In this document: positions 1 to 64,000 of the stretch, piece after piece | How positions within the stretch are numbered: position 1 is the stretch's first letter | How the letters are laid out: every line of letters begins with the position of its first letter | DNA from: an uncultured Eubacteriales bacterium | GTDB taxonomy: Bacteria > Bacillota > Clostridia > Christensenellales > CAG-138 | Assembly (NCBI GenBank): GCA_902802575.1 | Contig: CADCMN010000014.1 | Coordinates: 3,793-67,792 of the forward strand | Direction: 5' to 3' | Length of the DNA: 64,000 nucleotides | Made by a program: the position numbers and the translations under genes | The notes under the pieces: model-generated | Told to the model about the DNA's origin: nothing | The model's database searches: none | The model's input: only the letters and a program-made list of their open reading frames with translations

Positions 1-1038
1 AAACGCCTGACGCCCTTTGTGCCGCTGCTGCTCCTCGGCGCTTTGCTGCTCTTCCCCGGCGCCGCCCTTGCCGGGGCGAAACGGGGACTCGATATCTGGT
101 GGGGCAGCGTTTTTTCAGCCCTGCTGCCCTGTCTGATCGCGGTGAGATCGGCTCAGGCGCTGGGGATTCTGGGCCTGGCCGCCCGTCATCCCCGGGGCAA
201 ACTGGCCGCCGTGCTCAGCTTCTCCCTGCTTTCCGGGGCCCCCAACGGCGCGAAGCTCCTGCACGCCCTTGTGGAGGACGGCAGCCTTTCCCCATGGGAG
301 GGGCAGCGGCTGGCGCCCTTTGTCAACAGCGTCAGTCCGGCGTTTCTGCTCTCCATCATAGCATCGGAGCTGCTGAAAAACAAGGCCCTGTTCGGACCCA
401 TGGCCGCAGGCTTCTACGGTTGTATCCTGTGCTGCCTTGTCCCTGCGGTATTTCGTCGGCACGATCCCTCTTCGCCCATCCATCCCCCGCAGGCAAAGGC
501 AATTCCGTTTTCAGACGCCATCTCCTCGGCCATAGAGGGCAGCATGCTGGATATGCTGCGCATCGGCGGCTGCATCGTCTTCTCCTGCACTCTGCTCTCC
601 CTCATTCAGCCGTTTGCGGCCCGGGAATCCCTGTTCGCCGTCTTTTCGGGTCTTATTGAGGTGAGTACCGGCACCTCGACCATCGCCGCCCTGGCGTTGC
701 CCCTGCGTCTTAAAGTCAGCCTTCTGACGAGCGCTGCCGCCTTCGGGGGGATGTCCCTGGCTTTGCAGACAGCATGCTGCTATCCTGCGCTGAAGCTTGG
801 CCCCTATCTCTTGGGGAAGCTGGCCTTGGGCGTCCTGTCTGGCGCCGCCTGCTATCTTCTGTTCCCCCTGTTCCCCAGCGTATCAGCGGCCTTTGCCAGC
901 CGTCAGACGGTGATCTCCCGAAGCCTGTCTCTCAGCGCTTTGCTCCTTTCCTCCGCTCTCTCCGTCGCCTTCGTGGGCGTCCTGGGGCTGATGATGAGTG
1001 CAAAAAACAGAAAAATGCAGATTGTTGCAAAAGAATGA
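1..1038 (+). CDS. ylbJ: YlbJ-like sporulation integral membrane protein (nucleoside-recognition gate family), probably 5'-truncated by the window edge
   Basis: Highly hydrophobic ORF with YlbJ-type motifs ([34 protein letters not shown]). Frame is open from position 1. Confidence 0.7.
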
Positions 1039-1067
1039 TTGCCTTTTTTTCGGATATCGGGTATACT
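1039..1067 (+). promoter_or_regulatory. Sigma-A promoter of guaB
   Basis: TTGCCT-17bp-TATACT upstream of GAGGAGG RBS. Confidence 0.55.
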
Positions 1068-1094
1068 TGGGCAAATCATTTTGAGGAGGGCAAC

Positions 1095-2600
1095 ATGGCT
1101 TATTACTTCAGCGAACCGTCTCATACCTTCTCCGAGTATCTGCTCGTTCCCGGTTATTCTTCCTCGGCCTGCACGCCTCAGAACGTGTCTTTGGTCACTC
1201 CCCTGTGCAAGTTCAAGATGAATGAGGCCCCGGCCCTGACCATGAACATCCCCCTGGTCTCCGCCGTGATGCAGTCCGTGTCCGGCGAAAAGCTGGCGGC
1301 GGCCCTGGCAAGGGAAGGCGGCGTGTCCTTCATCTTCGTGTCCCAGACCATCGAGAGCCAGGCGGCCATGGTCCGGGCGGTGAAGAAGTGCAAGTCCGGC
1401 TTCGTTCGCAGCGATTCCAACGTGACCCCCGAATCCACGCTGAGCGATGTGATCGCCCTCAAGGAGCGCACGGGCCACTCCACCATCGCCGTCACCGCTG
1501 ACGGCACCCCCGATGGGAAGCTGTTGGGCATGGTCACCAGCCGGGACTATCGCGTGAGCCGCATGAGCCCGGATACCCCCGTCCGGGAGTTCATGACCCC
1601 CTTCTCCTCCCTGGTATACGCCTATGAGGGCGTGAGCCTTCGGGAGGCCAACGACATCATCTGGGAGCACAAGCTCAACACCCTGCCCGTCATCACCCGG
1701 GACGGCTGCATGTCCTCCTTTGTGTTCCGCAAGGACTACGACGCCCACAAGGACAACCCCCTGGAGCTGCTGGACGACCACAAGCGGTACGTGGTGGGCG
1801 CAGGCGTCAATACCCGTGACTATGAAAAGCGCATCCCCGCCCTCATCGAAGCCGGAGCAGACATCCTCTGTATCGACTCCTCCGAGGGTTTCACCGAGTG
1901 GCAGCAGCGCACTATCGACTTCGTCCGCCGGAACTACGGCGATTCCGTGAAGATCGGCGCGGGCAACGTGGTGGACGGAGACGGGTTCCGCTTTCTGGCG
2001 GAGGCCGGCGCCGACTTTGTGAAGGTGGGCATCGGCGGCGGCAGCATCTGCATCACCCGGGAGACCAAGGGCATCGGCCGCGGCCAGGCCACTGCCGTGC
2101 AGGACGTGGCGGCCGCCCGGGACGAGTATCTGAAGAAGACCGGCGTCTACGTGCCGGTGTGCGCCGACGGCGGCATCGTTCAGGATTACCATGTGACGCT
2201 GGCCCTGGCCATGGGCGCGGATTTCTGCATGCTGGGCCGATACTTCGCCCGGTTCGACGAGAGCCCCACCAACAAGGTCCTTATCAACGGCAGCTACATG
2301 AAGGAATACTGGGGCGAAGGCAGCGCCCGTGCCCGGAACTGGCAGCGGTACGACAACGGCGGCGACAAGAAGCTGACCTTCGAGGAGGGCGTGGATTCCT
2401 ATGTGCCCTACGCCGGCCCTCTGCACAACAACGTGGAGACCACTCTCCACAAGGTCCGGTCCACCATGTGCAACTGCGGCGCCACCACTATCGCCGAACT
2501 TCGGGAAAAGGCTCGCCTCACCCTGGTCTCCCCCGCCTCCATGGTGGAGGGCGGCGCCCACGACGTGCTCCAGAAGGACAGCCGGTACTTCGCGAACTAA
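1095..2600 (+). CDS. guaB: IMP dehydrogenase with CBS pair
   Basis: [13 protein letters not shown] catalytic Cys loop, ADGGI, YWGEGS, EEGVD. GAGGAGG RBS before ATG 1095. Confidence 0.95.
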
Positions 2601-2624
2601 ACAAAAATTTCTCTGAAAAAATCC

Positions 2625-2652
2625 TTGCTTTTTTCTCTCGGATGTGTATAAT
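2625..2652 (+). promoter_or_regulatory. Sigma-A promoter of tRNA-Ala
   Basis: TTGCTT-16bp-TATAAT with an AT-rich UP element. Confidence 0.6.
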
Positions 2653-2671
2653 ACTTATTGCGTTCATTCGA

Positions 2672-2747
2672 GGGGCATTAGCACAGTTGGTAGCGCGCAA
2701 CGTTCGCAATGTTGAGGTCAGGGGTTCGAATCCCCTATGCTCCACCA
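2672..2747 (+). tRNA. tRNA-Ala (anticodon CGC)
   Basis: 76-nt cloverleaf: acceptor GGGGCAT/ATGCTCC with G3:U70, anticodon arm CAACG-TTCGCAA-TGTTG, T-arm AGGGG-TTCGAAT-CCCCT, encoded CCA. Confidence 0.97.
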
Positions 2748-2777
2748 AAAAACAGCCCATCCGGGTGGTTGTTTTTT
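2747..2777 (+). terminator. Intrinsic terminator after tRNA-Ala
   Basis: AAAAAACAGCC...GGTTGTTTTTT hairpin with T-tract. Confidence 0.75.
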
Positions 2778-2791
2778 GCTGTCTCATTTCT

Positions 2792-3050
2792 GGGGATTCG
2801 AACGGGTCCGGTAGTGAATCAGGCCACAGTGTGGCCTGAGAGCCGGACCCCGACCAAGCCCGCAGGCGCGAATTCGAATCCCCTATGCCTTGATTCGAAC
2901 GGGCGCAGAAGTGAATGAAGCCCCAGTGGGGCTTCAGAGCCTCCCCTGGGCTTCGCCCGGCCTTGCTGAAAAAGCCGCGCTGTGGCGTTTTCCTGGCGCT
3001 CGGCCCCCCTCCCAAGCCCACAGGCGCGAATTCGAATCCCCTATGCTCCA
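2792..3050. repeat. Two tandem tRNA-T-loop-associated hairpin elements (REP/MITE-like), each ending in a copy of the tRNA-Ala 3' end
   Basis: Units at about 2795-2888 and 2892-3050 share GATTCGAACGGG-N6-AGTGAA-[9-bp stem, AGT loop]-GAGCC...CCAAGCCCRCAGGCGCGAA-TTCGAATCCCCTATGC. The last 16 and 20 bp match tRNA 2725-2740 and 2725-2744. Confidence 0.85.
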
Positions 3051-3499
3051 TACCTTTCCATTATTATAAATAACTCATCCGTGTCATCCACCCGCTGCCG
3101 ATGCTCCGTCATGCAGAAGCCGTGGCGCTCATAAAGGCGGATGGCGCCGGGATTCTTCTCGAGAACAAGCAGACGCCTGGCCCGGGTGTGCCGGAGAGCA
3201 TGCTCCAGCAAAGCGCTGCCAACGCCCTTGTTATGAAAAACGGGTTCCACAAACAGCTTTTCGATCTCGTCCCCGTTGATCCGAATGAAACCCTTCACCA
3301 CACCGTCGTCAAAGACATAGGTGTGTTCGATCTTATCCGGCTGATCCAGATATTCCCGCATCAAAACAGGCACGTTCAGCTCCGAGAAAAAATAAGCGTC
3401 GTTTCGAAACAGCGGATAGAAGTGAAGACGGTAGTTAACTATTTCTATCTCCGCAAGGCGGCAACTGTCGCCCGGGACGGCTTTACGGATGCAGGACAT
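3041..3499 (-). CDS. GNAT family N-acetyltransferase
   Basis: LFVEPVFHNKGVGSALL acetyl-CoA motif A and N..AIRLYERHGF motif B. AAGGAG RBS. Confidence 0.9.
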   Translation of the reverse strand: MSCIRKAVPGDSCRLAEIEIVNYRLHFYPLFRNDAYFFSELNVPVLMREYLDQPDKIEHTYVFDDGVVKGFIRINGDEIEKLFVEPVFHNKGVGSALLEHALRHTRARRLLVLEKNPGAIRLYERHGFCMTEHRQRVDDTDELFIIMERYGA

Positions 3500-3675
3500 G
3501 GTCGTGGCTCCTTATATTGTACTGTCTATACTGTAACGCAACCGGTCGTCATTTGCAAACGGTTTTCCCTCGCCCCCCCTCTTTGAACGATTCGCGCGAT
3601 CGCCATTTCGCGCCGCCCAATTCAAAATAGCACGGTATTTCAATATGTTTTACTTTTTTTTAGCAAAGGATTCTA

Positions 3676-3704
3676 TTGTCAAATCCTCTTTTTTTTGATA
3701 TAGT
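3676..3704 (+). promoter_or_regulatory. Sigma-A promoter of the DUF4364-pcrA-ligA operon
   Basis: TTGTCA-17bp-TATAGT with extended -10 TG. Confidence 0.65.
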
Positions 3705-3730
3705 GTTCAATAATAGGGGGAAAAAAGGGT

Positions 3731-4264
3731 ATGCCGAATTTCTTGGAGGGTCTTCCCAAGGAGAAAGTGCAGCTGCTGTACATCCTGAAAGCCGCCCGGA
3801 CGGAGCTGACGGAGCAGCAGTTCTATCAGTGCGCCTATGAGTGCGCGGGCATGACATGGTTTTCCTTCCACGATGTGGTGGGCGATCTGGAGCAAAACGG
3901 GGACATCGTCTATGAGCGCCGCCCTTTCGGCGCCTGCGCCTATTTGACGGAACAGGGAAAAATGACCCTGGCCATGTTTGAAAAGGGCCTTACGTACTCC
4001 CTTAGGGAAAGCATCGACGCGTATATGAAGCGGGCCGCCTCCCAGTTTCGCCAGGAGCGGGAGCTGGTCTCCCAGGATGAACCGCTTCCCGGCGGCGGCA
4101 TACTGGTCCGTCTCAAAGCTCTGGAGGGAGATCGGGTGCTGCTGGAGATCGACATGACAGTAGCCTCTCTGGAGGAATCGCTGACCATACGAAAGAACTG
4201 GCAGCAGCAGAGCATGCAGCTGTACGATACCATTTACGACGCACTGACGAACAAGGAAGAGTAG
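3731..4264 (+). CDS. DUF4364 family protein (wHTH-like)
   Basis: LLYIL...LT..Q, YLTEQGK.TL..F and C-terminal NW....LY..I pattern typical of clostridial DUF4364. Confidence 0.75.
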   Translation: MPNFLEGLPKEKVQLLYILKAARTELTEQQFYQCAYECAGMTWFSFHDVVGDLEQNGDIVYERRPFGACAYLTEQGKMTLAMFEKGLTYSLRESIDAYMKRAASQFRQERELVSQDEPLPGGGILVRLKALEGDRVLLEIDMTVASLEESLTIRKNWQQQSMQLYDTIYDALTNKEE

Positions 4265-4272
4265 GGATCGAA

Positions 4273-9423
<5,151 letters not shown>

Positions 9424-9432
9424 GATTGGTAC

Positions 9433-9462
9433 TTGCACAGATAAGCGTTTCTATGCTATAAT
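9433..9462 (+). promoter_or_regulatory. Sigma-A promoter of yicC-gmk-rpoZ
   Basis: TTGCAC-18bp-TATAAT with extended TG. Confidence 0.6.
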
Positions 9463-9485
9463 GATATAGTTTTGGGAGGTAGCTT

Positions 9486-10361
9486 ATGTACAGCATGACC
9501 GGATACGGACGCGGTATGGCGTCCAAAGAGGGCCGCGAGCTCACCATTGAGCTCAAAAGCGTCAATAACCGGTTCTTGGATATCGGCATGAAACTGCCCC
9601 GCCAGCTTTCCTTTTTGGAGGACAGCCTGCGCAAGCTCCTCAACGACGCCCTGAGCCGAGGCCACGTGGATGTGTTCGTCAACTACCGGAACCTTCGGAG
9701 CGACGCAAAGACCGTTCGGGTGGACGAAGCCCTGCTCAAGGCCTATCTTGCCTCCGCCCGGGAGAGCGCCCAAGACCTGGGTCTGACGGACGATCTCACC
9801 CTGTCTCGAGTCCTGACTCTGCCCGATGTGACCACCATCCTGCCCGCCGACGAGGATCAGCAGGCTTTGGCGGATCTGGGCCGGGAAGCCATGACCATGG
9901 CCATCGAAAACCTGAAGGCCATGCGTCTTAAGGAGGGCGAACGGCTGAAGCTGGATCTGTCTGCCCGCATGGACGCCATGACCGGCTTTGCCGCCGCCAT
10001 CGAGAAACGGGCTCCCGCCGTTGCGGAGGAATACCGGACGAAGCTCACCGCCCGCATCGAGGAAATGCTCGGCGAGACCGAGGTGGACCGGTCCCGTCTC
10101 GCCACAGAGGTGGCAATTTTCGCTGATCGGGCTGCCATCGACGAGGAGATCGTGCGGCTCAACACCCACCTGATCCACTTCAGGGAGCTGCTGGCAGCCG
10201 GCGAGCCCGTGGGCCGGAAAATGGATTTTTTGGTCCAGGAGATGAATCGGGAGTGCAACACCATCGGATCGAAGGCCAACGACGCGGAGCTCACCAGCAT
10301 CGTGCTGCTCTGCAAGGCTGAGATCGAAAAGCTGCGGGAGCAGATCCAAAATATCGAATGA
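9486..10361 (+). CDS. yloC: YicC/YloC family endoribonuclease
   Basis: SMTGYGR, KSVNNRFLD, GRKMDFLVQEMNRECNTIGSK, EKLREQIQNIE. Confidence 0.93.
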   Translation: MYSMTGYGRGMASKEGRELTIELKSVNNRFLDIGMKLPRQLSFLEDSLRKLLNDALSRGHVDVFVNYRNLRSDAKTVRVDEALLKAYLASARESAQDLGLTDDLTLSRVLTLPDVTTILPADEDQQALADLGREAMTMAIENLKAMRLKEGERLKLDLSARMDAMTGFAAAIEKRAPAVAEEYRTKLTARIEEMLGETEVDRSRLATEVAIFADRAAIDEEIVRLNTHLIHFRELLAAGEPVGRKMDFLVQEMNRECNTIGSKANDAELTSIVLLCKAEIEKLREQIQNIE

Positions 10362-10375
10362 GAGAGGGGAATCCC

Positions 10376-10999
10376 ATGAAAGAGCAGAGAAACGGGTTAC
10401 TATTGGTTGTTTCCGGGCCTTCCGGTGTGGGCAAAGGGACGCTGGTCAAGGCCCTCATGGAGCGCAACAGCCGGATCAAAACGTCCGTGTCCGCCACCAC
10501 CCGCGCGCCCCGTCCCGGAGAGATCGACGGCATCCACTACTTCTTCAAAACGGAGGAGGAGTTCAAAGGCATGGTGGATCGGGGCGAGTTTCTGGAATAT
10601 ATCCACGTGTTCGGCAGCAAGTACTATGGCACCCCCCGTACCTTTGTGGAACAGCAGCTCTCGGAAGGGTACGACGTGATTTTGGAGATCGACGTCCAGG
10701 GCGCCATGAAGGTGAAGCAGGCCTTCCCCGACGCGGTGCTGATCTTCATCACCGCCCCCAGCATGAGCGAGATCAAATCCCGTCTCATCGGCCGGGGCAC
10801 GGAGACCATGGAACAGGTGGAGAAACGTTTTGCCACCGCCTTTGAGGAGATCAAGATGATCCCTCATTACGACTATGTGGTGGTCAACGACATGATCGAC
10901 AAGGCCGTTCACCACCTGGAGGCCATTTTGGAAGCGGAACGGTGTCGCACCGGCCGCAGCGCATATTTGACGGAAGCAATCGAGGAAATTGGGAGGTAA
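10376..10999 (+). CDS. gmk: Guanylate kinase
   Basis: SGPSGVGKGT, SATTRAPRPGE, YYGTP, ILEIDVQGA. Confidence 0.95.
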   Translation: MKEQRNGLLLVVSGPSGVGKGTLVKALMERNSRIKTSVSATTRAPRPGEIDGIHYFFKTEEEFKGMVDRGEFLEYIHVFGSKYYGTPRTFVEQQLSEGYDVILEIDVQGAMKVKQAFPDAVLIFITAPSMSEIKSRLIGRGTETMEQVEKRFATAFEEIKMIPHYDYVVVNDMIDKAVHHLEAILEAERCRTGRSAYLTEAIEEIGR

Positions 11000-11005
11000 A
11001 CCATT

Positions 11006-11200
11006 ATGATGAATCGTCCGCCGGTCATGGAATTGGCTCAGAAAGCCGGTTCCCGTTATCAGTTGGTGACCGCTGTCGCCAACCGGGCCCGTCAACTGCA
11101 GGATGATCCTGACACCCTGGGGAACAACAAGCCCCTGTCCATGGCTGTGGAAGAGCTGTATGAGGATAAGCTCATCGTCATTCCCTCCAAGGAGGCGTAA
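11006..11200 (+). CDS. rpoZ: RNA polymerase omega subunit
   Basis: SRYQLVTAVANRARQL...KPLSMAVEEL, directly after gmk. Confidence 0.92.
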   Translation: MMNRPPVMELAQKAGSRYQLVTAVANRARQLQDDPDTLGNNKPLSMAVEELYEDKLIVIPSKEA

Positions 11201-11220
11201 GGAGATCCTACACTGACCTG

Positions 11221-11257
11221 GCCCGCTTCGCACCAAGTTACGAAGCGGGCATTCTTT
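11221..11257 (+). terminator. Putative intrinsic terminator after rpoZ
   Basis: Perfect 10-bp stem GCCCGCTTCG/CGAAGCGGGC followed by ATTCTTT. Confidence 0.55.
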
Positions 11258-11292
11258 ACATGAGTGAAACGCACGCCGAAAGGAGGGATCGG

Positions 11293-13512
11293 ATGTTTGC
11301 CAAGGTGATCGTGGATATCGCTCACGCGGCGGTGGATCGGGCATTCACCTATCGCATCCCCGAGGGGTTGGAGGTCCTCCCCGGCCATCATGTGCTCCTT
11401 CCTTTTGGGCAGGGCAACCATGTGAAGGAAGGTTTTGTCCTGTCCGTCTCGGAAAAAAGCGGACTGGGAGAGGATGTGTCCGTCAAGGACGTGCTCTCCT
11501 GCCTGGAGCCCTACACGGTGCTGCTGCAGTCGCAGATCGCTCTGGCCGAATGGATGCAGGAGGCCTACCACTGTCTGCTGGTGGACGCCCTTCGGCTCAT
11601 GATCCCGGCCCAGCTTCGGGGCAGCCGCATCCATGAAAAGCGGGAGCGGATCGTGTATCTTGCCGATCCTGCCGCCGACTTTGCATCCAGATCCCATCTG
11701 CAGACGGAAGTGGTGGCCCTGCTCAAAAAAACCGGCCAACCCATGTCTGTGCGGGACATCCAGGCGTTTGTGCCCGGCGCCTCGGCGGCCATCACCGCTC
11801 TGCTCAAAAAACGGGTGCTGTCGGAGAGCAGCTTCACTGTGTTCCGCCGTCCGGAGTACGGCGCGCAGCAGGTAAACATCCCTGAGCTCACCCCGGAACA
11901 GGATCAAGCCCTGACCGATGTGGAATCCCTCTCTTCCGGCCAGACAGCCCTGCTGTACGGCGTCACGGGCAGCGGCAAGACGGAGGTGTATCTGCGGTGC
12001 ATCGAAGCGTGTCTGCAAAGAGGCCAGGGCGCCATCGTGCTGGTACCGGAGATCGCTCTGACGCCCCAGACCGTAGGCCGGTTTGCCGCCCGCTTTGGGG
12101 ACAGGATCGCGGTGCTCCACAGCCGCCTGTCCGCCGGGGAGCGGTTCGACGAATGGCGGCGCATCCGCCTGGGCAAAGCCTCCATCGTCATCGGCGCCCG
12201 CAGCGCCGTGTTCGCGCCCGTGGAAAACCTGGGCCTCATCATCATCGACGAGGAGCACGAATCGAGCTATCAAAGCGAGATCACGCCCCGGTATCATGCG
12301 TTGGACATCGCCCGGCGGCGGGTCAAGATGAGCCAAGGCAGGCTCCTGCTGGGCAGCGCCACGCCCTCGTTGCTGAGCTATTACCGTGCTCTGAACGGCA
12401 GCTATAAGCTCATAGAGCTGAAGCATCGGGTGGGGGGACGGCCCCTGCCCACGGTGACCATCGCTGATATGCGGGCTGAGTTTTTGAACGGCAACAACGG
12501 CATCTTTTCCTCCTTGCTGCTTTCAAAGCTGGGAGAATGCCTAAGGCAGGGGCACCAGGCCATGCTGTTCCTCAATCGGCGGGGATACTCCACCTTCGTC
12601 TCCTGCAGAGCCTGCGGCTATGTGTTGACCTGCGACAACTGCGACATCTCTATGACCTACCATAAAGCGCAGAACGCGGTCCGCTGCCACTACTGCGGAG
12701 CTCGAAAACCGCTGCCGTCCGTCTGCCCCAACTGCGGCAAGCCCTTCATCAAATACTTTGGTATCGGTACGGAACAGGTGGAGGAACAGATACAGAAATG
12801 GTTCCCCGGCACGCGCACGGCCCGCATGGATGCGGATACGGTGGCCCATCGGGACGCCTATGAACAGATCCTGTCCGCTTTCGGACGGGGAGATGCTCAG
12901 ATCCTCATCGGCACGCAGATGATCGCCAAAGGCCACGACTTCCCCAACGTGACGCTGGTGGGCGTGATCGCCGCCGACACCACGCTGAACTTCCCCGATT
13001 ACCGCAGCGGCGAACGGACCTTCCAGCTCCTGACCCAGGTTTCCGGTCGGGCGGGGCGGGACAGGAGCCCGGGACAGGTGGTCATGCAAACCTATGTGCC
13101 CGATCACCCCGTGCTCCAATTTGCCCGGGTCCAGGATTACGCAGGGTTCTACCAGTATGAGATCGCTCAGCGAAAAAAATGCCTCTACCCTCCCTTCTCC
13201 CTGTTCATCCGGCTGCTGCTCTCCGGTGAAAACGAGGACGCCCTGATCGAACGAGGGAAGGAATACGCCAAGGTGCTGGAGGCGGACATAAAAACAGCCC
13301 TCGGCGCAGACGGACAGGGCGACCTGCTGCTGTTGCTCGCCGCCCCCGCTCCCATTGCCCGTATCGCCGGGCAGAACCGGTATCAGATATTGGTGAAGCT
13401 CCTCCGGACCAAGCGGCTTCCCCAGGCTCTTCACGCCGTGTATGACTTTGAGACCTCCCACCGGGAGGATGGTTTTTTGAAGATCGAGATCAATCCACAG
13501 GATATGTTTTAG
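11293..13512 (+). CDS. priA: Primosomal protein N' (replication restart helicase)
   Basis: GVTGSGKTEVY, LVPEIALTPQ, IIDEEHE, LNRRGYS plus two Cys-rich Zn motifs, GTQMIAKG. AGGAGG RBS. Confidence 0.95.
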   Translation: MFAKVIVDIAHAAVDRAFTYRIPEGLEVLPGHHVLLPFGQGNHVKEGFVLSVSEKSGLGEDVSVKDVLSCLEPYTVLLQSQIALAEWMQEAYHCLLVDALRLMIPAQLRGSRIHEKRERIVYLADPAADFASRSHLQTEVVALLKKTGQPMSVRDIQAFVPGASAAITALLKKRVLSESSFTVFRRPEYGAQQVNIPELTPEQDQALTDVESLSSGQTALLYGVTGSGKTEVYLRCIEACLQRGQGAIVLVPEIALTPQTVGRFAARFGDRIAVLHSRLSAGERFDEWRRIRLGKASIVIGARSAVFAPVENLGLIIIDEEHESSYQSEITPRYHALDIARRRVKMSQGRLLLGSATPSLLSYYRALNGSYKLIELKHRVGGRPLPTVTIADMRAEFLNGNNGIFSSLLLSKLGECLRQGHQAMLFLNRRGYSTFVSCRACGYVLTCDNCDISMTYHKAQNAVRCHYCGARKPLPSVCPNCGKPFIKYFGIGTEQVEEQIQKWFPGTRTARMDADTVAHRDAYEQILSAFGRGDAQILIGTQMIAKGHDFPNVTLVGVIAADTTLNFPDYRSGERTFQLLTQVSGRAGRDRSPGQVVMQTYVPDHPVLQFARVQDYAGFYQYEIAQRKKCLYPPFSLFIRLLLSGENEDALIERGKEYAKVLEADIKTALGADGQGDLLLLLAAPAPIARIAGQNRYQILVKLLRTKRLPQALHAVYDFETSHREDGFLKIEINPQDMF

Positions 13513-13528
13513 ATAATTGAGGTATAGA

Positions 13529-15352
13529 ATGGAACAAACACCGAAGATAAAAAAGCGATCCCCCTGGCGCCTGTTCTTTCGGGTACTGCGCCCCTACTGG
13601 GGATATCTGATATTGTCCGCCCTGTTCGTGCTGCTGGCGACCATCTGCGTGTATCTCGCGCCGTTCGTGACCAGCTTCACGCTGGACTATGTGATCCGGG
13701 GCGTGGATCCCCATATCCCTGAACCCATCTTCCGGCTGGTGGAACGGCTGGGCGGGCGGGAATATTTCGCCGAACACCTGATTCTCTGCGGCGCTGCCTA
13801 CCTGCTTTTTACCGTGCTGAACGGGCTTTTCACGTACCTTCGGCGCAGGTCCACGGCGTACGCTTCCGAAGGCATGGCCAAAAACCTCCGAGACGAGCTG
13901 TACGCGCACATCAACGCCGTGCCCTATGACTACCATAAGCATGTGTCCACCGGCGATCTGGTCCAGCGATGCACCTCCGACGTGGAGACGGTGCGGCGGT
14001 TTCTGAGCGTCCAGATGATGGACATCCTGCGGACGGCGGTCATGTTCTTCACGGCCCTTGTGATCCTTCTGCGCATCCATGTGACCATGGCTCTCATCTC
14101 CATGGTCACGCTGCCCTTTTTGGTCGTGTCCTCCTTCGTCTACTTCCGCTATGTGCAGAAGTATTTCAAGGACGCGGACGAGGCGGAGGGCCAGCTGTCC
14201 GCCGCCCTGCAGGAGAATCTGACGGGGGTGCGCATCGTCCGAGCGTTTGGGCAGGAGCGAGCGGAGTATGAGAAGCTGACGAAGCTGAACGCCAAGACCC
14301 GGGACGCCAACATCCGGCTCAATCGGCTGTTGGGCTACTACTGGGGCATGTCAGACGCCGTAGGCTTTGCGCAGATCGGCATCTCCCTGGCGGCTGGCGT
14401 CTATTTCTGCGCCAAGGGCACCATGACGCTGGGCCTCGTGACCCTCTTCTCCACCTACACCACCATGCTCACCTGGCCCGCGCGACAGCTGGGCCGCATC
14501 TTATCCGACATGGGCAAGGCCTCCGTGTCCCTCAAGCGGCTCACTGAGATCATGGATGCCGCGCCGGAGACGGAGCCAGGCAAGGCCCTTACAGTGGACA
14601 TGACCGGGGACATCCGCTTCGACCACGTATGCTTCGGCTACGATGCCCCGGACGACGTGCTGAAGGACATCTCCTTCACCGTGAAGCCCGGCGAGACGGT
14701 GGCCATCCTGGGCGCTACGGGCTCCGGCAAGAGCAGCCTGGTGCAGCTTTTGCAGCGACTCTACACCTGCACACGGGGTAAGATTACCATCGGCGACGTG
14801 GACATCAACGACATCGACCACGCCTGCCTTCGCCGGAACATCGGGATAGTGCTCCAGGAGCCCTTCCTCTACTCCCGCTCCATACGGGATAACATCCGCA
14901 TCGTGAACCCCACTGCCACCGACACCGAGGTAGAAGAGGCGGCCCGCATCGCCGCCGTCCACGACGTGATCATGGGCTTTGAGAAGGGATACGACACCCT
15001 GGTGGGCGAGCGGGGCGTGACCCTCTCCGGCGGCCAGCTCCAGCGGGTAGCCATCGCCCGGACCCTGATGCAGAAGGCGCCCATCCTGATCTTCGATGAT
15101 TCCATGAGCGCCGTGGACACGGAGACCGACGCCAAGATCCGGGACGCCCTCTACGGCATGAAGCGGGACGGCATCCTCTTTATCATCTCCCACCGCATCA
15201 CCACCCTCTGCGAGGCCGACAAGATCCTGGTCCTGGAGGGCGGTCGGTTGGTGGACATGGGCACCCATGAGGAACTGATTCAGAAACCCGGGCTCTATCG
15301 GCGCATCGCCGAGATCCAGGACGCCCTGCCGAAAGGAGGTGACGCGGCGTGA
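13529..15352 (+). CDS. Heterodimeric ABC exporter subunit A (TMD+NBD, degenerate site)
   Basis: TM domain, GATGSGKS, LSGGQLQR, degenerate Walker B IFDDS. Confidence 0.9.
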   Translation: MEQTPKIKKRSPWRLFFRVLRPYWGYLILSALFVLLATICVYLAPFVTSFTLDYVIRGVDPHIPEPIFRLVERLGGREYFAEHLILCGAAYLLFTVLNGLFTYLRRRSTAYASEGMAKNLRDELYAHINAVPYDYHKHVSTGDLVQRCTSDVETVRRFLSVQMMDILRTAVMFFTALVILLRIHVTMALISMVTLPFLVVSSFVYFRYVQKYFKDADEAEGQLSAALQENLTGVRIVRAFGQERAEYEKLTKLNAKTRDANIRLNRLLGYYWGMSDAVGFAQIGISLAAGVYFCAKGTMTLGLVTLFSTYTTMLTWPARQLGRILSDMGKASVSLKRLTEIMDAAPETEPGKALTVDMTGDIRFDHVCFGYDAPDDVLKDISFTVKPGETVAILGATGSGKSSLVQLLQRLYTCTRGKITIGDVDINDIDHACLRRNIGIVLQEPFLYSRSIRDNIRIVNPTATDTEVEEAARIAAVHDVIMGFEKGYDTLVGERGVTLSGGQLQRVAIARTLMQKAPILIFDDSMSAVDTETDAKIRDALYGMKRDGILFIISHRITTLCEADKILVLEGGRLVDMGTHEELIQKPGLYRRIAEIQDALPKGGDAA

Positions 15353-17151
15353 GTTATCAGGAAGAACAGGATTTTACAAACGAACGGGTGGACCCCAAGC
15401 TGTGGAAACGGCTCTACGCCTACGCCTGGCGCAATAAGAAGACCTTCATCATGACCATTGTCTGCCTGCTCTACGTGGCGCTGGCAGACTCCCTCTACCC
15501 CTTGCTGACCAACTACGCCGTGGACCGGTTCATCATCCCCGGTAAGAGCGACGGCACCTGGCTGTTTTTGCTGATCTATATCGCTCTGGCCTTCAGCCAG
15601 GGCTTCGGCACGCTGGGATTCATTACCCGCTGCGGCCGGATGGAGATGAACATCTCCTACGACATCCGGCAGGACGGATTTCTGAAGCTGCAAAACCAGT
15701 CCTTCTCCTATTTTGACAAGACGGCCGTGGGGTATCTCATGGCCCGGATGGTCAGCGACGTGAGCCGGCTCTCCGAGATGGTGGCCTGGAGCATGGTGGA
15801 CCTCCTCTGGTCCTCCTGCTACGCGCTCCTGTGCCTCATCATCATGCTCATCGCCTTCTTTATGGAGCGGGCGATCCTCAAGTATCAGCGAGAGGCGCGC
15901 AAGCACAACAGCCGGATCACGGGCGCCTTCAACGAGGGCATCATGGGCGCCATGACCACCAAGACGCTGGTCTATGAGGAGGAAAACGCCCGAGAGTTCC
16001 GGGAGATCACCCAAAGCATGCGCAAGGCCTCTATCAAAGCGGCCCTGATCAACGCCGTCTTCTTCCCCCTGGTTATCTCCCTCGGCGCAGTCGGCACCAG
16101 TCTTGCTCTGTATCTTGGCGGCAAGGGCGTCCTGGACCCGGGCCACGCCTTCATAGGCGAGATCTCCGCCGGTACCCTGGTGGCCTTCATCACCTACGCG
16201 GCCAGCCTCTTCGATCCCATCCAGCAGTTCGCCTCTATCTTTGCGGACTTTCAGAGCGCCCAAGCCTCGGCAGAGCGGGTCGTTGGGTTAATCGACGCCC
16301 CCATCCAGGTCCAGGACGCTCCCGAAGTGGTGGAGAAGTACGGCGATGTGATCCATCCCAAGCGGGAGAACTGGGAGCCCATCTTGGGCCATATCCGCTT
16401 TGAGCATGTAAACTTTGCCTATAATCCGGAGGAGCCTGTGCTCACGGACTTCAACCTGGATATCCAAGCGGGACAAACCATCGCCCTGGTGGGCGAGACC
16501 GGCGCCGGCAAGAGCACCATTGTCAATCTGATCTGCCGGTTCTATGAGCCCACGGCAGGCGCCATCTACATCGACGGCAAGGACTATCGGACCCGGTCCC
16601 AGCTCTGGCTCCAGAGCAGCCTGGGGTACGTGCTTCAGTCCCCCCATCTGTTCTCCGGCACCATTGCGGACAACATCCGCTACGGCCGGCCCGACGCCAC
16701 CTTGGAAGAGGTGAAGGAAGCCGCCCGTCTGGTCCACGCGGAGAATTTCATCCTGGAACAGGCCAAGGGGTATGACACGGAGGTGGGCGAAGGCGGCATC
16801 CGCCTGTCCACGGGCCAGAAGCAGCTCATCTGCTTCGCCCGGGTCATACTGGCCGACCCCCGCATCTTCGTGCTGGACGAGGCCACCAGCTCCATCGATA
16901 CGGAGACGGAGCAGCTCATCCAGGAAGCCATCACCACCGTCCTGAAGGGACGGACCAGCCTGGTGGTGGCTCACCGGCTCTCCACCATCCGCAACGCTGA
17001 CCGCATTCTCGTCATCCGTGGCGGGAAGATCCAGGAGAGCGGCACCCACGAGGAGCTGATTGCCCTGGGCGGCTACTACCACGATCTCTACGAACACCAG
17101 TTCCGGGAGGAACGGCTCCACAGCGCCATGAAGGACGCGGGGATGGAGTAA
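15349..17151 (+). CDS. Heterodimeric ABC exporter subunit B (TMD+NBD), apparently lacking one TM helix
   Basis: GETGAGKS, LSTGQKQ, VLDEATS. GTGA overlap with subunit A. Confidence 0.9.
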   Translation: MSYQEEQDFTNERVDPKLWKRLYAYAWRNKKTFIMTIVCLLYVALADSLYPLLTNYAVDRFIIPGKSDGTWLFLLIYIALAFSQGFGTLGFITRCGRMEMNISYDIRQDGFLKLQNQSFSYFDKTAVGYLMARMVSDVSRLSEMVAWSMVDLLWSSCYALLCLIIMLIAFFMERAILKYQREARKHNSRITGAFNEGIMGAMTTKTLVYEEENAREFREITQSMRKASIKAALINAVFFPLVISLGAVGTSLALYLGGKGVLDPGHAFIGEISAGTLVAFITYAASLFDPIQQFASIFADFQSAQASAERVVGLIDAPIQVQDAPEVVEKYGDVIHPKRENWEPILGHIRFEHVNFAYNPEEPVLTDFNLDIQAGQTIALVGETGAGKSTIVNLICRFYEPTAGAIYIDGKDYRTRSQLWLQSSLGYVLQSPHLFSGTIADNIRYGRPDATLEEVKEAARLVHAENFILEQAKGYDTEVGEGGIRLSTGQKQLICFARVILADPRIFVLDEATSSIDTETEQLIQEAITTVLKGRTSLVVAHRLSTIRNADRILVIRGGKIQESGTHEELIALGGYYHDLYEHQFREERLHSAMKDAGME

Positions 17152-17163
17152 ATCGAACCACAT

Positions 17164-17194
17164 AAAAAAGGAGCGAGGATCCCTCGCTCCTTTT
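17164..17194. terminator. Bidirectional intrinsic terminator
   Basis: AAAAGGAGCGAGG-ATC-CCTCGCTCCTTTT between convergent genes. Confidence 0.85.
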
Positions 17195-17206
17195 GCTTAT
17201 ATGGCG

Positions 17207-18208
17207 TCAGACGTATTCCACCTCGATCTTGCCGAAGGACACATCCCCGGTGATCCGGATTTGGATCTCAGCGGCAGGGTTCCCCGGCGGGCACTCGCAC
17301 CCGCCAAAGGCGGCCTTGCACATGGCCTTGGCGCCTACCGCGGCCGGGAGCCGAACGGTGAGAGAGCCGAAGGAGATGTCCGCGTCGATCTGGGCGCCGT
17401 TTTGGATCTCCGCCTCAGTGAGGTCCAGAACCAGGCTGCCGAAGGAGGAATCCACCTTGGCGCCGGTGAAGGGATTTCCGGGCTGGACCCGCTTGGTCTG
17501 GCTGGAGAAAGCCGAATCAATGTGGATGAAGCCGCCCTCGTCCGTGCAGTCGAAGACCGGGTCGCCCTTCTCCACCTCGAAGAGGCCGCTGTCCTTCTTG
17601 TCCCGCTTGGGCAGGAGGAAGTGCAGGAGGATGGTGATGCCGATGAGGATCAGCGCCACCGGCCAGGCCATGGCCCAGGTGAGCCGATACTGGGCCGGGA
17701 TGATGTGCAGATTGAACAGGAGCATGTATGCGCCAAACAGGAACAGGCCGATGCTGACCGGGTTCAGCTCCGAACGGCAGGCCAGGATGCCCATGCAGGC
17801 CACCAGGAAGGGCCAAAGCACGCTCCAGAATGTGATGCCCTCCCCCAGTTGGATCACATGAAGCGCATTCAGCAGGAAGACCACGCCGATAGCCATGAGC
17901 AGCAGGGCAAAGATCACTTTCTCCGCCTTGTTCAGCTTCAGGCGGACGGACACATGGTGCTTTCCGCCGGCTTTAGCCTCTGCCTCATATGGTTGTATAG
18001 GCGCCCGGCCCAGCAGCTCGTCCGTGGTGACGCCCAAAGCCTCCGCCAGCTGGGGCAGTATAGAGATGTCGGGGCAGGAGAGATCGTTCTCCCACTTGCT
18101 CACCGCCTGGGCCGTGACGCCTACCTGCTGTGCCAGCTGCTCCTGGGTCATGCCCTTGCTCTTGCGCAGATCGCTGATCCGCTTTCCCATGGTCTCCTTG
18201 TATTCCAT
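17207..18208 (-). CDS. XRE-family HTH fused to a LiaF/LiaI-like transmembrane region and a DUF2154-like beta domain
   Basis: LRKSKGMTQEQLAQQVGVTAQAVSKWE HTH, four hydrophobic helices with WP motifs, repeated xxFGSL beta motifs. Confidence 0.8.
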   Translation of the reverse strand: MEYKETMGKRISDLRKSKGMTQEQLAQQVGVTAQAVSKWENDLSCPDISILPQLAEALGVTTDELLGRAPIQPYEAEAKAGGKHHVSVRLKLNKAEKVIFALLLMAIGVVFLLNALHVIQLGEGITFWSVLWPFLVACMGILACRSELNPVSIGLFLFGAYMLLFNLHIIPAQYRLTWAMAWPVALILIGITILLHFLLPKRDKKDSGLFEVEKGDPVFDCTDEGGFIHIDSAFSSQTKRVQPGNPFTGAKVDSSFGSLVLDLTEAEIQNGAQIDADISFGSLTVRLPAAVGAKAMCKAAFGGCECPPGNPAAEIQIRITGDVSFGKIEVEYV

Positions 18209-18298
18209 AGCGACCTCCCGTGTTTTTTGTTGGCTTCATCATACCACAAAAGATGCGGTTGGGGTATCATCCGATGAGATAATTTGTATTTTTTCGTA

Positions 18299-18313
18299 TC
18301 AACCAGCGGTTGA
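18299..18313. promoter_or_regulatory. Palindromic putative XRE operator TCAACC-N3-GGTTGA
   Basis: Perfect inverted repeat between the divergent XRE gene and def. Related half-sites at about 18254 (GCGGTTG) and 18321 (TCAACCGC). Confidence 0.5.
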
Positions 18314-18347
18314 GTGCCGCTCAACCGCACAAAAATGGCGTGATTTC

Positions 18348-18376
18348 TTTACAAAAGGCCCGGGGCAAGGTATAAT
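18348..18376 (+). promoter_or_regulatory. Sigma-A promoter of the def-fmt operon
   Basis: TTTACA-17bp-TATAAT. Confidence 0.65.
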
Positions 18377-18404
18377 AACATGATGTATATAGGAGGAGTA
18401 TGCC

Positions 18405-18887
18405 ATGGCGATCAGGACCATTCGCAAGGAGAAGGATCCTTGCCTGTATAAGAAGTGCCGGGAAGTCACCGCCTTTGATGAACGGCTGTCCCAGTTGATC
18501 GACGATATGTTCGATACCATGTACGACGCGGACGGCGTGGGCCTGGCCGGGCCCCAGGTGGGGGTGCTGCGCCGGGTGGTGGTCATTGACGTGGGCGGTC
18601 CTGAAGGGGAGAACGCTCCGGTAGAAATGGTGAACCCCCGTATCCTGGAATCCTCCGGCCTCCAGGGGGGTATGGAGGGCTGTCTCTCCTTCCCCGGTCA
18701 AAGCGGTTACGTGGAGCGTCCGAACTATGTGAAGGTGGAAGCATACGACCGCCATGGCGATCTGTATGAATATGAGGGCGAGGGGCTCTTCGCCCGGGCC
18801 GTTTTCCATGAATGCGACCATCTGGACGGAAAGGTGTACCTGCCCCTGGTGAAGGAACCGCCTGCTGATTTCAAGGGAGAGGAATAG
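18405..18887 (+). CDS. def: Peptide deformylase
   Basis: GVGLAGPQVG, EGCLS, HECDHLDG. Confidence 0.96.
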   Translation: MAIRTIRKEKDPCLYKKCREVTAFDERLSQLIDDMFDTMYDADGVGLAGPQVGVLRRVVVIDVGGPEGENAPVEMVNPRILESSGLQGGMEGCLSFPGQSGYVERPNYVKVEAYDRHGDLYEYEGEGLFARAVFHECDHLDGKVYLPLVKEPPADFKGEE

Positions 18888-18890
18888 CTC

Positions 18891-19820
18891 ATGCGCATCG
18901 CTTTTTTCGGCACCCCGGAATTCGCTGTACCCACGCTGCAGGCTTTGGCGAGAACAGACCACACGCTGGCCGTGTTCACCCAGCCGGATCGCCCCGTGGG
19001 ACGCAAGGCCATCCTGACGCCGCCGCCGGTGAAGGCTGCAGCGCTGGAACTGGGGCTGCCGGTGTATCAGTTTGAAAAGATTCGAAGCGCTGAGGGCTGC
19101 GCCGCCATCCGCGCCTTTGGGCCCGATCTCTACGCCGTGGTGGCTTTCGGCCAGCTGTTCAGCGAGGAGAACCTGTCCATCCCGCCCCTCGGGGCCATCA
19201 ACGTCCACGGCTCCCTTCTGCCCCTGTATCGGGGCGCCTCTCCCATGCAGCAAAGCGTCATCGACGGGCAGGCCGTGGTGGGCGTGTCCACCATGCAGCT
19301 GGTGAAGCGCATGGACGCCGGGGATGTGCTGATGACGGCCGAGACGCCCCTGGGCGAGAACGAGACCTATGGTGAGCTGTCCGTCCGTTTGGCGGAGCTG
19401 GGCGCTTCGCTGTTTCTCAAGACCCTGGATGCTTTGGAGCGCGGCGATCTGACGCCTCAACCTCAGGACGAGGCAAAGGCCACCTACTGTAGGATGCTGA
19501 CCCGGGACAGCGGGAAGATCGACCTTGCCGCCTCAAGACAGGTCATACACAATCTGATCCGAGGCACCAACCCCTGGCCCGGAGCCTATGCTCTGCTGGG
19601 TGAGGAGAAGCTGAAGCTGTGGCGCACCGTGCTTTCGGATGCGGAAGCTCCCTCCGGGCTGCCCGTGGGCGGGCTCTTCGGGGACGCCAGAAAGGGGCTG
19701 TTCCTCCACTGTGCGGACGGAGCCCTGGAAATCACCGAATTGCAGGCCCCCGGCGGCAGGAAGCTGGACGGGAAAGCCTTCCTGCGGGGGAAGAACATCG
19801 TCGGGAGCGTGCTTTCATGA
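18891..19820 (+). CDS. fmt: Methionyl-tRNA formyltransferase
   Basis: FFGTPEFA, TQPDRPVGR, NVHGSLLPLYRGASP, MDAGD. Confidence 0.95.
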   Translation: MRIAFFGTPEFAVPTLQALARTDHTLAVFTQPDRPVGRKAILTPPPVKAAALELGLPVYQFEKIRSAEGCAAIRAFGPDLYAVVAFGQLFSEENLSIPPLGAINVHGSLLPLYRGASPMQQSVIDGQAVVGVSTMQLVKRMDAGDVLMTAETPLGENETYGELSVRLAELGASLFLKTLDALERGDLTPQPQDEAKATYCRMLTRDSGKIDLAASRQVIHNLIRGTNPWPGAYALLGEEKLKLWRTVLSDAEAPSGLPVGGLFGDARKGLFLHCADGALEITELQAPGGRKLDGKAFLRGKNIVGSVLS

Positions 19821-21058
19821 ACAGCCCTCGCAGGGATGCCCTGCAGGTCTTCATGGACGTGGTGGAGGACGGCGCTTACGCCAACCTTCGGCTGAAGGAT
19901 ATCCGCCGCTCACCCGAGGAGCAAGCCTACGTGAGCTCCCTGGTGTACACCGCATTGGAGCATGTGAAGTGGGCGGACTACATGCTCTCCTTCTATGTGA
20001 AGCCCCAGAAGAAAGCGGTCCGAAACATCCTGCGCCTGGCCGTGGCGGAGCTGTTCTTCATGGATACCCCGGACTACGCCGTAGTGAACGGGGCCATACA
20101 GCTGTGCAAGGAGTGCGGCAAGGGCGCCTTGTCCGGGCTGGTGAACGCTGTCATGCGGCGGATGCTGCGGGAGAGGGACAGCCTCCCTCCCCTGCCGGAC
20201 GATCCGATCGCCCGGTTGTCCATCCAGTTTGGATGCCCTGAGTGGATCGTGAAGGAATGGCTGAACCGGTTCGGGGAACCGGACACGGTCAAGCTGCTTT
20301 CCCAGGAACCGCCCGCCATGGAGGTCCGGGCTCAGTGGCCCTTCACCAGTGAGGAGCTGGCAGCTCAGCTGCCCATCCCCTATGACCGGGGCCGGGTGGA
20401 CGACAACTGCTTCCGGCTGAGCGAGAGCCTCCCCGTCGCCTCCCTGCCTTTGTTCCGGGAGGGAAAGATCGCCGTCCAGGGCGAGGGCGCCATGGTCATC
20501 TGCCGATTCATGGGCGACATGCGGGGCAAGAAGGTGCTGGACGCCTGCGCCGCGCCCGGTGGCAAGTCCGCCTACCTCTGGTCCCTGACGGAGGGTGACA
20601 TCGACCTCACGTGCTTCGAGCTCCATCCCCATCGGGTGGAGCTCATGGCGCGGACCTTCGCCCGGCTCCATGTGACGGCGAAATGCGAAGCGAAGGACGC
20701 TACCCAAATACCCGCAGACGCCGTTCCCTCCTTCGACGCGGTGCTGCTGGACGTGCCCTGCTCCGGGCTAGGCCTCATTCGGGAGAAGCCGGACGTAGCA
20801 TTGCACCGGGAGGAACAGGCTATCGACGCCCTATGTCAGACCCAGGCGGCGCTGCTCGCCGGCTGTTCCCGGCTGGTACGCCCCGGCGGGACACTATGTT
20901 ACAGCACCTGCACCATCTCCCTGCGGGAGAACGAGCAGCAGGTGTCGGCCTTTTTGAAGGCTCATCCGGATTTTGCGCTGGACGACCAACGTCAGCTCCT
21001 GCCCCAGCGGGATGGGACCGGCGGATTCTATATGGCAAGGATGAAACGATGTATCTGA
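19817..21058 (+). CDS. rsmB: 16S rRNA m5C967 methyltransferase RsmB/Sun
   Basis: NusB-like N-terminus, LDACAAPGGKS, LDVPCSGLG, YSTCT. Confidence 0.93.
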   Translation: MNSPRRDALQVFMDVVEDGAYANLRLKDIRRSPEEQAYVSSLVYTALEHVKWADYMLSFYVKPQKKAVRNILRLAVAELFFMDTPDYAVVNGAIQLCKECGKGALSGLVNAVMRRMLRERDSLPPLPDDPIARLSIQFGCPEWIVKEWLNRFGEPDTVKLLSQEPPAMEVRAQWPFTSEELAAQLPIPYDRGRVDDNCFRLSESLPVASLPLFREGKIAVQGEGAMVICRFMGDMRGKKVLDACAAPGGKSAYLWSLTEGDIDLTCFELHPHRVELMARTFARLHVTAKCEAKDATQIPADAVPSFDAVLLDVPCSGLGLIREKPDVALHREEQAIDALCQTQAALLAGCSRLVRPGGTLCYSTCTISLRENEQQVSAFLKAHPDFALDDQRQLLPQRDGTGGFYMARMKRCI

Positions 21059-22089
21059 CTGACTTGGACAAAGCCGGCATCGCCGCCCTTATAACGGAAT
21101 GGAACCAGCCTCGTTTTCGCACCGATCAGGTGATGGCGTGGCTCAATAAGGGCGCTCGTCCGGAAGAGATGACCAACCTGCCCAAAGCCCTGCGGGAGAA
21201 GCTGTCCTCCCTTCCCTACGGCGGCAGCGTCATCGAGCGGAAGCTCATCTCCCCCAAGGATGGGACGGTCAAATACCTGTTTCTGCTGGAGGACGGGAAC
21301 CTGGTGGAGGGGGTGCTGATGCACTACAACTACGGGAACACCGCCTGCATCTCCACCCAGGTGGGCTGCCGCATGGGCTGCAAGTTCTGTGCCTCCACGT
21401 TGGAAGGCTGCGTGCGGGACCTGCGCCCCGGCGAAATGCTGAGCTTTCTCAAGCTCATGGAGCAGGACGAACCGCCCCGGGAGGGCTGGAGCCGATCCGT
21501 GACCAACATCGTGCTCATGGGCAGCGGCGAGCCGTTGGACAACTATGACAACGTGGTGACCTTCCTCAAGCGCGTGACCAGTCCCGACGAGTTGAACATC
21601 AGCCCTCGGAACATCTCCCTGTCCACCTGTGGGTTGGTGCCGAAGATATACCGATTCATGGAGGATGCGCCCCACGTGACCCTGTCCATCTCTCTCCACG
21701 CCCATTCCGACGAGGTGCGGAGGACCATGATGCCCATCGCCAACGTGTACCCCATCGGGGATCTGATCGAGGCGGCGCGGGTCTATGCGGAAAAGACGGG
21801 CCGCCGAGTGGTGTTTGAATACGCTCTGGTGGAGGGTGTGAATGATTCCCGACAGGACGCCGCGGCATTGGCTAAGCTCCTCAGAGGCATGATCTGCCAT
21901 GTGAATCTGATCCCCCTCAACAGCGTGAAGGAGCGGTCGCTCCTGGGGGTGACCCGAGCCCATGCGGAGGCGTTTGCCGGATGGCTGGAAAAGGAGCATG
22001 TTTCCGCCACCGTGAGAAGGGAGATGGGCGCCGATATCGACGGTGCTTGCGGACAGTTGAGAAGGAGGGTGATCCATGAGATACAGTAG
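21049..22089 (+). CDS. rlmN: Dual-specificity RNA methyltransferase RlmN (radical SAM)
   Basis: CISTQVGCRMGCKFCAS, MGSGEP, ISLH, NLIPLN, IDGACGQL. Confidence 0.95.
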   Translation: MYLTDLDKAGIAALITEWNQPRFRTDQVMAWLNKGARPEEMTNLPKALREKLSSLPYGGSVIERKLISPKDGTVKYLFLLEDGNLVEGVLMHYNYGNTACISTQVGCRMGCKFCASTLEGCVRDLRPGEMLSFLKLMEQDEPPREGWSRSVTNIVLMGSGEPLDNYDNVVTFLKRVTSPDELNISPRNISLSTCGLVPKIYRFMEDAPHVTLSISLHAHSDEVRRTMMPIANVYPIGDLIEAARVYAEKTGRRVVFEYALVEGVNDSRQDAAALAKLLRGMICHVNLIPLNSVKERSLLGVTRAHAEAFAGWLEKEHVSATVRREMGADIDGACGQLRRRVIHEIQ

Positions 22090-22804
22090 CCTTTCGGAAA
22101 AGGGACGTCGTCCCAACAACGAGGATGTGGTGTTCACTCGCTTTGATCCCCGATATCCTTTGCTCGCCGCCGTTTCCGACGGCATGGGCGGCCACGCGGC
22201 GGGAGAAATCGCCAGCCGCATGTCCATCGAAGCCCTGGACACCTGGACCAGGGAGCTCTGCGACGCGCCCCAAAATGTGCTGGTGGACGCCTTCTTCAAT
22301 GCCAACGCCCAGGTCATCTCCGCTGCCGAAGCGGATCGAAAGCTGCGGGGCATGGGCGCCACGATGGTGGCCGCCATCTTCTATCACGATCATTTTATCA
22401 CCGCCAATATCGGCGATTCCCGGCTGTATCTGGTGTCATCGGGGGAGATCCGGCAGGTCACCTTTGACCATTCCTATGTGCAAGAGCTGGTGCGCCGGGG
22501 CTTTCTCACCGCGGAGGAGGCCCGGAACCACCCCAGAAAGAATGTGATCACCCGCTGTATCGGCAGCGAAGCATCCTTTGAGCCGGATGTGTTCTATACC
22601 CGTTGGAACCCGAAGGATTTGGTCATCCTTTGCTCTGACGGTCTCTGCGATGCGCTTCGGGACGAGGACATCCTCGCCCTGGTGCAGCAGCAAAGCGATT
22701 TGGATTCCCTTTGCCGGGCTCTGGCGGACGCCGCCTATGAAAAGGGCAGCGCCGATAATATCTCCCTCATCCTTGTGTGCAACGAAGGGGGTGTGTCGCT
22801 GTGA
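22076..22804 (+). CDS. prpC: PP2C-type Ser/Thr phosphatase PrpC/Stp1
   Basis: NNED, DGMGGHAAGEIAS, GDSRLY, DHSYV, LCSDGL, DNIS. Confidence 0.93.
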   Translation: MRYSSLSEKGRRPNNEDVVFTRFDPRYPLLAAVSDGMGGHAAGEIASRMSIEALDTWTRELCDAPQNVLVDAFFNANAQVISAAEADRKLRGMGATMVAAIFYHDHFITANIGDSRLYLVSSGEIRQVTFDHSYVQELVRRGFLTAEEARNHPRKNVITRCIGSEASFEPDVFYTRWNPKDLVILCSDGLCDALRDEDILALVQQQSDLDSLCRALADAAYEKGSADNISLILVCNEGGVSL

Positions 22805-24348
22805 TGCCGGATATCATCGACGGCAAATACCGGGTCATTCGGGAGATTGGCAGCGGCGGTATGGCCCACGTCTACCGGGCCATCAACATGTCCTCCCGGA
22901 AAGTCGTTGCTGTGAAGATGCTGCGGGAAGAGTATCTGAACGATCAGGAGTTCCTGCGCCGCTTTGAACGGGAAGCCAAGGCCAGCCTGGCTCTGTCCCA
23001 TGAAAACATCGTTCGCGCCTATGGTGTGGGGGATGACAACGGCGTCCCCTATATCGTTCTTGAATACGTGGAGGGCAAGACCCTCAAGGATCTGATACGG
23101 GAAAGCCCCGGCGGCCATCTGTCCGTACAGCAGTCCATCGGCATCTGCAGCCAGATCCTGGACGCCCTCTCCTATGCCCATGCCCACGGGATCATCCATC
23201 GGGACGTCAAGCCCCAGAACGTGATCGTAACCAATCGGGGCCGGGCCAAACTGGCTGACTTCGGCATCGCCCGGGAGGTCACCGCCAGCACCGTGACCTT
23301 TGCCGGCAAAAACGTGATCGGCTCCGTGCACTACATCTCTCCCGAACAGGCCAAGGGCTTGCCCGCCACGGAGGAGAGTGATATCTACTCCGCCGGCATC
23401 TCCCTATACGAGATGCTCACCGGCACCGTCCCCTTCATCGGCGACACCACGGTTGCCACGGCGCTGATGCACCTGTCCGCAAAGCCTGTTCCGCCTCGGG
23501 AACTGAACCCATCCGTGCCTCCGGCCCTCAACGATATCGTGCTCCGCGCCATCGAAAAGGAACCCGGCCTGCGCTATTCCAGCGCCAAGCTCATGCGCTC
23601 GGACTTGATCCGGTCTCTGTCCCATCCCGACGGCACCTTCGCCCGGGACAGAGAGTCCACCGAATCCAAGACCCCCGGACGTCGGATGTCCCTGTCCGTG
23701 TACGCCTGGATATCCATATCCGTGTTCACGCCCATTCTGGTGATCTTCCTGGCCTATCTCGGCTTCGTCAATCACTGGTGCGCGCCCAAGGAGGAAACGG
23801 CGGCCGTCGATCTGACGGAAGCGACCTCTCAGGCCACCATGGCCAACGTCACCGTAACGGCGCTGCCATCCGCGTCCCCGGCGGGCAAGCGCATGCCCAC
23901 CGTCATGGGGCAGCGGCTGGATGACGCGCTGAAGTCTCTTCACGACGTGGGATTTACGGATATCTATGTCTCCACGGAGTATGTCGAGAACGATCCCCGT
24001 GCCGGTACCATCGTCCAACAGAGCCAGATGGCGAACACCGTCCCCAACACGGCGGAGCCGGTGTACATCACGCTCCTTTTGGAAAAACGCGGCAAGTATA
24101 AGGCGGACGTCGCCTTTATGCTGGACATTCCCGAGAACGATTCCCGCGTACAGATCGTGTACAGGACCAGCAGCACGAACAACATCGACTATTCAGTGAT
24201 CCTCTATGAGACGGTGCGCACCAAGGAGAACATGGTGTCCATCAGCGCCACTCTCTACAGCAACGATCCGGCCACCCGCACGCTGTATCTTCTGGTGAAC
24301 GGGGCGGAAGTTCGCACCCAGGACGTGAAGTTTACGATCGTGGAGTAA
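22801..24348 (+). CDS. prkC: Hanks-type Ser/Thr kinase PrkC/PknB-like with a short extracellular region
   Basis: IGSGGMAHVY, VAVKML, HRDVKPQN, DFGIA, GSVHYISPEQ, one TM, one PASTA-like segment. Confidence 0.9.
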   Translation: MMPDIIDGKYRVIREIGSGGMAHVYRAINMSSRKVVAVKMLREEYLNDQEFLRRFEREAKASLALSHENIVRAYGVGDDNGVPYIVLEYVEGKTLKDLIRESPGGHLSVQQSIGICSQILDALSYAHAHGIIHRDVKPQNVIVTNRGRAKLADFGIAREVTASTVTFAGKNVIGSVHYISPEQAKGLPATEESDIYSAGISLYEMLTGTVPFIGDTTVATALMHLSAKPVPPRELNPSVPPALNDIVLRAIEKEPGLRYSSAKLMRSDLIRSLSHPDGTFARDRESTESKTPGRRMSLSVYAWISISVFTPILVIFLAYLGFVNHWCAPKEETAAVDLTEATSQATMANVTVTALPSASPAGKRMPTVMGQRLDDALKSLHDVGFTDIYVSTEYVENDPRAGTIVQQSQMANTVPNTAEPVYITLLLEKRGKYKADVAFMLDIPENDSRVQIVYRTSSTNNIDYSVILYETVRTKENMVSISATLYSNDPATRTLYLLVNGAEVRTQDVKFTIVE

Positions 24349-24354
24349 AATGCC

Positions 24355-25221
24355 ATGGAAGGGTCTATCATAAAAGGTGTGGGCGGGTTCTACTACGTTT
24401 CCACCGATCAGGGCGTCGTCACGTGCAAAGCGAAGGGCTCTTTTCGCCGGGAAGGGCTTACGCCGGTAGTGGGGGATCGAGTCCGCATCACGGCGCACGC
24501 CTCCGGATATGCCCAGATCGACCAGATCCTGCCGCGCCGCAATCTGCTGATCCGCCCGGCCGTGGCCAACATCGACCGGCTGCTCATCGTCCTCTCCGGC
24601 CATCTTCCCGAGCCGGATTGGCTTTTGGCCGACAAGCTGATCGTTCAGGCCGCGCTGAACCGGATCGAGCCGGTGATGGTCCTCAACAAAGCGGACGAAG
24701 CGACGGCACCCATTCGGGAAGCCTTCGATCAGGACTATCGGCTGTTCCCCCGGATCATCGTGTCCGCCTTGTCGGGAGAGGGGCTGCAGGATCTTAAGGA
24801 CGCCATCGCCGGCAAGATCTGCTGTTTTGCAGGGCAATCTGCCGTTGGGAAATCGTCGCTTATGAACGCTTTGCTGCCGGAGCTGAACCTCCCCGTGGGA
24901 GAATTGGCCCGCAAGACGGATCGGGGCAGGCACACCACCCGGCATGCCCAGCTCTGGCCCTGCTTCGGCGGCGCTTTGCTGGACACCCCCGGCTTCTCCC
25001 TGTATGAGCCGGAGAGTTTCGATGAGAAGCTGTTGCAGGGCTGTTATCCGGAGTTCGCTCAGGCGACCCCCTGCCGTTTTCCCGGATGCATGCACGTCAG
25101 CGAACCCGGCTGCGGCGTGAAGCTGCTGCTCGCCGACGGACGCCTGTCCCCGGCCCGATATGAACGGTATGTCCAGATCGCTCAAGACTTTACCTTCAGG
25201 AGGAAACATCAATATGATTAA
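24355..25221 (+). CDS. rsgA: Ribosome small subunit-dependent GTPase A
   Basis: NKAD, GQSAVGKSSL, GRHTTR, DTPGF, C-terminal CRFPGCMHVSEPGC Zn finger. Confidence 0.95.
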   Translation: MEGSIIKGVGGFYYVSTDQGVVTCKAKGSFRREGLTPVVGDRVRITAHASGYAQIDQILPRRNLLIRPAVANIDRLLIVLSGHLPEPDWLLADKLIVQAALNRIEPVMVLNKADEATAPIREAFDQDYRLFPRIIVSALSGEGLQDLKDAIAGKICCFAGQSAVGKSSLMNALLPELNLPVGELARKTDRGRHTTRHAQLWPCFGGALLDTPGFSLYEPESFDEKLLQGCYPEFAQATPCRFPGCMHVSEPGCGVKLLLADGRLSPARYERYVQIAQDFTFRRKHQYD

Positions 25222-25858
25222 GATCGCCCCCTCTATCCTTTCCGCCGACTTTGCCCGCATGGGCGAGGACGTACAGATGCTGGAAAAGCGCGGCGCCGAT
25301 TGGATCCACTTTGACGTGATGGACGGCCATTTCGTCCCCAATCTGACCTTCGGTCCACCCATGTGCAAAGCCCTGCGGCCGCTGACCAAGCTTCCGCTGG
25401 ACGTGCACCTCATGGTGGATCGGCCCGCCGATTGGGTGAACCCTTTTCGGGACGCGGGGGCTGACCTGGTCACCTTCCATGTGGAGGCGGAGAAGCATAT
25501 CCATCGGGCGCTCCAGGCCATCCATACGGCGGGCATGAAGGCGGGTGTGGTGCTGAATCCGGCCACGCCGGTGTGCCTGTGCGAAGAGGTCCTGGAGGAC
25601 TGCGATATGGTCCTGCTCATGAGCGTGAATCCGGGCTTCGGTGGACAGAAGTTCATCCCCCAGGTCTTGCACAAGATCAAAGCCTTGGCCGCTCTGAAGG
25701 CGGCGCGGGGGCTCTCCTTCGAAATAGAAGTGGACGGCGGTGTGAACGAGATCACCGCGCCGCTTTGCCGTCAGGCCGGCGCCACCGTGCTGGTGGCGGG
25801 CAGCGCCGTGTTCAACGCTCCCGACCCCGGGGAAATGATCCTGCGGCTGCGTGGCTGA
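25214..25858 (+). CDS. rpe: Ribulose-phosphate 3-epimerase
   Basis: IAPSILSADF, HFDVMDGHFVPN, MSVNPGFGGQ, EVDGG. Confidence 0.96.
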   Translation: MIKIAPSILSADFARMGEDVQMLEKRGADWIHFDVMDGHFVPNLTFGPPMCKALRPLTKLPLDVHLMVDRPADWVNPFRDAGADLVTFHVEAEKHIHRALQAIHTAGMKAGVVLNPATPVCLCEEVLEDCDMVLLMSVNPGFGGQKFIPQVLHKIKALAALKAARGLSFEIEVDGGVNEITAPLCRQAGATVLVAGSAVFNAPDPGEMILRLRG

Positions 25859-26681
25859 GCTTCGACGCCGATTCAACCGAGTAAAAATCTTTGCCGATGC
25901 GCTGAGCCGTCGTGGGTTGGTGACCTGTGCGGCTTCCTGCGCATTTTATTCGTTTCTGTCCCTGTTTCCCCTGGCCGCTTTAGCCGCTTCGTTGGTGCCC
26001 TGCGTGGGCATCGATCAAAGAGTTCTATTCCGCTTTTTGGACCGTATTGCCCCTGTCGCCGTAGCGGCGCTGTTGAAAACGATCCTGTCCAACGTCTATG
26101 AAAATGTTTTCCCCGCCCTGCCCATTTCCCTGCTGGTTCTGCTCTGGTCCGCCGCCCAGGCATTTTCGGAGCTGTTGAAGGGGATGGCGGCCATGGCGGT
26201 GCCTTGCTGTCAAACCGGTTATCTGAAGCGGCGGCTCAGAGCCATCCTGATGACAGCAGCGCTGCTGACGACCTTGCTCCTGTCCCTGGCTATGTTGATC
26301 TTCGGAGCGCGGATCGCGCTGTTGCTGGGGATCATCTATCCTGGGCTTGCCGGCCTGCTGCGGCTCGTTCTGTGGCTTCGTTACCTCGTCATGGCAGCGC
26401 TGCTGTGGCTTCTGTTCGTTTTTCTCTATCGCTCCATCCCCGGACAACGCCTTTCCTTCCAGGAGGTGCGTTGGGGCGCCGCCCTGGCGGCGGCGGCATG
26501 GATCGTCTTTTCCGCCCTGTTCTCCCTGTACGCCGGCCGCTTATTCGATCTCACCCTGTATGGGAGCATGGCCGCCATGGCCCTCACCATGCTATGGCTC
26601 TTCTACTGCCAATATATCCTTCTGGTGGGAGCGGGACTATGCGCCTGGAAGCGCACAAAAAAGGAAGCCGTCCCTTCCTGA
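25851..26681 (+). CDS. YihY/virulence factor BrkB family membrane protein
   Basis: AASCAFYSFLSLFP, LYGSMAAMALTMLWLF, six TM segments. Confidence 0.85.
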   Translation: MAELRRRFNRVKIFADALSRRGLVTCAASCAFYSFLSLFPLAALAASLVPCVGIDQRVLFRFLDRIAPVAVAALLKTILSNVYENVFPALPISLLVLLWSAAQAFSELLKGMAAMAVPCCQTGYLKRRLRAILMTAALLTTLLLSLAMLIFGARIALLLGIIYPGLAGLLRLVLWLRYLVMAALLWLLFVFLYRSIPGQRLSFQEVRWGAALAAAAWIVFSALFSLYAGRLFDLTLYGSMAAMALTMLWLFYCQYILLVGAGLCAWKRTKKEAVPS

Positions 26682-26706
26682 AACAGCTTCCTGACGGTAA
26701 ACCGTG

Positions 26707-29070
26707 TTATTTCAGCGTGACTACCGTCACGCCCGCGTCCCCTTCCCCATAGGCGCCGATGCGATAGGACTTGACCCGAGGATGATTCTTCAGGTACGCC
26801 TGGATCCCCGCACGCAGAGCGCCGGTGCCTTTGCCGTGGATGACGTTGAATTCCTTCCGCCCGTTCCTGGCGCACAGGTCGATATATCGATCCACCTCCA
26901 ACATGCCGTCGTCCACAGTCATGCCCCTGAGGTCCAAATCCATTTTCACCTCCTGGATGTCCTGCAATATGGGCTTGCCCGTCACGACCGTCCGTTTCTT
27001 CTGCGTTTTGGGCAGCGGACGCAAGTCGGACAGGGGCACATTCATCTTGATGACCCCGGCCTGGATCTGCACCATGCCCCGGGCATCGGGGGCCTTCAGG
27101 ACGGTGGCGGTGTTATGGATGCTCAGGACGTGATAGCTTTCCCCGGCTCTCACCGTTTTGGGCGCCTCGCCCAGATCCTCCTCCGGCAAAGCCGCGTCCG
27201 CCAAATCGCTCTCTGAGGCTCGCATGGCATCCCGGGATTGCTGGATGGCTCGTTCCAGAGCTTTGTAGTCGATGTTTTTGACATTTCTGAGCTCCGTGAT
27301 GAGCCGTTCCATCTCCCGCCGAGTTTGGCGGACGATATCCCGGGCGTCCTCGCGGGCCTTGTTCCTCAGCGCAGCCTTTTCTTCCTCCAGCTTGCGCTTC
27401 TCCTTTTCATAGTCGCTGCGCAGCTTCTCCGCTTCCCACAACGCCAATTGGGCGTCGTGACGGGCTTGCTCGGCGATACGGCGCTGTTCCTCCGCCCCGC
27501 TCAGCACGTCCTCAAAAGCCACGTCCTCCTTCTTCAAAAACTGGCGCGCCCGGTCGATGACCTCCTGAGAGAGGCCCAACCGCCGGCTGATCTCGAAGGC
27601 ATTGGACTTGCCGGGGATCCCGATATACAGCTTATAGGTGGGGCACAGCCGATCCACATCGAATTCCATGGAGGCGTTCTGCATGCCCTCCCGGGCTAAG
27701 GCGAAGGCTTTGATCTCGCTGTAGTGGGTGGTGGCCATGGTCCGGCAGCCCTGCCCCTGCAGCCGCTCCAAAATGGCCTGCGCCAGGGCCGCGCCTTCCA
27801 GGGGGTCCGTGCCTGCCCCCAGCTCGTCAAGGAGCACCAAGGTATGGTCGTCCGCCTGCTCTATGATGGATACCAGATTGGTCATGTGGGCGCTGAAGGT
27901 GGACAGGCTCTGCTCAATGGATTGTTCGTCGCCGATATCCGCAAAGACCTGATCGAAAACGGAAACCTCGCTTCCTTCCTCCGCCGGCAGGAACAATCCG
28001 CACATGGCCATGAGGGTGAAGAGACCCACGGTCTTCAAGGTGACCGTCTTTCCGCCGGTATTGGGACCGGTGATGATAAGGGTGTCAAACTCCTCCCCCA
28101 GCCACAGGGTAACCGGGACCACCTTCTCCCGATCGATCAAAGGATGGCGGGCGTTCTTCAGCCGGATGCGGCCCTCTTCATTGAGCTTGGGACGGATGCC
28201 GCCGTATTCCCGGGCCAGGATAGCTTTGGCGAAGATGCAGTCAAGCCGTCCAAGGAGCAAAAGGCTGTCGTACAGCTCGTTGGCGTACGGCTGCAGCAGG
28301 GCAGTGAGCCCGGCCCGGATCCGCTCCATCTCCTTCTTTTCGTCCAGCAGCAGCTTCTTATATTCGTTCCCCAGCTCCACTACCGCCGCCGGCTCGATGA
28401 ACAGGGTTTGTCCCGTCCCGCTTTGATCATGAATGAGGCCCGGGATCTGCCGCCGGTGCTCCGCCTTCACCGGGATGGTGTAGCGCCCGTTGCGCATGGT
28501 GATGATGGGATCCTGCAGATACTTTTGGTCGCCGGCGCTGCGGATGATGCTGTTGAGCTTGTCCCGCACCTTCTCCGTGGTCAGCTTCATCTGCCGTCGG
28601 ATGCGGGCCAGCTCGGGGGAAGCGTTGTCCGCCATCTCCTCCTCGGAGAGGATGCAGCGGGCGATCTCACTTTCAATGGCAGGCTGGGCTGTCAGACGAT
28701 TGGCCAACAGGCACAGGATCCCGTCCCCGCCCTGCTCCTTGCCGCCCATGATGGCTTCCCGGGTCCGACGAGAGACCTTCAGGCATTGTTCCGCCGCCAA
28801 CAGCTCGCCCATGGACAGAGCCAGCACGGCGCTCATACGCCGCAGGGAGGGACGAATGTCGGGAAAGAGATCCAGGGGCGTATGTCCCAGACGCCAGAAG
28901 ATGGTCTCCGCTTCCGTGGTCTCCTGCAGCAGTCGCTCCGCCTCGGGCAGGGACGCGGCAGGCGACAGCGAGTCCACCGTAGCCTTGCCCAGATCGGACA
29001 CAGCGAACTCTCGCAGCAGGGCCTGCACCTTATTGAGTTCAAGAGTGTGTATGGTTCTTTCCGAAATCAT
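26707..29070 (-). CDS. mutS2: Endonuclease MutS2 (ribosome collision sensor RqcU) with Smr domain
   Basis: ITGPNTGGKT, DIGDEQSIEQSLSTFS, LDELGAGTDP, LDLRG...IHGKGTGALR...GEGDAGVT. Confidence 0.95.
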   Translation of the reverse strand: MISERTIHTLELNKVQALLREFAVSDLGKATVDSLSPAASLPEAERLLQETTEAETIFWRLGHTPLDLFPDIRPSLRRMSAVLALSMGELLAAEQCLKVSRRTREAIMGGKEQGGDGILCLLANRLTAQPAIESEIARCILSEEEMADNASPELARIRRQMKLTTEKVRDKLNSIIRSAGDQKYLQDPIITMRNGRYTIPVKAEHRRQIPGLIHDQSGTGQTLFIEPAAVVELGNEYKKLLLDEKKEMERIRAGLTALLQPYANELYDSLLLLGRLDCIFAKAILAREYGGIRPKLNEEGRIRLKNARHPLIDREKVVPVTLWLGEEFDTLIITGPNTGGKTVTLKTVGLFTLMAMCGLFLPAEEGSEVSVFDQVFADIGDEQSIEQSLSTFSAHMTNLVSIIEQADDHTLVLLDELGAGTDPLEGAALAQAILERLQGQGCRTMATTHYSEIKAFALAREGMQNASMEFDVDRLCPTYKLYIGIPGKSNAFEISRRLGLSQEVIDRARQFLKKEDVAFEDVLSGAEEQRRIAEQARHDAQLALWEAEKLRSDYEKEKRKLEEEKAALRNKAREDARDIVRQTRREMERLITELRNVKNIDYKALERAIQQSRDAMRASESDLADAALPEEDLGEAPKTVRAGESYHVLSIHNTATVLKAPDARGMVQIQAGVIKMNVPLSDLRPLPKTQKKRTVVTGKPILQDIQEVKMDLDLRGMTVDDGMLEVDRYIDLCARNGRKEFNVIHGKGTGALRAGIQAYLKNHPRVKSYRIGAYGEGDAGVTVVTLK

Positions 29071-29076
29071 GGGGCC

Positions 29077-30363
29077 TCATTTGTTGAATTGGTTCATATC
29101 CCCCACGGTCACGCGGATCGTGAGATAATTGCCGTCACGGTACACCGTGAAGAGGACTGTGTCGCCCACCTGCAGGGAGCGTACGTAGTTCACCACATCG
29201 TCGTTGGTGGTCACGGTGATATCATCCGCCTTGACGATAATGTCGCCCACCTGCAAGCCGGCCTTCTCCGCAGGCGCTCCTGCGGTGAGCTCCTCCACAC
29301 GGCAGCCCACGGGCACATTGTTCTCTGAGGCGGTTTCCTCGTCCACGGTCCGGATCTGCACGCCGATCCCCGGCCGGACCACGCTGCCGCCCTGCAGGAT
29401 CATGTTGGCGATCTCGATCACATTCTGAATGGGCAGCGCAAAGCCGATGCCCTCGGCAGAGATGGCATTACCTCGGGAATCATATCCCGCCGTGATGGAT
29501 TTGGCCGTGTTCATGCCGATGACCTGACCGGCCATGTTGATCAGCGGGCCGCCGCTGTTGCCGAAGTTGATGGCAGCGTCGGTCTGCAGATAGGTGTTCA
29601 CAAAACCATCGATGTTGATCTCGCGGGCCGTAGCGCTGATGATGCCGAAGGTGACCGTTCCGTACAGCTCATAGGCGCTGAGGGGATTGCCGATGGCGAT
29701 AACGTACTCGCCTACCCGAAGGGAGGTGGAATCGCCGATGGGCAGCGCAGGATAATTGTCCCCCGCCACTTTCAGCACCGCAATATCCGTGGTCACGTCC
29801 GCGCCGACCACCAGAGCCGTGATCTTGGTCCCGTCACTGAACAGCACGTCAACCTGCTCCGCTCCGTTGACCACATGGGCGTTCGTCAACACATAGCCAT
29901 TCTCAGAAACGATGAACCCTGAGCCGCTGGCATACTCCTCCAGCTTGCCGTTTCGAGCGCTGCGTTGGTACTGAATGACGCCCACCACGGAACCGGAGGC
30001 AGCCTCCACCACGTCGGGTATGGTGGAAAACAGCTGAATGTCGCCCGGAGACTGCGTGTTCAGCTCCATCTGCGGCAGATCTGCCGGCGGAAGGAGGGTC
30101 GGCGTGGGCAAGAGAGACTGTTCCGCTGTGCCGACGGAAGGCTGATCGACGCCCTGGGAAGGCGGCGTGGGGGTGGCCTCCCCCACGGATCGTTCCTCTG
30201 CCGGCATGGGAGACACGGCGGCCTGGGTCCGCATGACCCGCAAGAAGCCGACGCCTACCACCACGCATGCGATGAACATCATGCACAGCAAGATGGCCAA
30301 ACACCAAATCAGCGCGGATGTGCCTTTCTCGTGTTTGCTATGATTGAGTGTTTCAGGTTCCAT
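29077..30363 (-). CDS. htrA: HtrA/DegP family serine protease with PDZ domain
   Basis: N-terminal TM, GSGFI, LTNAHVV, DIAVLK, QTDAAINFGNSGGPL, PDZ. Confidence 0.92.
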   Translation of the reverse strand: MEPETLNHSKHEKGTSALIWCLAILLCMMFIACVVVGVGFLRVMRTQAAVSPMPAEERSVGEATPTPPSQGVDQPSVGTAEQSLLPTPTLLPPADLPQMELNTQSPGDIQLFSTIPDVVEAASGSVVGVIQYQRSARNGKLEEYASGSGFIVSENGYVLTNAHVVNGAEQVDVLFSDGTKITALVVGADVTTDIAVLKVAGDNYPALPIGDSTSLRVGEYVIAIGNPLSAYELYGTVTFGIISATAREINIDGFVNTYLQTDAAINFGNSGGPLINMAGQVIGMNTAKSITAGYDSRGNAISAEGIGFALPIQNVIEIANMILQGGSVVRPGIGVQIRTVDEETASENNVPVGCRVEELTAGAPAEKAGLQVGDIIVKADDITVTTNDDVVNYVRSLQVGDTVLFTVYRDGNYLTIRVTVGDMNQFNK

Positions 30364-31801
30364 TTTTTCTGCCTCCGTCTGTCACGCGCTTGAGCGTGTT
30401 TGCTTTTTCCAATGTGAACGTGAATTGAGTCCCCTTGCCCCGGGCGCTTTTCACCGTGATAGACTGGCCATGGGCCTCGATGATCTTCTTCACGATGGCC
30501 AATCCAAGCCCGGACCCCACCTGCGGGGAAGGCGTATGGGCCTTCTCCACCTTATAGAAGCGGTCGAAGATGTGGGGGACATCCTCTGCCGGAATGCCCA
30601 CGCCCGTGTCGCGGATGGTGACATACACCTCTTTGCGCAAGGCGTAGGTAGAAACCAGTAGAGTTCGTCCTTCGGGCGAATACTTGATCGCATTGTCGAT
30701 CAAGTTCCGAAGGACCTGGGAAATTTGGTTGCTGTCTGCGTACACGAAGGTCTGCTCCGTGGCGAAGCGAACGTCCAGTTCCATCCGCTTCTCCGAGATC
30801 CGCGCCTCAAAGGTGATGAGCGTGCGCCGGATCAGTTCGTTGATGTCGAAAACCTCATAGTTGACGGTGATGATCCCGCTCTCGATCCGAGCGAGATCCA
30901 GCAGATCGTTGACCATGGCCGTCATGCGGCGCGTCTCCGATAGCACGATCTCAATATAGTGCTCGTGCTCCTCAGGCGGGATGGTCCCATCCATCATCGC
31001 CTCCAGAAATCCCTTCATGCTGGTCAAAGGCGACCGAAGCTCATGGGACACGTTGGCCACGAAGCTCTGGCGTGTGACCTCCAGATTCTTCAGCTGATCG
31101 GCCATCTCGTTGAAGCTGCGCCCCAGCTGCGATGCCTCGTCCTTTCCCTGCACGGGGATGCGCTGGGAGAAATCGCCCTTGGAATAGCACTGCACGATGT
31201 GGTTCATGTCCACGAAGGGATTGATGATCCGCTTGGCAATGAAGTAGGAGGAGAACAACACCACAAATGCGGCTGTGACACAGATGGCCAGCGTCCAGAG
31301 CGCCAGCTGCCGAAAAGCTTCGTTCCAGCGGGAAATGTCGCTGTGGATCAGCAGCACCCCGGTCCGACCGTCCTCCTCTACCCGGGCATAGATCGTATAC
31401 ACGGGAAATTTCGCGCCGGAGAAGTATCTCTCCATGGCTTCCGGCGTCGATCCGCTGCGCCGCAGGGCGTCCTCCGCACGGGTTTTCTCCGAGGGCAAGG
31501 CCGCCAACGGCGCCCATTTTTCATCTGTGTATACGGATAAGGTCTTGTGGGGATAAAGCACCTGGATGAGGAGCCTCTGCTCTTCGGTCAGGGGTTTCAG
31601 GTCCTCCAAAGGGTCGCCCGCCGCCAGCCGCTCCGCCACCTGCTGTCCTTTCCTGGTGAGCTCGTCCTTCTCCATGCTCAAGCCCTGCATACGGGAAACA
31701 TATCCGATCCCCACGCCTAAAAGCAACAACAGAGAAAGGACCGTCACGCATTGCAGAAACAGCATGCGGCCAAATATGGATTTGAAACGGATTTTCGCCA
31801 T
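30353..31801 (-). CDS. HAMP sensor histidine kinase
   Basis: Two TM, HAMP, VSHELRSPL, NLIDNAIKY, DTGVGIP, GSGLGLAI. Confidence 0.93.
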   Translation of the reverse strand: MAKIRFKSIFGRMLFLQCVTVLSLLLLLGVGIGYVSRMQGLSMEKDELTRKGQQVAERLAAGDPLEDLKPLTEEQRLLIQVLYPHKTLSVYTDEKWAPLAALPSEKTRAEDALRRSGSTPEAMERYFSGAKFPVYTIYARVEEDGRTGVLLIHSDISRWNEAFRQLALWTLAICVTAAFVVLFSSYFIAKRIINPFVDMNHIVQCYSKGDFSQRIPVQGKDEASQLGRSFNEMADQLKNLEVTRQSFVANVSHELRSPLTSMKGFLEAMMDGTIPPEEHEHYIEIVLSETRRMTAMVNDLLDLARIESGIITVNYEVFDINELIRRTLITFEARISEKRMELDVRFATEQTFVYADSNQISQVLRNLIDNAIKYSPEGRTLLVSTYALRKEVYVTIRDTGVGIPAEDVPHIFDRFYKVEKAHTPSPQVGSGLGLAIVKKIIEAHGQSITVKSARGKGTQFTFTLEKANTLKRVTDGGRKNGT

Positions 31802-31816
31802 GACGAGATAAGGTCG

Positions 31817-32500
31817 TCAGGAATGGATCTCGAACTTATAGCCCACGCCCCACACGGTCTTCAACTGCCAGCTTTGACGTTCGCCCAGTTTTTCACGGAT
31901 ACGCTTTACATGGACATCCACCGTCCGGGAGTCGCCGAAGAAATCGAAGCCCCATACCTGCTCCAACAGCTGCTCCCGAGTGAACACCTTTCCCGCGTGG
32001 GAAGCCAGAAAATACAGCAGCTCGATCTCTTTGGGCGGCATTTCCAGCTGGATGCCGTCTAAAACCACGGAGTAGTTCTCCAGCGAGATGGACAGATCCG
32101 GCAGCACGATGGCCTTTTCCTGATCGGCGGCCGGCACGCTGCGACGCAGGACCGCTTTGATCCGAGCGATGAGCTCGTTGCTGTCAAAGGGCTTGGCGAT
32201 ATAGTCGTCGGCGCCCAGCTCCAGGCCGCGGACCCGTTCGCCCGTATCGCCCTTGGCGGTGAGCATGATGACCGGCGTGGGGGACTCCTGACGGATGTCG
32301 TTGAGAATGGACCAGCCATCCCGCCCGGGCAGCATCACATCCAGCACCACCAGCGTGGGCTTCACGCTGCGGAAAACGGACAACGCTTCGTATCCTGTGG
32401 CGCAGGTGGCCACGTTGAACCCGGCCTTTTTCAAATAAAGATCGATGATGGAGAGAATGTTCCTGTCGTCATCGATCACAAGAATGGTGTTGTTATCCAT
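31817..32500 (-). CDS. OmpR/PhoB family response regulator
   Basis: LVIDDD, LDVMLP, MLTAK, ADDYIAKPF, SRTVDVHVKRIREK, TVWGVGYKF. Confidence 0.95.
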   Translation of the reverse strand: MDNNTILVIDDDRNILSIIDLYLKKAGFNVATCATGYEALSVFRSVKPTLVVLDVMLPGRDGWSILNDIRQESPTPVIMLTAKGDTGERVRGLELGADDYIAKPFDSNELIARIKAVLRRSVPAADQEKAIVLPDLSISLENYSVVLDGIQLEMPPKEIELLYFLASHAGKVFTREQLLEQVWGFDFFGDSRTVDVHVKRIREKLGERQSWQLKTVWGVGYKFEIHS

Positions 32501-32511
32501 AGGACCTCCTG

Positions 32512-32919
32512 TTACTCTATACCGATCACCTGTATTCCGTTTTCCGCCAGCAGCTGTGCGGTGATCCCGCTGCCCTGCACCAGCTTTCGGGAAAACGTTC
32601 CGTCATATATCCATCCCAAGCCACAGGATGGGCTTCTGTTTTGAAGCAGGGCTTCCGTCGCTCCATAGGCCTGGACCGCGGCCAAAACCGCTTCCGCGCC
32701 GCGGCGAAACGCTTCCGTTTGATCCGCCCCGTCACGATCCATCACCCGGCCGGCCCGTATCTCGCAGGGCGGGCGCGGGGTCGGCAAGCCGCCCAGCTGC
32801 TCCGGACAAAGAGGAATGGCCTTTCCCGACCGGACCAGCTCCATGACTTCGGCGCAAGGCTTGGCCTTGCCATCGTAGCGGCAGGGAAGGCCGGCCAAAC
32901 AAGCACTGACGATCATCAT
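32512..32919 (-). CDS. DUF523 family (2-thiouracil desulfidase-like Fe-S) protein
   Basis: VSACLAGLPCRYDG, CPEQLGGLPTPRPP, SPSCG, GSGITA. Confidence 0.88.
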   Translation of the reverse strand: MMIVSACLAGLPCRYDGKAKPCAEVMELVRSGKAIPLCPEQLGGLPTPRPPCEIRAGRVMDRDGADQTEAFRRGAEAVLAAVQAYGATEALLQNRSPSCGLGWIYDGTFSRKLVQGSGITAQLLAENGIQVIGIE

Positions 32920-32949
32920 GGCATACTACCACCTATTTATAGTCATTGC

Positions 32950-32978
32950 ATTGTACCATATAATCTTATTTTTGTCCA
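32950..32978 (-). promoter_or_regulatory. Sigma-A promoter of DUF523-RR-HK-htrA-mutS2
   Basis: Minus strand TGGACA-17bp-TACAAT with extended TG. Confidence 0.55.
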
Positions 32979-33103
32979 GTATGTGAACAGGCCGCCTTGA
33001 AATATTACATTTTTGTGGGGAAAATGCAGTTTTTTCCTGTAATAAATCTCGGCTGACGGGGAAAAGTAATCGCGAAAAGCAAAGCAAAGGAGGTGAAACG
33101 TAA

Positions 33104-33295
33104 ATGGCACGCAACAGCTCTATGGTTCCTGAAAACCAGGACAAGCTCGGCAACTTCAAGTCTGAGGTGGCTTCTTCCCTGAACATCAACCTCAAGCAGG
33201 GTTACAACGGCGATCTGACCTCTCGTGAGGCCGGCAGCATCGGCGGCGAGATGGTGAAGCGCATGATCGAGTACGCTGAGAAGAACATGCACTAA
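33104..33295 (+). CDS. ssp: Alpha/beta-type small acid-soluble spore protein
   Basis: FKSEVASSL, NGDLTSREAGSIGGEMVKRMI. AAGGAGGTGA RBS. Confidence 0.93.
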   Translation: MARNSSMVPENQDKLGNFKSEVASSLNINLKQGYNGDLTSREAGSIGGEMVKRMIEYAEKNMH

Positions 33296-33388
33296 CTCGT
33301 ACTACACGCAAGAGTCCTGCGTATGAACCCATACGCAAACAACAACACGGCTGCTCGACCGGCGCTGTGATAAGGATACAGGCAAGAG

Positions 33389-33420
33389 AAAGGCCCTCCC
33401 GGTTCGGAAGGGCTTTTTTC
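33389..33420. terminator. Terminator between ssp and recG
   Basis: AAAGGCCCTCC...GGAAGGGCTTTTTT. Confidence 0.7.
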
Positions 33421-33436
33421 GTTTGATGCGCTGCCA

Positions 33437-35437
33437 TTAATTCAGCGCGATCTTTTCCATATGCCGATACCGACCCCGGGCGGCTTCCAGCAGTTGATCG
33501 TTCTCCAGGGAAGGAATGCCGTACACCTCCCCCGCATCCGCGGACGCGGCCTCCAGCAACGGCAGGGGGCAATCCTTCAAAAACCCGTTCTCCCGTTCCT
33601 CCCCCGCCTGGCGAATGCCCATGAGATCCCCCGCACCGCGCAGCTCCAGATCGCGTTCGGCGATCCTGAATCCGTCGGTGGTATCCAGCATGGCCTGCAG
33701 CCGATCCATGGCGGTTTTCTTCTGCTCATAGACCACCAAATAGCAGTGGGCCTGCTGTTCTCCCCGGCCCACCCGGCCCCGCAGCTGGTGCATGGCGGAC
33801 AGGCCGAAGCGTTCGGCGCCTTCGATGACCATGTGGGCGGCCTGGGGCACATGCACCCCCACCTCTATGACCGTGGTGGAGATGAGAATGGGTGTTTCCC
33901 CGGCGTGAAACCTGGCCATGATAGTTTGCTTCTCCACCTCGCTCATGCGGCCGTGAAGCTTGGCCACGGGCACTTGCTCCTCCAGGATCCCCCTCACTTC
34001 GTCGTACACCTCCTCCACGGAGAGTCCCTCCAGCCCTTCCGTCTTTTCGATAAGGGGACAGACCACATAGCTCTGCTCCCCCTCCTTCGCCCGGGCAGCC
34101 AGATACCGATACATATCCTTTCGCTTGGCTGGCCCCACCAGATGGGTCTTGATGGGCTTGCGGCCAGCGGGAAGCTCGTCGATGACGGACAGATCCAGAT
34201 CCCCGTACAGGATCAGGGCCAGCGTCCGGGGGATGGGCGTGGCGCTCATGACCAGCACGTCGGGCCGAATCCCCTTCTGCTCCATGGCATAGCGCTGCGA
34301 AACGCCGAAGCGATGCTGTTCATCGCAGATCACCACGCCCAGACTATGGAAGTGTACGCTTGGAGAAAACAGGGCGTGGGTGCCTGTGACTGCTTTCCAT
34401 GCGCCGCTTTCGATCTTTTGCAAAGCCTCCCGCTTCTCCCGCGCGCTCTCGCTGCCCAGCAGAAGCCCGCATCGGTCCCCAAACAGGGGCTTCAGCGCTT
34501 CATAATGCTGGCGGGCCAGAATCTCCGTGGGCGCCAGCAGCGCCCCCTGATAGCCGTCCCGAGCGGCAGCATACAACGCAAACAGGGCGATGCTGGTCTT
34601 GCCGGAGCCCACGTCGCCTTCGATCATTCGGTTCATCGGCACGGCGGCGGCCATATCCCGGGCCACCTCGGAAAGGACCCGCATCTGGGCATGGGTGGGC
34701 GTGAAGGGCAGGGTCCTCAGATATTCCGGCAAAGTCTCCAGCGCGGAGAAGGATATGCCGTTTTTGCGCTTTCGCTCCTCCTTCAGCTCCTGAGAGGCCA
34801 GAAAATAGTAGAGCGCGTCCTCATAGGCGCGGCGTCGGCGGGCGGCGGCCAGCTTGCCCTGATCGACGGGAAAATGAAGCTCCCGCAAGGCCTCCCCCCT
34901 TCCGGGGAGCAAACGCTTCGCCCGCAGGGCAGCCGGCAGGGTTTCTTCGATGACAGCGCCTTCCAAGGCGGCACGGATGCCATCCCTGAGGTTGGTTTGC
35001 GTCAAGCCCTTGACGGTATCATACACGGGGACGATCCCCCTTAGCTCCTTGGCCAGCGATGGGTTGAGCAGGGCCGGGGCGCCTTTCTCCCCCATATGGA
35101 CCCTGCCGGAAGCGATGTAGGTTTGCCCCGTTTCCAAGCTCCTGGCCCGATAGGGCTGATTGAAATACCGCAGGGCCAGGCGCTTCCCCGCCTGGTCCCG
35201 TCCATAGACCGTGACGGTGGTGAGCCCCTTGCGAGAATACCAGGAGGGCGCGGAAGTCAGCGTGACCCGGACGGAAGCGAAGGTCCCGTCTTCCAGCTCG
35301 CTGACAGGTGTGCAGGCTGAATAATCGAGATAGCTGCTGGGATAGTACGTCAACAGATCGCCGAGGTTTTCGATCCCCAGCTGGCGCAGCAGCTCTATAC
35401 GCTTCGGGCCGATGCCCTTGATGTCCGCAAGCTTCAT
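33437..35437 (-). CDS. recG: ATP-dependent DNA helicase RecG
   Basis: GIGPKR, EGDVGSGKT, CDEQHRFGV, MSATPIPRTL, TTVIEVGV, AERFGLSAMHQLRGRVGRG. Confidence 0.95.
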   Translation of the reverse strand: MKLADIKGIGPKRIELLRQLGIENLGDLLTYYPSSYLDYSACTPVSELEDGTFASVRVTLTSAPSWYSRKGLTTVTVYGRDQAGKRLALRYFNQPYRARSLETGQTYIASGRVHMGEKGAPALLNPSLAKELRGIVPVYDTVKGLTQTNLRDGIRAALEGAVIEETLPAALRAKRLLPGRGEALRELHFPVDQGKLAAARRRRAYEDALYYFLASQELKEERKRKNGISFSALETLPEYLRTLPFTPTHAQMRVLSEVARDMAAAVPMNRMIEGDVGSGKTSIALFALYAAARDGYQGALLAPTEILARQHYEALKPLFGDRCGLLLGSESAREKREALQKIESGAWKAVTGTHALFSPSVHFHSLGVVICDEQHRFGVSQRYAMEQKGIRPDVLVMSATPIPRTLALILYGDLDLSVIDELPAGRKPIKTHLVGPAKRKDMYRYLAARAKEGEQSYVVCPLIEKTEGLEGLSVEEVYDEVRGILEEQVPVAKLHGRMSEVEKQTIMARFHAGETPILISTTVIEVGVHVPQAAHMVIEGAERFGLSAMHQLRGRVGRGEQQAHCYLVVYEQKKTAMDRLQAMLDTTDGFRIAERDLELRGAGDLMGIRQAGEERENGFLKDCPLPLLEAASADAGEVYGIPSLENDQLLEAARGRYRHMEKIALN

Positions 35438-35442
35438 GATTC

Positions 35443-35465
35443 AAAAAAGCCGCCGTTCGGCGGCT
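35443..35465 (-). terminator. Terminator between fakA and recG
   Basis: Minus strand AGCCGCCG-AA-CGGCGGCT-TTTTT immediately before the recG start. Confidence 0.6.
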
Positions 35466-35476
35466 CAAGGTGTTTC

Positions 35477-37132
35477 TTAGATCACTGAGAAGTAGTAGCT
35501 GTATAAGGGTTGTCCGCCATTGCGGCTCATGAACTCGGACTCGGGATACTTCTCCGCCAATCGAGCGACGAGGGCGTCCGCTCGTTCCTCGTCCACATCC
35601 GCGCCGTAATACACGGTAACGGAGCATTCGTCATCCCCCAGCTTCTCGATCATGTTCTGCACCAGCTCATAGGCGGCTTCGTCCGCCTCGGGGCTCACCG
35701 TGTTCAGATCCCCATCCAGCATGCCGATAAAATCGCCCTGATGTATGACCTTGCCATTGAGCTGGGTCTCCCGCACCGCGAAGGTGACGGAGCCGGAGAT
35801 GACCTCCTGGAACGCCTCGGTCATGTTGCTCACATTGGTCTCCAAAGACTCATCGGGGTTGAAGGCCATGGCCGCGGCGATGCCCTGGGGAATGGTCTTG
35901 GTGGGCAGCACCTCCACATGGCAGTTGCACAGCACGGAGGCCTGGTTGGCCGCCAGGATGATGTTGCTGTTGTTGGGCAGTATGAACACGTTTCGAGCGT
36001 TCACCTGATGCACCGCGTTCACGATGCTGTCGATGCTGGGGTTCATGGTCTGGCCGCCGGAGATGATATGATCCGTGGACAGGGCCTTGAACACCTCGTC
36101 CACGCCTGCGCCGGAGCTGACGGAAATGAGGGCGAATTCCTTCTCGTTCTTCTTGCGGTTGGCCGCCAGCTGCCGATTCTGTTCCCGCATGTTCTCGATC
36201 TTGATGCGGTCCAGCTCGCCGTAGCGCATGGCCATCTGCAGGACCTTGCCGGGGCAGTTGGAATGGACGTGGATCTTCACCGTGTCGTTGTCGCAGGCGC
36301 ATACCACGGAGTCTCCCACCCGCTCGAGATGCTTGCGGAACTGATCGAGATCCTTCTCCTCAAACCCATCATAGAGATGGATGATGAAGAACTCGGTGCA
36401 GTAGCCAAACTGGATATCTTCAGCACTGAACTGGTCGAAGTTGGCCGTTTCGCTGGTCTCCCTCTGCTCGGGCTTCTCTTCCGCAGGCAGCTCATCCAGG
36501 TTCACCTCGCCGTTCATGGCCATCAAAAAGCCATGGTAGATGAACAACAAGCCTTTGCCGCCGGAGTCCACCACGCCCGCCTCCTTTAGCACGGGCAGCA
36601 GATCCGGGGTCATTTTCAAGGCTTCCTCACCCTTCTGGAGGCACAAGATCATCAGGGCCTGACAGCCCATCTGGTGGTCCTCCTCCACCGCCCTCACGAC
36701 CTCGTCGGAGATCATGCGGGAAACGGTGAGGATGGTCCCTTCCTTGGGCTTCATGACGGCCTTGTAGGCCGCTTTGGTCCCCTCCGCCATGGCGGCGGCA
36801 AAGCTGTCGCTGTCCAGCTCCTCGTGGCCTTTGGCGGCTTTATAGAAACCGCGGAACAGCTGAGAAAGGATGACGCCGGAGTTTCCCCGAGCGCTGCGCA
36901 AAGCGCCGGAGGAAACCTTGGCCATCACTTCTTCCACGGTGGCAGTCTCGGGCAGATTCCGGAGGTCCTTGACGGCCCCCTGCATGGTCATGGACATATT
37001 GGTGCCCGTATCCCCGTCAGGAACGGGGAACACGTTCAAAGAGTCCACCAACGCCCGGTTCTTTTCAAGCAGCGACGCGCCGGAAAGAAACATGTCCCGG
37101 AGCAGTGCGCCGTCTATCGTATCTTTAATCAA
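35477..37132 (-). CDS. fakA: DAK2-domain fatty acid kinase catalytic subunit (YloV/FakA)
   Basis: LNVFPVPDGDTGTNM, ARGNSGVILSQ, GVVDSGG, YCTEF, GGQTMNPS. Confidence 0.93.
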   Translation of the reverse strand: MIKDTIDGALLRDMFLSGASLLEKNRALVDSLNVFPVPDGDTGTNMSMTMQGAVKDLRNLPETATVEEVMAKVSSGALRSARGNSGVILSQLFRGFYKAAKGHEELDSDSFAAAMAEGTKAAYKAVMKPKEGTILTVSRMISDEVVRAVEEDHQMGCQALMILCLQKGEEALKMTPDLLPVLKEAGVVDSGGKGLLFIYHGFLMAMNGEVNLDELPAEEKPEQRETSETANFDQFSAEDIQFGYCTEFFIIHLYDGFEEKDLDQFRKHLERVGDSVVCACDNDTVKIHVHSNCPGKVLQMAMRYGELDRIKIENMREQNRQLAANRKKNEKEFALISVSSGAGVDEVFKALSTDHIISGGQTMNPSIDSIVNAVHQVNARNVFILPNNSNIILAANQASVLCNCHVEVLPTKTIPQGIAAAMAFNPDESLETNVSNMTEAFQEVISGSVTFAVRETQLNGKVIHQGDFIGMLDGDLNTVSPEADEAAYELVQNMIEKLGDDECSVTVYYGADVDEERADALVARLAEKYPESEFMSRNGGQPLYSYYFSVI

Positions 37133-37153
37133 CTTCGTATCCTCCCGCGCCGA

Positions 37154-37510
37154 TTATACCACGCGGATCCCTTCTACATGAATGTTCACGCTGTTCACGT
37201 TGACGCCGGTGAATTCCTCCACCCGGTACTTCACGTTGCTCTTGCAATTGGAAGCCACAGCCGGCAGAGAAACGCCGTACTGTAAGATGACATACAGATC
37301 GATGTCCACCAGGTTCTCTCCCACGGTGGTCACTTTGATCCCTTTCTTCAGGCTGTCCCTGCCCAGCAGCTCCGCCAGCGTGTCGCCGGTGCGCTTCGAG
37401 CACATGCCGACGATCCCATAATTCTCCACGGCGGCATAGCCCGCCACCACGGAGACCAAGTCCTCCGCCACAGAGATTTTGCCATATTCATTCCTGACTT
37501 CAATCGTCAT
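37154..37510 (-). CDS. yloU: Asp23/Gls24 family envelope stress protein (YloU)
   Basis: ENYGIVGM, V.Y.VEEFTG..V.SVNIHVEGI, upstream of fakA. Confidence 0.9.
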   Translation of the reverse strand: MTIEVRNEYGKISVAEDLVSVVAGYAAVENYGIVGMCSKRTGDTLAELLGRDSLKKGIKVTTVGENLVDIDLYVILQYGVSLPAVASNCKSNVKYRVEEFTGVNVNSVNIHVEGIRVV

Positions 37511-37576
37511 GCTGCGTCTCCTTTCCGTATTCCCTTTATGTGAGCTTACGCATGCCGGATAGCCGGTTATGCCTGC

Positions 37577-38323
37577 TTACTCCTCTTCCTCTTCGGGCAG
37601 GTTGCCGTTGTGATAGACCTCCTGCACGTCGTCGTTGTCCTCCAGGTTTTCCAGGAAGCGATTCACCTTCTCCACCGTCTCGGGGTCGCTGATGTCCACG
37701 GTGTTCTGGGGGATCATGGCCACTTCTGCGCTGAGAAAGGTATACCCCTTGTTTTCGAGGGCTTCCCGTACCGCAGAGAAATCAGCCGGCGCGGTATATA
37801 CCTCAAAGACGTCGTCCTGAGGCACAAAGTCCTCGGCGCCCGCGTCCAGAGCTTCCATCATGACCTCGTCCTCGTCCATGAGGGCGGTGCGCTCGATGAT
37901 GATCTGGCCCTTCTTGTCGAACATCCAGGCCACGGAACCGGTGGCGCCCAGGTTGCCGCCCGCCTTGGAGAAGATATGGCGCATCTCCGCCGCGATGCGG
38001 TTGCGGTTATCGGTGACGATCTCCACATAGACGGCCAGATTGCCGGGGCCATAGCCCTCATAGGTGATCTCCTCGTAGTTGACGGAGCCAGCCTCGCCGG
38101 CCGCCTTCTTGATGGAACGATTGATGTTGTCGTTGGGCATGTTGGCTGCCTTGGCCTTGGCGATCACGTCGCGCAGCTTGCTGTTATTGGCAGGATCGGG
38201 ACCGCCGCCCTCTTTGACGGCGATGACGATCTCACGACCGATCTTGGTGAAAATCTTGCCGCGGGCGGCGTCGGTCTTTTCCTTCTTGTTCTTGATGTTT
38301 GCCCATTTGGAATGTCCGGACAT
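37577..38323 (-). CDS. yebC: YebC/PmpR family protein
   Basis: [33 protein letters not shown]. Confidence 0.95.
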
Positions 38324-38346
38324 AGTAACCTCCTGAAAGTGAAAAA

Positions 38347-39018
38347 TTATCCCAACAGAGATGCGGCTTCCTCATCCAAAAGGAAGGTGACAGCCGCATG
38401 CAATTGCAGCATACTGGCGGGCAGACTGGAATTCACCGCCCCCCGAATGACGCTCTGCGCCGTTTCGGCCATTCCCTGGCCGGTCATAAGGACGATAAGC
38501 TTTTTGGCGGACATCAAGGTGGACAACCCTGCCGTCACGATCTTATCCCCGTGGTAAAGCTCCACATGAGTGGTAGGCGCGATTTCCCCGTCCGGAGCGT
38601 TGAACAGCAGTGAGCCGTCTGTACCCACGGTCAGCAGCGCCACATCCAGACCGCCCGCCTGCAGGATGGCTTCCTCAAAGCCGTGACAGCTGCTGGCCCA
38701 GTCGTCGGAAGCGTTGTCGGGCGCGACCACCTGCTCCGGTCTAAGGGACAGTTCCCGCAGCATGGCGTCGTCCAGAAAGTCGCGCAAAGCCGGTTTCCCC
38801 TCCTCACGGACCCGCTCGGAAAGCTGGTAGACGGTAACCTTCCCCCAGCTCAAAAGGCCATTGGCCGTCATGGCTGAGAGAGAATGGTAGGCGGGCGTCA
38901 GGGCAGCCGCGCAATCCAATCCCATCACCAGGGACGGTTTTTCGATGAGCTGACCTCCCAGAAGCGTGGCCGCTGCGGCCGCCGCCGTCTGGGCATCCGA
39001 AAAGACCAGAACGCTCAT
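38347..39018 (-). CDS. NagB/6-phosphogluconolactonase-fold protein with a degenerate active site
   Basis: Overall NagB pattern ([12 protein letters not shown]...[23 protein letters not shown]) but no recognisable GLATG, LDEY or GH motif. Confidence 0.75.
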
Positions 39019-39956
39019 TCCCGCTCCCCTCCTGCCGCCACAGCCTCCAGGAACAGAAGCACATCGGCGTAGACTTCCTGCCGATTGGTCTCGTTCAGGA
39101 TCTCATGACGGGCGCCGGGATAGAGCTTGAAGGTCACATGGGTGTGACCGGAATTCTCCAGGAATCGGTCGACTTTCCTCACGCCCTTGCCCATGCCGCC
39201 CACGGGGTCCATGTCGCCGGAAATCAGCAGGATCGGCATGTTGGGCACCTTGGCGGCCCACTTGGCGTTGGCGATATGGCCCATAGCGCCCATGAGATCA
39301 GCATACCCATAGGGCGTGAAGGGGAAGCCGCACAGGGGATCGTCCATGTACGCCTTCACGTTCTCCTCGTCCCGGGAGAGCCAGTCAAAGGGGGTCTTGG
39401 CATTGGGGATCTTCTTGGCGAAGCCGCCGAAGCAAAGCTTATCCAGCTTGGGGCTGGGCGCCATGCCCCGTCCCGCCTTGATCTCCCGGCCGCAAAGGAA
39501 TTTTCCGATGGCCGCCATGGGGTTAGGCCCGGAGGTGCCGCAAAGGACCACCGCGTCAAAGTCGTTGGTGTAGCGAGAAACATAATCCTGGCTCAGCAGC
39601 GAGCCCATGGAATGGCCGTATAACGTGACGGAAACCTGGGGATTCTCCCTGCGCACCGTGGCGCAGATGGTGCGGATATCCAGCAGGGTTTTGCCCCAGC
39701 CATCCTCTGTGCCGAAGTAGCCCCGGGGCATTCCTTCCTTCCAGCTTTTGCCATGGGAGGGCAGATCGAGTCCGGATACCAGAAAACCGTTTTCCGCCAG
39801 GTACCTGGCAAAGGCGTCATAGCGGGCGATATGCTCCGACATGCCATGCACCAGCACCACCGCGCCTCGGATCTCCTCCGGGATCCACTGCCGATAGATG
39901 ATGTCACACAGCCCCGTTGCGGACGGAAATTTGCGTTCCTTTTGTGTGATGCTCAT
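39015..39956 (-). CDS. Alpha/beta hydrolase (lysophospholipase-like)
   Basis: VHGMSEH..RY, GHSMGS, GDMDPV, GARHEILNE. Confidence 0.9.
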   Translation of the reverse strand: MSITQKERKFPSATGLCDIIYRQWIPEEIRGAVVLVHGMSEHIARYDAFARYLAENGFLVSGLDLPSHGKSWKEGMPRGYFGTEDGWGKTLLDIRTICATVRRENPQVSVTLYGHSMGSLLSQDYVSRYTNDFDAVVLCGTSGPNPMAAIGKFLCGREIKAGRGMAPSPKLDKLCFGGFAKKIPNAKTPFDWLSRDEENVKAYMDDPLCGFPFTPYGYADLMGAMGHIANAKWAAKVPNMPILLISGDMDPVGGMGKGVRKVDRFLENSGHTHVTFKLYPGARHEILNETNRQEVYADVLLFLEAVAAGGERE

Positions 39957-40032
39957 CCCTATGAACCTCCACAATACACAAGATAAAGTATTTTAGCACA
40001 TTGTCACAAAAATATCAAGAGATTGAAATCAT

Positions 40033-40221
40033 TCATTCGGATAACAGCAAGATTATGTCCTGTTCCTGCAAAATCCGGCCCTCTCCGCTCAGCTTGTAGA
40101 GCAAGGCGGCCAGCTTTCCCACGCTGACGCCCAGTTCCTTTGCGAGAGCTTTTCGATCTTCTATGCGGCAAGCGCCCCGATAGGCGCGTGCCCGGAGCGC
40201 TTCCAACAGTTTTTCTTCCAT
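40033..40221 (-). CDS. Small stand-alone (winged) HTH protein, 62 aa
   Basis: GGAGGAG RBS, own TTGACA-17-TAAGAT promoter, RKALAKELGVS....LYKLSGEGRI resembles Crp/MarR-type wHTH. Confidence 0.6.
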   Translation of the reverse strand: MEEKLLEALRARAYRGACRIEDRKALAKELGVSVGKLAALLYKLSGEGRILQEQDIILLLSE

Positions 40222-40241
40222 AGTCTCCTCCGCTTTTTTGT

Positions 40242-40292
40242 ATCTTATTGCTTTTGTCCGTTCTTGTCAACAAAGGCGTCAGATGATATAAT
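40242..40292. promoter_or_regulatory. Overlapping divergent sigma-A promoters (xth operon and small HTH gene)
   Basis: Plus: TTGTCA(40264)-17-TATAAT(40287) with extended TG. Minus: TTGACA(40270)-17-TAAGAT(40247). The two -35 boxes overlap. Confidence 0.7.
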
Positions 40293-40298
40293 GCTTCC

Positions 40299-41057
40299 AT
40301 GAAACTGATCTCATGGAATGTAAACGGCCTTCGGGCCTGTCTCACCAAGGGTTTCCTGGATTTCGTTCAGGCGGAACAGCCCGACATCATCGGGCTTCAG
40401 GAGACCAAGATGCAGCCTGAGCAGGTCAATTTTGATCTGCCCGGCTATACGATGTACTTCAACAGCGCTGAGAAAAAGGGTTACTCCGGCACCGCCGTCT
40501 TCGTGAAGGAGACGCCGCTGGCCGTGACCTTCGGCATGGGCGTGGAGGAGCACGACCACGAGGGACGCGTTATCACCCTGGAGTACCCGGAGTTCTACTT
40601 CGTCACCGTGTATACGCCCAATTCCCAGGATGGGCTCAAGCGTCTTGGCTATCGGATGACGTGGGAGGACGCATTTTTGGCGTATCTGAAGGAGCTGGAT
40701 GCGAAAAAGCCCGTGATCGTCTGCGGGGACCTGAATGTGGCGCACCAGGAGATCGACATCAAAAACCCCAAATCCAACCGCATGAACGCCGGATTCACCG
40801 ACGAGGAGCGGCAAAAGATGACCGTGCTGCTTTCGAGCGGCTTTGCGGACACCTTCCGCCGCCTGTACCCCGACGCCCGGGACCGGTACTCCTGGTGGAG
40901 CTATCGCTTCCATGCCCGGGAGAACAACGCCGGCTGGCGTATCGACTACTTTTTGGTCAGCGAACGGCTCATGGATAAAGTCAAGGACAGCCTGATCCTC
41001 AGCGACGTATACGGCAGCGACCACTGCCCCGTGGAGCTGCTTCTGGAGGCCCTATGA
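40299..41057 (+). CDS. xth: Exodeoxyribonuclease III / AP endonuclease
   Basis: SWNVNGLRA, LQETK, KKGYSG, YTPNS, CGDLNVAH, GWRIDYF, GSDHCPV. Confidence 0.95.
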   Translation: MKLISWNVNGLRACLTKGFLDFVQAEQPDIIGLQETKMQPEQVNFDLPGYTMYFNSAEKKGYSGTAVFVKETPLAVTFGMGVEEHDHEGRVITLEYPEFYFVTVYTPNSQDGLKRLGYRMTWEDAFLAYLKELDAKKPVIVCGDLNVAHQEIDIKNPKSNRMNAGFTDEERQKMTVLLSSGFADTFRRLYPDARDRYSWWSYRFHARENNAGWRIDYFLVSERLMDKVKDSLILSDVYGSDHCPVELLLEAL

Positions 41058-41635
41058 AGATCATTTTAGCCTCCCAATCCCCCCGTCGGCGGGAGATACT
41101 GCAGCTCATGGACATCCCCTTTGAAGTGATCGAAAGCCACGTGAAGGAGATCCCCCCCGCGGGCGCCACACCTGAGGCGCTGGTGAAAGCCCTGGCCGAG
41201 CAGAAGGCACGGGCCGTATTCGCCCTGCATCCGGAGGACTGCGTCATCGGTGCGGACACGGTGGTGGACCTGGACGGCCGGGTCCTTGGCAAGCCCCACA
41301 CTCCCGAGCGGGCCAAGGAGTATCTGCATCTGCTGCAGGGGCGGAGCCACATCGTGTACACCGGCGTCTGCGTGCTGACCCCGGGCCATGCGGATATCCG
41401 CTCCGCCCGGACGGACGTGACCTTCCGGCCCATGAGCGACGCGGAGATCGACTGGTACGTGGACACCGGGGACCCCCTGGACAAAGCGGGTTCCTACGGG
41501 GTCCAGGGGCCGGCCAGCCTGTTCGTGGACCACTTGGAGGGGAACTACTTCAACATCATCGGCATGCCCGCCCCCACCCTTTATGAGATGCTGCTCCAGG
41601 CCCACGTGATCGACGAGCATCACCGGGTCCTATGA
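41054..41635 (+). CDS. maf: Maf family nucleoside triphosphate pyrophosphatase
   Basis: ILASQSPRRREIL, IGADTVV, LGKP, DKAGSYGVQG. Confidence 0.93.
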   Translation: MKIILASQSPRRREILQLMDIPFEVIESHVKEIPPAGATPEALVKALAEQKARAVFALHPEDCVIGADTVVDLDGRVLGKPHTPERAKEYLHLLQGRSHIVYTGVCVLTPGHADIRSARTDVTFRPMSDAEIDWYVDTGDPLDKAGSYGVQGPASLFVDHLEGNYFNIIGMPAPTLYEMLLQAHVIDEHHRVL

Positions 41636-43482
41636 ACCAGATCATCGCCGACAAGCTGAAGCTGTTGCCCGACACCCCCGGCGTCTACAAGATGCTGGAC
41701 GATACGGGAACGGTCATCTACGTGGGCAAGGCCGTCAGCCTGAAGAACCGGGTCAGCCAGTACTTTCAGGCGGGCAAGGACCACACGCCCAAGGTCCGGG
41801 CCATGGTCAGCCACATCGAGGACTTTGAGACCATCGGCGTGAACAACGAGATGGAGGCCCTCTCCCTGGAGAGCAACCTCATCAAGGAGTTCATGCCCAA
41901 ATATAACATCCTGCTGAAGGACGACAAGCACTTTCCCTATGTGCGGATCGACCTGAAGCAGGACTTCCCCCGGGTGGAGGTGGTGCGCCGCATCCGCTCG
42001 GACGGGGCCACCTACCTGGGCCCCTATCTCTCGGCCATCGTCCTTCGGGAGCAGGTGGCCGTCATCCGGGCTCACTTCCCCATCCGACCCTGCCGGAAGG
42101 ACATGGCCCGGGCCATCGCCCGGCGGGAGCGGCCCTGCCTCATGTACCACATCGGCAAATGCTGCGCCCCCTGCTCCGGCCAGGTGAGCCGGGAGACCTA
42201 CCACGAGTACGTGAAGGAGGTCATCTCCTTTTTGGAGGGGCGCACGGAGAAGGTGCTCTCGGACCTGAAGGAACAGATGGAAGCCGCGGCCGCGAACCTG
42301 GAGTTCGAGCGGGCCGCCCGGCTCCGGGACCAGATCCGGTCCATCGAGGGGCTCAACGAGAAGCAGGTGGCCATCTTCCCCAAGGAGGCCGAAGCGGACG
42401 TCTTCGCTCCCGTGAAGCTGGAGGATAAGGCCATGGTGTTCGCCCTGTTCCTCAGGCAGGGGAAGATCGTGGGGACGGAGCATTTCGCCCTGACCGCCGT
42501 CAGCGAGGACGACCCGGCGGACATCCTCTCGGCCTTCCTCCTGCAGTTTTACGACCGGGACGGCATCCTGCCCCCCAGGGAGGTGCTCCTCTCCTGCCCC
42601 GTACCCAACGCCGACGCCGTCGAAGGGATGCTGTCAGGCCGGGCCGGGCGGAAGGTGAAGCTGACCGTGCCCCAGCGGGGCGATAAGAAGAAACTGACGG
42701 AGCTGGCCGAAAAGAACGGCCAAGAGCTTTTGGAGAAGGAGAAAGCCCTGCGGGAGAAGGCCTGGGATCGGGACGAGGGAGCCGCGGTGCAGCTTTCCGG
42801 GCTGTTGGGCCTCGACGAATTCCCCACCCGCATGGAGTGCTTCGACAATTCCCACATCATGGGCACGGACACGGTGTCGTCCATGGTGGTGTTCACCGAC
42901 GGGAAGCCGGACAAAGACGCCTACCGACGGTTCCGCATCCGGGCCGAGGCGGGCGGCGACGATCTTGTCGCCATGGAGGAGGTGCTGACGAGGCGGTTCA
43001 AGAAGGGGCCGCCCTGGCCGGACCTTATCATCATCGACGGCGGCAAGACCCAGCTCCAGGTGGCGGAGAAGGTGCTGAACGAGGCGGGGCTCCCCTACCT
43101 CAACGTGATCGCCCTGGCGGAGAGCCAGGAAGCCATCTACACCCCGGACGGAGACGAGCCCATTTTGCTGCCCCGAAGCAGCCCGGTGCTCCACCTGCTG
43201 CAGCGGATCCGGGACGAAGCCCACCGCTTCGCCATCTCCTACCACCGATCGCTGCACCAGCGCAACGCGCTATTATCGGTACTGGACGGCATTGAGGGCA
43301 TCGGCGACACCCGCAAGCGGGCCCTGTTCGACGCCTTCATCACCCGGGACGCCATCGCCGGCGCCGCGGTGGAAGACTTAGCGAAGGTCAAGGGCATGAG
43401 CCGACCGGCGGCGGAGGCGGTGTACCGCTTCTTCCACCCGGCAGACGATACAAACGATTCAGAAGATAAAAAGGAAGGGTAA
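41632..43482 (+). CDS. uvrC: Excinuclease ABC subunit C
   Basis: GIY-YIG (PGVY..YVGKA..LKNRV), ECFDNSH, IDGGK, RIRDEAHRFAI, HhH. Confidence 0.95.
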   Translation: MNQIIADKLKLLPDTPGVYKMLDDTGTVIYVGKAVSLKNRVSQYFQAGKDHTPKVRAMVSHIEDFETIGVNNEMEALSLESNLIKEFMPKYNILLKDDKHFPYVRIDLKQDFPRVEVVRRIRSDGATYLGPYLSAIVLREQVAVIRAHFPIRPCRKDMARAIARRERPCLMYHIGKCCAPCSGQVSRETYHEYVKEVISFLEGRTEKVLSDLKEQMEAAAANLEFERAARLRDQIRSIEGLNEKQVAIFPKEAEADVFAPVKLEDKAMVFALFLRQGKIVGTEHFALTAVSEDDPADILSAFLLQFYDRDGILPPREVLLSCPVPNADAVEGMLSGRAGRKVKLTVPQRGDKKKLTELAEKNGQELLEKEKALREKAWDRDEGAAVQLSGLLGLDEFPTRMECFDNSHIMGTDTVSSMVVFTDGKPDKDAYRRFRIRAEAGGDDLVAMEEVLTRRFKKGPPWPDLIIIDGGKTQLQVAEKVLNEAGLPYLNVIALAESQEAIYTPDGDEPILLPRSSPVLHLLQRIRDEAHRFAISYHRSLHQRNALLSVLDGIEGIGDTRKRALFDAFITRDAIAGAAVEDLAKVKGMSRPAAEAVYRFFHPADDTNDSEDKKEG

Positions 43483-43485
43483 ACC

Positions 43486-44601
43486 ATGGAAAACAAGGCA
43501 CAGAAACAGATCATCCTCACCGGCGACCGGCCCACGGGGCGGCTCCATCTCGGTCACTTTGTGGGCTCCCTGCGGCGGCGGGTGGAGCTGCAGAACTCCG
43601 GGAAGTTCGACGCCATCAACATCCTCATCGCCGACGACCAGGCTCTGACCGATAATGCGGATAATCCCGGAAAGATCCGGGAGAACATCGTGAACGTGGC
43701 GTTGGACTACCTGTCCTCCGGCCTGGACCCGGATAAGTCCACCATCTGCATCCAGTCCGGGCTTCCGGCTCTCCACGCCCTGACCTTCTACTATATGAAC
43801 CTGGTGACCACCGCCCGGCTCTCCCGGAACCCCACGGTCAAAGCGGAGATGCAGATGCGGGGCTTTGCGGACGAGGGGCTCCCCGCCGGATTCTTCTGCT
43901 ACCCCGTGTCCCAGGCGGCGGACATCACCGCCTTCGACGCCACGGTGGTGCCCGTGGGCGAGGACCAGCTGCCCATGATCGAGCAGACAAGGGAGATCGT
44001 GGAGAAGTTCAACCGGACCTATGGGGAAACGCTGGTCATGCCTCGGGCCATGATCCCGGAAAACGAGACCCAGCGGCGGCTTCCCGGCGTGGACGGCAAG
44101 GCCAAGATGAGCAAATCCCTGGGCAACTGCATCTACCTGTCCGACGACGCCAAGACCGTGAAGAAGCAGGTGAACGGGAAGATGTTCACGGACCCCCAGC
44201 ACCTTCGCATCGAGGACCCGGGCCATCTCGAGGGGAACGTGGTGTTCACATACCTGGACGCCTTCTCCACGGACGACCATTTCAAGGAGTTCCTGCCCCA
44301 GTACGCCAATCTGGACGAGATGAAGGCCCACTACCAGCGGGGCGGTCTCGGCGACGGGACCTGCAAAAAGTTCCTGATCCAGGTTTTGGAGGAGACCCTC
44401 TCCCCCATTCGGGCAGAGCGGGCCAAGTGGGAGGCGGACCTCGGCACGGTCTACGACATCCTGGCGGCGGGCACCGCCAAGGCCCGGGAGACCACCAACG
44501 CCACGCTGGAGCGGGTGCGGGCGGCCATGCGCATCGACTACTTTGCCGACCGGCGCATCGTGAAGGAATGGGAGAAGCAGCTCAAGGCGGCGAAGCTGTA
44601 A
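43486..44601 (+). CDS. trpS: Tryptophan--tRNA ligase
   Basis: [34 protein letters not shown]. Confidence 0.96.
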
Positions 44602-44702
44602 GAGCGTCTGCCGCCGGAGGCCGCATGGGGAAAGAGGGCTTTTGAGGCGGCTTGTCAAAAGGGCATCTTGGCGTTCCCGCATCCTCCATTTTCGGAAAGT
44701 AC

Positions 44703-44731
44703 AGCGCAGTTGCTTTCGTCAACTGCGCTTT
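44703..44731 (+). terminator. Hairpin/terminator inside the trpS islet
   Basis: Perfect 10-bp stem AGCGCAGTTG/CAACTGCGCT followed by TT. Confidence 0.55.
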
Positions 44732-44817
44732 GCTTCAACCGGGTCATAAATGATTATGGTCGATCATATGTTTTCTGTTACAATTATTGTCAAAGCAAAG
44801 TTTGAGGAGAAGACGCA

Positions 44818-45305
44818 ATGGAATACCTGTTTGAAACAGAACGCCTGAGAGTACGGAGATTCGAGGCAGAGGACGCCGCGGCGCTGTACAGGATCCACCT
44901 TGATGAGGAAGTCAAAAAGTGGATACCCGATGAGAGCTATTCGGATCTGGAGGAAGCGCTCAAAGCTGCGGCGTTCTACGCCGACCGTGTGGTGCGGCAA
45001 AGGTTGCCGTACGTGCTGGCCGTAGAAACCCGGAGGAAGTGGAAATCGGGTTTGTGATCCGCCAGGAATCCCGGGGAAAAGGATACGCAACCGAAGTGCT
45101 GCAAGCGATGACGGCATACGCGATCAGGACGTTCCATGTCAGCGTCCTATACGGACGTGTCATGAAGGGGAACGACGCTTCTGTCAGAGTCCTCGAAAAG
45201 AGCGGCTACAGCTTTGTCACAGAGGAGATCGGCGCCGAGGACGACCCGTACGGCAACGGTATGCTGGTATACAGATATGCCTGTTCGCCGACCGCCGCAT
45301 CGTGA
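44818..45305 (+). pseudogene. RimJ/RimL-type GNAT acetyltransferase, frameshifted by an apparent internal deletion near 45030
   Basis: N-half (ETERLRVRRF) and C-half (EIGFVI...RGKGYATE, N.ASVRVLEKSGY) are in different frames. The usual 'LIG' beta-strand segment is missing. GAGGAG RBS. Confidence 0.8.
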
Positions 45306-45362
45306 AGGAATGGGCCAAGCAGCTCAAGGCGGCGAAGCTGTAATCCTCAAATATGTATGCAC

Positions 45363-45394
45363 AAACCGGAGGACGAACGCCCTCCGGTTTCTTT
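45363..45394. terminator. Bidirectional terminator (probable original trpS terminator)
   Basis: AAACCGGAGG-N8-CCTCCGGTTTCTTT after the second trpS-end copy. Confidence 0.75.
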
Positions 45395-45407
45395 GCGCGT
45401 CAATGCA

Positions 45408-46985
45408 TCAGAAAATGATTCCTCCGGTGACGGGGTCCAGGATGAACCAGAAGCCCTCCTTCTTCACGATGGAGACGCCGTCGGATGCCAGGCCGATGGA
45501 ATCGAACTCCGGCTCCCGCACGACAACGCCGTTCCAGTCGATCAGGCCGAACCGGTCGCCCTGCTTTACCTTCAGCAGCATGGTCTCATCTCCCAGCAGG
45601 GTGATCCCGTCCCAGGTTGGGCCGAAGACGATCTCCCCGTCCGCTGTCATTAGGCCCCTCGGCCCGCCCTTGGTTTCGCTGAAGCTGAAATGGGTCCCCA
45701 GCCTGGTGATCCCAGGATAGGTCTTGTCGAGCACAGGGACGCCTGTGGCGTCAATGACGGTACAATCCCAGTCATCGCCGTTCTTCTTGCCCACGATGGC
45801 CCGCCCATCCGTGAAGCTGCCGGCGGAATCCCACTGGGCCGGGATGACCATGTTGCCAGTCCTGTCAATATAGCCCTGCTTCCCGTCCTTATGAACGATT
45901 GCCAGGTCCTCGCTGAACATATACAGCCGCTCAAAGGAGAGCGGGATCACCAGTTCGCCCGCTGTGTCAATGGCGCCGTACAGCCCGTCCCGGGAGACGA
46001 TGGCGATGCCGTCCTTGAAACGGCTCGCCGTATCCCAGGCCAGAGGGATCACAACCTTCCCCTCGGTATCCACATACCCCCATTTGAGCACGCCCTTGAC
46101 GTCGTATTTGGCAACGGCGGCCAACCCTTCGCTGAAGTCGCCGGCGTTGTCATAGTTGTTTTTCTCCACGCGGGACCCATCCCGGCGGATGTGATAGAAC
46201 GCTGTCGCCACGTCGGAAGATTGGTTTCCGATAAAGGTGGTGAATTTCATATAGGGGGGATCCACGTTGGCGCCGTTCGTCAGGAACATGGTTTTATTGG
46301 GCTTCTTGCCGATGCCCACCTTGGCGATACCGTCCATGAAGCCGCCCACATAATAGAACTTGTCCTTCGTCAGCAGCTTCCCATCCGCCACCAAATAGTT
46401 GTAGCCTTCATGATCGATGCTCTGATATTTATTGTTTTTGATGGTTGCCCGGTAGATCTCCACCGCTGGGAAGACGTCCCGATCAAAGACGTCATTATAA
46501 TCAACGTACACAGACCCGCTGTCCATGTTGCGGAAGACGGTCTGGCCGTTTTTGTCGATCAGCACATCGTGGACCGCACCCCGTTCGGAATAGGAGGCCA
46601 CCGCAAGTCCGTTCCGGAACAGGCCGGCAAACCTGTATTGGGCGGGGATGACCACCTGCCCGGCGGTGTCGATAAACCCATAGTTGCCGGCAGCGTCCTT
46701 GAACCACGCCAGCCCTTCGCTGAACTTTTCGGCCACCGATCCCTTGGCCGTGCCGCTGGTCCTCACCGTCGGCAGCGGAGACGGCGTTGCCGTGGGCGCC
46801 GGCGTGGGCTCAGGCGTGGGCTCCGGGGTGGGAACGGGCGTGGAGCTGGCGGTGGTCGCCTGGGCTTCCATCTCCGCTTCAGCCTTGAACGTACCCGACG
46901 TATCGGCCTTCCTCTCGCCGGATGCGCAGGCAAACAGCGCGCTGACCATCAGGATCAGCAGCAATATGGATATGGTTTTCTTCAT
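45408..46985 (-). CDS. WG-repeat (KWG) lipoprotein
   Basis: Lipobox LFAC, Pro/Thr-rich linker (TPEP repeats), multiple F.EGLA...(W/Y)G(F/Y)ID..G.VVIP repeats. Confidence 0.88.
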   Translation of the reverse strand: MKKTISILLLILMVSALFACASGERKADTSGTFKAEAEMEAQATTASSTPVPTPEPTPEPTPAPTATPSPLPTVRTSGTAKGSVAEKFSEGLAWFKDAAGNYGFIDTAGQVVIPAQYRFAGLFRNGLAVASYSERGAVHDVLIDKNGQTVFRNMDSGSVYVDYNDVFDRDVFPAVEIYRATIKNNKYQSIDHEGYNYLVADGKLLTKDKFYYVGGFMDGIAKVGIGKKPNKTMFLTNGANVDPPYMKFTTFIGNQSSDVATAFYHIRRDGSRVEKNNYDNAGDFSEGLAAVAKYDVKGVLKWGYVDTEGKVVIPLAWDTASRFKDGIAIVSRDGLYGAIDTAGELVIPLSFERLYMFSEDLAIVHKDGKQGYIDRTGNMVIPAQWDSAGSFTDGRAIVGKKNGDDWDCTVIDATGVPVLDKTYPGITRLGTHFSFSETKGGPRGLMTADGEIVFGPTWDGITLLGDETMLLKVKQGDRFGLIDWNGVVVREPEFDSIGLASDGVSIVKKEGFWFILDPVTGGIIF

Positions 46986-47061
46986 CTCTTCTCTCCCCTT
47001 CCGTTATCTCCCAGAAACAGAAAACAGGAGGGGGTTTCCTCCCTCCTGACAGATAGAGTGC

Positions 47062-49164
47062 TTACTCGTCCTCTTCGTCCTCGATCTTGGCCGCCTCGAT
47101 GATCTTCTTGCCCTTGTCGCCCGGCACGTCCTCGTAGCGGACGAACTCGCTCTTGAAGGAGCCGCGGGCCTGGGTCATGGCCAGCAGGTCGGTGGCGTAC
47201 TTGGTCATTTCCGCGAGAGGCGCTTCGGCCACCACCTCGGTGAGGCCGCCGTCCACGGGGTTCATGCCGAGCATCCGGCCCCGACGACGGTTCAGATCGC
47301 CGATGATGTCGCCCACGTTGTCGTTGGGCACCAGGATGTCATAGCGATAGATGGGCTCGATGAGGGCGGGAGACGCCTTCACGCAGGCCGCCTTATAGGC
47401 AAGACGGGCCGCGGACTTGAAGGCCACTTCCTTGGAATCCACGGGATGGTACTTGCCGAAGAACAGGGTCGCCTTGACGCCGATCATGGGATAGCCGGCC
47501 AGGACGCCGTGCTGCATGGCCTCGCGCAGGCCCTTGCCGTGCTGCATGGCCTCGCGCAGGCCCTTGTCCACGGCGGGGATGAACTCGCGAGGGACCACGC
47601 CGCCCACGATGGCATCCACGAACTCGTAGTCCACGCCTTCGTCGGCGGGCTCGAACTTGATGTTGACCACGCCGAACTGGCCGCTGCCGCCGGTCTGCTT
47701 CTTATGCTTGCCTTCGGCCTCCGCGGTGGAGCGGATGGTCTCACGGTAGGGGATGCGCTGCTCGTTCAGAGTGGCTTCCACGTTGAACTTGTTCTTGAGC
47801 TTGCTGCACACCACGTCGATGTGCTTCTCGCCCAGACCGCACAGGAGCACGTCACCGGTCTCGATGTTCTTCTCGATGGTGATGGTGGGATCCTCCTCAC
47901 GGATGCGGTTGAGGCCGGCGATGACCTTGTCGTCCTCGCCCTTGTTCTTGGCCGCGATGGCCAGCGCGATGCAGGCCTTGGGGAAGTCGATGGGCTCGAC
48001 CTTCACGATGTCGCTCTGCTCACAGAGGGTATCGTTGGTGGCGGTGAACTGGAGCTTGGCCAGGGCGCCGATGTCGCCGGCGTTCAGCTTATCCACGGCG
48101 ATGGCCTTCTTGCCCCGCATGATCACGGGGGCGGTGGGCTTCTCCGCCTTCTCGCTGGTCACGTTGTAGGGCGCCACGTTGATGTCCAGGGTGCCGCGAT
48201 GGACCTTCACGATGGAGTACTTGCCGAACTGGTCGTTGATGGTCTTGGCCACGGTGGCGACCATCTTGCCGTCCCGGGTGAGCTCCACGGCGTTGCCGCC
48301 AAGATCGGTGGCGGCGGGGAGCTTGGCGTCGGCGGCGGAGGGCAGGTAGTGGACGATGTTGTCCAGCAGGGTGAACACGCCGGCGTTATTGAGAGCGGAG
48401 GTGCAGACCACGGGGGTGACCGTGCCTTCCTTCACACCCTTGCTGAGACCGAAGAGGATGTCCTCCTTGGGCAGCTCCATCTCCTCGAAGTACTTCTCCA
48501 TGAGCTCCTCATCCGCCTCGGCAGCGGCCTCGGTCAGCTTCTCATAGAGGGTCTGCGCTTCGTCGCTCAGGTTCCCAGGGATGGCCACTTCCTTCAGGTT
48601 CTTGCCGTCGAACATGTACGCGGTCATGTTGATGATGTCCACGAAGCCCTTGAAGGCGCCGCCCTGCATGATGGGCAGCTGGATGGGGACCACGTTGGGG
48701 CCGAACTTCTCGTTGACCGCAGCCATGACCTTCTCAAAGGAAGCGTTCTCACGGTCCATCTGGTTGATGACCATCATCCGGGGCATGGCCTGGGCCTGGC
48801 ACATGGCCATGGCCTTCTCGGCGCCTACCACGGGGCCGGAGACGGCGCCCACCACGATAAGGGCACTGTCGGCCAGGAACGCGGCGGAAGCCACGTCACC
48901 GTAGAAGTCGTAGCCGCCCGGGGCGTCGATAAAGTTGATCTTGGTGTTCTTCCACTCCACGGGCTCCACGGACATATTGATGGAGCAGCCGCGCTTGGCT
49001 TCTTCGGGATCGAAGTCGGAGACGGTGGTGCCGTTCTCCACCTTGCCGATACGGTCGACGAGGCCGGTATCGAACAAAATGGTCTCTACGAGAGTGGTTT
49101 TTCCTTCGCCGGCATGGCCGAACACGCCCACGTTGCGAATGGATTCAGCGGTATAGTTTTTCAT
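47062..49164 (-). CDS. fusA2: Elongation factor G paralog (EF-G2 type)
   Basis: Full 5-domain EF-G layout (GLGEKHI, PYRETI, HKKQTGGSGQFG, YHPVDS, GDLNRRRG) with divergent G motifs. Confidence 0.9.
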   Translation of the reverse strand: MKNYTAESIRNVGVFGHAGEGKTTLVETILFDTGLVDRIGKVENGTTVSDFDPEEAKRGCSINMSVEPVEWKNTKINFIDAPGGYDFYGDVASAAFLADSALIVVGAVSGPVVGAEKAMAMCQAQAMPRMMVINQMDRENASFEKVMAAVNEKFGPNVVPIQLPIMQGGAFKGFVDIINMTAYMFDGKNLKEVAIPGNLSDEAQTLYEKLTEAAAEADEELMEKYFEEMELPKEDILFGLSKGVKEGTVTPVVCTSALNNAGVFTLLDNIVHYLPSAADAKLPAATDLGGNAVELTRDGKMVATVAKTINDQFGKYSIVKVHRGTLDINVAPYNVTSEKAEKPTAPVIMRGKKAIAVDKLNAGDIGALAKLQFTATNDTLCEQSDIVKVEPIDFPKACIALAIAAKNKGEDDKVIAGLNRIREEDPTITIEKNIETGDVLLCGLGEKHIDVVCSKLKNKFNVEATLNEQRIPYRETIRSTAEAEGKHKKQTGGSGQFGVVNIKFEPADEGVDYEFVDAIVGGVVPREFIPAVDKGLREAMQHGKGLREAMQHGVLAGYPMIGVKATLFFGKYHPVDSKEVAFKSAARLAYKAACVKASPALIEPIYRYDILVPNDNVGDIIGDLNRRRGRMLGMNPVDGGLTEVVAEAPLAEMTKYATDLLAMTQARGSFKSEFVRYEDVPGDKGKKIIEAAKIEDEEDE
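47506..47566. repeat. Perfect 30-bp in-frame tandem duplication in fusA2
   Basis: GCCGTGCTGCATGGCCTCGCGCAGGCCCTT x2, encoding KGLREAMQHG x2. Confidence 0.95.
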
Positions 49165-49286
49165 CCTGTTTCCCCCTGTTGGTTTGTTTCTCTAATGTAT
49201 ATCTTCTGTGGAGAAAGAAATCTCCACGCAAATACCCATTTTAGCTAAAGGGTATAATAACACAGATACAACGTCTTTGTCAAATG

Positions 49287-50549
49287 TTAAACCCGCCAGC
49301 TTTGCAAATATTCCGCCTGTATCGGGGTCAGGGCGTCGAGATGTACCCCCATGGCGGCAAGCTTCTTGCGGGCCACCTGCTCGTCGATGTCCTGCGGCAC
49401 GGCATACAGCTTCTTTTCCAGCCGTTCGTGGTTCCGGGCGATGTGCCGGGCGGACAGGGCCTGGATGGCAAAGCTCATGTCCATGATCTCCGCCGGATGG
49501 CCGTCGCCGGAGGCCAGGTTCACCAGCCGCCCTTCCGCCAGCACATAGACCCAGCGGTCCTTGTCCAGCCGGAACCCCTCGATGTTGGGCTTCATCTCCC
49601 GGCGTTCGAGAGCGTTCTCCCGAAGCCATTTCACATCCACCTCCACGTCGAAGTGGCCGGCGTTGCAGAGGAGGGCGCCGTTCTTCATGTGCGCAAAGTG
49701 CTCTGCGGTGACCACGTCCCTGTCCCCGGTGACGGTGACGAACAGGTCCCCCACCCGGGCCGCTTCCGCCATGGGCATGACCGCGAACCCGTCCATGATG
49801 GCTTCGATGGCCTTCACCGGGTCCACTTCGGTGACGATCACGTGGGCGCCCAGGCCCTTGGCGCGCATGGCCACGCCCTTGCCGCACCAGCCGTAGCCCG
49901 CCACCACGCAGGTCTTTCCGGCCACGATCAGATTGGTGGTCCGGTCGATCCCGTCGAAGACGGACTGACCCGTGCCGTACCGGTTGTCGAAGAGGTGCTT
50001 GCAGTCGGCGTCGTTCACGTCCATCATGGGGAAGGGCAGCACGCCGGCCTTTTCCATGGCCTTGAGGCGGATGACGCCGGTGGTGGTCTCCTCGCAGCCG
50101 CCCAGGATATGGTCCTTCAGCTCCGGATGCCGTTCCATGACGGCGGAGACCAGATCACTGCCGTCGTCGATGAGGATATCCGGCCTGTGGGAGAGGACCC
50201 GGTCGATGTTCTGCGCATATTCCTCGGCGGTGCAGCCATGGAGGGCGTACACGTGCATGGGCGCGCTCTCCCCGTTCCCGTGGGCGAGGGCCGCCGCCAC
50301 GTCGTCCTGGGTGGACAGGGGGTTGCTGCCCGTGACGATCATATTGGCGCCGCCCGCCTGGAGCACCCGGCACAGGTAGGCGGTCTTGGCCTCCAGGTGC
50401 ACCGACAGGCCCACCGTGAGGCCGGCGAAGGGCTGCTCCTTTTCAAAGTCGGCTCGGATGCCGTTCAGCAGCGGCATGTTCCGCCGGACCCATTCGATCT
50501 TGTTCTCCCCCGAGGGATAGAGGGAAATGTCTCGGATAACGCTGTCCAT
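49287..50549 (-). CDS. ahcY: Adenosylhomocysteinase
   Basis: HLEAKTA, SNPLSTQD, DDGSDL, EETTTGV, KHLFDNRYGTGQS, GYGWCGKG, GHFDVE, EGRLVNL. AGGAGG RBS. Confidence 0.95.
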   Translation of the reverse strand: MDSVIRDISLYPSGENKIEWVRRNMPLLNGIRADFEKEQPFAGLTVGLSVHLEAKTAYLCRVLQAGGANMIVTGSNPLSTQDDVAAALAHGNGESAPMHVYALHGCTAEEYAQNIDRVLSHRPDILIDDGSDLVSAVMERHPELKDHILGGCEETTTGVIRLKAMEKAGVLPFPMMDVNDADCKHLFDNRYGTGQSVFDGIDRTTNLIVAGKTCVVAGYGWCGKGVAMRAKGLGAHVIVTEVDPVKAIEAIMDGFAVMPMAEAARVGDLFVTVTGDRDVVTAEHFAHMKNGALLCNAGHFDVEVDVKWLRENALERREMKPNIEGFRLDKDRWVYVLAEGRLVNLASGDGHPAEIMDMSFAIQALSARHIARNHERLEKKLYAVPQDIDEQVARKKLAAMGVHLDALTPIQAEYLQSWRV

Positions 50550-50560
50550 GTGGTTCCTCC

Positions 50561-51214
50561 TTATTGGCAAAAATCCTGAATGATATAGGCGATCCTGTCG
50601 CTGTGGTTGATATAGCTGCCGTGGTCCTCCCCCGGCAGGATCAACATCTCCGCTCCGGGGATGGTCTCGGCGATGAAGCGGGTGTTCCGCTCCCGAATGA
50701 TGTCCCGGCTCCCCGCCACCACCAGCGTCCGGGCTCGGATGGCGCGAAGGTCCTCGGCGGGGATGTGGGGCTCCGTGAGCAAAACGGTGTTGTAGATGTT
50801 GGGGTCCTGTTTGTGCTCCCAGCGGATCTCCATATAGGCCCGGCGCTTCAGGGCGCGCGGGCGGGTGTTGGCCCCGCAGACGATCAGATCCGTGACCCGG
50901 TCCGTCCATGGCGCCGCCAGCAGGGCCACGATGCCCCCGTCGGAGTAGCCGCAGAGGACCGCGTCCCACAGGTCCAGCTCCTCCAGGAACGCCAGCAGAT
51001 CCGAGGCCATGTCCTCATAGTGGAGCTCGTCCACCATGTCGCTGTCCCCGTGACCCCGGCTGTCCAGGGCAAAGCAGGTGAAACGCTCCCCCAGCACCTC
51101 TACAGCTTCGTCGAAGATGGTATGGTCCTCCCCGTTGCCGTGGAGCAGCACCAGAGGCCGCCCCTCCCCGTATTGCTCGTACCAGAGCCGTATGTCGTTC
51201 ACGAAAGCGTCCAT
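50561..51214 (-). CDS. Alpha/beta hydrolase
   Basis: LLHGNGE, DSRGHG, GYSDGG nucleophile elbow, C-terminal His. Confidence 0.9.
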   Translation of the reverse strand: MDAFVNDIRLWYEQYGEGRPLVLLHGNGEDHTIFDEAVEVLGERFTCFALDSRGHGDSDMVDELHYEDMASDLLAFLEELDLWDAVLCGYSDGGIVALLAAPWTDRVTDLIVCGANTRPRALKRRAYMEIRWEHKQDPNIYNTVLLTEPHIPAEDLRAIRARTLVVAGSRDIIRERNTRFIAETIPGAEMLILPGEDHGSYINHSDRIAYIIQDFCQ

Positions 51215-51261
51215 GGCTTCCTCCTAAAAAAGCCGCCCTGCGGCGGCTGAATGTTGCAGCG

Positions 51262-52500
51262 TTACCGATCCAGGCCCCTGAGGTATTCCACCGCCGCCTG
51301 CAGCTGGGTGTCGCTCTCATAGGGGATGGACGGAATGGAGTAGTAGGTCACATCCTCGGGCAGCTCCACGATGTGATCCGGGGTGATGCCCGTGTCCTGG
51401 ATGCATACGTCGTTGGGCGTATAATAGGCGTCGGTGGTGAACTTGATGGTGCCGTCCCGGCCGAAGTTGATGTCGAAATAGGTCTGGACGATGCCCTTGC
51501 CGTAGGTGACGGTGCCGAACAGCACCGCTACGCCGTTGTCCTTCAGGGCGCCGGAAAGGAGCTCGCTGGCGGAGGCGGAATAGCCGTTGACCAGCATGGC
51601 GACGGGCAGATCCAATCCGTCGGAATGGGTTTTGAAGACCGTCTCCTTATTGACGCGGCTCTTGACGGTGGTGATGACGCGGCCCTTGGGCAGGAAGAGA
51701 TCGGCGATGTCGCACACGTCGTTGAGGGAACCGCCCAGATCGTCCCGCACGTCCAGTACCAGGGCTTTCATGCCTTGGCCTTTGAGATCCTCCAAAGCGT
51801 CCTTCACCTCCCGGACCACCTGGCCGTGGAAGGCGGAGATGTAGATGTAGCCGATGGAGGAATCCAGCATCTTATAGGTGACATAGGGGGAATACACCTG
51901 GCGCATGACGACGGTGAAGGTCAGCTCCTGGCCGTCCCGCAGCACCACCACGGTGTTCTCATCCCCTTCCTCGTGGGTGAGATAATTCAAAAACGTCTGC
52001 AGGTCTTTTCCTTCCGCCGATTCCCCGTTGGCTTGGATCAGCTGGTCGCCCACCTGGATGCCCGCCTCCTGGGCAGGCGTGTTGTCATAGACCGCGGTGA
52101 TAATAAAGACGCCCTCGCCTTGCTCGGACACCAGCACGCCCATGCCGATGAAGTTGCCGGAGTTGCTGGAAAGGAGGCTGTCGTATTCCTCTTTGGTGTA
52201 ATACTCGGCATATTTATCCCCCATGTAGGAGGAAAGGCCCTTCAGAGCGCCGGTGACAATGCTCTGCTGGGTCTTGTCGTCGAAGAAGTAGTAATTCTTC
52301 TTCACCAGCTCAATGGCCTCTGACACGGGCTCTAGCTCGCTGAACCGACGCACATAGTACAGGGAGGTGAAGAGCACGGCAAACGTGGCCGACAAAACGG
52401 CGCACAGCAAACAGAGCCACAGGCTGACGCGGGCGACTCTCCTTTTCTTTTTTCTGGGTTCCGCAGAATAGGGTTCAAACGAAAAACTGGTCTCTTCCAT
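51262..52500 (-). CDS. ctpA: S41 carboxyl-terminal processing protease (CtpA-like)
   Basis: N-terminal TM, PDZ, LDVRDDLGG, SASASEL, TYGKGIVQ, GITPD. Confidence 0.9.
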   Translation of the reverse strand: MEETSFSFEPYSAEPRKKKRRVARVSLWLCLLCAVLSATFAVLFTSLYYVRRFSELEPVSEAIELVKKNYYFFDDKTQQSIVTGALKGLSSYMGDKYAEYYTKEEYDSLLSSNSGNFIGMGVLVSEQGEGVFIITAVYDNTPAQEAGIQVGDQLIQANGESAEGKDLQTFLNYLTHEEGDENTVVVLRDGQELTFTVVMRQVYSPYVTYKMLDSSIGYIYISAFHGQVVREVKDALEDLKGQGMKALVLDVRDDLGGSLNDVCDIADLFLPKGRVITTVKSRVNKETVFKTHSDGLDLPVAMLVNGYSASASELLSGALKDNGVAVLFGTVTYGKGIVQTYFDINFGRDGTIKFTTDAYYTPNDVCIQDTGITPDHIVELPEDVTYYSIPSIPYESDTQLQAAVEYLRGLDR

Positions 52501-52512
52501 GAATACAACAGG

Positions 52513-52926
52513 TCACGCCATTATAAATGGACGCATGAAATCCGGCAAAGAATCCTCACCCTTGCTGACAGAAAGGATGACATGGAGAGCATGCTGCTGG
52601 GAGAGGGCCTCCAGCTGCTCGAAGAAGGACCCCAGTTCAGAAAGATCCGCACGGATCACATTTTCAAACCGGTCCACAAACACATATTCCAAATCGAAAT
52701 CCGACGCGCACAGGCCGCACAAAAAGCCCAGGAACATATCGGGATCGTTGAGCGCATAGTCCGTCACGTTGATGAAGCGGATGCTGTATCCCAAATCGTA
52801 CATGTAGCTGTTGTCGTCGTCGATGAACACCATGCTGCCTTTTGCCTGATCGGAAATGCCGTTGGCCAGAGAGATGATCCTCTTGGTCTTTCCGGTTCCC
52901 TTTTCTCCACAGATGATCTCGATCAA
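52513..52926 (-). CDS. Small conserved clostridial P-loop protein
   Basis: GEKGTGKT Walker A, IRFINV, FLGFLCG...DFD...FVD. AAGGAGG RBS. Confidence 0.75.
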   Translation of the reverse strand: MIEIICGEKGTGKTKRIISLANGISDQAKGSMVFIDDDNSYMYDLGYSIRFINVTDYALNDPDMFLGFLCGLCASDFDLEYVFVDRFENVIRADLSELGSFFEQLEALSQQHALHVILSVSKGEDSLPDFMRPFIMA

Positions 52927-53014
52927 TTCATACGCCTCCTTCGATGGTATAGTAGTATTGTACGCTGAAACGACTTTTTTTGCAAGCAGAGAAACGCTAT
53001 CCTGCCAAAATGAT

Positions 53015-54574
53015 TCACTTCTTTGCTTCCTTCTGTTCGTGATAGCTCTGCTCCGTGTTCACTCGCCAGAGAGCGGCCTTGTCGCCGCCGCCCCGCTCCA
53101 GGATCTCCACGGCGGCAAAAGCCGTGGCCATGGAATGATCCATGTTGTTATAGCGGTGCTGCCCGTTGCGGCCGATGCAGTACAGGTTTTCGAACCCGTC
53201 CAAAAAGCGGACGATCCTGTCCATATGGGCATAGCCGTCGAAATAGGCGGGATAGGCCTTCTTCACCCGCTCGACGTGGGCGTCCAGAATAGCATCGGCC
53301 CGAGCGATGCCGATCCTTTCGATCTCCCCCTTGCCCAGTTCGATCAGCTCCCCCTCCGTCTTGGACCAGAGCCCATCGCCCTCGTCGCAGAAATATTCAA
53401 GGCCGATCCACACGGTGTTCTTCGGGTCCTTCACCATGTAGGGGGACCAGTTGTTGAAGATCTGGACCCGCCCCAGCTTCACGTCCTTGTCCTGGACATA
53501 GATCCAGCAGTCGGGGACCCGGTTATTCACGGTCCGGCGCTTGGTGTCGTTCTGTATCAGCAGATCCTTTGCCAGCAATCCCACGGTGATGAAGTCCCGA
53601 TAGGGTAGGGTGTTTGCGGCTTCAAGCACGTCTGCGGGAACCACCGTCCCCACCAAGCCGCCGATGAGCTCCCGCACGGGCATGGCGGAAAGGACGGCGT
53701 CCGCTTCGAGGCGCTTCTCCTCCCCCCCTTCCCTATAGCGGACGGCGGCGATCCGGCCGTTCTCCGCTTCCAATGCGGTGACGGGGCAATTCATCTTGAT
53801 CTCGCCGCCCAACGCCTTTACTTCCTCCGCCGCCAGTTCCCATAGCTGGCCGGGGCCCAGCTTGGGATAGTAAAACCGCTCGATGAGGGAGGTCTCCACC
53901 TCCCCCTTTGTCCCCAGGAGCTTGCGGAAGATGTCCTTCAGGATGGCGCGGATGGAGAGCCCCTTCACCCGCTGGGCGCCCCAATCCGCAGAGATCTTGG
54001 ACGGGTGGCGGCCCCACACCTTCTCGGTGTAGCTCTCAAAGAACATGCTGTACAGCACCCGGCCGAAGCGGTTGATGTAAAAGTTTTCCAGCGAGGTCTC
54101 GGGGAGCTTATGGACGCAGGAGAAGAGATAGCTGAATCCCGCCTTCATGGTGGTGAAGAAGCCCATGCTGCGGATGGTGGACCACTTCATGGAGATGGGG
54201 TAATCGAAGAAATGATGCTGGAAGTAGATGCGGCTCACCCTGTCGCGGATCAGCATGACCCGGTCCGTCTCCTCCGGGTCCGGGCCGGCCGGAGCGTAGT
54301 CCTTCTCCGCGTTCAGGAGCCTGTCGTCCCAGGCCGGGGCGCCCTGCAGGGGCATACGCTCGGCCCACCACCGGTTCACCCGCTCGTCCTTGCTGAAAAA
54401 CCGGTGGCCGCCGATGTCCATGCGGTTCCCCCGGTAGCGGACGGTCTGAGAGATGCCGCCGATACGGTCCGTGGCTTCCAGCACGGTGACGGTATGTCCC
54501 TTTTTCAACAGCTCTATGGCGGCGGTGAGGCCCGCGGGACCGGCGCCGATGATGACGTTTTTCTTTGCTTCCAT
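53015..54574 (-). CDS. NAD(P)/FAD-dependent oxidoreductase, UDP-galactopyranose mutase (eukaryotic-type)-like
   Basis: GAGPAGL dinucleotide motif, [36 protein letters not shown]. Confidence 0.8.
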
Positions 54575-54580
54575 GTTTGT

Positions 54581-54609
54581 ATCATACCCGCAAAAAAACG
54601 GACCGTCAA
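54581..54609 (-). promoter_or_regulatory. Sigma-A promoter giving a predicted leaderless mRNA; overlaps the cob operon terminator
   Basis: TTGACG-17bp-TATGAT-6bp-ATG with no SD. Confidence 0.65.
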
Positions 54610-54663
54610 GCGGCGCTCCGTTTCTTTACCGTTCGTTTGCTTTCTTGCCGAAATGCAGCGGTC

Positions 54664-55629
54664 TTAGGCCATCCCCAGGGCCTTGAGCTGGGCTTTGAGC
54701 ATGGCCTCATGCTCCGCCCGGGAGCGGGAGATGAACTCGAAGGTGAGATACTCCGGGTCGATCCATTCGATGAATTCACGAACGCCGGGACAGGTGAAGG
54801 GCAAGTGCCGGTCTGAGGCGAAGGCGTGGGTATAGACCTGTTCCATGCGCTTTTGGGGGTCTGCCGAGAGCACGGGCGGGCGGGCGGCCACCGACGCCAT
54901 ATAGTCGCCGGTCAGGGATTGGTGCAAGTGGATGCCCCGGATGGCTTTACGGACCTCCTCCCCCTGCTCTTGGATGCAGCGATACAGATACCCGAGGGCC
55001 TCCTCCTGGGTGCGCAGGGAAAGATCCGTATGCATGAGGTGCCCCGTGTCCAGCATGATCCCCTTGTTTTGGTAGCGAACGTCTGCCAAAAGTTGGCGCG
55101 TCACGGCCGGCTCTGTCAGCATGAGACCCGGATGCCAGAGGTTTTCCATGAGCAAAACCAGGTCCCCGTCTGGTTCGGGGAACAACGTATTCAGCAGGTC
55201 CGCGGCAGCCGCGGCCACCGCCTGGCTGGTATGGCGATAGCGCAGGGTGAACAGCTCCTCGTCCGCGCAGTCGGAGACGTGAAAGACCACATACTCCGCG
55301 CCCTCGACCCTGGCTCTTTCAATGTCCCGGCGGTAGGCCTCTGCCAGGGCTTCCGGCGTGTCGCCGCCGTAGAGGGCGCGGACTGCGTCAAGGCCGCCCA
55401 GCTGTTTGCAGCAAGCGTCAAGATCGCCGGTGTAAAAATCGTACCAATAGGGAAAGAAACAGAGGTGCACGCCCACGATCTTCTCCGGGAGAACGACGCC
55501 GCGAACATCCTCGCCGCAGTGCATGAGCTCCAGGCCGTCAAAGTCCCGAAGGGCGGACAGCAGATCGGCCCTATCCCGGTAGCGGTCCAGATCGTCGCTG
55601 TAGGTGGTCAAATTGAAGGTGCGCTTCAT
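54664..55629 (-). CDS. cbiR: AP endonuclease 2/TIM-barrel protein, probable cobamide-remodelling phosphodiesterase CbiR
   Basis: VVFHV, MENLWHPG, LDTGH, IHLHQS, DRH, TFEF metal-site pattern. Last gene of the B12 riboswitch operon, ATGA-coupled to cobC. Confidence 0.65.
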   Translation of the reverse strand: MKRTFNLTTYSDDLDRYRDRADLLSALRDFDGLELMHCGEDVRGVVLPEKIVGVHLCFFPYWYDFYTGDLDACCKQLGGLDAVRALYGGDTPEALAEAYRRDIERARVEGAEYVVFHVSDCADEELFTLRYRHTSQAVAAAAADLLNTLFPEPDGDLVLLMENLWHPGLMLTEPAVTRQLLADVRYQNKGIMLDTGHLMHTDLSLRTQEEALGYLYRCIQEQGEEVRKAIRGIHLHQSLTGDYMASVAARPPVLSADPQKRMEQVYTHAFASDRHLPFTCPGVREFIEWIDPEYLTFEFISRSRAEHEAMLKAQLKALGMA

Positions 55630-56225
55630 GGGATCACGCGCTCCAGGTGGCGCACGTCGGTGAGGGTGAGGCCCTCCGCGTCCAGGCTCACCCGGCAGCA
55701 ATAGCCATGACAGTTCTGCAAAAGCCAGCTGTAGTAGGGGGCTTCGGGCCGGGCGAAGCGGTGCATGATGGACATGATGGCGCCGCCGTGGATGACAAAA
55801 TACAGACGCTCCTGCCCCGCCGCCTGGGCCTGCTCCACCTCCCGCCCAAAGGCGGCGCACACCCGATGCTGGAAGACCATGGTGGCGTCCCCGTGAGGGC
55901 AGGGCCCCATGCATTGGGTCTGCTCCACCCAATACCGATAGTCGGGATCGTCGGCCATCTCCTGGGCGGACCGGCCCTCGAAATCGCCGAAGGTCATCTC
56001 CCTTAGGCCGGTGCAGATGCGCTGTTCGGCCTTTGGGAACAGGATGGCGGCGGTCATCTGGGTGCGCCGAAGGGGCGATACCAAAACCTCCCGCACCGCA
56101 GGATCGCTGCCTGCGGCCCGGGCCGTCTCCATGCCCAGGGGACACAGGGGCTCATCGGTGCTGCCCACATACCGGCCGGCGGCATTGCGCGCCGTTTGGC
56201 CATGGCGAAAAAGATACACCAACAT
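55626..56225 (-). CDS. cobC: Histidine phosphatase (alpha-ribazole/adenosylcobamide phosphatase)
   Basis: RHG, SPLRR..TA, LREMTFGDFEG, HGG, in cob operon. Confidence 0.8.
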   Translation of the reverse strand: MLVYLFRHGQTARNAAGRYVGSTDEPLCPLGMETARAAGSDPAVREVLVSPLRRTQMTAAILFPKAEQRICTGLREMTFGDFEGRSAQEMADDPDYRYWVEQTQCMGPCPHGDATMVFQHRVCAAFGREVEQAQAAGQERLYFVIHGGAIMSIMHRFARPEAPYYSWLLQNCHGYCCRVSLDAEGLTLTDVRHLERVIP

Positions 56226-56227
56226 GC

Positions 56228-56575
56228 TCACTCACCCTTTATAACGATGGGGATGCCCGCCACCAGGCGGATCACCTTCTCCGAGCGAGCGGCCAGCTGG
56301 ACGCACAGGCGGCCCGTGGCTTCCCGGGCCTGCCGCTGCTCATAGCGGATAGGGATGACGCCCGAGCCAACCTCACAGCAGGCCACGGCTTCCTTTTGCA
56401 GCAATTCCGGCAGCATGGATTGGACCCTCTCCGGGTCCGCCGCCACCAGCTTTTCCAGACCGTACAGGACCTTTCTGTCGTCCAGCACGCCGTCGGCAAT
56501 ATCCTCGGACGCATAGCCCAGGGATTCGAGATAGGTTCGTTTTCCGGAGGCAGCGCCTCCCAGTATCAGGATCAT
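56228..56575 (-). CDS. Short CobU/CobP-like P-loop protein (115 aa)
   Basis: ILGGAASGK, EVGSGVIP...REATGR...LVAGIP. ATGA-coupled to cobS. Confidence 0.75.
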   Translation of the reverse strand: MILILGGAASGKRTYLESLGYASEDIADGVLDDRKVLYGLEKLVAADPERVQSMLPELLQKEAVACCEVGSGVIPIRYEQRQAREATGRLCVQLAARSEKVIRLVAGIPIVIKGE

Positions 56576-57339
56576 AAAACAGCCCCTATCCTTTCTGTCA
56601 ATACCATGAGGGCCAGCATGACCAGCTCCGCCGCCTGCAGCTGGAACCCGGCGATATCCCCGGACATGCCCTCGAATTGCTTCATGGCCATGCGGCGCAC
56701 CAGGAGCAGCATCAGGATCGCTCCCAGGGCCATGATACCGCCTATCAGCGGATCTATCGCCACGAGATACGCAGCGGACAGGACCACCCACAGGATGGCC
56801 ATGATCCCGACTTTTTTGTCCGCCGCCTGGCGGAAGTAATTCAGCGTCCCCTCCCCCGGCCGCACGGGCAGCAGCGTCCCGGACACGGCGGAGAGGCTCC
56901 GGCTCATGACGTGCATGGGGATCATGAACCTGAAGGCTGCGGGGCCAAGATTATACCACAGGCCAAAGTAGGCCAGCAGATAGCATCCGAGGCCGATGGC
57001 GGCGAAGGCGCCAACGTGGGGGTCCTTCAAAATGGCCCGTTTTTTCTCCGGCGACGCGTGGCTCTTGAGGGCATCCACCGTGTCCATGAAGCCGTCCAGA
57101 TGAATGCCGCCGGTGAGCAGGATGGGGATCAGGGTGAAGCCTGCGGCTCTGAGGGCTTGGCCAAGTCCCAGCAGATCCACCAGCACTGCCCACAGCCATT
57201 CCGCCGCGCCGATGGCCACGCCCACGAAGGGCAGGCAAACCAGCATATAGCGGATCTTCTCCTTCTCCCAAGGCACCTGGGGCGCGGGAAGGGCGGAGAA
57301 CATGGAGAAGGCGGCAAAGAGAGAGTAGATGAAGTTCAT
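56572..57339 (-). CDS. cobS: Adenosylcobinamide-GDP ribazoletransferase (cobamide synthase)
   Basis: LTGGIHLDGFMDTVD, ILKDPHVGAFA, GMSGDIAG, multi-TM. Confidence 0.93.
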   Translation of the reverse strand: MNFIYSLFAAFSMFSALPAPQVPWEKEKIRYMLVCLPFVGVAIGAAEWLWAVLVDLLGLGQALRAAGFTLIPILLTGGIHLDGFMDTVDALKSHASPEKKRAILKDPHVGAFAAIGLGCYLLAYFGLWYNLGPAAFRFMIPMHVMSRSLSAVSGTLLPVRPGEGTLNYFRQAADKKVGIMAILWVVLSAAYLVAIDPLIGGIMALGAILMLLLVRRMAMKQFEGMSGDIAGFQLQAAELVMLALMVLTERIGAVL

Positions 57340-57860
57340 GCCGTATCTCCTTTCAAACAGAGGGGGATGCCCGCCACCAGCTCATAGACCCGGTCCGCCA
57401 TGGCGGCCACCCGAGCGTTGATCCGGCCCAGATATCGGATATAGGCGCGGGTCTCCTCAGAATAGTCTTCGTTGTCGCTGCCCACGTCGTTGGTGATGAC
57501 GATCAGGGTGTCCGTCTGCCGCATGAGATTCTTCACCCCTGCCAACGCCTTTTCTACCGGATCCACGGGCATATCTGGATGTATATACATCTCATTGGCG
57601 GTGAGGTTGCATAAACATTCCAGCAGGGCCGTGCCGCCGGTCTCGGGCAGCTCCAAGGTGTCCACACCCGTATACCGCTCGACGGTCTCGAAGCCTTTAC
57701 CCGCCCGAAGGTCCCTGTGGCGAGCGATCTTTTTCAGGCATTCCTCATCATAGGGCTGCATGGCGGCAATATAATATAGTGGTTTCGGCCCAGATACCGC
57801 CAGTTTTTCTCCGTATGAGCTTTTGCCGCAGGCGGAACCGCCGGTGAGCAGGATCAGCAT
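57336..57860 (-). CDS. cobU: Bifunctional adenosylcobinamide kinase/guanylyltransferase
   Basis: TGGSACGKS, IARH..R, LLECL.NL.AN, ITNDVG, LG.IN..A, VAGIP. Confidence 0.9.
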   Translation of the reverse strand: MLILLTGGSACGKSSYGEKLAVSGPKPLYYIAAMQPYDEECLKKIARHRDLRAGKGFETVERYTGVDTLELPETGGTALLECLCNLTANEMYIHPDMPVDPVEKALAGVKNLMRQTDTLIVITNDVGSDNEDYSEETRAYIRYLGRINARVAAMADRVYELVAGIPLCLKGDTA

Positions 57861-58924
57861 CCCTTCCCTCCCTGGGGCGTGTAGGCGTCGATGCCCACCG
57901 CGTCGAAGGTGGCATGGCCCCCGTACACCGCCAGCGCCATATCCAGCATGGGCAACAGGCATACGCCGCCCGTTCCCTCGCCGAGACGCATATTAGCAAA
58001 AATAATCGGATATTTATTCAACACCATCAGCACGCGCTTGGCCGCCGGCTCGTCGGAACAATGGCTGGGCAGCATGGCGATATCGCATCCGGGACACAGC
58101 CGCTGGGCCATCATGGCCGCCACAGCGCTGATGAATCCATCGATGACGACGGGCACGCCGTGGACCGCGCCGCCGATGAACAGGCCGATCATGCCGCAGA
58201 TGTCCAGCCCCCCCAACTTGCTGAGCACGTCCAAAGGATCCCGGGGATCGGGCTTGTTCACGGTGATGGCTCGCTCGATGGCCCAGATCTTCCGGTGCAG
58301 GCCGCTGTCGCTGAGGCCGGCGCCCCGGCCGGTGACCGTATCCGCCGGCAGATTCAGCATAGCCGCCACCAACGCGCTGGAGGTGGTGGTGTTGCCGATG
58401 CCCATCTCCCCGGACACCAGGAGCCGGTAGCCCTGCGTTTTCAATTCTTTGACCAGGTCCACGCCCGCTGATATGGCCTGCATGGCCTGTTCCCGGGTCA
58501 TGGCGGGCCGACGGGCCATATCCTCTGTGCCGTCCATGACGCGCCTGTCCAGCACGCCCGCCACCCGCCGCGCCATGCCAAAGTCCACGGGGATCACGTC
58601 TGCATGGGCCGCCTTGGCCATCTTGCATACGGAGGAATTCATTTTGACCATTTCCTCGGCCATCCGCGCGGTAACTTCCTGGCCGGTCTGGGTCACTCCC
58701 TCCCGGACCACGCCGTTGTCCGCACAGCAGACCGCCACCGCCCTTTTGGAGATATCCACAGCCGGATCCCCCGTCAGCGCGGCGATATCCATGACCATAC
58801 GTTCAAGGGTGCCCAAGCTCCCCAAGGGCTTGGCAATGCTGTCCCATTGGCGTTGGGCTGCCGCCCGTGCCTCCAGATCAGGCGTATGCAGGCTGTTTTG
58901 CCATTGCTGCAACCGTTCTTCCAT
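57854..58924 (-). CDS. cobT: Nicotinate-nucleotide--dimethylbenzimidazole phosphoribosyltransferase
   Basis: KPLGSLGTLE, ADNGVV.EGV, GEMGIGNTTTS, IDGFI, SH.S.EP, MRLGEGTG. Confidence 0.95.
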   Translation of the reverse strand: MEERLQQWQNSLHTPDLEARAAAQRQWDSIAKPLGSLGTLERMVMDIAALTGDPAVDISKRAVAVCCADNGVVREGVTQTGQEVTARMAEEMVKMNSSVCKMAKAAHADVIPVDFGMARRVAGVLDRRVMDGTEDMARRPAMTREQAMQAISAGVDLVKELKTQGYRLLVSGEMGIGNTTTSSALVAAMLNLPADTVTGRGAGLSDSGLHRKIWAIERAITVNKPDPRDPLDVLSKLGGLDICGMIGLFIGGAVHGVPVVIDGFISAVAAMMAQRLCPGCDIAMLPSHCSDEPAAKRVLMVLNKYPIIFANMRLGEGTGGVCLLPMLDMALAVYGGHATFDAVGIDAYTPQGGKGC

Positions 58925-58926
58925 GG

Positions 58927-59685
58927 CTATGTCTCCTTCCATTGGGCCAACATTTGGGTCATCCAGTCCCGCACGTCCATATGGTACACCCGGTTCAGCA
59001 CATCGTCGGAGAAGACCTTCGACATGGTCCCGTCAACCACCACCTGTCCTTTGTCCAGCAGCATGGCCCGGGTGCCGTAGGCCCGCGCCAATGACAGATC
59101 ATGGACCACAGAGATCACCGCCCGATCCTTTTGCTTCAGCCAATCCCGTATCAGCTCAAAGACCTGCTTCTGGTACACTAAGTCCAGATGGTTGGTGGGC
59201 TCGTCCAGCAGCAGGAGCTTGGGATCCTGGGCAAAGGTCTGCGCTAAAAAAGTCCGCTGCAGCTCGCCGCCGGACAGGGTCAGCACGCTCTGGCGCCGCT
59301 GTTCATAGAGGCCCGTCTTCTCCAGCGCCGCCCGCACCGCCTGTTCCTCCCCGCTGTGACGGGAGAAAATGGTGGGCGCATAGGCATAGCGGCCCAGGCG
59401 GACCACCTCCTCCACGGTGAACGCATAGCCCATATAGTGGCTTTGGGAAAGGACGCCGACGCCCCGGGACAGCTCGCGCGCTTTCATGGTCCGAACGTCC
59501 TTCCCCTCAAAGAATACGCGGCCCTTAGCGGCCACACTGCCGGTGATGGCGTTGATCAGAGTGGATTTTCCGGCTCCGTTAGGCCCAACGATCATGAGCC
59601 ACTCCCCCGTCATGAGCTCGAAGGATACGTTGTTCAATATGGTCCGATCCCCATAGGAGACGGTCAACTGTTCCACTTTCAGCAT
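58927..59685 (-). CDS. btuD: Cobamide ABC transporter ATP-binding protein
   Basis: GPNGAGKSTL, LSGGELQR, LLDEPTNHLD, VHDL. Confidence 0.85.
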   Translation of the reverse strand: MLKVEQLTVSYGDRTILNNVSFELMTGEWLMIVGPNGAGKSTLINAITGSVAAKGRVFFEGKDVRTMKARELSRGVGVLSQSHYMGYAFTVEEVVRLGRYAYAPTIFSRHSGEEQAVRAALEKTGLYEQRRQSVLTLSGGELQRTFLAQTFAQDPKLLLLDEPTNHLDLVYQKQVFELIRDWLKQKDRAVISVVHDLSLARAYGTRAMLLDKGQVVVDGTMSKVFSDDVLNRVYHMDVRDWMTQMLAQWKET

Positions 59686-59689
59686 GTTA

Positions 59690-60724
59690 TCACCGTCCCT
59701 TTCGAGAGGACCCGTAGATGTACACGAAGGCAATCGCCCCGATGATGGAGGTGACCACGCCGATGGGCAGCTCCTTGGGATTCAGCAGCGTTCGGGCGAT
59801 CAGATCGGAGAGCATCAGGAAGACGCCGCCGGCGAAGAGCGACGCCGGCAGCAGGCGCTTATGATTGGGGCCTACCAGCAGCCGCACCATGTGGGGCGTC
59901 ACCAGCCCCACGAAGCCGATGGTCCCGCCGATGGACACGCACACCCCGATGAGACCGGAAACGGCGATGAGGAGGATGAGCTTCACGCGCCGCACGTTCA
60001 CCCCCACATGCCGGGCATTCTCCTCCCCCACGGCAAAGGCGTTGAGTTCTCGGGCGTGCCACAGTATCACGCCGCCGAAGAGGACCAGCGCGCCGAGCAG
60101 CACCAGCACGTTTCGATAGTTGGTCCCCTGCAGGCTTCCCATGGTCCAGAAGGTGATGGATCGAAGCTTCTCCCCGGAAAAGGTGATGACGATGCTCATG
60201 ATGCTGGAAGCGAACATGGAAAAGATGACGCCGATCAGAATGATGGTATTGGTGGACAGGGAGAAATCCAGCCGGTAGGCGAGTCCCAAGATGATGAGCA
60301 GCGAACAAAAAGCGAACACCATGGCCATGACCATGGTGCCCGCAAAAGGCATACCGGGTATGGTGACGCCAAAAGCGATGGCGACGACCGCTCCCAGGGA
60401 GGCGCCGGAGGATACGCCCAGGGTGGACCCGTCCGCCAGGGGGTTTTTCAGCAGCCCCTGCATGGCGCCGCCGCAGAGGGAGAGGCTGGCCCCCACCAGC
60501 ATAACGGCCAGGACCCTCGGAAGCCTGGAGGTAAGCAGAATAGCCGGCGCAGTGCCTTCCATCTGAGGCAGGCCCCAGACGCCCCGCCAGATCACGGAAA
60601 CCGTGGTTCTAAAAGGGATGCTGACGCTGCCGACGCAGACCGAGAGGAGCAGCGTCAACACCGCTGCCGCCGCAAAGAGCATATATTCCCAACCGTGAAA
60701 TCGCTCGCTGTTCCTCTCATTCAT
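59690..60724 (-). CDS. btuC: Cobamide ABC transporter permease (FecCD/BtuC family)
   Basis: RLPR, QGLLKNPLA, LGVSSGA, FWTMGSL, IGFVGLVTPH, LPIGVVT. Confidence 0.87.
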   Translation of the reverse strand: MNERNSERFHGWEYMLFAAAAVLTLLLSVCVGSVSIPFRTTVSVIWRGVWGLPQMEGTAPAILLTSRLPRVLAVMLVGASLSLCGGAMQGLLKNPLADGSTLGVSSGASLGAVVAIAFGVTIPGMPFAGTMVMAMVFAFCSLLIILGLAYRLDFSLSTNTIILIGVIFSMFASSIMSIVITFSGEKLRSITFWTMGSLQGTNYRNVLVLLGALVLFGGVILWHARELNAFAVGEENARHVGVNVRRVKLILLIAVSGLIGVCVSIGGTIGFVGLVTPHMVRLLVGPNHKRLLPASLFAGGVFLMLSDLIARTLLNPKELPIGVVTSIIGAIAFVYIYGSSRKGR

Positions 60725-60736
60725 GATGCTGTTTGA

Positions 60737-61810
60737 TTAGGCTGCAGGCGCCAGTTCCATCGCTGCCAGGCTCTCCACCACGAAATCGTACAGCATCTGC
60801 ACGCCTTCCGCCAGGCTGGGGCCGGGACGGGTCAGCTCATCGTTGGTAAGATTCAGGATGTTTTTCTCCTTGACAGCGGTCACGTTCTCCCAGCCGGCCC
60901 GGGACATGATCTCCGCTTCGGGCGTAGGCCCTTCTCCAAAGTACATGGTCGTGGTCACGATAAAATCGGGATTCCGCTCGATGACTTGCTCCTCGGAGAT
61001 CTCCGCCCAGCCTTGCACGTCGGCGAAGCAGTTCTTCAGCCCCATCATCTCGGCCACCTCGTTCATAAAGGTGCCGGCGCCCGCTGTCCAAAGACCCCAC
61101 TGCAAGGGACTGATCTCAAAATAAACGGTCTTCTCCCCTTGGATGGGATGGGCCTTGATCTCGTCAAAAACAGCCTGCATCTTGGCGATGATCGCTTTTA
61201 CCTCCGCTTGCTTGCCCATGACATCGCCGATCAGCGTGATGGAGGTGTAGATGCCCTCGATGTTCTGAGCGTCGCTGACCACCACCCGGATGCCGGCCTT
61301 CTCCAACTGTTCCACCTGTTCCTTGGTCTGAGCCATGGTGGCCATGAACAGCACGTCGGGCTGCAGGGCGATGATCTGCTCAATGTTGGTCTCATATCCG
61401 GATTGCACCGAAGGGATTTCCGTGGCTTCCAAGGGATACTTGCAGTATTCACCGCGCCCCACCAGGGTTTCCTCGGCGCCAAGGGCAAAGATGATCTCGC
61501 AGTCGGCCGCGGAAAGGGCCACCGCTCTTTCCACGGGTTTATCGAAGGTGATCTCCCGGCCGGTCATGTCGGTGACGGTGAAGGAGACATCCGCAGGTTC
61601 CTCCGTGGGCGCAGGCGCAACGGCTGTGGCGGAAGGCGCTTCCGTGGCCGTTTGAGCGGCGGGCGCAGGCGCTTCCGTGGCCGTTTGAGCGGCGGGCGCA
61701 GGCGCTTCCGTGGCCGTTTGGGCAACAGGTGTTTCCGTCTTCTTGCTGCAGCCGAAGGACAAAAGCAGCAGGGCGGCGAGCAGGATCGCCAGTGTCTTTT
61801 TGGTTTTCAT
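60737..61810 (-). CDS. btuF: Cobamide ABC transporter substrate-binding lipoprotein
   Basis: Lipobox LSFGC, TVTDMTGR, EQIIALQPD, NPDFI, RPGP. Directly downstream of the B12 riboswitch. Confidence 0.87.
   Translation of the reverse strand: MKTKKTLAILLAALLLLSFGCSKKTETPVAQTATEAPAPAAQTATEAPAPAAQTATEAPSATAVAPAPTEEPADVSFTVTDMTGREITFDKPVERAVALSAADCEIIFALGAEETLVGRGEYCKYPLEATEIPSVQSGYETNIEQIIALQPDVLFMATMAQTKEQVEQLEKAGIRVVVSDAQNIEGIYTSITLIGDVMGKQAEVKAIIAKMQAVFDEIKAHPIQGEKTVYFEISPLQWGLWTAGAGTFMNEVAEMMGLKNCFADVQGWAEISEEQVIERNPDFIVTTTMYFGEGPTPEAEIMSRAGWENVTAVKEKNILNLTNDELTRPGPSLAEGVQMLYDFVVESLAAMELAPAA
61634..61723. repeat. 33-bp tandem repeat (about 2.7 copies) encoding the AQTATEAPAPA linker of BtuF
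   Basis: AGGCGCTTCCGTGGCCGTTTGAGCGGCGGGCGC units start at 61634, 61667 and 61700. Confidence 0.93.
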
Positions 61811-61853
61811 CGTTTCTTCCCCTTTCTGATCTGGTTGAATAGGATGGGAGCTG

Positions 61854-61879
61854 AAAAAAGCTCCCCAGAATTGAGGAGC
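61854..61879 (-). terminator. Riboswitch expression-platform terminator
   Basis: Minus strand GCTCCTCA-ATTC-TGGGGAGC-TTTTTT between the aptamer and btuF. Confidence 0.8.
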
Positions 61880-61932
61880 GGCATGGATTTCGGGCGCAAC
61901 GGTCCGACGGTTCACTCAATCCCAGAAGTTTT

Positions 61933-62108
61933 ACATGTTCCGACAGGTCTCCCGGCTTGGCTTCTCCCTACTCAAGCCCCTTCCCATTCCCCAAGGAACA
62001 GTGGGTCATCGCTCTTTCGTCCGCCTTACGGTTACTGGGATAGCCCGGGTTTTTCACCCGGTTCCCTCAGCCCAAGGGCCGCTGCTCATCACAGATCAGA
62101 ACACGCTA
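61933..62108 (-). ncRNA. Cobalamin (AdoCbl) riboswitch
   Basis: Minus strand AGGGAA-CCGGGTGAAAA-CCCGG, CCCAG.AACCGTAA, CCACTG...GGGAAGG, B12 box AAGCCGGGAGACCTGTC. P1 GTGTTCTGA/TCGGAACAT. Confidence 0.93.
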
Positions 62109-62121
62109 TTCAACTGGCTAT

Positions 62122-62150
62122 AGTATATCCTCGTCCCCCTGTTTCGTCAA
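62122..62150 (-). promoter_or_regulatory. Sigma-A promoter of the riboswitch-btu-cob operon
   Basis: TTGACG-17bp-TATACT. Confidence 0.75.
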
Positions 62151-62217
62151 GATGCCCCTTGTCTGCGCCGGAAGGGTATGCTATGCTTATCGCAGTACGA
62201 TAAGGAGATTTTTTCAT

Positions 62218-62604
62218 ATGGCTATCAACTTCAATGCCAATTCCGTTTGGAATTTGAAACCCATTTCCGTGGAGAGCATCCGCGGTGAAGTGAACGGGCT
62301 GCTCATCGCCGGGGAAGCGCCGGTCATGGCCTTTCAGACCATTCGGGATCAGCTGATCTTCACCAACAAGCGCATCATCGCCATCGACGTTCAGGGCATC
62401 ACCGGCAAGCGCAAATCCTATGCCTCCATGCCCTATGCCAAGATCCAGTTCTTTTCCATCCAGACGGCGGGCTTCCTGGAGCTGATCCCCGACTCGGAGC
62501 TGTTCTTGATGTTCACCAACGGCTTTACAGCCAAGTTTGAGTTCAAGGGCAACGTGGATATTGGCCGCATCGGGCGGATGATTTCGGAGTACGTTTTGGC
62601 CTGA
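62218..62604 (+). CDS. Bacterial PH-domain protein (bPH_1/DUF1696, YvbH-like)
   Basis: IRDQLIFTNKRIIAIDVQGITGKRK.Y.S.PY.KI..FS.QTAG...DSEL. AAGGAG RBS. Confidence 0.87.
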   Translation: MAINFNANSVWNLKPISVESIRGEVNGLLIAGEAPVMAFQTIRDQLIFTNKRIIAIDVQGITGKRKSYASMPYAKIQFFSIQTAGFLELIPDSELFLMFTNGFTAKFEFKGNVDIGRIGRMISEYVLA

Positions 62605-62607
62605 ACC

Positions 62608-63009
62608 ATGATGATCCGGGACTATACCGCATACGACGAGCGGGAGATCCTGCCCCTCTATGCGAGCGTGGGCTGGACCGCCTATACAGACCGGCCCGAT
62701 GTGCTGCAAAAAGGCTTTGAGAACTCCCTGCTGTGTTTGGCTGCCTATGAGGGCGACAGGATGATCGGCCTCGTTCGGGCCGTGGGCGACGGGCAGACCG
62801 TGGTGCTCATACAGGACATTTTGGTGCATCCGGCCTATCAGCGCCGGGGCGTGGGGACCAAGCTCGCGGATGCCCTCCTGAAGCGGTTCCCGAATGTGCG
62901 GCAGATTCATCTGCTCACCGACGACACGCCCAAGACGGTATCGTTCTATGAATCCCTTGGGTTCAAGTCGGTGGATGCGATGGGGTGCAGGAGCTTTATG
63001 CGGTGCTGA
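62608..63009 (+). CDS. GNAT family N-acetyltransferase
   Basis: LYASVGW, R.VGDG, ILVHPAYQRRGVG, FYESLGF. Confidence 0.9.
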   Translation: MMIRDYTAYDEREILPLYASVGWTAYTDRPDVLQKGFENSLLCLAAYEGDRMIGLVRAVGDGQTVVLIQDILVHPAYQRRGVGTKLADALLKRFPNVRQIHLLTDDTPKTVSFYESLGFKSVDAMGCRSFMRC

Positions 63010-63028
63010 TCGCACCGCCAAATACCGT

Positions 63029-63060
63029 AAAAAAACTGCCGCCTGCGCGACAGTTTTTTT
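63029..63060. terminator. Bidirectional terminator
   Basis: AAAAAAACTG...CAGTTTTTTT between convergent genes. Confidence 0.7.
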
Positions 63061-63070
63061 CGTAGATCCA

Positions 63071-63619
63071 TTATTTCAGTTCGCTGAGCATCCGCCGATG
63101 GGCTTCGGCCAGGTCGTGATAGTGCATGGCCTGCTCCCTGCGCTGACCGAGGGACGCTTCCGGCAGGGTCTTGACCACCTTCGCCGGGCTTCCCAGCGCC
63201 ACGGAAAAGGGCGGGATCACGGTGTTCTTGGTCACCAACGCCCCTGCGCCTACCACGGCGCCCTTGCCGATGACGGCGCCGTCCATGATGATGGCGCCCA
63301 TGCCGATGAGAGCATAGTCCTCCACCCGGCAGGCGTGGAGGATGACGCCGTGGCCGACGGTCACGTAGTCCCCCACCACCGTGGGCAAGCCTCCGTCGAG
63401 GCCGCTGCCCCGGCCGGAATCCTCGTGGATGATGGTCCCATCCTGGATGCTGGTGTACTGGCCGATGACGACGTCATGGACGTCGCCCCGTATCACCGCG
63501 TTGTACCACACGGAGGACCCCGCACCGATCTTCACCCGGCCCACGACCATAGCGCCGGGACAAAGCAGCACGTCCTGTTCGATCTCAGGCATGACGCCCT
63601 CATAGGGATAGACCGGCAT
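63071..63619 (-). CDS. Gamma carbonic anhydrase family (YrdA/PaaY-like) protein
   Basis: SSVWYNAVIRGD, IQDG.IIH, VTVGHGVILHAC, LIGMGA, GSPAK hexapeptide repeats. Confidence 0.92.
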   Translation of the reverse strand: MPVYPYEGVMPEIEQDVLLCPGAMVVGRVKIGAGSSVWYNAVIRGDVHDVVIGQYTSIQDGTIIHEDSGRGSGLDGGLPTVVGDYVTVGHGVILHACRVEDYALIGMGAIIMDGAVIGKGAVVGAGALVTKNTVIPPFSVALGSPAKVVKTLPEASLGQRREQAMHYHDLAEAHRRMLSELK

Positions 63620-63637
63620 AAGCACTCCTTTTCGTCC

Positions 63638-64000
63638 TTACTTGAAGATGTTCCGGATGCCGCCCTTCTTCTTGGAGGGCGTGGTGGCTTCGCCGCTGAG
63701 GGCCGCGTACTGCTGCAGCAGGGCTCTCTGCTCCTCCGAAAGCCGCCGCGGGATATCCGACTCCACCGTCACCAGCAGATCGCCCTTGCCTTGGGAACTG
63801 GCGTTGGGGATGGGCACGCCCTGCTCCTTCAGCCGGAAGGTGGTGCCGTTCTGGGTCCCGGAGGGGATGGTGTAGCGCACCTTCTCCTTCAGAGTGGGCA
63901 CGGTGATCTCACCGCCCAGGGCCATGGTGGTGAAGGGCACCTTCAGATTCAGCAGCAGATTGCAGCCGTCCCGGGTGAAGAGCTTATGGGGCTTCACGGT
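63638..64000 (-). CDS. dnaJ: Molecular chaperone DnaJ, C-terminal part (runs off the window)
   Basis: F.RDG.NL, ALGGEITVPTL, IPSGTQNG..FRLK..GVP, GDLLV. Confidence 0.88.
   Translation of the reverse strand, partial: TVKPHKLFTRDGCNLLLNLKVPFTTMALGGEITVPTLKEKVRYTIPSGTQNGTTFRLKEQGVPIPNASSQGKGDLLVTVESDIPRRLSEEQRALLQQYAALSGEATTPSKKKGGIRNIFK

Follow-up and report, generated by a model that had tools for sequence, protein, structure and literature searches.

tRNA genes are classic landing sites for integrating elements, and the tRNA fragments found at them are usually treated as inert scars. Behind its tRNA-Ala(CGC) gene, an uncultured Eubacteriales bacterium (CAG-138, Christensenellales) carries several such fragments with small foldback sequences between them, which raises the question of what this intervening material is: scar, recombination module, structured RNA, or terminator. 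We addressed this question in a stretch of 64,000 nt from contig CADCMN010000014.1 (assembly GCA_902802575.1), hereafter the window, and in related loci from other genomes. An earlier note on this DNA had described two related units behind the tRNA and had proposed that they represent a mobile, tRNA-targeting hairpin family or, alternatively, a structured RNA or single-stranded DNA element.

Organization of the Array in the Window

The tRNA-Ala(CGC) gene is intact, encodes its CCA, and occupies positions 2672-2747 of the plus strand (ARAGORN; Rfam tRNA, 62.5 bits); an extended -10 promoter was read from the window sequence upstream of it. The neighbors of the array are housekeeping genes, with guaB upstream and a convergent GNAT acetyltransferase, DUF4364, pcrA, and ligA downstream (Pfam), and the G+C content of the window is ~60% throughout. 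As listed, the guaB ORF (774-2600) encodes 608 aa versus 501-517 aa in two of the related loci described below (L001 and L003), and its IMPDH domain begins at residue 117. Judging from the sequence, the true guaB start is probably further downstream than listed.

The tRNA is followed by a short tandem array of ~100-base foldback units in which each intact unit ends in a copy of the tRNA end. The repeated core, TTCGAATCCCCTATGC(TCCA), first appears within the tRNA itself, as the segment from T-loop to 3' end (2725-2744), and recurs as exact copies of 16 nt at 2873-2888 and 20 nt at 3031-3050. At three or fewer mismatches, this segment has three matches in the window compared to 0.56 expected, and none of 100 shuffles gave three. 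The third and last copy, also on the plus strand, has no CCA and abuts the flank. There, the GNAT gene (3041-3499, minus strand; ORF list and GNAT domains) converges on the tRNA, with its stop codon (3041-3043) inside the core copy. In both the window and L006, the last two codons and the stop of GNAT are supplied by the tRNA-end copy.

Between the tRNA and the first unit lies a linker (2745-2791, plus strand), identified by inverted-repeat search and from the sequence, that comprises CCA, a terminator-like hairpin with a T-run, and a short spacer. The arms of this hairpin are at 2743-2757 and 2767-2781, and it is absent from the output of a simple terminator scan. Beyond the linker, two blocks are common to both units described by the earlier note, a 50-nt 5' block (2795-2844 and 2892-2941, 80% identity) and a 41-nt 3' block (2848-2888 and 3006-3046, 93% identity). 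Every detail of that description that we checked holds, including the tRNA-end copies, a spacing of 12 nt behind GATTCGAACGGG, the flanking AGTGAA and GAGCC, the nesting of repeats in unit 1, and the hairpins at 2819-2839 and 2916-2936, which differ at three pairs, all three of them compensated. The motif AGTGAA-N9-AGT-N9-GAGCC occurs twice in the 64-kb window versus 0.25 expected (at least two in 4 of 100 shuffles), and CCAAGCCCRCAGGCGCGAA occurs twice versus 0.08 expected (two in 1 of 100 shuffles).

Unit 1 (2792-2888, plus strand) is intact, as indicated by its fold and by a score of 120.8 bits with R1, a covariance model built on the units. On the plus strand, the outer stem P1 pairs 2792-2802 with 2873-2883, P2a pairs 2804-2812 with 2842-2850, an internal loop places AGTGAA (2813-2818) opposite GA (2840-2841), P2b pairs 2819-2827 with 2831-2839 around an AGT loop, and P3 pairs 2858-2860 with 2865-2867. 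The tRNA 3' end copy, located by repeat search, is at 2873-2888. The fold has a predicted energy of -54.8 kcal/mol (z -6.3). The terminal inverted repeats of the unit, GGGGATTCGAA and TTCGAATCCCC, are 11 nt long and 100% complementary, and they are longer in L006. An inverted-repeat search further revealed that the 5' arm, GGGGATTCGAAC, is complementary at 12 of 12 positions to GTTCGAATCCCC of the tRNA itself.

The remainder of the array is better described as two units than as one. About 60 extra bp had been attributed to unit 2; these are not an insert, since R1 reads a truncated second unit and a decayed third unit in their place. The truncated unit 2a (2889-2941, plus strand; repeat search, with a partial R1 match at 2908-2940 of 25.6 bits) comprises a short linker (CTT), the 5' block, and a perfect P2b hairpin (2916-2936), and lacks the 3' strand of P2a and the 3' block. 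The decayed unit 2b (2947-3046, plus strand) is matched by R1 over its full length at 30.4 bits and comprises a degenerate 5' arm, TGGGCTTCGCCCGG, and an intact 3' block, with its P2 region swapped for unrelated sequence that has a terminator-like hairpin (2974-2986) and a T-run, together spanning 2974-2996 and listed by the terminator scan. No further copies were detected in the window or in the flanks of the related loci when R1 was run with filters off; the next best match among 85,398 bases scored 19.4 bits.

Related Loci in Other Genomes

Genome contigs were scanned with 20 bases of the unit's own 3' block as the query, which returned six loci (L001-L006). The reach of this single scan is loci that bear this variant of the 3' block. 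One of the six, L002, is without a unit and was discarded as a chance match. The ~97-nt unit is accordingly present in five other species-level uncultured Clostridia genomes, most of them from rumen or gut. Four loci feature the same tRNA-Ala(CGC), then a terminator, then units (two each in L001 and L006, one each in L003 and L004). The fifth, L005, comprises one unit with no tRNA within 2 kb and adjoins the same GNAT and DUF4364 genes. The comparison of copy number that the earlier note proposed reveals that unit number and type differ between related genomes. Every unit found in the window and the scan loci is at one orthologous locus (four scan loci behind tRNA-Ala(CGC), the fifth by GNAT and DUF4364), and none is found elsewhere in the window.

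The loci reveal a modular organization, where a module extends from the T-loop-to-3'-end core of the tRNA up to the next core copy. L006 repeats the entire module, from the tRNA 3' end through CCA, terminator, and spacer to the unit; a full module comprises a tRNA-restoring part (core, CCA, and terminator), a short spacer, and the 97-nt foldback adjoining the next core. As in the tRNA, a terminator follows the end of unit 1 of L006 (...CTCCACCA); the linker itself is repeated after this unit, and bases before the unit lengthen P1 by AGCAT/ATGCT. The tRNA-end copy extends up to 23 nt, including CCA, in L003 and L006. The bounded segments are 97-158 bp, with core copies on both sides and no gene inside. 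Downstream of the single unit of L003, a stretch at about 2045-2075 (ACAGAATCACAAATGC) agrees with the core at 10 of 16 positions, no more than chance could give, although it may represent a decayed copy of greater age.

The genes that border the array vary as well. Upstream is guaB (window, L001, L003, and L004) or a peptidase M16-like gene (L006). The GNAT gene is at 672-1232 in L006, is truncated in L005 (about 2030-2256), and is absent in L003 and L004, where the gene next to the unit points away. This absence and truncation suggest that GNAT behaves as accessory DNA tied to the array. We considered whether GNAT is a cassette bordered by another site beyond its far end and rejected this, as no R1 match was detected in window positions 3500-3730 and a 9-nt resemblance there is within chance. 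In L005, the unit and the truncated GNAT form a block that sits beside DUF4364 and pcrA in inverted orientation, and the inversion breakpoint coincides with the outer edge of the unit 5' arm. At the junction in this part of L005 (1836-2030), GTTCGAATCC is joined to TCACGG, versus ...(A/C)GAATCGCTCGG in L003 and L004; on this sequence, the junction may represent a weak secondary T-loop-like site upstream of DUF4364.

The placement of the units between convergent genes in the window and in L006, and hairpins that are stable on both strands, would be consistent with an insulator or terminator cluster between the tRNA and GNAT genes. However, no T-run was found after P2 on either strand and the terminator scan lists no site at the unit hairpins, the unit persists in L003 and L004 without GNAT and with the next gene pointing away, and the tRNA-end copies and conserved loops would go unexplained. 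We consider a terminator cluster very improbable.

Signs of Exchange in Linkers and Units

The linkers behind the same tRNA carry either of two unrelated terminators, type A (window and L006) or type B (L001, L003, and L004); the linker is at 2745-2791 in the window, 1788-1838 in L001, and 1882-1933 in L003. Between the first and second units the linker is short in the window and L001 (TATGCC and two or three bases), and linker content overall is either 10 nt or about 60 nt including a terminator (window, L001, and L006). Identity among the window, L001, L003, and L004 is 86-93% across 600 nt of guaB, and the distribution of linker types A and B disagrees with guaB similarity. It follows that exchange has affected the DNA directly behind the T-loop. 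Between the window and L003, for example, identity falls from 93% in guaB and 83% in the DNA directly before the tRNA to 52% in the linker, whereas unit 1 of the window differs from the L003 unit at 8 of 97 aligned positions.

The units themselves appear as combinations of parts. Three types of P2b hairpin (a, b, and c), several P2a types, and two 3'-block types assort independently, and hairpin types a, b, and c hold different positions in different genomes. In L006, the two linkers are nearly identical and the two units differ at five stem pairs and in 3'-block type. Units of the Y type are missing the T-loop TT at the junction.

These observations qualify the earlier proposal of a mobile hairpin family that targets tRNA genes. 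The family is real, related, and structured, but only one orthologous locus was found with the 3'-block-anchored scan. Unequal or homologous exchange across the repeated tRNA ends could have produced this variation without any movement as free elements. A side observation concerns a gut contig (L008, MT837637.1), in which a related tRNA-Ala(CGC) at 1963-2036 has no encoded CCA (TCCA then CGG) and has an end that resembles the last core copy of L006 (TCCA then CGCC). This sequence hints that the CCA and terminator now on the window's tRNA may have arrived with a module.

A Conserved Fold With Paired Substitutions

To evaluate the fold across genomes, 8 intact units (7 distinct sequences) from 6 genomes were aligned over 98 columns, and a consensus structure was derived with RNAalifold. 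In the consensus, P1 pairs the 5' arm GGGGAUUCGA with the tRNA-derived UCGAAUCCCC, P2a and P2b comprise 9 pairs each and are separated by an internal loop (AGUGAA opposite GA), P2b is closed by an AGU loop, and P3 comprises 3 pairs. Across the alignment, 96.3% of cells are paired. Two-sided changes were observed in 12 of 31 pairs, compared to 5.1 in shuffles, and none of 500 shuffles reached 12; when partners were slid by 1-3 columns, only 0-1 two-sided pairs remained. The view that structure is conserved over sequence, formed on the two hairpins of the window, is thereby borne out among 8 units from 6 genomes, as is the view that each unit ends in the T-loop-to-3'-end segment of the tRNA.

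Changes in the stems are all from one Watson-Crick pair to another, with no one-sided (G-U type) change in any of the 31 pairs; the sole G-U pair is invariant, closes P2a, and reads U-G on the plus strand only. In P2a, the arms of which are 29 nt apart, 5 of 9 pairs covary. Differences per column amount to 0.265 and 0.291 in the stems, 0.139 at unpaired positions, and 0.098 in P1. Single units have z scores of -4.0 to -7.3 when folded as RNA and about -6 as DNA, with both strands folding equally well. Taken together, the exclusive use of Watson-Crick replacements and the equal folding of both strands fit DNA better than RNA. All 8 intact units and both partial units of the window are on the tRNA strand.

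Three further structural candidates were rejected. By inspection, the internal loop AGUGAA/GA does not conform to a kink-turn, its non-bulged strand being one base short of the textbook form. A tRNA-like minihelix, in which bases before the unit pair with the tail, can be drawn in L006 and not in the window, L001, L003, or L004. Neither a decayed whole tRNA gene nor a minus-strand tRNA was detected in the units by ARAGORN or Rfam.

The pattern of substitutions bears on the possibility that the units are inert remnants of old integrations, in which pairing is kept by mutation rather than by selection, through template switching at quasi-palindromes during replication and gene conversion between neighboring copies. 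One-step templated correction would yield exactly the intermediate-free changes between Watson-Crick pairs that are observed. Decay is indeed evident in the window, where truncation or degeneration has affected the second and third units but the P2b hairpin at 2916-2936, with its short loop, has stayed perfect; moreover, no expression signals and no enzyme were found in the window. However, neutral decay is not expected to leave loops and junctions with about half the differences per column of the stems, nor units that are far better conserved than the adjacent linker, and templated correction is less likely between the P2a arms given their distance, where more than half of the pairs still covary. 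We therefore regard inert remnants as unlikely.

The same conservation could be a property of RNA. The units may be small structured RNAs produced by read-through of the tRNA-Ala transcript. In that case, the three stems P1, P2, and P3 would make up a three-way fold, the tRNA-like tail (which extends as far as CCA and, in L006, has a terminator) would aid processing of the 3' end or its stability, and the tandem copies would be paralogues. Such RNAs would account for the strong covariation, for loops that are about half as variable as stems, for units that are better conserved than the linker, for the location of all units on the tRNA strand, and for the invariant U-G that closes P2a on that strand only. 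In the window, the tRNA terminator is weak and not listed by the simple scan, and in L006 unit 1 has a tRNA-like end and a terminator, with AGCAT/ATGCT giving an acceptor-like stem. Against this, the stretch that separates the units from the tRNA holds a hairpin with a T-run, and no sigma-70-type promoter was found in it on the plus strand. In Rfam 15, tRNA was the sole match at E<=10 for window positions 2500-3300 and at E<=1 for L001, L003, L005, and L006; a 'permuted tmRNA' match (16.2 bits versus a gathering score of 47) is carried by the T-arm of the tRNA itself and was rejected. Further, the stems lack G-U variation despite 12 covarying pairs, the acceptor-like extension is missing in the window and in L001, L003, and L004, the shorter strand of the kink-turn-like loop falls one base short, and the exact start of the tRNA copy in the T-loop is left unexplained.

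The units can also be compared to known tRNA-linked small RNAs (trailers, and the tRNA-like modules of bacterial Y RNAs and tmRNA), with which they share strand, position after a tRNA, a tRNA-like tail, and a conserved fold. They differ from these in having no Rfam match, no promoter, and no G-U variation, and in that the T-arm/acceptor stem is absent in 6 of 8 units. Considering all of this, a structured RNA is somewhat unlikely.

Searches for Recombinases and Parent Elements

The window and related loci were searched for recombinase genes. A Pfam scan covered 56 ORFs of the window (10 that were hand-chosen and 46 of the 57 in a greedy ORF list, all of at least 80 aa) and identified no integrase, transposase, or HUH domain. 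No recombinase was identified among 12 ORFs in the flanks of the related loci, and no recombinase gene adjoins the array in any of the 6 genomes. The statement that no enzyme gene is nearby stands for the ORFs searched in the window and loci flanks.

Evidence of a parent element was likewise absent from the sequences searched. A blastn search with 2745-3060 returned no phage similarity, and its only plasmid match (Gordonia, 33 nt, E 0.3) was taken as chance. When the last 40 nt of the tRNA were compared to phages by blastn, 1112 records were returned. The four best of these, small 'Bacteriophage sp.' contigs (L007-L010), carry tRNA-Ala genes in full but no unit, with R1 scores of at most 17.3 bits; one of them, L008, has a related tRNA-Ala(CGC) without units at a locus that is not orthologous. 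No full-size parent element bearing the 3' block was identified, as 5 of 5 true scan matches are mini-units. For a cis-mobilizable element (CIME), origin by decay of an ICE or IME and excision or movement by a neighboring element's integrase would be expected; no parent turned up in the phage and plasmid searches or the genome scan. Inspection of the window and the five loci revealed no target-site duplication around the units.

Comparison With Small Mobile Hairpins and Integron Sites

An involvement of HUH/Y1 transposases (RAYT, IS200) had been suggested on the basis of the short hairpins and their fixed flanks. Like MITEs, REP sequences, and IS200/IS605 hairpins, the units are small and non-coding, have terminal inverted repeats or hairpins, and would depend on an enzyme acting in trans. 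Unlike them, the units have no target-site duplication and a fixed place behind one tRNA, and their terminal repeats copy the tRNA T-arm; neither a Y1/HUH transposase gene or other transposase nor a dispersed copy of the hairpin was found in the 64-kb window. Nothing we found favors this suggestion.

A further likeness is to integrons. The attC sites of integrons are ~60-140 nt long and have paired terminal inverted repeats, with structure kept over sequence and conserved unpaired bases. Integron cassettes are arranged head-to-tail at one docking site in shuffled order, and some arrays are without an integrase. In these properties, the units of the array resemble attC sites and cassette arrays. 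We also considered whether a unit is a recombination site that acts as folded single-stranded DNA, like integron attC or CTX phage attP, with a recombinase encoded elsewhere. P1 would present the T-loop duplex, P2, P3, and the unpaired bases would give strand and protein specificity, and the array would represent cassettes docked at the T-loop.

Several observations agree with a folded single-stranded site: structure is kept while sequence varies, unpaired bases are conserved, stem replacements are Watson-Crick only, the single-stranded DNA fold has a z of about -6, and P1 is complementary to its target at 12 of 12 positions. The arrays are head-to-tail at a single site with an order of unit types that differs between genomes, the linkers resemble cassette cargo in their differing content (either 10 nt or about 60 nt including a terminator), and the inversion of unit and GNAT in L005 breaks at the outer edge of the unit 5' arm. 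Other observations disagree. The attC core consensus is RYYYAAC and GTTRRRY, whereas the arms read ATTCGAAC and (A/G)TTCGAAT, in which the fourth core base is C rather than a purine, such that they do not fit. No integron integrase (IntI) gene is beside the array, where the neighbor is guaB or a peptidase M16-like gene, and no recombinase gene of any kind adjoins it in the 6 genomes. Y-type units, without the T-loop TT at the junction, are a misfit for a fixed crossover point, and the window and the unit-anchored loci revealed neither a circle nor an empty site nor another array. The units are also unlike attC in their tRNA T-loop docking site, in the extra side hairpin P3, and in their Clostridia host; integrons are not known to occur in Firmicutes. 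On balance, a folded single-stranded site is quite unlikely. The specific version of this idea, an attC-like cassette platform in gut and rumen Clostridia with the tRNA-Ala T-loop as docking site, a recombinase encoded elsewhere, and cargo that ranges from nothing to a terminator to perhaps the GNAT gene, is doubtful to a slightly greater degree.

Proposed Mini-Modules at the tRNA-Ala T-Loop

Duplication in this array starts in the T-loop, the array has a modular structure with a conserved fold, and copy number, unit type, and linker type differ between species. The reading that we tentatively prefer is that the array comprises att-bounded mini-modules without genes, placed at an integration site in the T-loop of tRNA-Ala(CGC) and reshuffled by recombination between repeated tRNA ends. 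Support for att-bounded modules comes from the repeated segment, which starts in the T-loop and runs to the 3' end, from the repetition of a whole module in L006, from the visible exchange, and from the lack of a promoter before the units. A T-loop-to-3'-end repeat together with an intact tRNA, as expected of an att duplication, is present in the window, L001, L003, L004, and L006; an integrase gene in or next to the bounded DNA, which would also be expected, was not found in the window or loci flanks. Integration sublocations are the subject of Williams 2002, which PMC9897764 and PMC3146451 cite.

Published descriptions provide precedents for several of these features. Partial tRNA copies are described as products of integration (PMC9897764; bioRxiv 10.1101/2020.12.28.424599), and the link to T-loop crossover made by the earlier note fits the descriptions of integrating elements in PMC9897764 and PMC3146451. 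The ssrA islands of Dehalococcoides are described as tandem islands bounded by 20-bp repeats; insertion is inferred to occur in the T-loop, and each repeat is immediately preceded by a conserved motif of 15 bp (PMC3146451). At the corresponding place, the window has a 19-nt motif just upstream of the tRNA-end repeats. CIMEs, according to PMC5704250, keep attL and attR, have lost integration and transfer genes, and accrete in tandem; here too, core copies flank each module and no gene lies within.

By analogy, the array may be a miniature counterpart of tandem islands or CIMEs built at tRNA and tmRNA genes by site-specific recombinases, a statement that we hold as tentatively as the reading to which it belongs. 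In the form described in PMC3146451 and PMC5704250, the ssrA islands and the ICE/IME/CIME accretions of streptococci resemble the array in that repeats of the 3' end of an RNA gene bound modules, in the T-loop start, in a motif upstream of the repeats, in head-to-tail arrangement, in variable module number, and in that some modules are without their own integrase. The differences are those of scale and content. Tandem islands and CIMEs are kilobases long whereas array modules are 97-150 bp without any gene, no integrase was found in the array, window, or flanks, and the array body is a covarying foldback with ends that are inverted copies of the target.

If the array is composed of att-bounded modules, the first duplication would have been produced by a recombinase crossing over in the T-loop. 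The modules would not be self-moving; instead, recombination via the repeated cores would reshuffle the array, whether through a recombinase acting in trans or through exchange of the unequal or homologous kind. The foldback would be the part under selection and would act at the DNA level as site architecture. Since the 5' arm is complementary at 12 of 12 positions to the T-loop/T-stem of the tRNA, one folded strand presents the target duplex, and the outer stem P1 may in this way rebuild, in one strand, the duplex of the tRNA T-loop and T-stem.

Several points weigh against att-bounded modules. Neither an integrase or recombinase (window and loci flanks), nor a full-size parent, nor an empty site (unit-anchored loci) was found, and double-stranded circles as small as 100-150 bp are unlikely to serve as substrates for recombination. 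Nor would one expect a scar to preserve 18 base pairs through 10 double changes, or loops that are steadier than stems, so a function of the fold must be assumed. Finally, the units are better conserved than the linker, which a functional RNA explains equally well.

Implications

At this locus, the material between tRNA fragments is only ~100 bases long and gene-less, yet it retains a three-helix fold that is kept by paired substitutions in six genomes. If this fold is a substrate of recombination, the array would comprise the smallest att-bounded module described, and it might represent a folded-DNA site outside of the integron and Xer systems. If the fold is instead that of an RNA, it would constitute an undescribed tRNA-linked RNA motif of rumen Clostridia.
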